Of a DNA stretch of 64,000 nt, positions 1 through 64,000 are shown piece by piece. How positions within the stretch are numbered: position 1 is the stretch's first letter; every line of letters begins with the position of its first letter. Location of the stretch: positions 682,001-746,000 of the forward strand of contig JBDOQK010000006.1 of NCBI GenBank assembly GCA_040437565.1, given 5' to 3'. Below the pieces are notes generated by a model that saw nothing but the letters and a program-made list of their open reading frames with translations, did no database searches and was not told the origin of the DNA. The DNA is from Albugo candida. Lineage: Eukaryota. The position numbers were made by a program, and so were the translations under genes.

Positions 1-897
1 CCGTTTCTTTATATATCTCTGTCTTCCGATCTTGCTCAAACATGCTATCCTCTTGTTAGTCGACATGTCTGGTTTGCACAAAGCTGTATCCTGTACCATC
101 GCATGTTTCCTATAATTTCATAATCAGATAAATTTGAAGAGTTTCTTGGAGATGTGCCAACGTACGACTCTGAATCACTGCAATCGGTTCGTACTCGAAT
201 GTATTTCATTGGCTTGTATAACCACATTGTATGCATCTCAAAATGAATGATAAATTGGTCGGGTACACGATTTGACTCCTGTGAAACCTGTTCTGACCAT
301 ATCGAACTCATTTGTACAACCACAAGTGACGCTAATTTGATCAGTCGATTAATCACATTGATAGTAGACCAGCATTTATCGCAATTGCGCATAGAAGTCG
401 TTTTCGCAAACTTGACCATGATCATCCATCTGAACTGCTTACCCTTCAAAGAATCCATAGGTCGACCATGTACACAGTGATACAGGTAGAATGCGAAAAA
501 AGGTCCTGAACAAGTGGCGTTCCTGCTACATTCACTTTGCTTTCCTGAATAAAATCTTCAAGCGCTTCTTGTTCACCTCTGAATAAATAATAGATGTTCT
601 TCAGTTTGGATTCAACATCTCCACATACCTATGAGAAGCGTATCCTGATCATAAGCAACATCTTGCAGTAGGGGCTCTATATCTGAAATCCAGATGTGCT
701 CCCTAGTGTATCCATGTAATTCATATCTTTACTTTGTCTGCTGCTTCGCTTTACTTTCAAACTATCATGTATTATCGTAATAACGCACGCCTTCTGGNNN
801 NNNNNNNNNNNNNNNNNNNNNNNNNNNNNNNNNNNNNNNNNNNNNNNNNNNNNNNNNNNNNNNNNNNNNNNNNNNNNNNNNNNNNNNNNNNNNNNNN

Positions 898-1336
898 TGC
901 GTTGACGGCTTACTTCCAGCTGGTTGTTGAGTTCTTGAACGTTCGCTTTGAGTATACCAATTTGTTGACTGGCGCTTCGAAGTTGAGTCGTCTTCGCCTC
1001 GAGGGAGCGCGACAACTGGACGTTCTCTTTTTTCAGTTGCGCTAATTCTCTCAGCCGCGGTTGGTTTCCGATGTTGGAGCTGCCGGCATTGCTGGAATTC
1101 CTGTCGCGTTCGACACCGTAGACACCCTTGCACCGGAAGCCGATGCCACGCGCGCACCCACACGCACTATTGGGCCATTGACACGAGTCGCTGTTGGAGA
1201 TGCTCGTGGACTTGATACGATTTGTCGAGTTGACGTCGTCCTTGATGCATGAGCAGGGTTGATCCGCGCCACATTGGCCGTCGTCGCATATCTGAGGACG
1301 TTAGTTCGCAATGTTGATGTCGCTGTTGACGGGCGC
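898..1336 (-). pseudogene. Frameshifted, truncated paralog of the repeat/coiled-coil gene at 60131-61474
   Basis: ORFs 1051-1311 and 677-1015 translate to pieces matching the 60131 protein (GARVASASGARVS, IPAMPA.PTSE, LKKENVQLSR.LE.K.TQLRSA, QELN.QLEVSRQR). One A is missing near 1065 (ggaaaccaacc vs ggaaaaccaacc), which shifts the frame. The 3' end runs into an N gap and the 5' repeat array is replaced by an A/T low-complexity run. Confidence 0.75.
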
Positions 1337-4300
1337 TTTTTTTTTTAAAACAAAAAAAAATATTATTTATTTTTTTATTAAAAAAAAAATTCCGTCGACA
1401 CATATCGACCCGACCTCTGAAGTCTCTTAGCACGATTCTGCATGCTGTTTGGAGACATTGGCTTTGCTAAAAGGCCGCGCTTACTACCGATTGGAGTCAG
1501 ACTCAAAGGCGGAATTAGCGGGTAAGACGTTATCAATGTGTACATCCACTTTTGTGTGTCTTTTGCGATGAGTGATTTGATGCAAAGGATACACAGAAGT
1601 GGATGCACGCATGCATGGTTGTGTAGTAAATTGCAAAGTACGTTACATTATCTTAGGTCCTAAGTTCGCCGATCAGTTATTCTTAGCCTTTCACGTTTAA
1701 TCCAATAGGATTACAATCCGATCATATCCTCAGATAATCCATCCGACTTTAGATGCGCCACATAAACTTGCAGCAGCATCGCCAACACATTCATTACGTG
1801 TAACCCCTCCATTATAATGGCTATCTTGAAATATGGCGGCAGGTCGCACCGTGTGGCAAAAAACAGTGGCTATGTGGATATGCGGGTCGTATGAAAATAC
1901 TTCGTGTAGATTTCATAAAAATAATTAAGTAACACGGCTACAATGCAATTGAAGGGAATATGAACATTTGGATGCATAATGTATACTACATATTTATTTA
2001 CAATCTAATATATATGATCCTGCTGTAATGCAAACCAAGCCGATTCGAAATGCCCGCTGTACCAATTCTTGAACTTCCGCGATGACGAGCTATTGCATTT
2101 GTACCGGCATGCACAGTCTCGGCTGCCCGCTCTCGGGATCTGTGTGACATGAGGGGTTGAAAAACGAGCTGGTAGCGAAACTTCCATAAATGGCTCTAAT
2201 TGCGAAAGGTGGAATCCTAAAGCCTTCGTTCTAAGTGCGGGTCGAGTCAATCTCGCATCTACTTGCGAGAATCTTGGCTTCTACTTGTAAACTTAATGCA
2301 CTTTTGCGTCTCGATGCGGTGTGCAGATATCCTGTTTGTAACACGCACTTTTGATGCGGATAGTAGATTTGCGTTTTCGGCAAAGTGCGTGTAGCAAAGT
2401 GCGTATGGCAAAATGCGCATGGCACCGTAAATTGTCAATTGCGTCGGTTTGTGCATAATCAACATGTCCACGTAGCCTCGAAATCCCCGACGTAATTTTC
2501 TGATCCAGCCCACGATTTACTTGATTGGTGTGTTGCGCCACGTGAATAAATGCTGCGACATAGGATGAATATCATTCAATGTTGCTACTGAGATGATGAG
2601 AGGAAAGAAGAGCGCTCTAACTCGATCAATGGACTGCGCTATCATCCTTATGCTAAATCCGGGGCTCGATTCTTCTAAACTTGGAAATGATTGCTTTCCA
2701 CATATCCGATGCTACCATCCATACCCATCTGTCTTAACAACTCTCAACTGCGCAACTTGCACCTAGTCACGTAAATCAGACCCTCTTCCATGCAAAGCGA
2801 CGAAGCCATCCATGATTCGAACCTTGATGTTCATCGATGTTTCTCAAACGTGATGTTGCTGGGTTGTATGCCGTCCATTTGCATACCCAGGGCTACGTGC
2901 TATTTGTCATTTTTTGTCCCCATGTGACCGTTTCGTGGCACACGGGAGGGGATTCTAGTGACCCTGGCCACTACCATAACTTAGCACTCTATGGCTTCCT
3001 TGTTCATGGTTATAGGGATGTTGCTATCCCCTTCTGTGCGTGCAATGTAAGTGCAATTCTGACAATTTGTAGGCGAGTAGAACGTAATGTGCTGGTGAGT
3101 CACACTCAAGCTGTTTATAGATACATATGATGTCAGGCGCTGGAATAACGACCACTCTTTTCATGGTGTACTGTCTCGGATTGATACAGCATGGTAACCC
3201 TCGCAAGAGGTATGATAAGTGAGGTTTGCATCATTATTCAAATTGCATTTTTGTGGGTGGAAATATTCAATCCGTCTTCTATTATAAGCAGGATAGCTGA
3301 TATGCACTTCAAGCCCATATAGGTGCTCACAAATCTCTGACACTATCATGTAGACATGTCTCCATCTGAGAGTACGCATATGATCGCTCAGTGGACCAGC
3401 ACTCTTACGTTTTGATATAAGGGGAATGATGTTTGTATTGTGTACGAGATTCTCCTAATAACATCCAAGCCCAAATTCTTCTCGTCTCTTATCCCATTCT
3501 GCTTCTGCGGTATCTTTGCGGCAGATGCTTCTTCCCAAGAAGAATACCCGAGCTATAGCACCTACGGGAAATCATGTGCATTCTTTACGATGGAATATGC
3601 TGGCGCTGCTCGGCATCTCATTCTGATAAAAGCGACTACACCTTATGATTTCACTGACATCTAATGCATGTCCCTACTTTGTGGTAGTCGAATGATCCGT
3701 CCGTAGTNNNNNNNNNNNNNNNNNNNNNNNNNNNNNNNNNNNNNNNNNNNNNNNNNNNNNNNNNNNNNNNNNNNNNNNNNNNNNNNNNNNNNNNNNNNNN
3801 NNNNNNNCCCAAGAAGAATACCCGAGCTATAGCATCTACGGGAAATCATGTGCATTCTTTACGATGGAATATGCTGGCGCTGCTCGGCATCTCATTTTGA
3901 TAAAAGCGACTACACCTTATGATTTCACTGACATCTAATGCATGTCCCTACTTTGTGGTAGTCGAATGATCCGTCCGTAGTACTTCTTTTTCGTGTTAAT
4001 CCACCAGACGTGTGGAATGGACCCCATACATAATCAGTCAAGTCCCTTTGATTGCATGAACGGATGGCATTTGTACGATGTCAGATGACTCCATCAAAGT
4101 ATATCGGAGTCAGTTCTCTTACGTACCACTTCGTGTCTGTTGGTATGCATCTCGTCTGTTTGAATTTTTTGCAACTAGCGAGCTCATCATCTGAAACTGG
4201 TACACCAATCATGAAGTTACTTGCTTGAGACCACTTTCAAATGTTTGCTGTGAAGCTGGGCAATGGGTTATCAGTTGGAAGCCGTCGAAAGGACCTATCA

Positions 4301-4967
4301 CGTCTCGTATTTATACTTGCCTCAATGTTTGAATCAAGAGCATTGGGCGATTCGATGATATTATAAGGCAATGTCAGAAATCCTCCGTGGTGTTTGCACG
4401 CCAGAGCCCAAGCAACATTTGATCCAGCTAACCTACACCAGAATTTATCTAATTGGGGGATTGTCCAGCGTGTATTTCGATTTTATGTATTTGTGCTGCA
4501 GGGTAGCTAATTTTGGTATCAAAAGCACAGGATACCTTGAACCGAATGCTAGTCGCCTATCGGAAATCCGTTGATATTTTGCAGCTGTGATACGTCGCAA
4601 AGGTGACGCATGCGTGAAGAGGCCCGAGTTCTTCTATTAGAGATTTCTCTCCTACTGCTGAGAGACAGCGAGTCCATGATTAGTGTATCCATTCACATTC
4701 TATACTTGTCAAAGTAACATCACACACCGTGGAAACTTCCCGGGCCACAAGGGAATACCATGGAGCTTACGTAGGTTTGAATCATCGCAAATCTTCTAGC
4801 ACAGTTCGAATAAAGGTGTATTTGCATATTGAAAATCACAAATTCTATAAGCATCAATCTGTAGTCGCTTCGAATGCTCTCCTCCTACACGCGCACTTCT
4901 ATCCGTATTCTTGTATCCTTTTATTCCTTCATCTAATAATAATTTACTTGCAAGGATTATCTCGAGT

Positions 4968-7326
4968 ATGTTCCAGCAGGATCACGTCTTTGCACCAGCC
5001 AGAGATCAGCTATCGCGTTCTTTGCGAGAAGCCCGCCGTACTGGATTTCTTCGTCTTCCAGCTCGTCAGCTCGAAAGCCTGCCAGAGCAAGTATATAGTC
5101 TCGCAGATTATCTCGAGAAAGATGAAAAACCATGGGAATGTATTGATCTATGCAAAATAGATGTCAGCCACAACAATATCACACAAATCAGAGAGGATAT
5201 TGGCACGCTCGAAACATTGAGTCACTTCAAAATGAGTCAAAATGCACTCAAGGGTTTGCCTAAAGGATTTTTCAAGCTCCTACAATTAGTCGATGTTGAC
5301 CTCAGTCAGTACGTTGGGCTGGTGAAATCTCGTTCTATATTAACGTCATGTTTTTGTGTACAGCAATCAGTTCTCAGCTTGCTTTCCAGGCGAAGTCGGA
5401 GACTTACGAAACCTTCGTGAGCTCAATTTGTCGCATAACAATCTGACTGCACTGCCCGAAAGCATCGGAAATCTTACTTTTCTTGAAAATCTTTCTATCG
5501 ATAACAATCGCTTACGAACGTTACCAGACTCCATCGGAAAATGCAGCAGGCTTCATGCGTTATCAGTGCAATCGAATCAATTGTCATGTCTTCCAAAAAG
5601 TCTGAAGCATCTCTCAGCTATTACCGCATTGCATTTGTGCAAGAATCAACTCGTAAATATTGAGCATGATACTTTTTTGAAATTCCATCGACTCGTCGTT
5701 CTTGACGTGCGTCAGAATCGTCTGATCGAGATGCCAAACCTTCCATCCACAACAGGTGTCAAGCAAGTTCTGGATAGAGTATTTTTTGGATACAATCGTC
5801 TTAGTGAGATACCTGAAAGTGCTTTTGTTTCCAGAGACTCTATAACTGTTCTTGATCTACGTGATAATCAACTTGAAGCACTGCCAACAGCTATTGCGAC
5901 TTTGTACAGAATGAAGTCTCTAGATTTATCGAACAATGCGTTGACAGACTTGCCGCATGCTTTGGGATATATCAAACAACTAACACATCTTCTTCTTGAT
6001 GGAAATCCAATGCGTGCGATTCGACGTTCGGTTATTGTTTCAGGTTGTCAAGCTCTTAAGAAACATCTTCGAACCCGAGGTGGGCCTCCATCACAAGTGC
6101 CGGAAGAATTCCTCGAATCTGAAGAAATCGGTGAGGATTGGCATCGTGGAACGGATAATGGTGACATTGTAGAGGATACATCGGCTACGGATTTGGCGGA
6201 AGAAACAAACTATCTGTATAGAGAGAGTGCATGCACGTTCAAAATGGATTTACGCGATAGGAGACTCACCAACCTTCCTTTAAAGCACGAATGGAGCACT
6301 TTTCCTACGTTTTGCTCTACTTTACAGACATTGAATCTATCGACAAATCAACTGACAGTATTGGGTGCCATATTTGGAGAATTAAAGGCTCTCGTAACAC
6401 TGGTAGTTGAAGAAAACGTTTTACAGGAAATTCATTCGAATGTAATTGCCTTACCAAAGCTGAAAGTTCTACGTCTTCGAAAAAATCAGCTCGCAAGTAC
6501 AGCACTGAAAAAAATGTTCCGAGATAAAGAACTTCAGTCTAGTTTCTCACCTTTGGAAGAAGTCGACGTGAGCAATAATTTGCTGGATCGATTTCCGTAC
6601 GAATTCGAAGCTTTTGGCAAATCATTGGAGACTCTTATCCTGTCATACAATCAGTTGCAGACCCTTGCAAACTGTCCATCGAATTTCTCTTGGGCTATGT
6701 TCTCTCGACTTGGCGTGTTGAGTTTGGCGGATAATCAATTGCAGTCTCTTGGTAGAGTATTTGAACTGCCTTGTCTGGCTTCATTTTCTATCGAGAACAA
6801 TAATGTAACCCGAGTTCCAAGCGAGTTAGGCCTTTGCCCACATTTGCATGCGCTTTACTTGAATGGGAATCCACAAAAAACAATTAGAAGTGGAATTATC
6901 GCAAAAGGGTCTCATGCAGTCCTGGAACACCTTCGGAAAAAGCTACCTCATGACACGATACGTGAACAGCAATCACTTGCTACTCAGCAGGCTCAGAATA
7001 CTATCAGTAGCGATAAAACGCGTCAGAATCAGCAGCGAATGGGTACGGGGCCAGCAGCATCACAACAAATTGACCCAGTCGAACAAAAACGCGGCAATAA
7101 TCAGCAATGTGGGCCCAGCTCTGACCCATCCATAACAAAAAATACTCGGGGAGATAATAATGCTGCTTCGGAATGCCTACAGTACATCCAAGCGGAGATA
7201 AACAAGCTTGAAGAACAACTAGAAAATTACGCGATTTCGGCCCCTAAACAGTATGCACTACGAAAGCAGCTTGCCATGCTTCGATCCAAGAAATTGCGAA
7301 AGGAACGAAGTATGAAAAGCAGTTGA
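4968..7326 (+). CDS. Leucine-rich repeat protein (LRRC40-like), 2 exons
   Basis: Many LxxLxLxxNxL repeats and two LxGNP caps. A GT-AG intron at 5309-5363 joins ORFs 4911 and 5356 in frame (DLS-H-NQF). ATG at 4968. Confidence 0.85.
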
Positions 7327-7537
7327 CCCGAAATGTAATGCGTGTTGAATATTATCGCATTTTCACGTTCTCTCGATAAAACTTCTATAACAAATGCAGC
7401 AAAACGTCTACGTGCAAATAATTGTCCTTTGGGTGCTCATAATACTACGTTCATGTCACCAAATAGAACATGTCCTGTACCATCATATGCACTGAAATCT
7501 GTACCATAGCCTCCTGATTGACGATTATCCCCCTCCT

Positions 7538-8926
7538 TTATTGATTGCCTCCTGAAGAATACGGCATTCCTGAAGTGGATGGTCCAGGACTTCCTGAAAA
7601 ATACTTTCTTCGATGATACCACCAATCAGCTCCAAATCCTGCAACTGCGATTGAAATCACGATGAGCCCTACGATCCAGCCAGATGATGAAGTACCGCTA
7701 GATTGGGTGGACTGTCTTGTGTAAGATGGTTTCAAAGTTGTATCACGACTGCTCTCTGCAGCTTCTTCCTCTTTTGATTTTCGAACTCTAAATTTGAATG
7801 GCGCCACAGACTTCACTCCGCACTGAATTGTGTCAAGTTGATAGTCATCCTGGACACCAAAGGCATCAGGTAAGTTAATATCTGTCTCACTCGTACCATT
7901 GCCTATTGCGACTTTATTCGGATAAACTCTTTGCACCTTTTTCCCGGATATTTTTGATAGAGAAAACTTCTCAATCGCACATACATCTATTGTTTGCACG
8001 GTAAGCTTTGAACTGCCAATATAAGCGCCTTTGACGCCTATGATCTCTGCTGACGGAGGTATTACGCTTCCGATAACAGCATTACCTGCACTCGACCCTG
8101 CAACCGAAACTGCAGCAAATATGGCGCTTTCTTTTTTATCTTCCGATAATAAGCAAGCAAAACGATCGCGCAATAGAATATATCCCAAGCAAGAATCTCC
8201 TTTACACGACACAGATCTAATATTAAGACCATCCTGGATGACATTGATACATTTATTTGCATCTTTGGCACCGCTGCAAAGTTGAACAGTGTTGCAGCTG
8301 GGCGCCTGACTGAAATGAGTTCCCATTATGGCGATCTGAGACGAACAAACTGATATGACATCGTCAATTGGGCTAATCCTTGGTACAATAGTAGCGGGAA
8401 AGAATGTACCAACTGGGACTGGACCAATTGCAGCTTTTGGACCAACTGCAGTAGCCAGCAACACGTTTGCCTTTTCATGAGCCTGTATTGCGACAGCCCA
8501 GTCAAATTCGTACTTGAAAAGGACATTTAGTTTACATGGAACTTTTTCTGAGCTTCCGGCACATGCTGATTTCGGTACGATTGATTCGACAACTGGACTG
8601 AGGATGTTTTTAGTGTCACATGCAATGGAATTCGCAAAGTTGAATTGAAAGGTATACGCAGCGGATGATGCAGCAGCCAGCCACCAGTTACATACATGCA
8701 GTTCAATTGTATTGGTTCCAGCAAATAGAGCGCGATTGCTTTGTTCAGCGATACATACAGAATTGGGCGAGCAAGCCTCGCAGCTACTCATTGCAAGAGC
8801 TCTTGGAAGGCAATACAGCAAACAACAAGCGAGAAAAAATGTCTTAAACCATAAGATGTACGCCGTGGATGAATAGTTGAGATGTTGCTGGTGCTCCTTG
8901 GACGAAATCCCTACATTTTGAGGCAT
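7538..8926 (-). CDS. Cys-rich type I membrane protein of unknown function
   Basis: Uninterrupted ORF. N-terminal hydrophobic stretch (ILWFKTFFLACCLLYCL), Cys-rich ectodomain, Ser/Thr stalk, C-terminal TM helix (WIVGLIVISIAVAGF) followed by basic RRK. The first ATG at 8926 is used as the start. Confidence 0.7.
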   Translation of the reverse strand: MPQNVGISSKEHQQHLNYSSTAYILWFKTFFLACCLLYCLPRALAMSSCEACSPNSVCIAEQSNRALFAGTNTIELHVCNWWLAAASSAAYTFQFNFANSIACDTKNILSPVVESIVPKSACAGSSEKVPCKLNVLFKYEFDWAVAIQAHEKANVLLATAVGPKAAIGPVPVGTFFPATIVPRISPIDDVISVCSSQIAIMGTHFSQAPSCNTVQLCSGAKDANKCINVIQDGLNIRSVSCKGDSCLGYILLRDRFACLLSEDKKESAIFAAVSVAGSSAGNAVIGSVIPPSAEIIGVKGAYIGSSKLTVQTIDVCAIEKFSLSKISGKKVQRVYPNKVAIGNGTSETDINLPDAFGVQDDYQLDTIQCGVKSVAPFKFRVRKSKEEEAAESSRDTTLKPSYTRQSTQSSGTSSSGWIVGLIVISIAVAGFGADWWYHRRKYFSGSPGPSTSGMPYSSGGNQ

Positions 8927-9361
8927 ATTAAATTTGACTTGTTCGTTTTCGTCGATTTTACAGGATAATGTAATTTCCAAAATCACTTCCTTTACACTCG
9001 TAATATCGGTTATGCATTCAGCCTGTCGCTGCTACTTGCAGCTCTATAAGGGTGCTTCTTTCACGCTACTTCACCCTCCCTATAACTTTCAAACGTCAGA
9101 TCTTTGCGTGGCAGAGACAGTAAATCGAGTCAGTTATTAGCCCATGCAATAATATGAAATTCGTTANNNNNNNNNNNNNNNNNNNNNNNNNNNNNNNNNN
9201 NNNNNNNNNNNNNNNNNNNNNNNNNNNNNNNNNNNNNNNNNNNNNNNNNNNNNNNNNNNNNNNNNNATGAAATTCGTTATATCCTTCAAAACTTCATATA
9301 AATCTGAGTACGAAAAGTTCTCAGATCTTCGTGAGAATTTCCTCCGGAATTTTGGAATACC

Positions 9362-11093
9362 ATGCCAAACAAAGATCGCGTGTGGACAATCGAATTGGGT
9401 AAACGAATCGGACCATTTTGCATCGGATCGAGTATAATTGAAGCTCTTCATGTTCTCGAGGTGGTTTTGTAATGTCAATTGAAGCAATCCGTTTGTGAGA
9501 AATTCATTGCCATTTTTTCTCATTGTGTATGTGTAAGAATCGTGTCCCAATCCACCCGTTGGAAATCACTTACGATGGAATGGATCCTTATAAAAATGAT
9601 ACTGTGATTGATTCGCCGGAAGAAGGATTTCGGGTACTTAGTAAACGCCTTTGAATTATCGTATGACGGGAGTATGTATCGTACAAAGCTTGTGTTTGAT
9701 TCAAGAACGCAAATTTTGATAAAAATCGACTTTTATCGACTCGGACAGATTTATTTACGTTATGGCCATGTGACTTTATTCCGTGAGTGTGATTCGGCAA
9801 CGTTTATGGCGGTTTATAATGTAAATATATCAGAAGCAGACCTTTGCGAGACAGAACGTAACAAAGTTCCATGCACGTAGCTGTTTGGCCCAACATTTCC
9901 TGGTGAATACAATCCGTCGACGAGAGTAAGATAATACGATATGCATTTTGTTGAGGAAGCCGTATGACAGCGGATCCCAGTGCTACCATTTATCCTACGA
10001 AGGAGGCAGTGTCAAGTTCCCGATCCCAATCGAGCATCAAGACTTTTACAAAGACCAGAACGACTTGCCTCTAGCCTTTCCGGTCCTGTCAAGCAAGCAA
10101 TCACGCCATGTTGAAAGACTGACTCACCGAGCGTGATACCGTAGAACGGATCTACTCCAATAGCATGTGGATTGACAGTTTTTTCAGGAAGCAATCAATA
10201 CGCTCCATGCGTTCCCAAACCCATAAAATGGTATTTACTTTCCGTCGCTCTAGTGCTTTATTCAAGTGAGTCGACCAAATTCTAGTGATTATGGTGAAAT
10301 TGTCAATGTTCACATTTACCCGTCAGCGGCCACTCTATTATTTTGCGATAAAAAAGCGAGTTTAGAGCTGGGTTGGACACCGCAACAAGTCATTAGTTCA
10401 ATAGGACAGCCAATCTCTGTGTTCCGGAAAGCCGAAGATCCAAACCCAGGGTATACCGATTTTAAAGTTCCATGTCAAAGTATCGGTAGACGGTCTGATG
10501 TCTCAGCTCTGTTGTTATGAGGGAACGTGTCAACGAGTATTTTCACAATTATCCTCATCTTGGATGTGATGTAATGTACAACTCGCTCCACAAAGTCAGC
10601 AAAATTATATTGCGAACAAACGTTCTCGGGTATGTACCATCTTCTTTGAATGTCGCTTCTACAATTTCGCAAACCTCAGGCATCCAGAATTTGGGACATA
10701 CCACAAATCCAATTTTCGAATTTATATCCATACGGTCCCTGGAACTGCAACAGCAGACGTCTTATGTGAATCGATTACTCCAGAGACTACAGTAACGAGT
10801 CTTCAACCCGCTTTGTGATATTCGACTCAAGCTAAAAAGTGTATTTACTGTAGTGGGAGCAGATACAGAAAAGCCTCTCGATTTCATCCAAGCTTCGACC
10901 TGTGATTCATGACAGCGGCCTAGGGCTGCATCCTTTTGGCTCAAGTTACTGCTACGCACCCGTGCCCGATTGTATATTCGAGGTAGATGACATCGCGTTG
11001 TGGTCAGCTTATCTAAATGACGGTTGTGTTCATTTTGGGTGTCAGGTGCTGAAGAACGGATATCTTGCAAGTGTTACCATTGTGCAGACGTAA
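9362..11093 (+). CDS. PHAF1: UPF0183 / PHAF1 (C16orf70)-family protein, multi-exon
   Basis: Exon 1 9362-9460 (MPNKDRVWTIELGKRIGPFCIGSSIIEAL), intron 9461-9537, then EITYDGMDPYKNDTVIDSPEEGFR, LVFDSRTQILIKIDFY, FGPTFPGEY, YHLSYEGGSVKFPIP, LGWTPQQVISSIGQP, YFHNYPHLGCDVMY, HPFGSSYCY and FEV/LKNGYLASVTI, in the order known for this family. Confidence 0.8.
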
Positions 11094-11204
11094 AGGATGC
11101 GTCGAGACTCGAATATCAATCAAAATCTATTTATCTGTCCTCGATGTCAAAATGTGGTTCCTATCGACGCCTTCTTGTTGTCCTGCTGGCTGATGCTCTA
11201 TTTC

Positions 11205-12656
11205 TCATCTGCCTCGATACCGTGAAGGATCAGAGTCATAAGGATAAGGATATGACGCTGCGTGAGAGTTTGGATGGGCCTGGCTTGGGTGATACGCCTG
11301 ATCGGGATGCATTGGGTATGGGTAATGAGGTTGTCCTTCGTACCATTGCTGGCTGGATACAATGGGGTAAAATGGCCTAGGAGGATATGATGGAGACGGG
11401 CCCTGCATATGGCCTGGGTGGCTGTGTGAATGCACTGGATGTAAGTGAGGCGGATACGGAGCATGATGTGGGAAATACTGCGGAGGGTAATTATGTTGGG
11501 CGTTTTGATTGGGATACAATTCTCGATCATATCTCCGCTCTCGACCATGAGCATTAGGCGCTTGCCGTGTGCTGTGTCCAGGCGTGACGTAGTGACCTCT
11601 TGATTCTGCTCTACTCTGATTTGTCCCATTCGCTGCATTTTCGACGCCACGATTTCGTTTACGATTCGCTTTTTTTATAGCTGCTTCCTCGTCATCATCA
11701 GAAAACTCTTGCTGTTCGACCTCCTCATCGTATCTGTTGGATGCATCCGAGCCTTTTACGTGCAGCGTCGATGGTAAAATGAATTTGGCTTGCTCAGTCG
11801 AAAAATAAATCGGCATACCGACTGTAATATGTTGTGGTATCTGATCAAGTGAAGCAAAGCGTACCAAGTACATTGGTCTGACCACAGGTCCGAAAATCTC
11901 GTCGATACAGCCCAAAATCGTCCTATCTTGAAGACACACAATACTTCCTTCATTCAATGGCTTAGATTGTGCTTCTCCTTGGATTGTAATCGACAAAGCA
12001 CCTGTACAAATGTTGAGAATTGTCCCGCATGTTGAAAGCGGACTATCGGATTTCAATTCAATGCTCGGCACTTGCACTGGAACAGGATCAATTTCATTGG
12101 TTGTGCGGGGTGGAAGCGAAACCGTGTCTTCTTCTCTCTTTATTTTTGCTTCGATTGTTGCAGCAAGCACACATTTTTCATCTTCCTCCTCGTTTTCATC
12201 CGACAAAGATGTGTCGCTATCATTTCCGCCATTTTCTACCTTGATTTTCGTCAGTGTTGAGGAATCGGGCATTGGAATTCTTTCGACCAGTCTGCCCTCA
12301 GGCTCAGGCTTTATCGCAGCTGAAGCAAATTCCGCAGAAACCGCATCCATATCGAAACTTGCGTACTGCGCAGCAATCTCGAGATCAGTATACTGACGCT
12401 GAGATGAGATTCCTTTCTGTGTGCTCAAATTTGTGCAATTTGTAGGACGGCACGACTCATCTTCTTCGATCTCACCTTCTTCTGAAGCATCATTCTCAAC
12501 CACTACATCGATGCAAGCTATCTGCTGCGTGGGATCGTCTATACAAATTGAATGTGGAAGGTTTGCTTCATGTTCTGCATTAATCTGTTGACCAGACGAA
12601 GCTACTTCTGACATATTTGCATTCTCGTTCGATGCGCTGTCGACTGCGACAGCCAT
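11205..12656 (-). CDS. NAF1: H/ACA RNP assembly factor NAF1
   Basis: Gar1/Naf1 domain (LNEGSIVCLQDRTILGCIDEIFGPVVRPMYLVRF), NAF1 motif KGSDASNRYDEEV...EFSDDDEE, and a Pro/Tyr/His-rich C-terminus. Confidence 0.9.
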   Translation of the reverse strand: MAVAVDSASNENANMSEVASSGQQINAEHEANLPHSICIDDPTQQIACIDVVVENDASEEGEIEEDESCRPTNCTNLSTQKGISSQRQYTDLEIAAQYASFDMDAVSAEFASAAIKPEPEGRLVERIPMPDSSTLTKIKVENGGNDSDTSLSDENEEEDEKCVLAATIEAKIKREEDTVSLPPRTTNEIDPVPVQVPSIELKSDSPLSTCGTILNICTGALSITIQGEAQSKPLNEGSIVCLQDRTILGCIDEIFGPVVRPMYLVRFASLDQIPQHITVGMPIYFSTEQAKFILPSTLHVKGSDASNRYDEEVEQQEFSDDDEEAAIKKANRKRNRGVENAANGTNQSRAESRGHYVTPGHSTRQAPNAHGRERRYDRELYPNQNAQHNYPPQYFPHHAPYPPHLHPVHSHSHPGHMQGPSPSYPPRPFYPIVSSQQWYEGQPHYPYPMHPDQAYHPSQAHPNSHAASYPYPYDSDPSRYRGR

Positions 12657-12763
12657 GGAATAGCTATCGATTTTTATTAAGGTGGACACTCAAATTACAG
12701 GTAGAATAGGTCAAAAGTACTGATGACATTTGGATTATCTTCTAAGCGTGATATTGTGTCAGC

Positions 12764-13631
12764 TTAAAATTCGACTGCTTTACCTTTCGAAGCGAAGTTG
12801 TCGTAATACTCGACCACTTTGTCCCAATTGGTCACGTTCCAAAATGCTGAGATGTACTCGGCACGACGATTTTGATGCTTCAAATAGTAAGCATGCTCCC
12901 AAACCTACAAGGCACACGAATGAGAACATCGCCACAGGGAGTCATTACGGAGGCTTACATCCAAACCAAGGATGGGAATCATTGGCTCATCGGTGTGAGG
13001 CATCAGAGGATTGTCTATAAAAACAAACACGTATCAATCGTCTCTGTTTGAAGAACACTTAGTGCGCATAAGTCACCTTGGTTGGGAGTTGAAGTAATCG
13101 CGAGCTTTCCTTCAGCATTAACGGCAAGCCATGCCCATCCTGAACCGAAACGTGTGGCAGCGGCCTGATTGAATTTCTCCACCATTGTATCAAATGAACC
13201 AAAATCCTGATCAATCTTCGACTTCAGAGCTCCATGAGGAGCAGTGTTTGTTGATCCTGGCGCCGCCATGCAAGTCCAAAATAAGCTGCAGGCAAAGTCA
13301 GAGTTGTTATCGATAAAAGGTAGCATAGTAGCGCGTACGAGTGATTGTAATGACCACCTCCATTATTCCGAACTGGAGCATCTGTCGCGCTTTTTACGAC
13401 TTCCAAAATTGACTTGTTTTGAAGTCCTGTTCCTTTATCCTACAGAGATAATGAGGCCGCCGACCTTTTTAATTGACAGATAAATAAGGTGCCCACGCTT
13501 TTGATGTAGGCGTTTATATTGTTGATATATGCTTGGTGATGCTTTGTGTGATGAATATTCATTGTCTCGGTGTCCACGAATGGTTCAAGAGCATTGTAAT
13601 CAAATGGGAGTTTGGGGAGGGAGAACGCCAT
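12764..13631 (-). CDS. Fe/Mn-family superoxide dismutase, Mn-type signature, multi-exon
   Basis: Exons encode [52 protein letters not shown] and [18 protein letters not shown]. Stop codon at 12764-12766. Confidence 0.95.
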
Positions 13632-14044
13632 GCTCAATGGATTCTTTTTTTTGGCTCTTTGTATTGGTCGAAAAATGCGGCGAGTGCACGAGATCGATCA
13701 TTTCACAGCTTCTACACAAGTCAATAGAAAGAGTATGGTACATAGCCCACGGGTCAAAGTGCAGCAATCGATGTGATGGCCCGTAAGGAACCAAATGAAT
13801 TCAGATGAGTACCATAAGGAGAAATGCTCGCGTTCGTCTTATGACAACGTTCCCTTACAGCCTTTTTGGTCTATGCTGGCCATTCAGTGTAGAACAAAGT
13901 GCTTCATACAAATTGTGTGTATCATCAATATTGCTTCTTGCAGCATCAATATGGTTCTATCTATGCCTGAGATCCCCAAAAGAGGCTTGACCCCCGTCAC
14001 TAAAATCTATATCATCACGCCAAGAATCCGCAAACGGTATCTTC

Positions 14045-15064
14045 TCATGCTTTTCCAGCAAAAACGTCCGCAAACTGATCTTCCGGGAGAACGCGATCTT
14101 TTTGGCGATCAATACGCTTGCTCTCAGCGACCTTTCTGCCAACATAGCGAGATCGTTTGACGGCTTTTGCGTCCCGCCGAGTCTATTAGATACAAAATTT
14201 AGTCTTGAACTCAATTGATGGTTTTTGTGTGTGATACCTCATTTGGAGAAGTGTAGTGTCCATTCTGGTAGATGGTCTGACCTCCGAAACTTCCATCAAA
14301 GATCCGGATCGGCGTTAAAACAAATCGTGGTCCAATTTCGATGAGCTGGAGCAAGTCATCGCCTCGATGGAGTGCAGCTTTTTCAAGTTTCTGTGTCTCT
14401 GCTTCATCTACAATCTGATAATTCCGACACCATATTTTGTCATCAGCGTAATAGAAACTCATAACGCGGTCGATGAAGGGTTTGCTTTTAGGATGTCTGT
14501 TTGGAGTACCCCACACTTGAATGAACATTTTCTTGATAACGCGGAGATGAAGATGTTGGTCAAATGATTTATCAAATGTTAATAAGGGCCGTGATCCCAT
14601 CAGCGCGTTTCCTGTCAGCTTCAGCTCCTCCATTGTGTGTACATTCTGAACAAGAAATTTGATAGATGGACCGATAGAGACTCGACTCATCCACATATAC
14701 AAATCCTGTCGCTTCCTAGCTTCCAGAAACACAGTCGTGTTGCATCCTTTTGTCTCCGCAATCTCGTTGACGACGTGCAATTTATCTTTAGCGTCCAACT
14801 ACAGAGAGAAAGAATGATTAGCTTCGAGTAGAAACAATTCTCGTAAACAACCTTGACATCTTTTTTGTGATGCGGTAAAAGCTTTCGAATGTCGTCCATC
14901 AAATGGCGATAACGCGTCGTAATCCCACGCGAGGAAAACACCAGTACGCGTTGTTTATTGATATACTTGTTGGCAGACGATGCACTATCTGCATCTTTCT
15001 TTTCTCTCTTCCTAAGTACCTCTGCGTCGTTCTCATTTTCGCGGTGATATCGCTTCAGCGCCAT
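14045..15064 (-). CDS. BRX1: Ribosome biogenesis protein BRX1 (Brix domain), 3 exons
   Basis: NKQRVLVFSSRGITTRYRHLM.D...LLPH.KKDVK, GPSIKFLVQNVHTMEELKLTGN..GSRPLL.FD, HPKSKPFIDRV and EIGPRFVL. The last exon ends ...ADVFAGKA*. Confidence 0.95.
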
Positions 15065-15215
15065 TGTTTTTATTGGTCGCAAAGAACTTTAAGTTTGTAT
15101 TAAGCAAAATCCCTCNNNNNNNNNNNNNNNNNNNNNNNNNNNNNNNNNNNNNNNNNNNNNNNNNNNNNNNNNNNNNNNNNNNNNNNNNNNNNNNNNNNNN
15201 NNNNNNNNNNNNNNN

Positions 15216-16931
15216 CACTGACAAGTCGCCAAAAAGCGTCGTGCTCTTGTCCATGAAACACGTAATCACAACGATGGGGGAACGATTCGAATCGCTGTAG
15301 TAGTAACTTTGCTTCCTCTACTGCCTGAATTTGCTCACTGCTAACACCTGATCCACACCATAAACACATATAATCTGCTGACGAGATGACAAAGCTTGAG
15401 AGCATATTTTGTTTTGTGGGCGAAAAAAAATGTTTTTGTGTCATGAAATTGAGAGGACCCACAATCATCGGATACTTTCGCATCGATTTTCTGTTCGTCA
15501 CTGGCTCCTCTTTCTGATTGTAAGAAGATGTGTGTACCTCATTCAAAATGTCCAAACCATTCTCACCGGATCCGTGGTGTTGACCAAAATTATCCAAAAT
15601 TGTATCTTCTATATATACGTCAATACGAAAGACTAAAGGCTGTGCTGTAAATTGGATAGTGCCTTGCAGATGAAGTTGCTCCCATTCGGTTAATTGGAAA
15701 ATAAAACCAGCATTTGGATCAACAACTGGACGAGCATGACGCACAAATTCAAGCGCTTGATAAACCCCCATTCGCTTGGACCACATTATATATGCAATTG
15801 CTAACGTTGGAGACCGTGATATCCCTTTTACGCAATGGACGAAAATCTTTCCGCCGCTAGCACGTGCACTCTCGATAAAATTGAAAATCGAATAAAAATG
15901 CCGGCCGATTTCTTGAGACGAGTGATCTCGAAGACGTAAATTATAATATATAAAGTCATCAGTGAAATAGGCCGGAACAACACAGGCAGCGCAGTTGATC
16001 ACATGTGTGATTCCCAATGTTGATAACGAGTCGAAATCTTTTGCTGCAGTAGACCCCCCGATGTAGAGGAATTCTGTAATCCTGGAGCATATTCCAGCAT
16101 GATCTTGTCGCCTCAATGCGGCCTCATTCTCGTCAAAAATGACCGCTTTATCCACTTGTGAGAGGTTGAGCGATAGTTTACCAGGATTTCGCATGCGTCG
16201 TATCGGTTGCAAGGATCTTCTGTGTATCGCAATTCTAGATTGTGAGCCTTCAGGCATCCTTGAAGATCTAAGTTTCAGGTCAATGGATAATCTCTTCTTT
16301 GAAGAAGTTGCTGTCGAATGAAAGCAATCAGAGGTGTTTGTAATGAAAATATTCGAATTCTGGCTTTGATCCATTTGAGACTGATGTTGTAACTTTTCTT
16401 GACTCAAAGTGTGCCCAAACAGGTTCGGCTGTGCTGGTGAGCACTCTGACGTGTGCATCAAATCATCTTCGAGACACAGTATGTGAGGTGATATCTTAAA
16501 CATAATAAAATTCGAATATTTTCTAACCTTTTCGATTCTCTTCTGTGTACTGCGTCGAATTTTTCCGCATTTCTGCTTGTTGGCTTCTTTGTGCGGCTAC
16601 AAGTTCCGTGACAGGTGAAAATACGCTTTTTTTGCCAACAGAATGGAAAGGTGCCACTGCCGGAACAGCAAATGTCTGACTTCTGAAAGTAGCAAAAAAA
16701 ATCCATTTTTGTCCAAATCCTCATGTGCTTTAGCGAAGGACTGACTTACATTTTTGCGTCAGAAAAACTACGCCGTAGAGGTATTTCTCGTTTTTGTATT
16801 TTAATCGTTGAATCCGTTTGTAATGCTACGCGAGGTGTTACTGGAAAGTTATCCAATTTTCTTTTTGTGTTCATTGTATCCCCCGGTGATGAATTGAAAG
16901 ATGTTAGGCGTGATTCCATCTCGCACTCCAT
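15216..16931 (-). CDS. Dual-specificity (MAPK-type) phosphatase with C-terminal gelsolin-like segment; 3' end runs into a gap
   Basis: DSP catalytic motif VHCVKGISRS, plus ITEFLYIG and PNAGFIFQL. The C-terminal FVISSADYMCLWCG...HGQEHDAFW resembles a gelsolin repeat. Two short upstream exons from ATG 16931 have GT-AG boundaries. Confidence 0.85.
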
Positions 16932-17083
16932 AATAAGTAGCTAAATGGGAGTTTGAACGCTTAAGAATTCTTTGTTGATGAAGGAGTTTCAGCGCACATC
17001 ACTTAATTAGAAATCGAATTCGACTCGCAAACTGTCGCTCTCTCAAATGTAACGGCAAAAGAATCTTTCGAATACGAAAATGG

Positions 17084-19416
17084 CTAGTGAGTCAAGGTCA
17101 CTCTGCGCTTGTACTCGTCCACTGATAAAAGACACAATTCTACGCTGTCCCTTGCTTCTTGAATGTTCCGAATCACTTCTTCCATTCCTAACTTGTGCAC
17201 CGGTACACCGTTCACAGCGATCAGAACGTCACCAACATTGATTGTTCTACATTGCGCTGCTTGACTGTCCGGTACAAGTGAATGGACAACGACAACTCTG
17301 AGTTCCGCGTTGCATATAAATTGGATTCCAAGTTCGCGATTGGCATCCAGGACGGCCGTGCAAGCAGTCAGCAGAGATCGGATGTACTCGAGCGCAATCT
17401 CCAAACACGACACAAAGTACGCGTCTTCTCCAAAAGGTGACCCCAGTCCAACTTTCGTTATCAAATCTTTCAAAAGAAGGGCATTTTCAATGCTAGAATG
17501 AATGAGAATGTAAATAAAGGCTGGAATAAAATCATCTGCGCTCATCGGTGCATTGTTCTGATGTTCTTCATTATATATCGCGTATATTTCATGACAAGCG
17601 TGAATCAGATTTTTCTTCTTCAAATAGGGCAATTCCACCGAGTCGACCAGCTTCAATTTTGAACAGGCCCCACTCCAATTGCTGGAAGAGATATTGTTGG
17701 CCGTCAGACCAAAAAAGAATTGTGATTTTGAACGCAATATTTCCATCTTACGACCGATAATCTTTGCTTCGAAGGAGGACAGCATGTTAAATTGATCTAC
17801 AATCATCCGATAAAAAGGATGCAGTATTCTTTCTTCAATCTGCCCGTGGATTATTGCGATAATGTGATCACTGAACGCAGCAGCCGAAGCTGAATTCAAA
17901 TATCTGCTTGATTCTTGATTAATTGAGGCATTGGGATTGCCACCGAGCATCGCAAGTTCGTTCATGCGTGTAAATGTCATATAATCCGCAAGTTCGACCA
18001 TAAATTGCCGAAGCGCTTTCAAGTCACAGTTTTTTGCATTGTGCGATCGAGAAAATTGTTTCAAAAACGCTGCAGTGGTCGATCCTTCCGGTGAATAAGG
18101 TGACGCTAAAATGAGCATAACCTCTCTTGATACATCCATCAACGCATCTTCAGATTTGAAATTAAAAGAAGCTGTACATCGACGACAAGCCGGCTTATTC
18201 TTACTGATCCGATCGACGTCTATATGCATGCAGGAGCAAGATCGCTCCAAATCAGCTACTAGTGTTTCTAGCAAGGGAATGCATTGCCCTTTATTTGTTC
18301 GCTTATTGTCTCCACTCGCCACTGAACTCAGATGCGCAACCCAAAGCGCACGCTCTTCTTCACTATCAGCGAACAAAATCAAGTTTCGACTGGATGTACT
18401 CGCGAGAAAACTGTGTCGTTCCCCCGTTTTGAGTGCATCTAGGTTCATGATTCGCGCATTCCCAATCTCTAGATCTCCTTTCTTGTTCTTTTTTTCCGGA
18501 TCGGAGAAGTAGGAAAGCGTGCTGCATGTAAGCTCAAACCACCTTCGTTTAATGGATTTCACAACGTTTCCTCGTTTTCGTAGCCACCCCGAGTATAAAA
18601 TCACCTCAGTACCATTTTCGGATTGTTTGATGTCTAATTTTCGCCCGATATGATGCGCGCCAGGCTCTAGGACCCTTACTTTTTTACAAGCAGTCAGCTG
18701 TCCTATCCAAACATCTCTATCGTGTGCATCCAACGCGTACAAAACCATCTCGTAAGAATTTTGGAACAAACGAAAACCACTGTGTACCATTGCCTGAACA
18801 AACGTTTGTTTATTCAAATCCATTCGCCCTCGAACATCGGATGAGTCGTGAGCATCATGATATACTAATTCTTTATCATCAACAATAAAAAATAGACGGC
18901 GTTTGTAATTACGAATGCTATGCCCTCTTTTGATTAGCCATCCCGAATGTCGAATCGATGGTTTGTATTTCAATATCCAGTCCTCTCTTTGACTTTTACT
19001 GTGATCTTCTGCATCCTCCTTCCGTGGACTTGTCTGTGTCAAAGTTTTGACTGCTTTCAATTTCCATGAATCCAACTGCCTAAATAAGTGAGGATCAAGG
19101 AGAGTTTCAAAAAAATCGATGAAATCTACGCGTACAATTGACTCGGTCGAGTGACAAGAAGAACGTTTTGTACATTCGATGGGGCACTGAATCCTCCATC
19201 GTCATTGTGTGTGGATTTAGTGAGACTATTGTATTCTGATTGTTGTACTATGTCTCTCTCAGAGCAGCGTTTCTCTGCCAAATCGGAAAATTGAATGGCA
19301 TCACTTCTAAAGCAGGACTCAACTACAATCGATTCGCTCAGTTTGGGTATTTGGTGTATCTCTATAGAGTTGTCTGTAAAATATCTCGACGGATGATTGC
19401 TGTCTTCTTCCTTCAT
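17084..19416 (-). CDS. PH-PH-VPS9-PDZ protein (putative Rab5-family GEF)
   Basis: Two PH domains (HSGWLIKRG...RDVW; YSGWLRKRG...RALW), the VPS9 motif SADDFIPAFIYILI...GEDAYFVSCL, and a C-terminal PDZ domain (LGIQF...INVGDVLIAVNG). Intron 19080-19135 joins the ATG-19416 exon in frame. Confidence 0.85.
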
Positions 19417-19651
19417 TCTGATTTGCCGACCTTCAGATATATCAAAATAGCATTATGGTAACGATGACTCAGTAGAAGGTTTTGTCTGATCAAAGGCTTA
19501 GTAGTCTCTATCAAGGCGCTGATTGATTCATTTAGGAACAGTATACGTGTATGTACATAACACTCAGAATTCATAGTTAAGTAACATGCGATTCCTGATG
19601 GAAGGCATGTCTCATGCAACTCTTTTGCCTTAAGATAATTGAGATGCATCT

Positions 19652-20698
19652 CTAGTTGCGCTTCTTCTTGTTTTTCTTCTTCTTCGCCTTTTGAGAAAGT
19701 GGTGCTGACTCGTTTGAATCTGGCTCTTGTGAGGCTGGCGGTGATTCTGTCTTCTGATACTGAATGTCATCCTGAATTATGGGCATGAGATCATCTTTCT
19801 CATCGCATAGTGTATGATCGTCTTTGGTAGCAGACGAGTCGAGCGGTTCTATGATTCCGTCCGTGTTGTTGAGAGGAGTAAATCCTTTTGATATTGTACC
19901 AGCCTCTGCAGCTTGAGCTCTTGGATTCAATTCTTGGAACGTATATGAATCTTCCGCTGCATCTATTTCGGCATCGTGATCTTCCTCACCTTGCTTTATT
20001 ATGAAAAAGTCATTCATCGATTTTGTCATTTCAACCTGTTCGTAATCTCGCCAGGTTTCTTTTGGAAGAGCATCAAACGAAAGCAAGTTTTCTTGAACAA
20101 ATTCTAAAGCGACCTCTTGCGCGGTGGTATTTAGTAACATCGCATCCTCCGGTAACTTTTCATTTCTTTGCGGTTGCAGACGTTTTTCTTCAATCGAAAT
20201 CGATTGCGTTCCTATCGCGACATTCGGCGGCAGCGCAGGGATTTCAGTTCGCGTTACCGGAACGGGGCAAGCGGTAGAGCTTTGCGCTTTTCCTTCGAGT
20301 AAATTGAATGCATTTTCAATAACATCGCCCTTTTTGCTGCTCCTTTCACGTACGCGATCCTTTTTCGATGCAGTCGAGAGGCCCGATAAGTAAAGGTATC
20401 CCGCAGCTGCACATACACTNNNNNNNNNNNNNNNNNNNNNNNNNNNNNNNNNNNNNNNNNNNNNNNNNNNNNNNNNNNNNNNNNNNNNNNNNNNNNNNNN
20501 NNNNNNNNNNNNNNNNNNNAATGCATTTTCAATAACATCGCCCTTTTTGCTGCTCCTTTCACGTACGCGATCCTTTTTCGATGCAGTCGAGAGGCCCGAT
20601 AAGTAAAGGTATCCCGCAGCTGCACATACACTCACAATACCCGTCAGTGCCACAACTGCACTCAACGCCGAAGATCTTCCGTTTGCATTAGTGCCCAT
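19652..20698 (-). CDS. Hypothetical protein with N-terminal membrane anchor and Lys-rich C-terminus
   Basis: ORF with the hydrophobic stretch ALSAVVALTGIVSVCAAAGYLYL. The internal repeat around the N gap is an assembly overlap. Confidence 0.6.
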   Translation of the reverse strand: MGTNANGRSSALSAVVALTGIVSVCAAAGYLYLSGLSTASKKDRVRERSSKKGDVIENAXXXXXXXXXXXXXXXXXXXXXXXXXXXXXXXXXXSVCAAAGYLYLSGLSTASKKDRVRERSSKKGDVIENAFNLLEGKAQSSTACPVPVTRTEIPALPPNVAIGTQSISIEEKRLQPQRNEKLPEDAMLLNTTAQEVALEFVQENLLSFDALPKETWRDYEQVEMTKSMNDFFIIKQGEEDHDAEIDAAEDSYTFQELNPRAQAAEAGTISKGFTPLNNTDGIIEPLDSSATKDDHTLCDEKDDLMPIIQDDIQYQKTESPPASQEPDSNESAPLSQKAKKKKNKKKRN

Positions 20699-20898
20699 TT
20701 TGTCTTTCAAGATGTTGATAGTTTATCAAAGTGCATAGACTTATGCAGACTGTACCAAAGGTCACTTCCTAGGAGTATTTGATAGATTTTGAATGGTAAC
20801 AAAAATGTAAAAAATCATGTTAATGCGATCATCACCATAGTAAAAGTTAAGCATGTGGCTCAAACACATACTTTCTATTTCCTCTCAGTGGAAATGCA

Positions 20899-21564
20899 TC
20901 ATTCTAGTAATCCGCAATCACCGATTGTTATTTTTGATAGAGGTCGTCCTCGTATGCAGTAAACGGACTCCAACGCTTTCAGGTTATCCAATCCCTCGAT
21001 AATTTTACCAAACGCTACGTTGCGTCCATTGAGATGTGGTAATGGCTTTAATGTAACGAAAAACTGTGAGGCGTTTCTGTTCACACCACCGTTTGCCATT
21101 CCAACAACTCCTCTTTCCGAGAACTGGAGTGCAAAGTTCTCGTCTGGAAAAAATCGATCTCCTTTAACTAGGGCGGCGTGGCCACCCGTTCCATTTCCAT
21201 TCAAGATATCACCAGCGACCACATAAACCCCTTTGGTCACGTTGTGGATATTTGTTCTTTTGTATGAGCCAAGCGGTGAATCCGTACACAAGTTTATGAA
21301 ATTTTTTGCAGTCTTTGGTACGACATCTGTCGCAAGCTCTATCACGATACGCCGAAGCTCAGACTCCCCTATGCTTATATCCAAGTATGCTCGTGGGCGA
21401 GGTAAACGTGGAGACGGAACGGCAGCATCGTACTTTATTGATTTTTCTTGTGACTTGGTTTCAATTTTTTTCAAGGCCCGATGATACCATCCCCAGCCTC
21501 GTGCACCACCTCGTAACGAGGAGATTGTTGGACGGATGAGCTCATTCCGGATAAATCCTGTCAT
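20899..21564 (-). CDS. Cyclophilin-family protein with possible mitochondrial presequence and degenerate active site
   Basis: PRAYLDISIG, VPKTAKNFINLCT, FPDENF, GMANGG..NASQFFVT and VAFGKIIEG motifs. The N-terminal extension is Arg-rich and poor in acidic residues. Confidence 0.9.
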   Translation of the reverse strand: MTGFIRNELIRPTISSLRGGARGWGWYHRALKKIETKSQEKSIKYDAAVPSPRLPRPRAYLDISIGESELRRIVIELATDVVPKTAKNFINLCTDSPLGSYKRTNIHNVTKGVYVVAGDILNGNGTGGHAALVKGDRFFPDENFALQFSERGVVGMANGGVNRNASQFFVTLKPLPHLNGRNVAFGKIIEGLDNLKALESVYCIRGRPLSKITIGDCGLLE

Positions 21565-21822
21565 TTTTAATGAAGTTGGTGTGGACTAATACTAAAACTA
21601 GGCTTCCGCACCAATGCACGGGATTGGACAGTATTCACAATATTTATTTTCAAGTTCTTCCGGTATTCAGAGCCCATGCTTGAGAGTTAGTAGTTCAGTG
21701 TTTCCTAATCGAAAAATAAAAGTGAGATTTCACCAATGCAAACCTCCTGACTTGTGGTTGGTAAAATGTATTCGGTGGTTATAAATACATTTGTATTGTC
21801 AAATGAGGGCTTATCTATGGAA

Positions 21823-21893
21823 GCGCCGTTGGTTTAGTGGTAAAATATCTCGTTGCCATCGAGATGCCCCGGGTTCGATTCCCGGACGGCGCA
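21823..21893 (+). tRNA. tRNA-Gly (GCC)
   Basis: GCGCCGT/ACGGCGC acceptor stem, TGGTTTAGTGG A box, anticodon arm TCTCG-TTGCCAT-CGAGA, GGTTCGATTCC B box, and a TTTTT Pol III terminator directly downstream. Confidence 0.97.
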
Positions 21894-24800
21894 TTTTTGC
21901 ACAACACGTGAGAGCATCATCTAACGCAAGATTCCATCTTTACTCGTCGGCATCATCGTCTTAGTTGATTTTATCTTCCGAGACTACTTATAAACATCAA
22001 ATTCGATTTGTGCACACTGAGGCCGAATCAGAGCAAAAATCCCTGAGATCCGTCAGTGGGAGCAGACTGATAAAAGGGACCCCTAACAATTCATTAGATT
22101 TTGTCAACTCTGTGTGCCATCTTGGACACAATCGACGCATCAAGTTAATTAATTGTGATGTGAATAGATGTCGGTAACCGCCATATTCCGAGTAACACAA
22201 TCAGAGAGTAATAGAGCGATTTAATGTTTTTTTGCCATATANNNNNNNNNNNNNNNNNNNNNNNNNNNNNNNNNNNNNNNNNNNNNNNNNNNNNNNNNNN
22301 NNNNNNNNNNNNNNNNNNNNNNNNNNNNNNNNNNNNNNNNNCGCTCCATGACATACTTTGTGCAAGGTGACACATATGGCAATCAGTGCCTAAAAATGGT
22401 ATGATATCAAAAACAAGCGTCAACTGACATTCAACGAAAAAATTATGCCTAGCCGAAATCAAGAAGTATTCTTGCTGAGTATACATTTCGTCGGAAACCA
22501 TTCATCTTTATCATCAGGTGCCGTGCACATCAACATCAGCTCGAAGAAAGCGAGGGAGTGTGTTGCTCGTGTCGTCTGATTCACACGAATGTGTTGTTGC
22601 ATATTTATCGTTCACCGCTGGGTACACTTTGCCTCAGCGAGTGGAAGAAAAGATCCATGGAAGCAAGGAACTTATTCAAATCTAGCTGGCGCTATTTTGT
22701 GACTATACTGATAATACCTGATACCAGATTTGAGGGTGCTCAGGCGCATGTCGTCTGAGGCCAAATTTGATGCATCCAGGAGCTTTGATGACACATGCAG
22801 CTTCTCCGAATTTACTTGGGGAGCCTAGCATACTCCAAATTAAACGTTTAAAGAAAATTGTTGTTCTTGTGACGACAATACAGTTTCTACTCGTTCGCTC
22901 GCGAAGCTGTTTACCAAGTGAGTTAGCATGACACGACATCGTGGGGACGTTGATTTCGAACATAAATCGCCGCTACTACCAGTAAAAGGTTTGCATTCTG
23001 TGGTATCGCAAAAGCTCAAGTAAGTTCTCTTCCTGTAAGTCTCGCGGTATAATTAGAGCGTATGGTTTCTATTCAGCTCTCAGCTAACATGATCCTTCGA
23101 GTGCGCTTCCTAATATGCATATCGAACCAGTTTGATTTCGGCTCTTTGTTTGTTGGGAAATATACAATGCGGCAAATTGCTTTACAGAGGAGACAATGAC
23201 CCCAATTCGTAGATTTTGCGAACTACCTTGTAGTGTCTGGCACAGTCTCCGATTTCGATACGCCCTACTAACAACTTGAAGAATCTCCTTTGCTTTGCAC
23301 AACTCCTCCAACATTGATCATATATCCTCCTTTTCATCATGGACTGATGCCATCGGACTATGTTTGTGCGCTAATGATCCACGGGTCAGGGAAAGAGCTA
23401 TTCGTTTTAAAATGAATTCATTTTCGAGTTGCCCCAACATTGCATATTCATTATGATTATCCCTAGCCGAGACTGCTGCGATACATTCAATGTCACTGGT
23501 GGGACGGCAACAGGTCAGTAGCTGGAGAGAATGCAAAAAGATTGAAGATTTTCAGTACTGAATAATTCCATGATCCATGACCAAAAGTGATTCCCTTCAC
23601 CATCGATTGTCATCACCAAACATACCACTCACTGAAGAAGCTCCGTCTTATAGAACGTAATCAGTACAAATAGAGTTGAGAATAGCCATGCGGTCATGAC
23701 TACTGCATTTAGATAGGGCAGACACGTACGTTTCTTGTCACACACGCATCATCATGACAGGTATATAGCCAGGATATTCAACTAGCTGCGCTTCCGACGA
23801 TACTACAACAGGCACACGGTTGATACAACTAACGCGCTCTGAGTTGACCAAACNNNNNNNNNNNNNNNNNNNNNNNNNNNNNNNNNNNNNNNNNNNNNNN
23901 NNNNNNNNNNNNNNNNNNNNNNNNNNNNNNNNNNNNNNNNNNNNNNNNNNNNNAGAATAGCCATGCGGTCATGACTACTGCATTTAGATAGGGCAGACAC
24001 GTACGTTTCTTGTCACACACGCATCATCATGACAGGTATATAGCCAGGATATTCAACTAGCTGCGCTTCCGACGATACTACAACAGGCACACGGTTGATA
24101 CAACTAACGCGCTCTGAGTTGACCAAACAATCAATTCGAGAACTGCGTAGCAGCCTAGAGTGGAGTATTTGTCATTTGAATTCAAGCTAGTAATAAGACA
24201 ACTGTGTGCATCACGGTCTGTGTACAGTACCGAGAAATGGAGTCGCTGAAGCAGTCCAAAATCAGCAGACGGATACGCCTGTGAAATCACGGCTCAAGTA
24301 CAAACTCTATAAGCGAAGCTTAGCATATATCCATGATTCCACTTCGACTTGCAAGCATACCGCAATGTATATACAGATGAGCTCCGGATTGTCAACTTTG
24401 CAATGACTCTTTGACAAAACAAATACAGTTTATCGCCATTAGCGCTTTCGAATAGCTGCGAGGGAAGAAAAGCTTCTAGTAGATAATAATTCATTTCGCA
24501 AGTTGTCAATTTGATTGGGATGATGAGCAAGTGATGCCCAACAATATGCAAATCATTGCAGTCTTTGTATTCGGTCCTCTTGATGTTTGATTCGACATTA
24601 TTACTACAATGCATCTTAAGTGTTCTCGCATTCCGACTACCGGATCAAGCTGCCCATTCACTGGTACCACGATGTACCCATGAGAACAAAACTGCCTGTA
24701 GGTACTCTTGCTACGGTGATCACGGTGCTCACTCAATATGGCGTAATTTTCCCGTCGATGGAGATTATTTCTTCAGTAATATGTACGCCAAGATCGTGAC

Positions 24801-25324
24801 ACCAGAAGGGGAGGTACACATTCCGCCACATCAGCGTAAAACATACGTTGTCCTCTCGTAGTGCGTATCCTTGAGATCTATTAGCCAAAGACGAAGAAGG
24901 GTACTTAAATAGAGGACACGTATAACCAGTACCTCTATTCAACAAATGTGTCACAAGGACTCTTATGAACATGCTTGTAACGGCGTAGAAGAAGGTTTTG
25001 TATGTGTCAAAGTTCCCGTAAAGTCATGCAAATGACTCAACAGCCGAACCCGTCTTACTGATACCAGCCAATATTGTTTTCTGGAATAGTAAAGGCGAGG
25101 AAAAAGCTAGTCACGCTAATGGCTTTTTGATTTGTAATTTGCTGACACGTATGGAGTTATATGTAAACTGCGTCCTGGGGCCCTGGATACCGTCATGGAG
25201 GTGTGGGTGAACTTCCTCCCCTAATTCAAGATGATGTGCGCAATGCATTCACAAACTTGGATCACCAGCAGCCATAACTTCCCACTTTGCAAATTTTCGA
25301 TCGATCAAGAGCCCAGCATCTACA

Positions 25325-25900
25325 ATGAAATACCCAATAAGAAGCTTGTGTATCATGTCGCTCTTTTGCGCCACCGAGTCTGGCAAATGCAAACCAAAAC
25401 ATTGTTTCCAATATTATTACCTCATCGAATCGATGGATAAGGAGGAGGTGCTCAAAGGTGGGATCACCTTCGACTTTCAAACTGGTAAAGTCATGTTAGA
25501 CCTGAAGCTAAGCGTGCAGGAGCACTACAAATACTCTTACAATACCGTCAAAGTGCATTTACATCATGCTGACCCCAAAGAAACCCCCAATTACTCTAAA
25601 TGCAAGGGATTAGGCAATCACTATGACCCTTTCCTCTATTGTGGAGCCAAGTCTGAGCATAAGCTTACAAAGTGTACGAATAGCGCATTAGTCAAAGGAG
25701 CATATGAAGCTGGCGATATTACTGCGCAACTTGGTGGCTCATTGAAACTGATACCTGGACAAATATTCAATACCACCTCCCCTTTCAATCGATTCAAGCA
25801 CGTCAGCGGTCTTAGTGTTGTTGTCCATGCCGATCTTATAAGCAATTCAAGTCAAACTGACATCATTGCTTGTGGCCGACCAAAACGAGTCAAGTGCTGA
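25325..25900 (+). CDS. Secreted Cu-only (SOD5-like) Cu/Zn-SOD-fold protein, paralog 1
   Basis: Signal-peptide-like N-terminus, then HLH, C..LGNHYDP, YEAGD, SVVVH and IAC motifs. Intronless, 191 aa. Confidence 0.8.
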   Translation: MKYPIRSLCIMSLFCATESGKCKPKHCFQYYYLIESMDKEEVLKGGITFDFQTGKVMLDLKLSVQEHYKYSYNTVKVHLHHADPKETPNYSKCKGLGNHYDPFLYCGAKSEHKLTKCTNSALVKGAYEAGDITAQLGGSLKLIPGQIFNTTSPFNRFKHVSGLSVVVHADLISNSSQTDIIACGRPKRVKC

Positions 25901-28645
25901 GGAATTTTATACGATATCTAGCAATAATGATCAAAGGTCAGAGAAGCGAATAGTGAAACCATCAGTGCTTTTAGCTCGTTAGTGCCGATACGTATGATAA
26001 AACTAATTTTGTCTTGGATATCTTTTTTGTCGCGCAATCTTGGCTTTGAATTATCTGTTTTCTCGAGTCGTTCGATTTGCACTTATGGGAGTTGACGCGT
26101 GCACTCGAGATTACTTATCATTTGCTCGATGCAAGACCAACCGCCCCCGTTGTGTAGCAAGCATTGATCAAGGGGGAAGAAGCAAACTAAAGAACCAAGA
26201 TTTTGTCCAGCCTTAGAGAAGCTCATATTGGATTTGGATAGACCTGACAGGGCAGACTTCCATGTCATTCGTCGAATTACGGATCGGTAGGCAATCATAA
26301 CAAGACGAACATGCTTCCTCTGCATCATTAATCCTATCACTTTTGTCGTTTAGATATATCAGTTCTGTCATCCATTTGATGTCAATGTATGAAACCATAG
26401 CATAGACGCTCAGACGTACCTCTAATCCATCGAGAGCACATAGTCTTGTTGACATAATCGCATACTTAACTATCCTCCCAATTAGTGTCAGAGATGAAGG
26501 GCATAAGCTTATATGTCTGATTTTCAAGCGAGGAGAACATCATTCACTTTAACGCTGCTGTGTGTTCTCAGCCCATGATTATAATTTTTATATTTAATGC
26601 TTATTCGGTGACACCAGCTGTGCAGCAAGGTCATAAGACAATGTGTTTGAGGTATCGGCAGGATTCATTTTACTGGACTCGAAGATCGGCTCGTGACCGA
26701 TTTCCAGTGAATACAAAGCGCTGTACAATAGGGACAGTAATGTGCCGATGTAGATCAGCAATATACTCAACAAACACCGAAAGACCTCTACCGCGTGATC
26801 GATCACGTATACCACAAGCACATTCAGACCTGCTGACGTCAAAAAGCAATTCCAGATCAAATGGTTTGATGCTAGACTCTTTCGTGTACAGCGGAACAGG
26901 TCTCACTATCGTAATTTCGGTGCCAACTCATAAAAGTCTCGATAGTCCTTATCATATTTATCACGACAAAAAGACGTACACCTATCATCATAAGGCCATT
27001 TTACATGTTTTATCAATATTCGGGGATTGTTTGGCGATAAATGAGGCGCATAGGCATTGTCCTGGAACTAAAACAAAATTGCAACAAGGAAAAGACCAGC
27101 AACTTGAAAGATTCAGCTCAGGTGCAGCGTATCACAAGCCTATCACAGTGTGTGGTGATTCAAGGACAATTTCGCAATCTACTCGACCCATAATGCTCAG
27201 GTGGAAATGTAAGACATGCCACGGTTTATTTACGTTCGAATACGCCTGTAATGAGTACAATCACATTACATTCTAAATAGCGCGATTTCGTGGACCATCC
27301 ACATGGATGTAGACACTATGCATTACCTTCTTGTCCTGATCGTATCTCTTTGCTCCGGGCAATCAAGTATGTCGACATATTGCTCAAGTGTGGATCTTAC
27401 GAGATTATACATATGGAAACAATTGGAAGTATTGGACTGAAGTCGGTTGGACGACCTACAAACAGATAATTGATGAGCAATTTTCGTGTTCACACAACGA
27501 GCGATTCCTTGGTTTTGGTCTTCGGACCGGAGTCATCGTACTAGAAATCATCGCATATTAAAGCTGATGTGACCTCAGAAAACAAAACGTGTTCCTGAGG
27601 TGCTACCGGTCCTGGAGCTCATGCGTTAAGTAGATCCTCAAGATTAGGAAGGATACGTGAACATCTTGAGACTTGCGGTGTTTTAAGGTGCACAAAAATA
27701 CTCATCCAAATGATCGATACATGATTGGTAGTCGACGGGTACGAATCTAGACAGTGGACATTTGATACAAAAACATTAGGTAGCCATGAACAAAAAAAAT
27801 GCTTTTATGTGCGATGGAAAGCCGACTAGACTGTAGGCTAGCAGTACGTTAAATGCGTGTGTAGGACGTGATGACGAGAAGAAGACCTCGAATTTGCGAA
27901 GCCGTAAAATGCTATCATACTCTGTTACCTGCTATAAATTTAAACCGCATGACTGCCATAAATCAACTCTACTTCCGTCTTAAGGAATAGCTAGCGTGAC
28001 ACTTGGAGCTGTATCTATGCTTTACTTGCTATCCAAATTAGTTCCAAACCACCATTTTCAGTATTTTAGCACAAACAACGCCACTAATCAGTACATCAGA
28101 ATGCAAGAGAAAAGATTTCGGCTTTTTGATGGCGCTAGTGTGATCTGTAATAATAGAGCTTGTGATTATCTGTAGAAAGCTTGCAATGACTGCAGTGACG
28201 GAAGTGATATATAGCATAGGTGATGAACTGTCAGCTTATACTATAGAGAGCACAAAATGGCTAAGAGATGAGGTCGTAGCCATAGGGCTGACAAATTGAA
28301 TGATTTTTCAGCTTCGGCCACGAAATCTTGGTGTAGATTTCCTCGAGTCGATAACCACGGCCCAGCCATACCTGTGATGCAATCTTTTACATGCAGAGAA
28401 AGGACGATACCTGACGCGACTACTTTATAAACAAACTCTTTGCATGTGGTCTATGGTCACACACCTGCTACAAGTACCATCCCTTCAATTGCAAGAAATA
28501 TTTCTGTCCTGTAGAACAGTGTGAAGAGGCTTGCATTAAATCCGCGAACGCCCGGTCAATTATGTTGTTTCTCTAATAATGTTGATGATCAAATATATAA
28601 TGAATGTGCACGTAGCCACAACTTTACTACAGTAACATATTCTCC

Positions 28646-29091
28646 CTATTCTATACCTGTCGTGCTGTCTCCGATGTCCACAGTAGTCACACTAAGTTCC
28701 TCCCAGTGATCCGAATCTGCTCACATGTGCAAGAATGATATATACTTGAGAAAGCGCTCCAGGGTAATGAGGTAAAGTCCTTTGACGTACTTGCTTTCTT
28801 CCAGCACATGTATATAACGGTGTCATTAGCAATACCATAATCTTCTATGGTTGCAGTATTACTGAGCTCCTTGGAGGTTTTCTAGATGTCACTTTACGTC
28901 ATAAACGGATGATCGCATGGAGATAGAGTTTATTCTCAGACCTGATTGAGTCCCTGCCACAGCTGAATATTCTGAGGTGGCATCTGAAATATTGATCCAA
29001 TTGTTTCCTTGACAGAGAGAAGCGTATCTGATGGCTGTACATTCAAGAAAACTGTCTGATGTTGGCGCTTGACACGGATGTAAGGACCCAT
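28646..29091 (-). CDS. Elongin-B-like ubiquitin-fold protein, 3 exons
   Basis: MGPYIRVKRQHQTVFLNVQPSDTLLSVKETIG..QNIQLW / KELSNTATIEDYGIANDTVIYMCWKK / SDHWEELSV, joined by GT-AG introns. Matches the Elongin B pattern. Confidence 0.7.
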
Positions 29092-30939
29092 TCCAGATAA
29101 ACGTTTTTGTGAATTACGGTAGCCTAAATTCTGACCGTTTACTCGTGTCATCGACTTTGCTTATTGACTTATCGGTGGGGTCCGATGTCAGATTTATGCT
29201 ATTGCCAGTGAGTGCATACGTTATCTGAAATTTTTCTCTATATTCGTTTCTCTATGAGTGCTTCTTTACATTTGCATTGTGATTGATTCTATATCGCAAT
29301 ATATCGCCCATTGCCCTCACTGATCTCAGGATAAGTGATCGAGTAGCGATGTAATCAAACAGAAGCCTACTATTCCTTGTACCGTATCTGCTTCCTCTTC
29401 GGCGTATTTGATAGACGTTTCTCTATGTAGTTGATTGCTTGTGATTATTACAGTGAAATCTCATCACTACTCGTCCGCCTTGATGCGTATTGATGCAGCG
29501 ATTACCCGTCCATGAATTGGAGGACTCGACTTCTCACATACCTTCTATATACGCAGTTCTTTGACCAAGGAAACTGCAAATTCTGCAGCGCTTTCTTCGC
29601 TGTACAGCAAGGTCTAGCTGGCATCTCACTATGCAAACTTAAGTGTAGCCTGAAACATGGCTCCATCTGCCGATAGCTGTATTGGTAGAAACGATTGCCA
29701 AGTGTGCAAAGCACACAGATATGAGTTGTTCCTACTGAGGCAATGCTGTTGCTCACTCAATTCCATCGTTTCTCATTGCTATCCGTACTAAAAATTAACG
29801 AAGATGAACAACAAAGTTGGTGTGATTATAACCATCTTTTGGAGTGTAGTCTGCTGTTTGCAATCTAAGCCACCTTTGAGACAGCGCAGATATGCGATTC
29901 TGCCGTCAAAACAGCGCTATTCCACAATCGGAACAAGCTTAAGAGTGGTCTCACATCGAATTGTTTCGACCCCAATATTATGCTGTGTTATCACATCTCT
30001 TGAAAGAGATGTTTGGTGGAGCGCGCATTCGAATGCCGGGTCGAGCCTTCTTCGAAAAGCAGGAATGAGATCTACCGGTAACAATAGCATTTGAACGTCT
30101 AACAAGTATTTGTTTTTCTCTATTGGTCCCGAAATGAGGAATGCATCTTCAATTTAATGNNNNNNNNNNNNNNNNNNNNNNNNNNNNNNNNNNNNNNNNN
30201 NNNNNNNNNNNNNNNNNNNNNNNNNNNNNNNNNNNNNNNNNNNNNNNNNNNNNNNNNNNAAGAGATGTTTGGTGGAGCGCGCATTCGAATGCCGGGTCGA
30301 GCCTTCTTCGAAAAGCAGGAATGAGATCTACCGGTAACAATAGCATTTAAACGTCTAACAAGTATTTGTTTTTCTCTATTGGTCCCGAAATGAGGAATGC
30401 ATCTTCAATTTAATGACTCTGTGTCAAAAGGTCATCCCGCGTAAACAATGTGATGGCTCATCTATGGCATTCTTTGCATAATCTTTTCAAATCCCTTCAA
30501 AATTTGGACAGGCCGCAGTCATCCACTGAATTATATTTCAAAGGAGTGCGTACTCCATACTTCAACAGCAAGTGTGAGTTTGGCTTCTGCTTCTCGAACT
30601 TCTGGTGGATTGGAATTCCAGCTAGGTCAAGTGAGGGACGCATTCGATCGATGAAACTCTTTTAGAGGGCACGAAGAAATTAGTGCGCACGGTGATGGTA
30701 CTTGAGCAAGTCTGGAGATTTTCATGGAATGCGTGCGTGTCTATAAGATCACTTTTAAGATCGTTGCTGCTGGATTTGAAAAGAAATTACATCAAGGGTA
30801 TGTTGCTGTCTCAATAATCGCAAAAGGAGATCACAAGTTGAGACGAAACCAGTGGAAAAACTAATTTTTATATCGTTGGTAACTTCGCACAGGCTCCATG
30901 AACGTTATTAAGGTCTATTGCGGATCAGAATAACATACT

Positions 30940-32117
30940 CTACAAAAAGTAGGGGACAGTCGCACGTTCCGAGTAATTATCACATGATTCGGGAACCTAC
31001 ATAGCAATTAGATCTACCACTTGAGTTGATTGCGATGAGAAAAGTACCTCACGAAATAGTTTGAACTCTCTTGACAGATTCTCGTCGAATGCTAATATTG
31101 CAGCCACATTGCCACAGCGATAACAGTAATTGGGAGCAGACCACACGGTTACCAAATTCTGATCTGGAAACATGTACTTGTATCCTTCTTGAACTAGTTG
31201 ATGTGCCCGACATATAAGCTCCAGACCGTTAATGTGGTTGAATTCTCGTGTGACTTTCGCACCGAATAAGTAACCTGCGCCTCGAGGACTCATAGCCCAC
31301 GTCTCGATTTCTTCAGGATCCGACCACATGAGATCACAGAACGAGCCTTCATGTGGAACCTCCTGATGGCGTTCAATGACACGGATCTGGTCCAAAGTTC
31401 GAATTTCAGGAGACAAACCACCATGAACACATAAAATGCGCCCATCAATGACAGCTGCTAGATTCAAATAATCGAACACATCGGTACAGTATTTCCAAGG
31501 ATTAGCATTTCCATATTTGCGAACGCACTCTTCATAGAAACCATACACTTGCGTGATTTGTCGACACTCATGATTCCCCCGAAGCAAAGTGATACGATCA
31601 GGATACCTACAAAATATGAGTGGGGTCAAGAAAAAAGGATGCGTCAAGTGAGCTGACTCTACCGGGCTTTTAAACATAGCAGTAACTCAAAAGTTTCCAC
31701 ACTATTATGTCCACGATCCACAAAATCGCCCTACAGTATAAAAATGTTATTCTTCTCAAATGCAACCAATTGAACGCATATTGCCATGAAAATATAGTTG
31801 GTGTGCGTGATGTTGCCACCAGAGCGAAATAGTTCCAGTAAGTCGAAAAACTGTCCATGAATATCGCCGCAGACCGTGACAGGACTAGTGACAGGTTGCA
31901 CATTGGACTCTTCAATGAGCTGGTCCTTGACCATGTCGCAAACTTGTTTTAGTTCTAATTCTGTAAGTAGTTTTCCATCTCTCAGAGATTCTATCCATTC
32001 ATCCAATCCACCCCGTCGAAATGTATTTGCTTTGTCAACGACATCGAGCGAATGAATGGCTGTTGTGGTTTCAGCAACGTTATGTGAAGGAGATTCGTTC
32101 TGTTCAGTGGATGCCAT
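30940..32117 (-). CDS. PPP6C: Ser/Thr protein phosphatase 6 (Sit4-type) catalytic subunit, 4 exons
   Basis: GDIHG, GDFVDRG and RGNHE motifs; PP6-type [15 protein letters not shown] and [23 protein letters not shown]-terminal VPYFL*. Confidence 0.92.
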
Positions 32118-33396
32118 GCTTTGTTAAGGTATGGTGATGACTGTCGAGACGTCTAAAAGCTCTGCACCGAGATCTCGATAGTGGGCTTCGTTCTGTTGTG
32201 CACGACTTATCTTTGATGTTAGACGCACGTAAATCTAGGATCCAGCCTACCCTGAATCTCACAGAACGATTTTGGCTTTGGTTCTTGACAGACACGATTT
32301 CACAGCGTATCAGTCACATTGGGAGTATATGATGATTGTGCTATGCGTTTCGATTACACTTGTCGATAATTTTCTGAACAGCTGACTTGTACAATTTGGC
32401 AAGGTTGTATGCAGCTCTAGTATACGTGCAATTCACAGGAGCATTTCTTTTGCATTGAAAGATTAAAGAATCGCTGTTCAAACGTCTCAAATTGCTGGTC
32501 AACATACTGTTTTTCACATGGACAATCTACTGTGTTCCATCCAAATGCATTGTTATCACTGAAGCGAGCGATGGCATCAAGGACATATAAAACGATATTG
32601 CATATGATACCCTATAAGCAATGCGTAAAATTCTTTGGTACCCGGCTTGATCACGTTATGGAGTGCAGATCCTTTGAGCATCTCAAGACCATTTCAATAT
32701 GAATGTAATACATTTACAGCTCAAAAACAGAGCAAAAGTAATCAGGCTGACGATCATAGCAGGTTGCCACAAGTGACGCTATGATATGTACTTTGAGAAG
32801 CAGACGTGCAAGCTTGCACACTTTCAACATTGACATGGTCGTGATGATCATTCGAATCCAGTCGTTATCATCTTGCAAAGAGAATGAGCGCTGCACCTTA
32901 GATACCCAAGGAGTGAATTCGAGGATTTGCGGTGTTATGTGTAGCTGAGCTGGACCAGATGGCATGGCTCAAAAATGCATATAGAAACATGGTTAAAAAT
33001 CAATCCGGGGAATCATAATGCTCATGAGGATCTGCTGCTCCAATAAGCAAAGGAAAGGCGAATGCTGTCATCTTCAATTAGAAATTGAAGCCGGAAGGTC
33101 GATGGTCGTAATGGAAATCAGTCATACTTTGGAGCATCTGCTAATATCAGTGTCAAATTACGCTGGCTGCAAATTCAAGAGACGCAAGGTTCATATCCTG
33201 TATTGCATAGTTCTGAATTTGACCGAGACAATCACCTGCAGGGGCAGAATGCGAGAATTCAGTGACGCGACTCGCAAAAAGAAGCAAAAAAGTCTCAGGA
33301 TTACAATTTATCATGCAAATCAAATTCAACAGAAACGACAATACGATACCGCTATTTGCTCATCCTCTTCATCATTCTTGCCAAAATAAAGGGTCA

Positions 33397-33963
33397 TTAT
33401 TTGATGGGGATAGGTGGGCTGCAAGCAATGATCACGGATTCAAGATTGTTGCCGCGCTTATTAGCATGTACGACAAGGGAAATCTCTTTGACAAAGTGCC
33501 CTACGACGAAGTGGATTTTTTTTATCCCAATGGAGATTGTATGTGTTTTTCCATCATACAGCTTCAATGGGCTAGGAAATTGCACACTGAGATCGCCTTC
33601 TTCGTAGGCCCCCTTCTTTGTATTGCGACGACAATATTTTGATCGTTGATATTCAGATTTGGGCCCACAACTCAACAAAGAATCCAAATGCCCGCCCAAG
33701 TTTTCACATGTCTTGTAATTAGGGTTTTGTCTGGGTGCAGTATGATGCAAGTGCATTTTAACGTTGTGGTAGGAATACACATTCTCGTTTCCCTTGTGTA
33801 GTTTCAAAGTTACACTGAATTTTTGCTTAACCAAATCGAGGGTAGCATGCCCAGACACGTCCCCTCTAATCGAGTTGATTTTGAACGAATATGCGTCAGC
33901 TTTGGCAGAGTGCATGCAGCTTGAAAGTATAATGATAGCCAGGGTCTTAGATAGACGATTCAT
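33397..33963 (-). CDS. Secreted Cu-only (SOD5-like) Cu/Zn-SOD-fold protein, paralog 2
   Basis: Signal peptide (MNRLSKTLAIIILSSCMHSAKA), then HLH, C..LGGHLD, YEEGD, SLVVH and IAC motifs. Clear similarity to 25325-25900 (YSY..VK.HLHH..P...PNY..C; CG.KSE; KGAYE.GD). Confidence 0.8.
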   Translation of the reverse strand: MNRLSKTLAIIILSSCMHSAKADAYSFKINSIRGDVSGHATLDLVKQKFSVTLKLHKGNENVYSYHNVKMHLHHTAPRQNPNYKTCENLGGHLDSLLSCGPKSEYQRSKYCRRNTKKGAYEEGDLSVQFPSPLKLYDGKTHTISIGIKKIHFVVGHFVKEISLVVHANKRGNNLESVIIACSPPIPIK

Positions 33964-36900
33964 ATCTCAGTGTTTGATGTTTATTGATTGGAAAGTTCAA
34001 TTGTGAGGAAAATGTGTTCTGGTGATCTCCTTCGAAATCAAGTCCCACAAAGTCTGGACTGACGGACGAAGACGCCAACCTATACCGTGTTCTCAGTTTA
34101 CAGCTAAGGGTATTCCTCAGTTTACCTTTCAGTGAGACAGCAGGAAGAGCAAGTCTCCAAAGCTGTGAAGTAGTAACATGCATTCGAGTCACTACGATGG
34201 GATAAAAAGACGATAATTATCAGTAAAGGCGAGAGTATCCGGCTGATCAGTTCTCCGCGAGTTCTCGAGTTGCTAAAAGAGCGATTTGTACGCACCTCTG
34301 ACAAAATTATAACGCTGATTATACGGTCCAGGTAGAAATTAAACGAGGTATTCGTGTCACTTGATGTAAAGGCTTGCGTCCAAAGCATAAACCCCTACTT
34401 TCGTTACGCANNNNNNNNNNNNNNNNNNNNNNNNNNNNNNNNNNNNNNNNNNNNNNNNNNNNNNNNNNNNNNNNNNNNNNNNNNNNNNNNNNNNNNNNNN
34501 NNNNNNNNNNCGCATACCCACTTGTCAGATGACGCATAGCTTTACGCTGTTGGAAGGTTTTTTTTTTGTCGATCTTTCCTGCCAAATAAATCTTACGATG
34601 GCTACAGAGACTATACTGACGGTTGCAAAAACGACAACGTTTTCGAACGTTGATTTGATTACCTACGAGTCATCTTGTTTACACAGCAACGAGAACTAAC
34701 GAGGGAAGAGATATATATAGACCCGGGAAGCAATATACTACGCTTATATGAAAACACGCAACGCATGCTTTTAATCTATCGCTAGGTTGTGATTTTTGAT
34801 CAAAAGTATGGTCTGAAAACCGCTTGAAAAATTGTGGCATGTCATTATGCAAATTTCTGTCGACAGCGGCAGTCATCTCTCGTACAATATTAGAAGCCCA
34901 TTCCGGCCGAACGCACTCGACCTGTTTTGAGCAGCTGTCTTATGCAAAAGCCTCATATGGGTTTTCGGAAGAAGGCATGTATGCAACTTTGAGCGAGAGA
35001 GACTAGTATCAGCAGACTCATAGCCCAAGAAACAACAACTAGTTATCTCGACAGGACTTTTACTTGAAAATATGGCCTCTTCGCTGAGATTCCCAACAAA
35101 ATGGAAATTGTCTCTCACAATTGATATTTGAGGTCAGGAGGCTGAGCTTTGCAATGGATACAGCACCCGGGCCATTGCAGATTAGTATTACGTTGACTAT
35201 TTCGATAACTCTTCTATCCTGGATGCCTGTTATGGAAAGCTAATGCCAAAGAAGATAAGAGTATACTCTCTGATGGGTCTTCGGTGACGTTGTCGGTGGA
35301 CTTTGCTGAGCAACTGTATCTATCGTCTCGTTGGAAGCATCAATAGTGATACTTCCATGAATCATGGTGGGAGACCTTCGTTTGCAGAAACAATGTATAA
35401 GGAATAGAGAGTAATAATGAAGATTTTTGTAAGGATGGTTCAACCAACTACCTTCTGATCCGACTTGTGTGAGAATCTCAATGGAAAGATGAAATCCAAT
35501 CTACAGATGATAGAATGATCTCTGAAGCGTAAGCTGTCGCATTTTCAATGATGCGCAACCGGAGACGTCGCGGCTTGCTTAACCGACATGATTACGCACA
35601 GCAAAATTTGGAATCACTCACAATTCACGACAATATGTATTGTAAGACAGACTGCGACCTTGATTTATTGAGGATGGAAGATTAATCTCACAAACCGCCT
35701 CGATTGATAATACTGCGACTCTAATAGCATATTTCATCTCTGGTCCAAATTTTCACATCGAATTTCCACCGCAATACAGTAAACAAGTGATCGACTACAT
35801 GCTTGCTCCCAAAGGCACTAAATTTCTCTTGAGGACTAATTATATCGATCTCTTATCTGAAGCCAACGCTTATTGTTGGAACACGTTCGCAAAGCTGAAA
35901 AGATGCAAGATACTAAGTCCTCGCTCAGCCGGTTTATGATCAAGCAATATCTCTTTGACAAACATGAAACCATTGAATCAAAAATGTAATGCACTTTCTT
36001 AAGACACCACGGTGCGGGTTTTGGATCCTTATCACCTTTCGTCTAAACTCAAATGTCGTCTTTATCCAGTTTGAATGTTCCTCCATAGACATCAACGTCC
36101 ATTTATAATCAGGCAACACGTACGTCTCATTTTGCCTTCTGTAACATAGCTGCGTCGAAGTTTTTCTCTAACTCACTAATGTGATTTCAGTATGTCGAGA
36201 TTGTCCGATAAACTCCAGAATTTTCGCTTTTGACTGCTCAAAATACTCAGGCAGTCCCAAAGGAAGACTATGAGCCCGTAGTCGTAGATCGTGGGATCCG
36301 ACAGCATGAAGACTACTCCATATTGTGTGTACATCATCGAACACGCTCGAAGATTCAAAATATGCAAATTTAACTGGAATCAGCAGCTGTATGCAGTTCA
36401 TTCTGTTTCAATTGAGAGCATTCGCCGGTGCAGATTAGCACACTCTCCTTTGCGAATCGCAGTGCAAGTCCCGTTAAGTTGTTTTCCTCATCGTCTGATC
36501 CTGATGTTGCGGATGAAAAGGAGTATTGATGGAGCTGTGGGGGATGAGCGTGGAATGTGATGGCAGCCTGACTNNNNNNNNNNNNNNNNNNNNNNNNNNN
36601 NNNNNNNNNNNNNNNNNNNNNNNNNNNNNNNNNNNNNNNNNNNNNNNNNNNNNNNNNNNNNNNNNNNNNNNNNTGCAAATTTAACTGGAATCAGCAGCTG
36701 TATGCAGTTCATTCTGTTTCAATTGAGAGCATTCGCCGGTGCAGATTAGCACACTCTCCTTTGCGAATCGCAGTGCAAGTCCCGTTAAGTTGTTTTCCTC
36801 ATCGTCTGATCCTGATGTTGCGGATGAAAAGGAGTATTGATGGAGCTGTGGGGGATGAGCGTGGAATGTGATGGCAGCCTGACTGAACAAAAGTCTCCAT

Positions 36901-37699
36901 AGACACTCCTGGATGTCTGACGATGGGCTGAACACATCATGAGGCACTATAGCGAAATGAGTTGAAACAAGAGCTCTTCCATTTCCACAAAGAGCTATAT
37001 GATGAAGACATTTTGTCAATGATGGATACCCGCGTTCCATCTAGTTGGCTAGATCATCGGACATCTGAAAGCACCAATTAAATTGGGTTATTCAAAGTGC
37101 TGAATGAGGGCGACAAGATGGGTCTGGTTGGATGCGTGAAAAAAGCAGATGCAACTAGGAGAGGCTCGGTCTATGACTTTGATATCGATAAGTTAAGTAC
37201 AAACTTTGAGAGGGAGATGCTAACCGTCTCCCGGGTAAACAAACTCTCTTCTCTGCGCATTTATAATATGTATTAGCCCTGACCGTATCGAGAACACCTG
37301 TATAGCTGCAGTCACAACTCGAAGTGGCTCCTTTGAATATTATTCTTTTGTGAATGTTGGCGGAAGCCTAAGACTGCTTCAAGAAAAATACGGTCATGTG
37401 CTTTTATGTTACATAGATCCCGGGCAGGGCGCATTAGCGCAGGAGATATTTCACTCATCCCACTAAGAGTTAGCTATATACTTCGGAAGTAAGATGTATC
37501 TACGCGAAAGAAGTAATCAAAAATTCTTTACATCACACGTATCATGTGGGATGGGACACTCCTGTTTGCGCGATTTTGCGGCCTTCGTTCGAAAATGACG
37601 AGGGAAGCTGTACAGATGATTGTTTATATCGCTAATGAAGACACAATGCATTTTATCTAATTGTACTACATCTATACAACCAGCTTTTATTTTGCGTAG

Positions 37700-38130
37700 G
37701 TGACCCATTCGGTTCGACAACAAGAATGAGGCTGTACAGTACTGTGCATCTTGGCAGTCACTCGAGCAGTACGGTACCGAGCTAATAGATTTGAACATTT
37801 ACAGGGAGAGCAAGCAATGATCAAAGAATTACAAAACGGTCCGATCATATGTGGAATTGCCTGTAATAAAGCATTTACTTTGATTTACAGCGCTGGCATT
37901 ATGAACGATACGACTGGGTGTATGGAGCTGGACCACGATGTCGAGATTGTCGGCTGGGGAGAAGAGAATGGTATAAAGTACTGGCATATTCGAAAGCGTG
38001 GGGTACTTTTTGGGGGGATGAATGGGTTCTGCAAGATTGTGCGGGGCAAATAATTTGGGGATTGAATCGACTGTCATTACGTTATCCCAGACATTACGGA
38101 AGATGAAGTCGTCTTGAAGAACATCCGATT
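37700..38130 (+). pseudogene. Papain-family (C1A, cathepsin X/Z-like) cysteine protease fragment with frameshifts
   Basis: EL.NGPI.CGIA, DHDVEIVGWGEENGIKYW and NLGIES are present. The conserved RNSWG..WG..GF segment is broken by indels near 37995-38018 and again near 38050. No catalytic-Cys exon is recognisable upstream. Boundaries approximate. Confidence 0.8.
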
Positions 38131-38485
38131 TACGAAGGATCACATTACGGCATTCGTCCACTTCTATCGAAAGAGGCTCAGAAGCATCCAATTGCAAACA
38201 CTAGTGACATCACATGAGGTCACGAGCAAATGGTACAGCAAGAGAATGCGGTTGATGAAGATAATGAATAAAGCGATCCAGAAACTTATATGAACAGAAT
38301 TCTCGGTATGCAGCAGAATCTTGCATTACATGGCGAGGCGAAGAGTATTGGTATTGGATCCATCCACTCCCAGGCGCGGTGTCGCCAAAGCTCTGCTGTG
38401 TGCGGGATGTTTGGAATGATTGCTGGATATATTTTGATCAAGACAAATTTTAGGCGTTCGTACACGCGGATCCGTTAAGTTTTAT

Positions 38486-39500
38486 TTAGTTGTATTTTTG
38501 TGAAATGAATGATAGTATCGATGTTTGAACGAATCCCAAGTCTTGTTTCACAACGACGGGCTCAGTCAGGCTTCCTTTTCTTACATTCGCTCCTGGATTC
38601 ACGATCAGATCCGGGGTGATGTCGTCTAATACGGTGGAAACGTAATACGGATCTCTGCGAATTTTGGTGAATTCAGCCACATCTCGTAAAACGCGCAGAT
38701 ACGTTGCTCGTAGTTGAACCGGTTTGGCTAGAACAGCATCCATCTCGTCCACGCGGTCTTTGAAAAACCTCACATTTTCTGTCACGTCTTGAAATTGAGG
38801 TAGATTAAATTTCGCTCGATATATAAGTTTATCCAACTTTCTTCGATAAATGCAGTCCTACACTTTTGCGTACTCGTACTTTTGGTTCGTGATACTCCAC
38901 CACGTGCACCCGATAATCGAAACTCCAAATCCAGTAAAGTACGTGACCGGCTCCATGATGTCCCAACAGAAATGAAAGAAGGAGAGCCAAAAGTAGAGTT
39001 CAAATCCGCTCACAAGTGTTCCAGTGAGTAAATACAAGAAGCAACTCGAGCATCGTGCTGCACTTTTCTTCAGTTGTTGATACAGCTGTACAAAGTAGCT
39101 ACTTGGGGTTCCAAAGTCAGGATTTGTTATAGAATGTCGTCTCTTTTTTGTCGAAATTGTAGTGTGGAGTTTGGAGTCAATCCGATCGATTCATAGTACG
39201 CATCCAATACGAATTTTGTGTGCAAGAAAATGAAAGCCAGGTAGATCTTTGGCCGATGGCTTACCTTAAATTGATGACGATTCCCGTCTCCTGAAAGGAT
39301 TCCAAAAGTTTTGTAGCTTCTTTGTTTGAGTTACCGTGATCCACTCCAAGCTGGAAATACTCCTAATAAAAGATCCATGCACCACACGCTCAATCATTGG
39401 AATGAAAACATCAGGGATTGTGATACTCTAAGGGATATTTTCCAATGGGAAGCGTTTTCCAACGCGCCACGATATGAAATTATTGACGAGATACGAGCGA
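38486..39500 (-). pseudogene. MCU: Mitochondrial calcium uniporter (MCU) pseudogene
   Basis: Manual translation gives FLYLLTGTLVSGFELYFWLSFFHFC-WDIMEPVTYF-TGFGVSIIGCTWW, i.e. TM1-DIME-TM2. In-frame stops at 38858-38860 and 39127-39129 and a frameshift near 39090. The 5' boundary is approximate. Confidence 0.85.
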
Positions 39501-41024
39501 ATGACTTGGAGGTGCGCCAAGCTCAGCTCTAGAACCAAGTGCCAGATCTTGTGTGTTGACTACACAAAATTGAGCCTTCGTCATGAATTATTGGGTAGAT
39601 TACCGCGCTTGNNNNNNNNNNNNNNNNNNNNNNNNNNNNNNNNNNNNNNNNNNNNNNNNNNNNNNNNNNNNNNNNNNNNNNNNNNNNNNNNNNNNNNNNN
39701 NNNNNNNNNNNAAAAATGAATTTGTAGCGTGTCACGCTCGTTCCTCCGAATTACACCCTTTATCATTCGTATGGTTTTTGTATTCGGATGATTTGATTGA
39801 TGAACGACTTGTGTGCGATAGAAATGCCGGTAGCATACAAACTGCAATGGGCTGCACATGTGGAGACGGTACGGCCCGTTTTTCAATATTGCGCAAGCAT
39901 TTTGAAGAAGTGATACGATGGAATGCAATCTGTTGTGCAGAGAGGCACTTGAGTGCACGACAACGCTTCTCCTACTTGGACCCATTGGATTCTGCTATTC
40001 AACTTTTGCAATAAGGATTACCTCTGGTGGGTAGAAATATCTGCTGCGCATTTAGGTCACATTTATTGCGACGAGCTTTGTGCACGTGCCAGGTTTACTG
40101 GCCACCAGATCCCTCCGGTAACTATCTGTACATATCTGAAGAACTGCCGCAGGTTCAAGTATATGATATTCGGTCAAGAAAACCGCCGAGATGTCGAATG
40201 AGCTACAGCAAGAGACTTGTAAGAGATGTCCTTCACTATTTTCGGTGGAAATTGCTGTTTCATACATCCCACATTGCGATAATTGGGGGGGGGGGATTTC
40301 TCTTACGTTCTGCACCGATAAACACATCCATAATATTGTGAGACATCTTTTGAGCGACAGGAGTTGATCTCATGCACCCATAAATGTGTGTATGGGTAAG
40401 AAAGCTCAATCAGCTTCCAATCCGCAAGCATAGGTGCTTCTTGATCCGGAATAAGTGTCATAGCTTCGTGCCTTACTTCCGCGTGTCTTTCGGTGCAAAG
40501 GACTCCTTTGTAATGGTGACAGAGGATGCAGACCACCTTTACTAACCACGTTATTAGGATACTTCTATCGATGATTTTAGCCCACCTGGCCACTGGAACG
40601 AATTGCTCACTAGTTTTCTCCACATGTACGGTTGAAATTTCGGTTCATATCAGGTTGCTTCGTCAGACAAACTGCTTCACAGCTGAATACTTAAGTGTCA
40701 AGATGGATGGCCAGTCTTAGATCTACAGCTGATCCAGATCCAACCTTATTTTGTGTTTGTGACGCTTGTGTACGCAAAATCTTTTTTTGTTTTCAACTTG
40801 ATTCTGCGAAGCTGTTACCTGTATAGGAGGTCGAGCTTTTGGAGATCGTGTGAAGAATAGAGCTTCTACTGCTAAATTTATAGTATCTACTTTATTTATT
40901 CTTCGTCATTGAATGCTCTGCTCGATCTCCTCCATATTCAAATCACTTGCTTGTATTATAATATAGAAAGAAAAATGTTATCTTCTCTGTCGCTATGATC
41001 GGGCGGACTTGTAATGTATAATAC

Positions 41025-42553
41025 TTACACATTGTTTTCCTGTTCAAGTTGAATTTCAGCGCTTAAAAGCTCCCTCCGCTTGAGCCCTGCAACAATCCAA
41101 CGATGCATGAACATTGCAGCCTCATTCTGTTCACTTTCCAGATCAGCTTCTGTGATTTCACGATCGTTTTCCTTATCATATAAAAATGAAGCGGCCTGCG
41201 AGCACTTCTTAGCATTTAAAAATTCTTCATCGTTACTGACTGCTTCAAGTTTACACTGCAGTTGACTTTCACCAAAGCATTTCGCGAGAATGCTCCACTC
41301 TGGCTTTTCGTGCGCCGTAACATTTGTTTCAGAGAATGGATACCCAAGTAGCACGCACGATGAGTTGATCACTGAGAAGGAGGCTGATTTCGGGGGTGCA
41401 CTCCACGAGGATACTTGAGACAATAGCTTCGTGTTTTCCCTGAATATTGCCGTGAGAAAAGCAAATTTCATTTCGCTTTCTTTTATCGTCTTAGCGTGTT
41501 CCGAAAGACCTTGCACATCCCTCACTATGTTCTCGTCGTTAACGGAGATTCCTGTTTGCATTGCATCAAAAAATGCTTTCCATTCGACCTTCTTTGCTTC
41601 TTTTTGATCAATTTCGTCGAGATATAATCGATGCTCAATTTTTTCCAGACGTTCAATAAACAGATCGGTGATAGAAAGATACGTGTCGATATTTTGAGCA
41701 CTAAACGCACGAGCTTGACCCATCGTGTCCACTGAAATGACCACGGTTTCATCTTTTGTATGAGGCGAAGTAGGCTCTAATTCATTATATACATCTGCGT
41801 GCAGGTGCGATGGATAAGACAACGCACGAGTCAAATAAGCGCCGATCTTGGGTATGCCATAAAAGAACATTTTCGGTTCTCTCAAAACGTTTTCAATGTG
41901 AATGAAAGCAGGGAACTGATTGCTTGCTGAATCATCTTTAGAGTGCTCGCCGGATTCTTGGCTCAATTTTTTGCAAGCATCAAATGTAACTGAGCATTCA
42001 TTTTCTTTTGTATGCCGATTGATCAAAAGCGAGCTACTTTTTTTGGAGGAAGCAATCCAACGCAGAGTGCTGCTCCCGTCTTTGTGCACCATTAACTTTC
42101 CAATGTACGCTTCCTCTGCATCTGTGTACTGGATCAGCCAGCTCAGAATCACATCATATAGCATTGAAATTGTATCTGTTTCCATTTCAAGCTGTTCTCT
42201 TTTAATGGTTCTTTCAAAGCGCTCCTATAAAATCAGATACGATCTCTGTCAACTTTGAGACAGATATCATCTTCCATATATGATACCTTGTAATCACAAT
42301 CATTCCGTATAGCTATTTCTTCCTCCAAAGGGTCTTTTCTTTTTGTTGCAATTGAACCCTCTTGACTCACCAAATGTAATCGTTCCTTTTTTGCAATGTT
42401 CTCGTCATATCTGAGTAGATATTTTCCCAGGTATTCCACGGGATCATTTGGTTGGACAATTGCAAGTTGCTTGAAAGCTTCTGTGAGCGGATAATTAATT
42501 ACACTATGAAGAAGGTCACATTGCTCCATATCTGACATCTTCAGCTCCTCCAT
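41025..42553 (-). CDS. Dpy-30-motif protein with GAF-like region, 2 exons (possibly flagellar)
   Basis: N-terminal PLTEAFKQLAIVQPNDPVEYLGKYLL is a Dpy-30/RIIa-type dimerisation motif. A GT-AG intron at about 42228-42287 joins ORF 41025-42185. IHIENVLREP..FF...PK.GAYL and ISVDTMG...FS resemble a GAF fold. Confidence 0.7.
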
Positions 42554-42596
42554 AACGGACGTGACTACTCACATCAGCTGGATATTCTCAGAGATT

Positions 42597-42612
42597 TCAT
42601 TCCAATTATCTC
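42597..42612 (+). promoter_or_regulatory. Oomycete initiator/FPR-like core promoter element in the 80-bp divergent spacer
   Basis: TCATTCCAATT about 35 nt upstream of the ATG at 42634 resembles the oomycete TCATTY-N-WTT initiator consensus. Confidence 0.4.
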
Positions 42613-42633
42613 AATATTACAGTATCTCTAAAA

Positions 42634-43507
42634 ATGGTGACTGACGATGCGCTTTTAGAGCAATTTCGACAATTCACAAATGGTATGAAGGATTTACACA
42701 AGCACGTTGTGAAGCTAGCACGAATTCATGAATCCATGCGTGAATTCAATGCAACATTTGGAACCTTTCAGACCGTTATTCGTTTGCAGCAAGAATGTTT
42801 AACACATCCGGAAACTATTCGTAAAAAATCATCATTGTCGCTGGAATCGATTGTTGATGCAAAACCAGAAATTAATGACAGTGAAGTCACCCTGCCAGTG
42901 TCCAAACAGAGAGCGGATAACAAAGTAAATAAACGCCAAAGCACTGCACCGGTGAAAACCAATTTGAAAAAGCGAAAACGAACCGCTTTGAAGCAGAATA
43001 AAAATAAAGCATCGTCACAAACATCGCTTTCTAAAGTGTGGAATTGGGACAAAAGTAAGAAAACATATATGACCGAGTGCTGCTGAAGTTTTATTGCAAT
43101 TCTGACTGTCAGGCACACGCAAAAAAATTCCGAAAAAATATCAATCGAAAGAAGAGATGGACAAGCTTGAGACTTTGCTATTGTATCTCAAAAATCGGAG
43201 CGCAGGTCGAAACGCAGCAAATGGCTTGTACGTAACACTAATGTTTTTGGTAAATTTCAATTGCAACCTGTACTTTAGAACAATTGCGGAATTGGTTCGA
43301 CACAGTTGCATTTCGGTGATCCGTTGCAAGGAAATGCTACAAACTTTAATGAAACTGGAGTTGATCACAAGGAAGAAAGAGAAGCTGGTGAGATTTACGC
43401 TTGTATCATTAATCAATCCTTCTCAGTGCAAAATGTTCGGATTGATGCGATAGGGATTTCTGTACTCGCTACGTTCGTCTGCCGTGGCCACTTCCCAAAA
43501 CCCATAA
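42634..43507 (+). CDS. DAM1: DASH complex subunit Dam1 homolog with C-terminal extension, 4 exons
   Basis: LLEQFRQFTNGMKDLHKHVVKLARIHESMREFNATFGTF....LQQECLTHP fits the Dam1 core pattern (F.EL.D....L..N...L..IHESL..FNESF......N..C..FP). Intron 43055-43112 is in frame, and the last exon ends GFLYSLRSSAVATSQNP*. Confidence 0.7.
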
Positions 43508-43560
43508 AGTAAATCATAGAAACAAGTCGATTCATTGTTTCACATGCAGCTGTTCGTCTT

Positions 43561-46500
43561 TCATGGAAGCTGCCAGTCATCCATTACTTTGAGTCGACCA
43601 TTGCGATTTTCCGACAAGGCGATATCGTCTCTCCATCCACGAATAAGCTTTTCATTCGATGGACAATTCTGTTTTTTAGATGGATCAATTCCCTCTTTGT
43701 TTCCTATCACCACATCAGCAAAGCTCAATGAGCGCATAGAAGCTTTTCGAGAATCTCCTTCCGATTTAGGAGTTCCTGGACTGAAGACAAAATGATTTCG
43801 TTGCAATATGGCAGAGCATTCTGTGCGCATCGTACTTGCCCGTTTTTTTCTATTTGATTTGAGTGGGAATTCAGACCCTGCCTGAGTCTGTTTATTTGTG
43901 TTTGTATTTGATTGACTATGTCGACGAGTAAACAGCGGTCCAATATCACGTTTCTCGCGTTGCACATGACTCATTGTCGGAGACAATTTCGATGGTGAAT
44001 TGGATAATAATGGTCCATCGTTTTCTGAAGCACCAAGCTGAGCGTACACGTATGCAGCGTTTGTATCGGTAGTTCTTGTAGGTAAATGAGGTGTCGGTAC
44101 TGGTGCTTCACTATCTCCTGTTTGAAAGCTTTCATCTTGATGTCGTGAACGGTCTTCCTCAAGCACGCAAGTCTGTATATTCAGCGCGGGTCTACTTCCT
44201 GAAGGGGCCTCGTATGCTGCTTGTGGTGGTGCTGGGATGCTGATCGAGTCTCTTGGCGATTTGACACGTATGGAGGTTTGTGAGCCAAGAATGGATCGAA
44301 GTATGTTTTGTGGATGTGGCACAACTCCTGCCACCATATCAGTTTTATGGTCGATACTGGTAGAGTCGGGTAAAGATGCACATATCAGAGTTTCATGTGC
44401 TGCCGCAAAAGAGCGACGAATTTGAGTAATCCGAAAGCAATTCCGGCCGACATTATTGCTTGGTTGCAATGGATCTTCAAGAAAAATAGGATCAAACTTG
44501 TGCGGATCGTACATTTGCTCAGCACCATGTTCTCTGGTGGGCCAATCTTGAAGAGAGTGACGACTCTCGAATGTGTGCGATGACGATGCTGACGAGAATG
44601 AGATCGCGAGCGGTTCTCTTTGAATCTGTTTGAGGTTCGGCCGTTCTAACACATTGGAGCGATCTCTCACTGCAGTGTCAGTACACATGTCGGGAATTCG
44701 TGGGTTGACAGCCAAGGATGAATCTTTCGATTCGGTGGTCGAGGTGTCACGATTGAGAAAAGAACGCGAAGCCACACTGATACCTGTCAGTCGTGGATCA
44801 AAGTGATTCCCGTAAAAATCGAGAAAGCCCAGGAATGTCATTCCAAAATCCTCAAACAATGGAGTAGTAGACATGTGTGTGCTTCCATTATATGTTTCAT
44901 AACCGCCTGAAGATCTGTCTTGCAAGAAGCGTACGACCATAAGCAAAAGCGCATACGATGAAAGCCCGCCGGAATATGCAAAAGCATAGCCACGTTCGAT
45001 TACAAAACTCTTTAGTACCAGCATTAGTGGTACTACAGACGGAAATTCATGAATGAAAGCATGCACGACATCATTTGTTGCTAGTCCATTGTGCCCAGGA
45101 CCTTCGAATGAAATGTCGAGGCGTACATGATACGGTGCTTTGGTGAGCAGTGTGATAATTGGCATCGCAGCGTGAGGTATCGTTTTCACTGATTCTGGAA
45201 CAATCCATGGCTCCTTTCGTAGCTTTCGAGCCAAATTCTGTTGCCAGGTCTCTTTTATCGCATTTCGTCCTTCTAGAACCCCTGCTGCTTCTGCAGGAGC
45301 ATCATGGCGCACTTTCGGCAAGCAAATGACCAGATCTAAATCACTATATATCCACAAGAATCAATTTGGGTCGAAAAAGCAATAAAACTAGTCAAACCTT
45401 GATGGTAAGGCGAGCTGCGTGACGAAGGAGCCGTATGCTCGAACTTGAGCTCGAGGCCACAAAGACTGCACAGTTGCAGTACATAGACGTTGAGCTGCGG
45501 CCTGAGCTGGTTTCCGTTTATCACTCTGAGCTTGTAACAAACTCACGAATTCACACATGTCCCAATGTAATCTGGATCGTGGTGGTAAGGTCGACATCGG
45601 AACTGACACGAATGGTCCATACATATTCGCTTGTACAGGCAGTGTGACAGCTATATTGCCAGCTTGTAAAGTTGAGCTAGTCAAGAACCCATCGTCACAA
45701 GTAGAATCACGGCCAGGCACTGATTTCAATTCCATCGTCTCACAATGCACAAAAGGTTCCTCGAAGTCCGGTGCCTGCAATTCGCTGCTCGTTCCACAGC
45801 CTCTGGCGAAAGCCTGTGCGTCCATCAACTTGGTGCTTTCACTTATATGCTTCTCGATACTCTCACCACCAGCATGTGTGAATAATCTCAAACTCTCGTC
45901 AGTTGCACATAATCGAGCTTCCAATGATTTGACAGCTTTTCGTAGGTCTGTTACCTCATCAACGAGTCGACTTGTAATCTTTTCGAAATTCTGACAATAC
46001 AGTTAGCCCATGAGACTCATCAACCAAGAGATTGTCCTACCTTTGTTTTGGATTCCAAACTCTCTTCCAACATGGCAATAGAGCATACAAGGCCAGATGT
46101 TGCTCCAATGAGATCTTCGTTTTGCTTCTTCACGTTCTCCGCGCGTTCAGATCGACACGTACAGCACAAATTGTTTCCAATGATATCAGCGGATAAAGTG
46201 ATCTGATCCCCGTTGCAATCGAGCTCGTCGCCTTTTGTTGGGTTTAAAGCGCTCGACCAAAGTTTGCGAGAAGCGTTGTCTGTATTCACACCAATATTTC
46301 TCTTCTTCGTGGCGTGATTTAGCGATGATTTTGTTTGGTTTGATTCTTTCTCGTAGCAAGAGAGAAAATCATTGGAGTCATCGCATTGCATAGAACTGTC
46401 AATCAAAAAGGGGGCGCTGGCCGGAGCGAACTGTTTGAACGGATATTTTCTTGTCAAAGCTGAACTTGGTTGCATCATCTCCGTACTTGCATCGATTGAG

Positions 46501-49500
46501 TCTTGAAGTGTAGACGATTGCCACGTTTGGAAATCCCAATCATGATTTGAGATGACTGAATTCTCAGAAGCTGTCAAAGCCGCCGCATTGCTTGATGTAT
46601 TCAGCGAAACTGGTTGATACCATTTCTCTGCTGACCAGTGGTGGTAGACTCGCTTATCCAGCGTCCCTGTTTTGAATTGTTCGTCATCTCGAGCATGCTC
46701 ATTTAGATCGAAATCAGATGTCAACAATTTAAGGGCTTGTGAAGATGCCAATGAAAAGTCAAAATCACTCTCGGGAGCTTTATGTTGCCGGCGTGGTGAT
46801 AACTCCCTCGAATCCATGGTAGGATTCTTATAATCCCCATAGTTGTGCTTTTGCACTGTTATCGATCCAGATTGTTGCAATCTATTTGATCTTGTATTGC
46901 TCTCTTCAACCTGTTCTTCTGGGATTGCTTTCAACTCTATCAGAGTGTGGTTGGAGTCAGGTGGGCTAAGAAAGTCACTCTGGTCATTTCCATCTCTTGC
47001 CACTTGTCGAGTTATGTCGATGTCGTTCATGTGATTCGGTGTTGGGTGCGCCTTCATTTTACGATCAATTTCTTTCTTGATTCTCTGCTTTCTCTTTCTT
47101 TGCTTCTTACTGATGGTACTTTGCTGGAGATGACCGACTTGAGCTGTTACGCCATATGCTCCATTGATGATTTCATGAACGAGGTCGATACAAATAGCAA
47201 GCTTAGCGGATTCTTTCTGCTTTACTGACGACACAATCTGCGCTAGAACAGCGCAAAAGCGCTTTCCATGTTCCACTTTATACATTAGGACTTTCCGACG
47301 CTGTTTCAACGCTTTTTTTCGACACGCTCTTCTTTTTTGTGCGCCAGTTTTCAATACATAGGCGTTGTTGATGCATGAATGCACACTTCCTTCCTTTAGT
47401 TCGTCAGACTCCACTTGCATCAGTCTTTCACTCAATGTAACAGAGCAAGATTCTTGTATCATCTCCGCAAATAATAACTTCACAGCTGCACCGTGCGGTG
47501 ACAGTATCATTGTATCAAATGAGCACTGAAAACTTCTTTCTGCAACCTCCCGAGCGCATAGATCTCTAGTCATCTCACCACCTCTCACAAGAAATTCTAC
47601 AATGTCCAAAAGACTTGCAAGAGACTTGATATTGTNNNNNNNNNNNNNNNNNNNNNNNNNNNNNNNNNNNNNNNNNNNNNNNNNNNNNNNNNNNNNNNNN
47701 NNNNNNNNNNNNNNNNNNNNNNNNNNNNNNNNNNNTGTTGCAATCTATTTGATCTTGTATTGCTCTCTTCAACCTGTTCTTCTGGGATTGCTTTCAACTC
47801 TATCAGAGTGTGGTTGGAGTCAGGTGGGCTAAGAAAGTCACTCTGGTCATTTCCATCTCTTGCCACTTGTCGAGTTATGTCGATGTCGTTCATGTGATTC
47901 GGTGTTGGGTGCGCCTTCATTTTACGATCAATTTCTTTCTTGATTCTCTGCTTTCTCTTTCTTTGCTTCTTACTGATGGTACTTTGCTGGAGATGACCGA
48001 CTTGAGCTGTTACGCCATATGCTCCATTGATGATTTCATGAACGAGGTCGATACAAATAGCAAGCTTAGCGGATTCTTTCTGCTTTACTGACGACACAAT
48101 CTGCGCTAGAACAGCGCAAAAGCGCTTTCCATGTTCCACTTTATACATTAGGACTTTCCGACGCTGTTTCAACGCTTTTTTTCGACACGCTCTTCTTTTT
48201 TGTGCGCCAGTTTTCAATACATAGGCGTTGTTGATGCATGAATGCACACTTCCTTCCTTTAGTTCGTCAGACTCCACTTGCATCAGTCTTTCACTCAATG
48301 TAACAGAGCAAGATTCTTGTATCATCTCCGCAAATAATAACTTCACAGCTGCACCGTGCGGTGACAGTATCATTGTATCAAATGAGCACTGAAAACTTCT
48401 TTCTGCAACCTCCCGAGCGCATAGATCTCTAGTCATCTCACCACCTCTCACAAGAAATTCTACAATGTCCAAAAGACTTGCAAGAGACTTGATATTGTGC
48501 TGCTCATCCATTGTCGATTTAATATATCCGATGATTCTTTGAGCTCCTTCTTTGCACCATTTGATCGGTAGTGTCTTCTCCTTTTGAGTATCGTGCCATT
48601 GATTTATAAGAATCGATTTCTCTGAAAAAGTATTTCGAAGTCTATGCTGATTATATATCGCGTTTTGTGATGTAGCCGAGTAGTATGCTTGCCAAATTCT
48701 GACTTCCTAAAGTCTGTGATTAGTATCATGGAGTCAAGAATGTATCAATCTCCTTACTTACGAAACAATTTGCAAGAAACACTGAAACAGAATAGAATGA
48801 GCGTAATGAGAACCACTGGAAATAAATAATTAGTCCTGATGTTCCCTTTTCTCGATTGGCAAAATGCATACCGCTGTTTCGATCCAGACGCTTTTATTGT
48901 GTATCAGTTGCTTTTTGTTACCCTGTGCTGCCGTATCGAGCTTTTTAGGGATACCCCAAGCTAAGAAGTCTCCATCTGTTACATTCCTCAGTATCTCCAG
49001 TACAGTATCAATGTCGTGACCATCATGACCAAAGGTCAGTACAATACCGTCACAGATTTTGGTGGAGTTGAAATAGCAAAGTCGACGTGATAGGGACTTG
49101 CAGCTTGATGTGTATGAAGATCCATGCAACGCATGAAGGAAGTCGCCGTCATCGGTACTTCTTATCGGTCTGGTGATAAATTCTCTGTTCACAAGGTACA
49201 ATGAATATGCCGATAGAAAAGGACAAATTCTGATCGTTCTAACGATACCGTGGTGCGTCCGATCTGGTATAACATCCCTTTCGATTTAATTTTCTCGAAT
49301 TGGATTCATTTGTATCGAGTGCCGTGACTGAAGGTGACAAACGAAACTCAGTGACAAATTGTTGGCATTTGTAGCGCTTTCTCTTGGTGATAGACATGCT
49401 GATGATCGTTTTCACCAAAGAGGTATCCACGATTGAGAAGATGGATTGGAGCTCCGATCGGCTTTGTCCGCGTAACCAATGAATAACGCTTCTTTTCAAT

Positions 49501-49745
49501 TCAGGTTGATACTGTGCAGATGCGCTGGAAGAAGACGGAGTTGGCACCTCGGAATACCGCTTTTTACTCTTTGCGCGACGTGAGTTACTACAGTCTTCGA
49601 TACAGATCTTGTTGCCTAGACACATAATAAGTTCACCGAGAGCCTCAATGAGCTGACGCGATTGTGATAAAGCGGCATGTGAACTGGCCATTCTTCGCAT
49701 ACACTGAATAAGGTCACACACTAAAGAAGGCGTAGAAGAGATCAT
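43561..49745 (-). CDS. TRF4/PAPD5-like non-canonical poly(A) polymerase with long N-terminal region, multi-exon
   Basis: [18 protein letters not shown] nucleotidyltransferase motif, [24 protein letters not shown] and [17 protein letters not shown]. Upstream minus-strand ORFs (46020-49745) appear to be further exons, but that linkage and the start are inferred. The ~760-bp internal duplicate is a gap artefact. Confidence 0.75.
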
Positions 49746-49762
49746 CCTCGGACGACGATACC

Positions 49763-51297
49763 ATGTCTGATGTTGTTCTTCGCGTGTATGATTTAAGTCG
49801 CGGTATGGCGGCTCAGCTCTCACTCGCTATACTTGGTAAGCAAATTGATGGAATTTGGCATACAGGAGTTTATGTTTTCGGACGGTAAGAAGGTGTTCAC
49901 TATACTCGAGCCTGTATATAACTTCACATGAACACTTGTGTTGATAGCGAGTATTTTTTTGGTGGTGGAATACAGGTGAGGTTCTTGATATCGAGCCAAG
50001 CTCAACTTGCTTTCATTCTTTTATGCACTAGACAATGGAGCCCACCGAAGTTGTGCAGCGATACGCTATGGAACCCGTTCGAGTGATCGCAATGGGAAAA
50101 ACAGATATCACTGAAACACGATTTCATGCGTTCTTACACGAAATTCGGGCGCGTTACACCGAACAGACATACGATTTGCTGACGCACAATTGCAACAATT
50201 TTTCAGATGAGATTGTCAAGTTCTTATTGCATGGTAGCGGCATTCCGAAGGACATTTTAGACCTTCCACATCAGGTATTATCAACCCCTATGGGTGCAAT
50301 GCTTCGACCCATGCTAGAAGATGTTCAGCGTCAAATGCGACTGAATGGGTCCCAGATTCCATTTACAGCTGCTGCTAACGAAAAGGCTATTACAGAACCC
50401 GCTTCGAAAGGTGTCGGAAAACGTAAATTCATATACTCTGGAAACCCGCAGCTGTATCTACCGCAAATATTGGGTCGAATTCAAGAACTGAATGAAAAGC
50501 AAATGGTCCTATCAGCTGATGAAATGCAAACTCTACAAGACGTACAAAAGTCATCAGAGACTTCTCTCTCCCAAACACATCCAACGGAGTTCATGGAAGC
50601 ATTATCTCGCTCGTGGACAATGCTACTGAAGCTAATGCGATCACAGGACCAGAAATCTCAATGGATTTTCCCCAAATTATGCTTGCTTCGTGCCCTCTTG
50701 TTGTTCCCAGTCAACGACACGAAGAACCTGATGGAGTGCCTCGAGTGCTTTTTCACATTGATCGAATCCTCAGTCAAAGTAGGATCGACTTGCTTCTCTT
50801 CACATACGGAGGAGATTGCCGTTTTATCCGTATTGCTAAACTCATTCATAAACCCAGCTATTACCGAGTTTACCATTACCCACGCAAATCAATTTCTTCC
50901 CTTTGTATTTCGAGCGATCTCAACGATGGATAACCACTTAGAAGTTCGAATAATGAGTTCAAAAGTAGTCCAAAACTGTTGTCTCGCATTGGAATTGGAA
51001 GAAGAAATGATCGTGTCGACACTGGTATGCGGATCCATCGAGGTGATGGGAACCATGTCTCAGAGCGATCACGAAAGTGCATCTCACCCTTCGCAAGAGA
51101 TGATGATAGAAAGTTTGATGAATGGGATTATACACTTATTATCGAGCTTCCGTCTTGCTCGGAATCTGTCGATGCAACTTGGACTAGAAAGCATTCTACA
51201 ACGTTTGCAACCTACCCAATCCATCTCTGGACTAGTTCGAGAAATCCGAGCAATAGTATCTAGGCATGGCTCAACTGACATGGAGCACAGTAAGTAG
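49763..51297 (+). CDS. DESI1: PPPDE/DeSI deSUMOylase-type peptidase with C-terminal PUL-like ARM domain, 3 exons
   Basis: Exon 1 [20 protein letters not shown]...[13 protein letters not shown] (missed by the ORF track), exon 2 EYFFGGGIQ, exon 3 [12 protein letters not shown]. The His/Cys dyad is intact. [12 protein letters not shown] resembles a PUL domain. Confidence 0.88.
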
Positions 51298-51514
51298 AAC
51301 GCACTAATCGCAATCCAATAAGACTCCATGCATCTCCCTTTTTATTCGCTTACTGGTTCTGTGAATCGTTAAAACACAGTAAACACATTTCAAATGTATT
51401 TTTTCATTTCTTCGGTACTCAATTCGCTCAGCTCATGTAGTACATCGATATACCAGCTTTATTATGGCCTCTTCGATCTGATCAGAATTCCTTATACGCG
51501 AGCTGTGAGTCTTT

Positions 51515-53248
51515 ATGACGCAAAGAAATATTGCAATTTTGCTTCCAGTGGAACGAATGTACAGTACAAACACTTTGGTCACTTGCTTGATGCGGTCTCA
51601 GACTTTACAAGTAAGAAGAGTCTCTATCTCTACTCTGAGGTGTGTGACAGCATTGCCAATTCACGTAATCAATCGAGTGGCTGGAAATTACCGAGCCAGT
51701 TCAGACATCCAAACTCAAAACCCAGTGCACTCTATCAGCGGTGAATGGAGCAAAACTCTTCCGTGGGCAAAGGTTCTAAAAAGATGCTTGAAAGAAGAAG
51801 GACCCGAGGACGTCTCAAATATGCTAACCCATCTCGCTGATAAACGCGCTCTGATCACATCCCCTAGCAAGCTCATGAGGCTTTGCGCATTTCTGGCGAG
51901 ATACGAGTGGTATAATCCTGTGCATAATATTCTGAACGATAGCTTGGAAAAATTTGTGCCAATCCGGGACAAAACAAACGCCAGTGAGCAATTTGTCGCA
52001 TCAGGGCTCGATAAAGTATTTGATTCAGTGCTGAGTGTGTACAAAGAGAAAAACGAGTGGAAGCAAGTTCATAGAATGATACATCTATTGCATGATAGAT
52101 CCATCGATCCATCTCTACGAATTCTTCGTGTGTTTCTTATCACTTGCGCCAGATCGAATCGAAAAGAGCATGTGCATAAAATCATTCAGCATTTACATTT
52201 GAACAGACTTGTCAGCAGTCTAAATGACGTCGAAAACATGAAGACGGTCACAGCCTGTTGCCAAGCTCTATTACTCCTCGGACAGTCAAATCGTGTCATT
52301 CAATTGTTGGGACACTTGGTAGACGATTTGCCATCGAGCAAACATTATACTGAAAGTCGTGAAAGCGATCTTTTTTGGATAGGTTTCAAAAAGCTGATAC
52401 ATTCTGGGAATACTATTCGTCTCAATGTTCTTGTGGAAGCTTATATCAACGAAAATCAAAAAAGCCAAGTCTTGAGGACTTTGTCCTGGATGCACAGAAA
52501 CAAGCATGCGAAGCCAGATTGTGTCACCTTTGAAATGATTCTGCAGTATTTGGTGAGACACAAAGACTATAACAAGGCTCTCACAATATATCAACATGCA
52601 CATCAATTAGAATGCGTTTCCGGAGACAAAAACACTCTAATCAATCTAGCTTCGCTCACGGCAGCTTTGACCGCATGGAAGACTTTAGACAAGAGGCGAA
52701 AACCGGAATCTGTATACTGCCAGTATGCATCCGATATCTGGAATCAGCTGGAAAAGTATGATTTTGCAAAGGCCAAAGAACACCAGATATTGCACTTATT
52801 TGACTGCCTCTGGAAGTACGGCTATCGCAAAGCGGCATCAAATGTTTTTGTACGAGTTATTTCTTCAACCTGTGGCGTCATTTGGAGCCGCCGAAATTGG
52901 GTCCGTCAGCTTAGCTCCGGTGCGGTCCAAGTAGATCTGCACGGATTTTCATGCGGAGCCGCACAATCTGCAATCCTTTTTGTTTTGCACGAGCTTGATC
53001 AAGAATGTCCCATGATGGAAGAGCTAAAAACTACAAAAATTGGAAAAAACTGGCAACCTGATATCCGTATCATCACTGGTGTCGGCCGTCACAGTACAAA
53101 AAAGTACATGCATGGCGAGTTACGGACGCGTATCATCACTTTACTCAATGAATTCTCTCCATTACTGAATCCCTCACAGTGCAGCACAAATTCTGGAGTA
53201 TTACTGATCACTGGTCACAATCTGCGGAAATGGATGGAGAAAAGGTAG
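51515..53248 (+). CDS. PPR-like repeat protein with C-terminal SMR (small MutS-related) domain
   Basis: Degenerate PPR helices (LNVLVEAY....Q...V...L..M....AKPDCVTFEMIL). SMR motifs VDLHGFS...A, IITGVGRHS and NSGVL.I. Confidence 0.8.
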   Translation: MTQRNIAILLPVERMYSTNTLVTCLMRSQTLQVRRVSISTLRCVTALPIHVINRVAGNYRASSDIQTQNPVHSISGEWSKTLPWAKVLKRCLKEEGPEDVSNMLTHLADKRALITSPSKLMRLCAFLARYEWYNPVHNILNDSLEKFVPIRDKTNASEQFVASGLDKVFDSVLSVYKEKNEWKQVHRMIHLLHDRSIDPSLRILRVFLITCARSNRKEHVHKIIQHLHLNRLVSSLNDVENMKTVTACCQALLLLGQSNRVIQLLGHLVDDLPSSKHYTESRESDLFWIGFKKLIHSGNTIRLNVLVEAYINENQKSQVLRTLSWMHRNKHAKPDCVTFEMILQYLVRHKDYNKALTIYQHAHQLECVSGDKNTLINLASLTAALTAWKTLDKRRKPESVYCQYASDIWNQLEKYDFAKAKEHQILHLFDCLWKYGYRKAASNVFVRVISSTCGVIWSRRNWVRQLSSGAVQVDLHGFSCGAAQSAILFVLHELDQECPMMEELKTTKIGKNWQPDIRIITGVGRHSTKKYMHGELRTRIITLLNEFSPLLNPSQCSTNSGVLLITGHNLRKWMEKR

Positions 53249-53534
53249 AATCGTGATCGATACTTTTTCGATTCTGAATTCATTTGTTTATAATACGTCA
53301 TATTCCGTTGCAGTACAATTCAGATACGNNNNNNNNNNNNNNNNNNNNNNNNNNNNNNNNNNNNNNNNNNNNNNNNNNNNNNNNNNNNNNNNNNNNNNNN
53401 NNNNNNNNNNNNNNNNNNNNNNNNNNNNCCGTATCTGAATTGTACTGCAACGGAATATGACGTATTATAAACAAATGAATTCAGAATCGAAAAAGTATCG
53501 ATCACGATTCTTTTTCGATTCTGAATTCATTTGT

Positions 53535-56111
53535 TTATAATACGTCATATTCCGTTGCAGTACAATTCAGATACGGATGAACGGGATCGCCATGGGTACT
53601 CCTTTTATGCTTAATCTCCATTGCGTTTGGTGCGTTTTCTCTACCAAATGCATTCATTTGCGCATTTTTATTCGCAGACTCTGTTGATACCTCGACAGGA
53701 GACACGTATCGATGGTTACCGCTGTTGCGCGAATTACGATCCTGTTTCTGAATTCGTAACATAGCTCTTCGCTTCACCACTGAGGAACTTGCTTCCTCTT
53801 GTATCTCTTGCTGTACATCATTTTGTAGCCTTGAGAGGAGATCAGCAAAGTCTGGTCTTTTTCTCGGATCATCTTCCAGACAATCCAAAATCAGCTTACG
53901 ACGTGCACCACGATAAGAAGTCTCCTTGTACTGAGAGCTTCCTCGGTGCTCTCCTGCACTTGAGTTCAAAGAGCCCACAGATTGACTAATAATTGCGTCC
54001 ACGTCGGTTATCAATCCCTCAACGGGAGGTAGAGGTGGAAGTGTTGGACGTGCATTACCATGCGCGATCCGAAGTAAAAGCTGCAAACCTGTCTCTTCAT
54101 AATCGTAATATGGCGTCTTTTTGGTCTCAAGTTCAGTCAGTATGATGCCGAAAGAATATACATCAGCAGGAGCCCCATAATTCTCGCTGCGAATGATTTC
54201 TGGAGCCAACCAAAATGGTGTGCCAACTAGTGTCGTCAATGCATCGATGCTCTTATTGTACCGTCTACTGAGCCCAAAATCGCCAACTTTGCAACCGAAT
54301 GTTGCCGAGCAAAACACATTGACACTTTTTAGATCTCGATGCACAATAAGTGGTTCACGAGTATGCAGATACAGCATTCCATGCACAATGTCCAAAGCTA
54401 TGTTGAGTAATGGGTCTGACCATGTGAACGATTCTTTCATGTTGGAATGCAGAACCGAATGCAGATCTCCATTCTCCATATACTCCATGACAATACATAG
54501 GTTGGAGCAATTATTCCAGCTCGCTCCAATGAATTGTACAATGTTAGGATGCCGTAGACTGGACATCAATTCAATTTCCTGGCGAAAATACCGAAGGGAG
54601 CTCTCGGTGATATGATCCCGTCGAATTCTCTTGCAAACTACAGTTGTTCCGTAGTAACGAGCTTTGATGACATCGCTCATCGCGCCACGACCGATCGCAT
54701 GTAGAAACTCCAAATCATCGAAAGGAATCTGAATCAAATGTAGCCGTCGTGAGGATAGGGGGTCATCAGATGCTGCCGAATCGAGTTCATGAGTTCTCGA
54801 TTCGTCGCTACCAATGCTATTGATCGATCCAAAGACTTGCTCCACGGCTCGTTTCTCTTCTTCTGCTGCCGCTCCGTGCATCAACGCTGCTTCTGCCTTA
54901 TCCAAAGAAGACTTGAGAGAAGCGTTTTCTTTTTCGACCTGAAGTGTTGCCAGAAAGGAACGTCGATTCGTTCCATCCGAAAAATAGCTAAGCAGCAACA
55001 ACAAAATCAAAGCCAAGAAAAATGTGAATGCTGCAAAAATGTGCACTGAGTGACCCGCAATCCAAATAGATGCAACGTATGTAATGATCGCAGCAGCTGT
55101 GACAACATTAACTTGAGTAAATTCGAGTCTGATGGAGATTGCGAATATGAAACTTGAAATCGAGACGAAACCAATTATGACTTGCAGTAAAATACCAAAA
55201 CATCGTTCCACAAAATAAGAAAATAATTGCCTTTGTAGACGAATGTGTGGAAACCCACGAGAAATCCATTTTTTGTCTCCTTGAAGCCTTTCTCCGTTTG
55301 TTTGCAACAGCGGTGAGGTCAAAACGTTTCCACTGTCACTGTCTACTGGCGATGAAATTCGGTTAGTCATGAAGCCGTCCTGCTTCCCATCCGATATTAA
55401 TCGCTTCGTCTCATTTGACTCCAAATCATGCAAATTGATCACCCACGTTTCATTATTATAATCCCAACTTTCCCCAAATTTTGGACTACAATGCAAATAC
55501 TTATCAAGTTTGACCAAAAATACATCTAGTGCTATGCGATTCGCACGAGCTAACCATAATTGGAATCCCAGATTTGATAAAACAATGATACAGCACACCC
55601 AAATACGCCAGTATTTCTGTACCAACGGAACGCTGCAGCGTGGAAGCGCGAAAGGTATCACAAATAACAAATAAACCCATTGCAGATAATCTGAAAAGTG
55701 CGTCCAGGATCCCACAAACTGCTCCATTCCGTAGATCCCAGATGAAGGAAGGATACTGAATAAGCCGTGCATCAACCCATGCAAAAGCATCCAAATCCAA
55801 ATATGCCACCGAGCACGAGCAAACCAATGTTCCGATGCAAAAGTTTGATAGGCTTTTTCCAAGTTTGAGTTTTGAAAAACTCTTGTATACGATTTGAAGA
55901 TTTGGTTGTCTGGAAGGATTAACAATTGTGTCATAGACTTTGGCTCCATTTCCGCAGTATGTTTAGAATCGTAATCATTTTGCCGCACGGTATACTTTGA
56001 AATATAGCCACTTATGCCACGACAGCAATTCAATAGGGAGCTCTCTGAACGATTGTATGTCGAGACCAGCAATGAAATAAAGTTGCCTGCTGCTCTCCGG
56101 GCTGTTTGCAT
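53535..56111 (-). CDS. Multi-pass membrane TKL protein kinase
   Basis: Several hydrophobic helices, a coiled coil, then a kinase domain (GRGAMSDV, VVCK, HRDLKS.N, DFG, GTPFWLAPE, DVYSFG). The start may be Met 55949. Confidence 0.9.
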   Translation of the reverse strand: MQTARRAAGNFISLLVSTYNRSESSLLNCCRGISGYISKYTVRQNDYDSKHTAEMEPKSMTQLLILPDNQIFKSYTRVFQNSNLEKAYQTFASEHWFARARWHIWIWMLLHGLMHGLFSILPSSGIYGMEQFVGSWTHFSDYLQWVYLLFVIPFALPRCSVPLVQKYWRIWVCCIIVLSNLGFQLWLARANRIALDVFLVKLDKYLHCSPKFGESWDYNNETWVINLHDLESNETKRLISDGKQDGFMTNRISSPVDSDSGNVLTSPLLQTNGERLQGDKKWISRGFPHIRLQRQLFSYFVERCFGILLQVIIGFVSISSFIFAISIRLEFTQVNVVTAAAIITYVASIWIAGHSVHIFAAFTFFLALILLLLLSYFSDGTNRRSFLATLQVEKENASLKSSLDKAEAALMHGAAAEEEKRAVEQVFGSINSIGSDESRTHELDSAASDDPLSSRRLHLIQIPFDDLEFLHAIGRGAMSDVIKARYYGTTVVCKRIRRDHITESSLRYFRQEIELMSSLRHPNIVQFIGASWNNCSNLCIVMEYMENGDLHSVLHSNMKESFTWSDPLLNIALDIVHGMLYLHTREPLIVHRDLKSVNVFCSATFGCKVGDFGLSRRYNKSIDALTTLVGTPFWLAPEIIRSENYGAPADVYSFGIILTELETKKTPYYDYEETGLQLLLRIAHGNARPTLPPLPPVEGLITDVDAIISQSVGSLNSSAGEHRGSSQYKETSYRGARRKLILDCLEDDPRKRPDFADLLSRLQNDVQQEIQEEASSSVVKRRAMLRIQKQDRNSRNSGNHRYVSPVEVSTESANKNAQMNAFGRENAPNAMEIKHKRSTHGDPVHPYLNCTATEYDVL

Positions 56112-56226
56112 GATAGAATTCGAACAAAGCGTATTTTAATTTCAAAGTTCGAATTTCTAAATTTTTATTCAGTTTTCGTGAATGAAATAATTACAGTCAA
56201 GTGCGTGAGAAAATAAAGACAAAAAT

Positions 56227-59104
56227 ATGGGAAAATCATGGATTGTGAAGGAAGGGTATTTACAGCTTCGTGTAGATGGGAGAAAACCACAGAGTGAAGG
56301 GAAGAGTGTCACAACAAGAACGAGAGAAGGTCACGGATCATTTTCCCTCATCGATCATTATTTCGTGTTACGAATCGATTGTAAAATACAAATATTTCAG
56401 ACTAATAGCAAAGAAAATTTGGCGAAAACAGTTTATGTACAAGCATTTTCGGGGTGGGATGGCGACGCATTGCTTAAACTAGACTCTTATGGTATTGAGG
56501 TAGTCTGTACGAGTCGGGCAAAGGAGCAGAAGACTGTATCGTTGTATGTCGCAGCCCACAACCGACGTGACTTGATGCAATGGTGTCGAGCTTTTGTGGG
56601 TATGTTAGGAGCTAGTTGTTGCTTTTACCGAGCTTCTAATTCTTTTATTTGTAGCGGTACTGGATCCACAAAGTGAACCAGCAACGGAACTAAACCGTGA
56701 ACGGCGCAAATATAAGAAAGAAGTAAAACGCAATCTTAAACTTGAGGAAGAAAAAGCTCAAAAGTGGAAAGAGGTTCGAAGGACAAAACTTGCTTATCTT
56801 CGGCAAGAAACCTAACTTACAATGTGCGCCTTTCGATTCTAGCTTAGAGAAAAAGTAGCACAAGAAGAACACTATAGACAAGTTGCAAGGGAGGAAGAAA
56901 TCAGTAACATGACACCACTCGAACGAATCAATGATTCTGGATCGCTGGACGATGACACGATACGTACGTTAGAGAAGAGGCAAGCGAGGCTACAGCGACG
57001 AAGGCAATCAGCTATTGCGAGACTCAACAAAAGTGCTTACCGTCGGCGTCTTGAAGGTGCAAGTGGTGGAAAGATAGAAAGCATGCAACCCTTGCAAAAC
57101 AAACCGATAGACTTGAAGCCTCGCGAACGCGTCGAACTACCACCACCAGGTCAGTTTTTCCAGAAGGTTTCTGACACCAGCAACAGAAATAAGGAAGAGA
57201 AAATATCAAGTTCAAACAGAACGGATAGAATTCACGCATCTCGTTTTCATGCAAGTCTTTCAAGCACAACTCAGGCGGATAGATCGAGGACTCATTCTAA
57301 TGAGCAAATTCCATTACCACCACCAAACTCACATAATGTATCGGACACAAAGCAACCATTCGAGGAATTCTTTTCTGAGGATCAAAGTTTGAATATCTCC
57401 GTCACGGGAAGTAATAGGCCACGGAGGGTATCATCTTTCATACCGCCACCACCGCCACTACCAACTGATGATGAAAGCCGATCCAATCGTATACTTTATG
57501 ATAATCACATTGATGAACTCGACGCTCCGGCAGGTGAAGATTGGAAGTCTATCCGCAGCGAAAATTCGTATTCAAACCGAGTTAATCGAGCACTCGAAGG
57601 CGAAGATGGTGTTAGTACTCAGCAGCGAGCTCAACGTCGGATACAAAGTGTAATCCCGACAGTTGCCTATAGCGAAAGACTAAAAACATCAGATCTCAAT
57701 TTCAGTGAGACCGCCGACAGTGACACTCATAGTGTGGTCAGAGAGAAGCCCACACGACGCAGAGGGCTCTTTGATGATAGCAGCGATGAATCAGGCGAGA
57801 ATTCTGATGATGGGCACGAAGCAGCATCTTTTTATGATGCCACTCACCCAAACGCAATAAAAGTCATACATTCTCCATCACCTCCGGATTCGAAGACGAG
57901 ATCTCGACATGATATGTCAAATAAGAGATCGAGCTCACCACTCTTCCTCGATTCCAAGGTCTCTGATACGATAGAAAAGATGGCTATTACGCGTGAATTG
58001 CCCTTAAGCGCATCATCAGCACATAAGGATTCTCTAGAAGTCTCCTACGTTTCTTCAAGGCTTATACAGAAGGCTGGTCAAAAACCTTTTGGTGTGTTCA
58101 AATATTCACTTCTAAGCGGTTCAGCGGAACATACAATTGAAAAAAGTTACAAAGATTTGAAATACATTCACTCTCGACTAATGGAAGAGTGTGGTACACG
58201 AAATTTGCCCAGATTTCCGTCAAAGCATTGGTATCGAGATAACTTGAAAGCGGAAAACATGCACAAGCGAGCGTTGGAGATATTGCAGTATTTGCAGTCT
58301 CTAGTGAGCATTCCCGGTATTATTGACAATGAAGTATTCCGCACCGAGTATCAGATTGCGTATGTCGAGCACAATAGAGACGATAAAGACCCAAGACAAT
58401 CAGAGAAGGATGCATCGATCCCAGGCGGAGTATCAGCTGCTAAACATCGCACTAACCGCTTAGAAACTCAATCACAGGACTCGGAAGTATCCAAAAGCAA
58501 AGCCATTAGCAAAAGTGGACGCCTATTTGCATCGTCGGACTCGTCCAATGGTGAATCGTCAGATGAAGCAGTCAAGTCAAAAACAAAAAAAGGTCATGAA
58601 GGGAGCAAACTAGTAATCAGAAATGCTTCAACGAAATCAGTTGGTTCAAGCTCGATGCTGCATTCAATTGACCACGATAAGCATACTGCAAAGCAATCTG
58701 ATATCGAAACTGAACCTTTGCATAAGAGGGATATGCAAGAAAGTAACAAGGTACCCAAAAAAGCATCGCTTCCAGCCTCAAATGGTATGTCAATTGATTT
58801 ACTAGAAGCTATCAGACGAGGGAAGAATCTCCAAAGGACCCAAAATTCAAACATTCCAAGCAGTAATAAAACTCAACTTACCACGACTTCGGTATCAAGC
58901 GTTATCCCAAGTAGCTATATGCATGGTTCAACTACGGATGCGTTGGATACTTCCAACCCATCAAAGCTCACCAACGTTCCGTCTTCTCAGCAAGTGCATT
59001 CGGTCAGCGATGCTATTTCTAATGCTTTGGCCATGCGGAAAGTATTCGTTGAATTCGAGGAACGTTCGGACGCTATAGATTCCGACGATGATTGGGACGA
59101 CTAG
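56227..59104 (+). CDS. PH-coiled-coil-PX protein with C-terminal WH2-central-acidic (WCA/VCA) module, 3 exons
   Basis: PH exon (VKEGYLQ...LMQWCRAF). Introns at about 56601-56653 and 56774-56842 restore the frame into ORF 56909. PX domain (EKSYKDLKYIHSRL...LPRFPSK...KRALEILQYLQSL), WH2 (LLEAIRRGKNLQRT) and C-terminus SVSDAISNALAMRK...DSDDDWDD. Confidence 0.8.
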
Positions 59105-60130
59105 CAAATCTTAGGTTTTGTTTCCGCCTCATAAACTCCGAAAATTTGACACTTGTGAAGATAGAGCTGCTATCTTCACTCTGATTTACACCTGAGCTCG
59201 TGTGATGGGTCGTTGAGCAAGAGGAAGCGTGTACCAGCTTGGACGCCTTATGTGCGTCTCTTTGCTCATACAGGATGTGTATCGGGCAGATACAAAGGAA
59301 GAGTACACGAATTCACCGGATATCGGTCCTCAATATGTTGTGAAGCAACTTTGATTGGATGAAGCCGGTACATACACAGCAAGAGATTTTGGACGTGATT
59401 CAATTCCATCAGAAATGTTTGCGATCGCAAAATTGCATTTGGTTCTTCTCTGTGCGATATTTGTGGCGTTTTGCGCGGCCTCGTACCTGCGCTCTCGGAA
59501 AAAGGCTCACCATTTTTGACGTTGGCAGTGCGTTTGCATCAATGATTCTGTGGTGCATATTGCGCTTACATGTGTCATTAGGATTCACTCACAGAGCTAC
59601 CAAAGTGAACGCTTAGAGGACGATCAAATTTGAATATATATTATGCATATTACCCGTTGCCTTTCTAACCGTGTTAGTCAAGTGTCATGTTGATCATATG
59701 ATAACAATCTGGCAATGTACTGTACACTGTCTATGTATAATCGACCTTTAATAAGAGTGCTATGTCGTATAATCTGCATACCCACGCTACCGCTATTCTT
59801 GAAATTCACGGTAAACCTTACCGCCACCGAATCTAAAAATAGTTATCGGGTTGCATGAGTTGCACATATCCATGAGTACACCTCATCATGTGTGTCCTTT
59901 GCAGCACTTGAAGCATTGCAAAAGGCACACAAATTGAGGTGTACTCATANNNNNNNNNNNNNNNNNNNNNNNNNNNNNNNNNNNNNNNNNNNNNNNNNNN
60001 NNNNNNNNNNNNNNNNNNNNNNNNNNNNNNNNNNNNNNNNNNNNNNNNNCATGCTAAGAGACTTGCAACATCAGGTCAAAATCTGTCTGTGTCGTTCCTT
60101 TTATTCTCATTTATAATTACTAACTATTGT

Positions 60131-61474
60131 ATGAAAATGCAGCGAACAAGAAAGACAACGACGACACCAACGAAAAATGCAACAACAGCAACAACTATGA
60201 AGCGCGTCGGTGGCGGATTTGTACTGCGCACACCTCCAACGGTGACAACGCCAGCACGAACTCAGCAGCGCCCGTCGACAACACCAGCACGAACTCAGCA
60301 GCGCCCGTCCACAACGACAGCACGAACTCAGCAGCGCCCGTCGACAACACCAGCACGAACTCAGCAGCGCCCGTCGACAACGCCAGCACGAACTCAGCAG
60401 CGCCCGTCGACAACGACAGCACGAACTCAGCAGCGCCCGTCCACAACGACAGCACGAACTCAGCAGCGCCCGTCGACAACGTCATCAACATTGCGAGCTA
60501 ACGTACCAAGAAATGCGACGACGGCCAATGTGGGGTGGACCGATTCTACTAATGACCCGGTAATGCGTGCGGGTACGGGCGCGCGCGTGGCAGCGGCCTC
60601 CGGTGCAAGAGTGTCTGCGGTGCCGACCCCGACAAGAATTCCAGCAATGCCGGCAGATCCAACATCGGAAAACCAACCGCGACTGCGACAATTGGTGCAA
60701 CTCAAAAAAGAGAATGTTCAGTTGTCGCGCGCCCTGGAGACGAAGTCAACTCAACTCCGAAGCGCTACTGAGAAGATTGGTTCGCTCAAAACGGTCGTCC
60801 AAGAACTCAACCAGCAGCTGGAAGTAAGTCGTCAACGAAACCAGATTTGTCAACGCAAGCTGGATTATGCGTACAAGACACATAAAGATGATGGATACAA
60901 GCTGAAGGAGCTCACGGATGGACACACGATACTCAAGTCCGAGTTATCAAGATCAAAGGCGATGCTGGACGAGTTCAAAGTCTTCATGGAGCAGCAGCAA
61001 AGACAACTGATGGAGCTTAAACATGAAGGCGATTTGAAGACTTCCGAATTGACGGAAACGGAAACGGCTCTCATGCAGAAGATGGAGCTTCAGCATCAAC
61101 ACGATCAAGAAAAGATCAAGCAATTGGAGCAAGTGGGTATTAAATCCAACGCGGAAATTTTGAAGTCCCGGTCAGTACTCGATGAATTATTGGCTTTTAT
61201 GGAGGATCATCTTAGCTATCTGAAAGTGACCAAAGAAGCCAAAGAAAAGAAGACATCATGTGCATTACAGAATCAAGCAGCTGAAAACAGAAGTACCGAT
61301 CAAGAAGCGGCAGTCTATGAACGTCGAGTGCATCGCGGATATGACCTCATTACGTCATTTAAGATGCATGTAGACATGCTGCAGTGGAAGCTTGAGAATT
61401 CGGAGAACAAGATTGAAGAACAAAGAAAACTACTGCACAGGATATCAACTGAACACGACAAGATGCATAACTAG
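60131..61474 (+). CDS. Basic tandem-repeat plus long coiled-coil protein of unknown function
   Basis: ATG at 60131, seven TT(P/T)ARTQQRPS repeats, then about 270 aa of heptad-rich sequence. Confidence 0.75.
   Translation: MKMQRTRKTTTTPTKNATTATTMKRVGGGFVLRTPPTVTTPARTQQRPSTTPARTQQRPSTTTARTQQRPSTTPARTQQRPSTTPARTQQRPSTTTARTQQRPSTTTARTQQRPSTTSSTLRANVPRNATTANVGWTDSTNDPVMRAGTGARVAAASGARVSAVPTPTRIPAMPADPTSENQPRLRQLVQLKKENVQLSRALETKSTQLRSATEKIGSLKTVVQELNQQLEVSRQRNQICQRKLDYAYKTHKDDGYKLKELTDGHTILKSELSRSKAMLDEFKVFMEQQQRQLMELKHEGDLKTSELTETETALMQKMELQHQHDQEKIKQLEQVGIKSNAEILKSRSVLDELLAFMEDHLSYLKVTKEAKEKKTSCALQNQAAENRSTDQEAAVYERRVHRGYDLITSFKMHVDMLQWKLENSENKIEEQRKLLHRISTEHDKMHN
60245..60480 (+). repeat. 33-bp coding minisatellite, 7 copies
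   Basis: The unit ACAAC(G/A)(C/A)CAGCACGAACTCAGCAGCGCCCGTC(G/C) is repeated head-to-tail with no spacers. Confidence 0.95.
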
Positions 61475-62890
61475 CAGGACGTCGTATGCAATTGGAAAGC
61501 AAGCACCTCAAACATTTGTCCATGACCTCATAACGTCAAAATGGATACAATGCAACTGCTGGAAACTACCATGATCACCTCATTACGTCATCATGGGCTT
61601 GGCTCTTTTCAATTGCAGCTTAGTCGAGTTGCAGTACCTAATTGTAATTAATAAAACCTATTTTGTTATTGTGGTAGTTATTTATATTAGCAGGTGCTTT
61701 CGGATGCATATTTCTTACGTTATGATGCTACTCACTTCGGTTAATTGCGAGTATAGTCACTGTAGGTGGTACTTACTTCATATGTATCTGATGGCTAAGC
61801 TTGTAGATGCCTGTATATCTGTAGAATACAGATTCTGCAGTCCAAAAGTTACCAGCCTATGTACTTAACGAGGTTGAGCTACATTGTTTTCGCACGCATG
61901 GAAATAACCTGGATCTCAATCCAAGAGTCCCACTTCGTGCGAAATGAGTTTGAAGTGCTGGTAATGTCTTAAGCATTCTTACTTAAGAGGAATAATGAAA
62001 GGCTGCTTTCTCAAAACGTTAGGTCTTGCTTTGGGAGTCTTCCTTGCCCATGATTCACGTGAGATTGATTCATGCAAAATCGGCTCGGTCAACAGAATTT
62101 GAGAGAAGTATACTACTCAAAATAGAACCTCGTGTAAAATTTAACAAGAATGGAGCTCCTATAAAGCTCGCTGATTTGTGAAAAGACCATATTCGACTTG
62201 ACCCTGGTCATTTAGAATGAGCCAATTCCTAAGACGGAATTGGTATGGACGAAAACACCCCAAGTAATTCTACCATTTCTTTGGCATAAATTCCATCCAG
62301 AATATTCAATCACGAAATCAAACCAAGTGGAAACAACTGAAATTTTCAGTTATAAGCAAAATCCTGAAACATGTTACATCGGCTGGAGACTGAATTGGAA
62401 ATCCTTGAACATATTGGCCAAAGGAATAGAATTCCACCATTACCCAGCCCCCTCTCTCGCTCTTGATGGATACATTTCACAGCATTTTGGGTAATATACG
62501 CATGAACGGGTAACAGGAAATAGTCCTATACTTCAATTTGGAGAATCACAGGAGACCCAACGTATTCACATGCGTTTCCCGAAGACGGACATGCTATGTA
62601 CAGAAGTCCGCTTTCCTTATTCGTATCAAATCTGCGAGCACGTCGAGTTCAGCTGCATCAAAAACCAAACAAAGCTGCCAGAATATTTCAAGCAAATCGG
62701 AGAGACATTTCCTAATTTATTGCGTTTGGTGAATGGACGCTACCAGGGAAACCGTCAAACGTCAACTCCCCACATCTTAAAAATCAATAGTCAACTATCA
62801 TTTACCTCGGGTTGAACATGAAACCAGCACGGGAAAACGAGGTCTTTTAAATTCAACTCGGCTCAATTAATAATGCAACCTGGGGACATT

Positions 62891-64000
62891 TGTTCTGAAG
62901 ACTTATTGCTCACTTAGAAATTTATAACTGCCTAAATATAGGTCCTTAGTTCGCTACCCTGTGCTACCTCTAAGCCTATCATTCTAGGTCCCTCTATAAT
63001 GTTTCTAATGACGTCAGACCATGACGTCATCCTGTGACGTCATGGCCTGTCTAGCTTACAGTCAGCTCAATCTTGTTGCCCGACTCGGCGGCATGACATC
63101 TCCCCGGACTTGACTTCGCGTTGGCGGTCTCGAAAGTCTGTACTAGTCGCTGCCAATGCGAAACGTGGCGGATAGCTTTCTCCCGTTGCCAAGTACTATC
63201 ACACTNNNNNNNNNNNNNNNNNNNNNNNNNNNNNNNNNNNNNNNNNNNNNNNNNNNNNNNNNNNNNNNNNNNNNNNNNNNNNNNNNNNNNNNNNNNNNNN
63301 NNNNNCGGGAGAAGATGCATATATCGTCCAGATACACGACAACGAAGGTGCCTAGCTTGTCGAACAACGTTCGCATAAGACGTGACCAAACCCCAGGCAT
63401 TCCTGATAACCCCATTGGTGCTACGCACCATTGATACGTTTTCTTGTGGGTTCTTAAAGCCGTATAGGTTCGACTTGATGGCAAAACTACCATTTGATGG
63501 TACCCTATAGCAAGATCGAGAAGCTTAAAATACTTGCATCCAACCATGCGGTCGAATAGTTCTTGGATTAACGGCAAAGGAATTTTTGCCACGACGGACA
63601 TGCTATTCACATAACGGTAGTCAATTACCCAGCGAATGGGAATCTTCGAATTTCTGCTCCGAGCCATTCGGCGCGTTTTGGGAACTTTCCGGTTGTGGGA
63701 TCTTTCTATGGGATTCCAAAAATATTCGAGACCCATGGCGAGTTCGATACTTCTATCCATCCTTTGCGTATATTCTCTTCAACGAATTGCTGCAGTGCGT
63801 CTTGCTCAACCTTCGAAAGACGGAAGGGAGCACGGGCGCGCGGCACCGCATCAGGCTTTATTTGCAGTTCGAAGTTCACTGATCTCTTTGGAGGCATTTC
63901 ATTGGGAAGTTGTTCTGGAAATACGTCCTTGTACTCGTCCAGAACTGTTTTCAACTCCTGCAATATTTCTGATGGCTCTACGTTGGTAACCTTCAGTTGA
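62891..64000 (-). mobile_element. Ty3/Gypsy (chromovirus-like) LTR retrotransposon, degenerate pol plus probable 3' LTR
   Basis: FPEQLP..MPP.R..F, PFRLS, SPWVS, RWVIDYR.VN, LDLAIGYHQ, PMGL and VYLDDI reverse-transcriptase motifs, with a stop and frameshift near 63660-63710. After the gap come a chromodomain-like tail (STWQREKAIRHVSHW), purine-rich CCGGGGAGA and TGTCA at 63098 (LTR start). The LTR end near 62891 is tentative. Confidence 0.9.

Follow-up and report, generated by a model that had tools for sequence, protein, structure and literature searches.

The locus examined here raises the question of whether the white-rust pathogen Albugo candida encodes, in a single chain, an activator of the Arp2/3 complex that also carries membrane-binding domains. 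The locus lies on the forward strand of the window, the whole stretch of 64,000 nucleotides of contig JBDOQK010000006.1 that was analysed. In an initial annotation, the spliced protein was read as an N-terminal PH domain, a polyproline tract (PPPPPLP), a PX domain, the motifs LFDDSSDE and LFASSDS, and a WH2-C-A (WCA) end, and it was proposed to couple phosphoinositide membranes and retromer to branched actin nucleation.

Gene model and transcript

The coding sequence is divided among three exons (56227-56599, 56655-56773 and 56843-59104) and comprises 2754 nt with one stop codon, which is terminal (59102-59104; the coding part of exon 3 is 56843-59101). The product at the Albugo candida locus is 917 aa in length. 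The 5' part of the gene is arranged as follows.

56177..56226, + strand: 5' UTR, extending at least from 56177, the start of the spliced X1 contig
56227..56599, + strand: exon 1, N-terminal PH-fold domain (aa 1-124), identified by AlphaFold, Foldseek and VIA
56600..56654, + strand: intron 1, 55 nt, GT..AG, joint present in the X1 and X4 contigs
56655..57157, + strand: charged helical region (exon 2 and the start of exon 3), with intron 2 inside the span
56774..56842, + strand: intron 2, 69 nt, GT..AG, in frame and with stop codons inside, joint present in the X1 and X4 contigs

Both exon joints were found in contigs of two of the four sequencing runs (X1 and X4, from one study), and the X1 contig, 3322 nt in length, runs from 56177 across both joints and past the stop codon. 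None of the runs is recorded as RNA, and the transcript evidence is the spliced contigs themselves. The X5 and X6 runs cover the gene by fragments only; one X5 contig (56816-56974) matches the genome without interruption across the border of intron 2 and exon 3, and it therefore represents DNA or unspliced RNA. These data demonstrate that the gene is expressed, with all three exons in one spliced transcript. The initial annotation had allowed that the PH exon might belong to a separate transcript; because the spliced contig joins all three exons, it does not, and the PH fold, helical region, poly-proline tract, PX domain and WH2-C-A end are all encoded by one message, as had been read from the letters. 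The 5' UTR also contains an upstream ORF of two codons (ATG AAA TAA) that starts at about 56181, and the upstream neighbour of the Albugo candida gene is a kinase.

The same contig bears on the possibility that an adjacent PH gene and a PX-WCA gene were read as one. The first 115 aa are missing from the A. candida database model (P0003, 801 aa), and several orthologue models are fusions with neighbours, namely with Myb in Lagenidium, with COMM-domain proteins in P0028 and P0030, and in a 2471-aa Bremia model. However, a single spliced contig spans the gene from upstream of the PH exon to beyond the stop codon, and the PH part stands in the same chain in 16 of 17 aligned orthologue models (in P0021 it lacks its first strand), so that an annotation artefact is hardly credible. 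No COMM-domain ORF was recognised by eye among the downstream ORFs of at least 90 aa in the Albugo window.

Domains and motifs upstream of the tail

Members of the family range from about 750 to 1100 aa and were found in every oomycete lineage sampled; an alignment of 18 sequences extends from Albugo and Phytophthora to Saprolegnia, and the A. laibachii orthologue is colinear over 914 aa. From the N- to the C-terminus, the family architecture is a PH fold, a charged helical region, a disordered Pro/Ser-rich stretch and a WH2-C-A end. No named full-length member was found outside the oomycetes, including in a scan of 1.84 billion representatives. Sequence searches thus support a lineage-specific family restricted to oomycetes, in agreement with what the initial annotation had inferred. 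P0043, P0057 and P0058 are divergent members.

The N-terminal part scored 14 bits against the Pfam PH family (PF00169; E 0.075), below the gathering cutoff of 25.1, and none of the 19 family members was matched by Pfam PH at E<=0.1. Despite this sub-cutoff score, the predicted structure is that of a classical PH fold. The AlphaFold model of the PH part (pLDDT 78.4, pTM 0.69) displays seven strands and a C-terminal helix, all 14 Foldseek matches at E<=0.001 are PH domains, and the best 50 VIA entries listed are likewise all PH (Z 10.0-12.9, rmsd 1.8-4.4). An ESM Atlas search with aa 1-275 of the A. laibachii orthologue returned PH-type leads only, each scoring <0.9. The PH domain that had been claimed is therefore borne out by the fold and not by the Pfam cutoff. 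WH1/EVH1 domains belong to the PH superfold, and the protein might for this reason belong, in strongly diverged form, to one of the known WASP-family subfamilies, for example as the missing stramenopile WASP, its WH1 having given way to or turned into a PH-type fold, or as a second paralogue of WASH or WAVE. However, WH1/EVH1 is absent among the structural neighbours listed (the Foldseek rows and the best 50 VIA entries), all of which are classical PH domains; the tail also bears on this alternative and is considered below.

The beta1-beta2 region of PH domains can carry a basic signature motif, and a conserved form of it was looked for across the family in this region and not found. Sixteen of 19 family sequences start with Met-Gly. 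N-myristoylation was considered for these starts and rejected on the basis of the N-myristoylation consensus, from which the residues after Met-Gly depart; sequences from Saprolegniales start differently.

The charged helical region contains the best-conserved block of the family (NMTPLERI ... LPPPGQF), with a mean top-residue frequency of 0.80 over 18 sequences and 85% identity between A. candida and A. laibachii. Helices 2-21, 25-29 and 37-75 were predicted in the exon 3 model, and the region has no Pfam match in the Albugo exons at E<=1 or in the 19 family members at E<=0.1. A homodimer prediction for two copies of aa 122-272 of the A. laibachii orthologue scored 0.00, which speaks neither for nor against a dimer. 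The following features lie downstream.

57437..57463, + strand: poly-proline tract FIPPPPPLP, within a long disordered Ser-rich region (pLDDT <50)
57752..57802, + strand: LF-acidic motif 1, RGLFDDSSDESGEN (RGLFDDSSDE), with R, G, L, F, D and S invariant (18 sequences)
58028..58357, + strand: PX domain without the canonical PtdIns3P-binding Arg, identified by Pfam, PDB profile and fold
58514..58567, + strand: LF-acidic motif 2, RLFASSDSSNGESSDE (RLFASSDS), with L561 conserved in at least 90% and F562 invariant (18 sequences)

The PPPPPLP tract is thus present where it had been noticed, with PPPPP at exon 3 residue 201 in Albugo, and runs of at least four Pro occur in all 20 family sequences; a proline-rich region therefore precedes the VCA end, as it does in the WASP family. 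The two LF-acidic motifs stand around the PX domain in the disordered Pro/Ser-rich stretch, and both motifs singled out in the initial annotation are conserved in the family. The pattern GLF[DE][DES]S was found in 20 of 20 family sequences, and motif 2 is 83% identical between the two Albugo species versus 33-46% in its flanks. The LFa motif of FAM21 has the form L-F-[D/E]3-10-L-F (Jia 2012). In 15 of the 20 family sequences, motif 1 is followed 9-13 residues on by a second [LIVMF]F, an arrangement that closely resembles the FAM21 pattern; none of these sequences is from Albugo, where each of the two sites has a single LF and then an acidic/Ser stretch. The second LF of motif 1 has been lost in Albugo, as has an internal block (NLAAIL... 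and AFAASLAAIRRNR...) that is present in the other members. The link to retromer is accordingly weakened, because the Albugo motifs are single-LF only and not the full FAM21 L-F-acidic-L-F.

The PX domain was identified by Pfam (PF00787; 38.9 bits versus a cutoff of 21.6, and matched in 19 of 19 family members), by a PDB profile search (SGK3 PX, E 1.3e-9) and by fold (Foldseek to SGK3 PX, E 1.8e-7, TM 0.81, rmsd 2.9; model pLDDT 84-94), and on this point the initial reading was correct. Canonical PtdIns3P binding needs four residues, an Arg-Tyr pair (beta3/alpha1), the PxxPxK lysine and an alpha2 Arg, and in the available text of a survey of human PX domains, none without any one of the four bound PtdIns3P (Chandra 2019). 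In the family, all 18 sequences have Ser, Thr or Ala at the position of the canonical Arg, and alignments with the PX domains of CISK and SNX24 place the family Ser opposite their Arg; the other three positions are each kept in 18/18 (Tyr/Phe, Lys/Arg and the alpha2 Arg). With one of the four residues missing, the domain is predicted not to read PtdIns3P canonically, and it might use another lipid site or bind a protein. The proposed coupling to phosphoinositide membranes loses ground for this reason and because the PH fold is without a conserved basic signature.

The PX domain is the strongest domain signal in the protein, and the LF-acidic motifs are similar to trafficking motifs. Both observations would suit a sorting-nexin-like trafficking scaffold, in which the WH2 would bind actin monomers, binding of Arp2/3 by the C and A elements would be weak or absent, and the protein would tether or deliver actin with no branch nucleation. 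The elements of the tail weigh on both sides of this alternative.

The WH2-C-A tail

The C-terminal end of the protein is composed of four features.

58790..58846, + strand: WH2 (V) motif DLLEAIRRGKNLQRT, with D, L, L, A, I, G and L invariant in 18/18
58847..58996, + strand: WH2-to-C linker, disordered, 50 aa, longer than in other members
58997..59053, + strand: C (connector) amphipathic helix (DAISNALAMRK), with S720, I725, A728, A730 and R732 invariant
59054..59104, + strand: acidic (A) tail and stop codon, with DSDDDWDD at the end of the tail (59054-59101) and D746, D748, W751 and D752 invariant in 18/18

A defining feature of VCA proteins is a conserved Arg in the C helix, with a Trp-containing acidic stretch after it. 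Over the 18 family sequences, WH2, C helix and acidic tail all align column by column, including the Trp of the tail, which is the third residue from the C-terminal end. The initial annotation had made its reading depend on whether oomycete orthologues keep the WH2, C helix and terminal Trp, and all three are kept in 18 of 18. By sequence, the protein thus has both the WH2 and the C helix with acidic Trp tail that mark a class I nucleation-promoting factor of the WASP family. Pfam WH2 was matched in 17 of 19 family members at E<=0.1, and no Pfam WH2 match was obtained in A. candida (exons, E<=1) or A. laibachii. The second half of a WH2 is usually of the LKKV type, and in Albugo it is LQRT or LQKM. 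In the exon 3 model, a helix at 652-658 falls in the WH2 and a helix at 721-735 (pLDDT ~70) forms the C element. The linker between them is the least conserved part (top-residue frequency 0.31, gap fraction 0.39); the spacer had been described as unusually long at about 55 aa, and it is indeed longer than in other members, but its length is about 50 aa.

A profile of the tail matched the WH2 repeats of N-WASP (E 5.3e-11 and 3.8e-7), as well as WAVE1 (3.8e-4), WAVE2 (1.1e-3), Spire, MIM, WASP and WIP; the alignment over the C/A stretch of WAVE1 is weak (i-Evalue 62) and not significant alone. Among 1.84 billion representatives scanned, a WH2 protein of Thecamonas trahens aligned over the whole WH2-C-A (E 2.9e-7), and this is one match outside the family among the matches listed. 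A. candida and A. laibachii are 95% identical over the C element, 94% over A and 83% over LF-acidic motif 2, compared with 32-46% over disordered stretches. The sequence comparisons indicate that the named motifs are islands of conservation beyond what chance would leave.

WH2 motifs also occur in the non-nucleators MIM and WIP, both of which were matched by the tail profile, and the Albugo WH2 is degenerate; to this extent the tail would fit the trafficking scaffold described above. However, C and A are the best-conserved short elements, with their Arg and Trp invariant in 18/18 and 94-95% identity within Albugo, and this conservation is hard to explain without an Arp2/3-type partner, which makes such a scaffold unlikely. 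Acidic Trp tails alone occur in Arp2/3 inhibitors as well, and the long Albugo linker could uncouple actin delivery from Arp2/3 binding, as might be expected of a membrane sequesterer or inhibitor like Arpin or Gadkin whose acidic Trp tail keeps the complex inactive. In this family, however, conservation extends jointly to WH2, C helix and acidic tail, which stand in canonical order, whereas to our knowledge Arpin/Gadkin-type inhibitors are without a WH2 and a C helix, and we regard an inhibitor as very unlikely.

The resemblance of the tail to N-WASP and WAVE, which it matches best, would also be consistent with a divergent member of an existing subfamily, as would the layout of the protein, with a domain, a basic/helical region, poly-Pro and a VCA in succession, which follows the general WASP-family plan (Kollmar 2012). 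However, none of the subfamily-specific N-terminal domains (WH1 and CRIB; WHD; WAHD; WMD/JMY) was matched by Pfam in the Albugo exons at E<=1 or in any of the 19 members at E<=0.1; in the 19 members, Pfam reported PX, WH2 and two chance families only. Furthermore, the PX domain between poly-Pro and WCA is found in none of those subfamilies, and the Phytophthora WASH in the data set of Kollmar 2012 is a different protein. Together with the classical PH neighbours of the N-terminal fold, these observations render a divergent WASP, WASH or WAVE decidedly unlikely.

Proposed function and known nucleation factors

We favour, and consider probable on the sequence evidence, the interpretation that the Albugo protein is a class I nucleation-promoting factor for Arp2/3 that is specific to its lineage and is recruited to a membrane. 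In such a factor, an actin monomer would be bound by the WH2, and the Arp2/3 complex would be bound and activated by the C helix together with the acidic Trp tail. The poly-proline tracts may supply profilin-actin or serve as docking sites for SH3 proteins. Membrane targeting would fall to the PH, PX and LF-acidic elements, with an endosomal, vacuolar or plasma-membrane trafficking site as the most plausible destination.

Stramenopiles have been reported to possess only one WASH or one WAVE (Kollmar 2012). In the available texts of two surveys, WASP and SCAR are both missing from Phytophthora (Kollmar 2012; Fritz-Laylin 2017), so that a further activator would have a place there; genes for ARP2 and ARP3 are reported from the genome of P. 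infestans (PMC9187236). The available text of Kollmar 2012 does not mention a PX domain, and its supplement has no match to a family-specific 7-mer; by sequence, the family is distinct from the Phytophthora WASH of that survey. A literature search (subscription journals and bioRxiv supplements being outside it) found no paper joining the PX domain, WH2 and Phytophthora, none with both 'WH2 domain' and 'oomycete' among the matches listed, and no relevant paper on oomycete domain combinations with WH2. The family likely represents a new class of actin nucleation factors, one that the main published survey (Kollmar 2012) does not contain as far as its available text extends.

A more specific and tentative reading, which we hold to be somewhat unlikely, is that of a single-chain endosomal nucleator of oomycetes, with a WASH-type VCA, a PX of the sorting-nexin type and a FAM21-type LF-acidic tail directed at retromer or a different LFa reader, acting beside the classical WASH complex or replacing the missing WASP at endocytic or secretory sites of hyphae and haustoria. 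Such a protein would unite modules that are divided among several proteins in animals, and it would define a WASP-family subfamily limited to major plant and animal pathogens. For the nucleation-promoting factor favoured here, a second conserved WCA protein would alter the oomycete inventory of Arp2/3 activators and provide a concrete candidate for a regulator of actin at oomycete membranes, where its control is little understood; PH, PX, LF-acidic and WCA elements in one chain would be a natural experiment in how nucleation factors and membranes are linked. Plants and animals do not have the family, which for this reason offers a lineage-specific handle to study, and possibly control, oomycete growth.

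The family shares with N-WASP and WAVE/SCAR the succession of proline-rich region, WH2, C helix (its Arg conserved) and Trp-containing acidic tail; unlike them, it is without WH1, CRIB or a WAVE-homology domain, has a PH fold and a PX domain before the WCA, and is confined to oomycetes. The plan of WHAMM/JMY is also similar, with a membrane-binding module, a helical/coiled-coil region, poly-Pro and WCA. WHAMM, which is metazoan (Kollmar 2012), has a PX-like PI(3)P-binding domain (PMC10330494), and this weakens the earlier suggestion that membrane modules of this kind were unknown among WCA proteins. The PX-like part of WHAMM is N-terminal, however, whereas the PX of the family is a bona fide Pfam PX without the canonical Arg, and Pfam WHAMM/JMY was not matched in the 19 family members. 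The PX fold is shared with SGK3/CISK, SNX16, SNX24 and PI3K-C2 alpha, SGK3 being nearest by profile and structure; compared to these proteins, the family keeps the PxxPxK lysine and the helix alpha2 Arg but has replaced the Arg of the Arg-Tyr pair. In comparison with oomycete WASH, the 19 members have no Pfam WAHD match. Endosomal actin is likely the field that the family has in common with the WASH complex and FAM21, and in both the LF-acidic motifs lie in a disordered region, with Phytophthora and Pythium members displaying the L-F-acidic-L-F arrangement of FAM21. FAM21, however, has 21 repeats and is a subunit separate from WASH, whereas the oomycete family carries two motifs in the WCA chain itself.

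Gene structure and transcript

From the DNA and its reading frames, the gene was resolved into three exons, which together give a spliced open reading frame of 2754 nt encoding 917 amino acids, with its sole stop codon at the end.

Exons and introns of the A. candida PH-PX-WCA gene
56227-56599, + strand: exon 1, from DNA and reading frames
55 nt between 56599 and 56655, + strand: intron 1, GT..AG borders
56655-56773, + strand: exon 2, from DNA and reading frames
69 nt between 56773 and 56843, + strand: intron 2, GT..AG borders, in frame yet containing stop codons
56843-59101, + strand, stop codon 59102-59104: exon 3, from DNA and reading frames

Splicing was checked by comparing four public sequencing runs with positions 56100-59300. 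Both exon joints were exact in contigs of two of the four runs (X1 and X4, from a single study), and a 3322-nt contig starting at 56177 crossed both joints and reached the end of the compared region. The remaining two runs gave fragment coverage only, and one fragment (56816-56974), colinear with the genome over the end of intron 2, derives from DNA or unspliced RNA. The RNA label of the runs is an automatic guess; the contigs were read as spliced RNA because the introns are absent and their borders are GT..AG. At 914 aa, the orthologue in A. laibachii also aligns colinearly across both junctions. Since the spliced contig and this orthologue span both junctions, the objection that the PH exon belongs to a separate transcript fails, and the single-chain architecture of the initial annotation holds. 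That the architecture is an annotation artefact is scarcely credible, as one spliced contig crosses both joints. The best database match to the exon 3 product was an A. candida protein, 99% identical; the species' own database model, of 801 aa, begins too late. A two-codon upstream open reading frame (ATG AAA TAA, 56181-56189) lies in the 5' UTR, 46 nt ahead of the start codon and within the transcribed contig.

Several neighbouring loci were also inspected. Upstream and divergent (53538-56135, - strand), a single 866-aa open frame with hydrophobic segments in its N-terminal half matched Pfam Pkinase (E 3.9e-52) and looks like a membrane-anchored kinase. Downstream (59912-61474, + strand), an open frame has an N run, followed by about eight tandem 10-residue units of the ARTQQRPSTT type and a long charged helical part; its only Pfam match was the weak coiled-coil-type Rod_CreS, far under cutoff. 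At 63143-64000 (- strand), open frames broken by an N run look like a retrotransposon reverse transcriptase, and a short piece scanned against Pfam had no match.

PH and PX domains

The N-terminal PH domain proposed initially was weak by sequence but clear by structure. Pfam PH scored 14 bits in Albugo, under cutoff, and at E<=0.1 matched none of 19 family members. The AlphaFold model of exon 1 (pLDDT 78.4, pTM 0.69) has seven strands and a C-terminal helix; PH domains made up all 14 Foldseek matches at E<=0.001 and, at Z 10.0-12.9, all 50 entries in the VIA-align listing. The canonical PH beta1-beta2 motif includes basic residues; across the family alignment this region is variable, with no conserved basic pair found.

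The PX assignment is unambiguous. Pfam PX scored 38.9 bits in the A. candida protein (cutoff 21.6) and matched all 19 aligned members, and the family profile matched PX structures of SGK3/CISK, PI3K-C2 alpha, SNX24 and SNX16. In the exon 3 model, residues 398-505 form a single well-folded block (pLDDT 84-94) that superposes on the SGK3 PX (Foldseek E 1.8e-7, TM 0.81); the remainder is predicted to be disordered, apart from a short WH2 helix, the C helix and, where exon 3 starts, long charged helices. According to Chandra 2019, canonical PtdIns3P binding requires an Arg-Tyr pair, the PxxPxK Lys and a helix alpha2 Arg, and no human PX domain described there as lacking any one of these bound PtdIns3P. 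All 18 aligned family sequences have Ser, Thr or Ala in place of the Arg of the pair, the other three positions being retained, and pairwise alignments place the family Ser opposite the Arg of the CISK and SNX24 domains. A specific coupling to PtdIns3P is unsupported; membrane targeting of the protein remains likely.

WH2-C-A tail and LF-acidic motifs

An 18-sequence alignment (Albugo, Pythium, Globisporangium, Phytophthora, Peronospora, Peronosclerospora, Plasmopara, Hyaloperonospora, Aphanomyces and Saprolegnia) showed an invariant WH2 core (D-L-L-x-A-I-x-x-G-x-x-L), five invariant C-helix positions including an Arg, and an invariant C-terminal D-x-D-x-x-W-D, demonstrating that the WH2, C helix and terminal Trp are kept in oomycete orthologues. 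Pfam called WH2 in 17 of 19 members, with no match in A. candida or A. laibachii; the second half of the Albugo WH2 is degenerate. A profile built from the C-terminal 100-130 residues of eight members matched the N-WASP WH2 repeats (E 5.3e-11 and 3.8e-7) and the WH2 of Spire, WAVE1, WAVE2, MIM, WASP and WIP. The C/A stretch aligned with WAVE1 too, but that piece alone was not significant. An actin-binding sorting scaffold having a weak CA is an unlikely reading, and a factor that sequesters Arp2/3 is very improbable. The WH2-to-C linker is 50 aa in Albugo (initially put at about 55), longer than in other members, and no part of the protein is conserved less. The Saprolegniales protein P0031, from Aphanomyces astaci, holds a second WH2-like motif (SLLAALQQAPPLKK) in its linker, so family members differ in how many WH2 units they carry.

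The LF1 motif, G-L-F-[DE]-[DES]-S, was present in all 20 family sequences, and the second LF site, further along the chain, is likewise conserved. In 15 of the 20 (all Peronosporales and Pythiales, plus one further sequence) LF1 is followed 9-13 residues on by a second hydrophobic-Phe dipeptide, a form that approaches the LFa pattern of FAM21, L-F-[D/E]3-10-L-F, as given in Jia 2012 and the Guo et al. preprint. This dipeptide is absent from Albugo and Saprolegniales sequences, leaving the proposed retromer coupling unsupported. Conserved islands alternate with variable linkers: top-residue frequency was 0.69-0.84 in the helical block, LF motifs, PX, WH2, C and A, vs 0.31-0.54 in linkers. C and A are 95% and 94% identical between A. 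candida and A. laibachii, and LF2 is 83% identical; the helical block reaches 85%, disordered stretches 32-46%. This argues that the short motifs are under selection within Albugo itself. All members except both Albugo species carry an internal block (alignment columns ~510-610; P0006, P0007 and P0011, for example) whose two helices resemble WH2 or C elements (NLAAILGG... and AFAASLAAIRRNR...), and a conserved SQLSAEGK motif sits between it and LF1. The block is lost in Albugo, and may represent an additional unit, degenerate in form, for binding actin or Arp2/3.

Distribution and relation to known nucleation-promoting factors

With a four-sequence profile as query, a word-seeded search gave 32 proteins; 30 carry organism names, every one of them an oomycete. 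HMMER, run exhaustively on 1.84 billion representatives, gave 46 at E<=1e-30; among the best 150 matches listed, those below about E 1e-17 align mostly over PX. Also among the matches listed, a Thecamonas trahens WH2 protein outside the family aligned over the entire WH2-C-A (E 2.9e-7). Ten representatives were looked up individually: all five organism-named strong matches were oomycetes (Bremia, Peronosclerospora, two Aphanomyces and Achlya), and four of the ten were environmental or run-assembly sequences, of which the three that were read, P0043, P0057 and P0058, keep the LF motif, PX and WCA. Some orthologue models (among P0028, P0030, P0005 and P0035) are fused with neighbours: a COMMD protein in two, Myb in Lagenidium and, in Bremia, a model of 2471 aa. 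Given the role of COMMD proteins in endosomal recycling the adjacency is curious, but it may reflect a merged neighbour only, and no COMM-domain open frame was seen beside the Albugo gene.

Kollmar et al. credit stramenopiles with just one WASH or one WAVE. Their main text never mentions 'PX domain', and PhrWASH and PhsWASH in their supplementary alignment are a protein distinct from this family. Across the alignment file's 2.4 million characters a family-specific 7-mer had no occurrence, a check that would miss a motif broken by a line end or alignment gap. P. ramorum appears without WASP or SCAR in a table of Fritz-Laylin et al. 2017, and no description of an oomycete PX + WH2 protein was found in the literature, subscription journals and preprint supplements aside.

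Comparative evidence supports the core of the initial proposal: a WCA protein confined to one lineage and built on a new domain plan. Because tests of membership in WASP, WAVE, WASH and WHAMM/JMY were negative while the family qualifies, at the level of sequence, as a VCA protein, it is read as a variant distinct from the named subfamilies; a diverged member of an existing one is quite unlikely. The protein would probably be recruited to a trafficking membrane, serving as a class I Arp2/3 nucleation-promoting factor. Among known systems, WHAMM offers a functional precedent for a membrane-binding module joined to WCA: it is a WCA protein whose PX-like domain binds PI(3)P (review PMC10330494).
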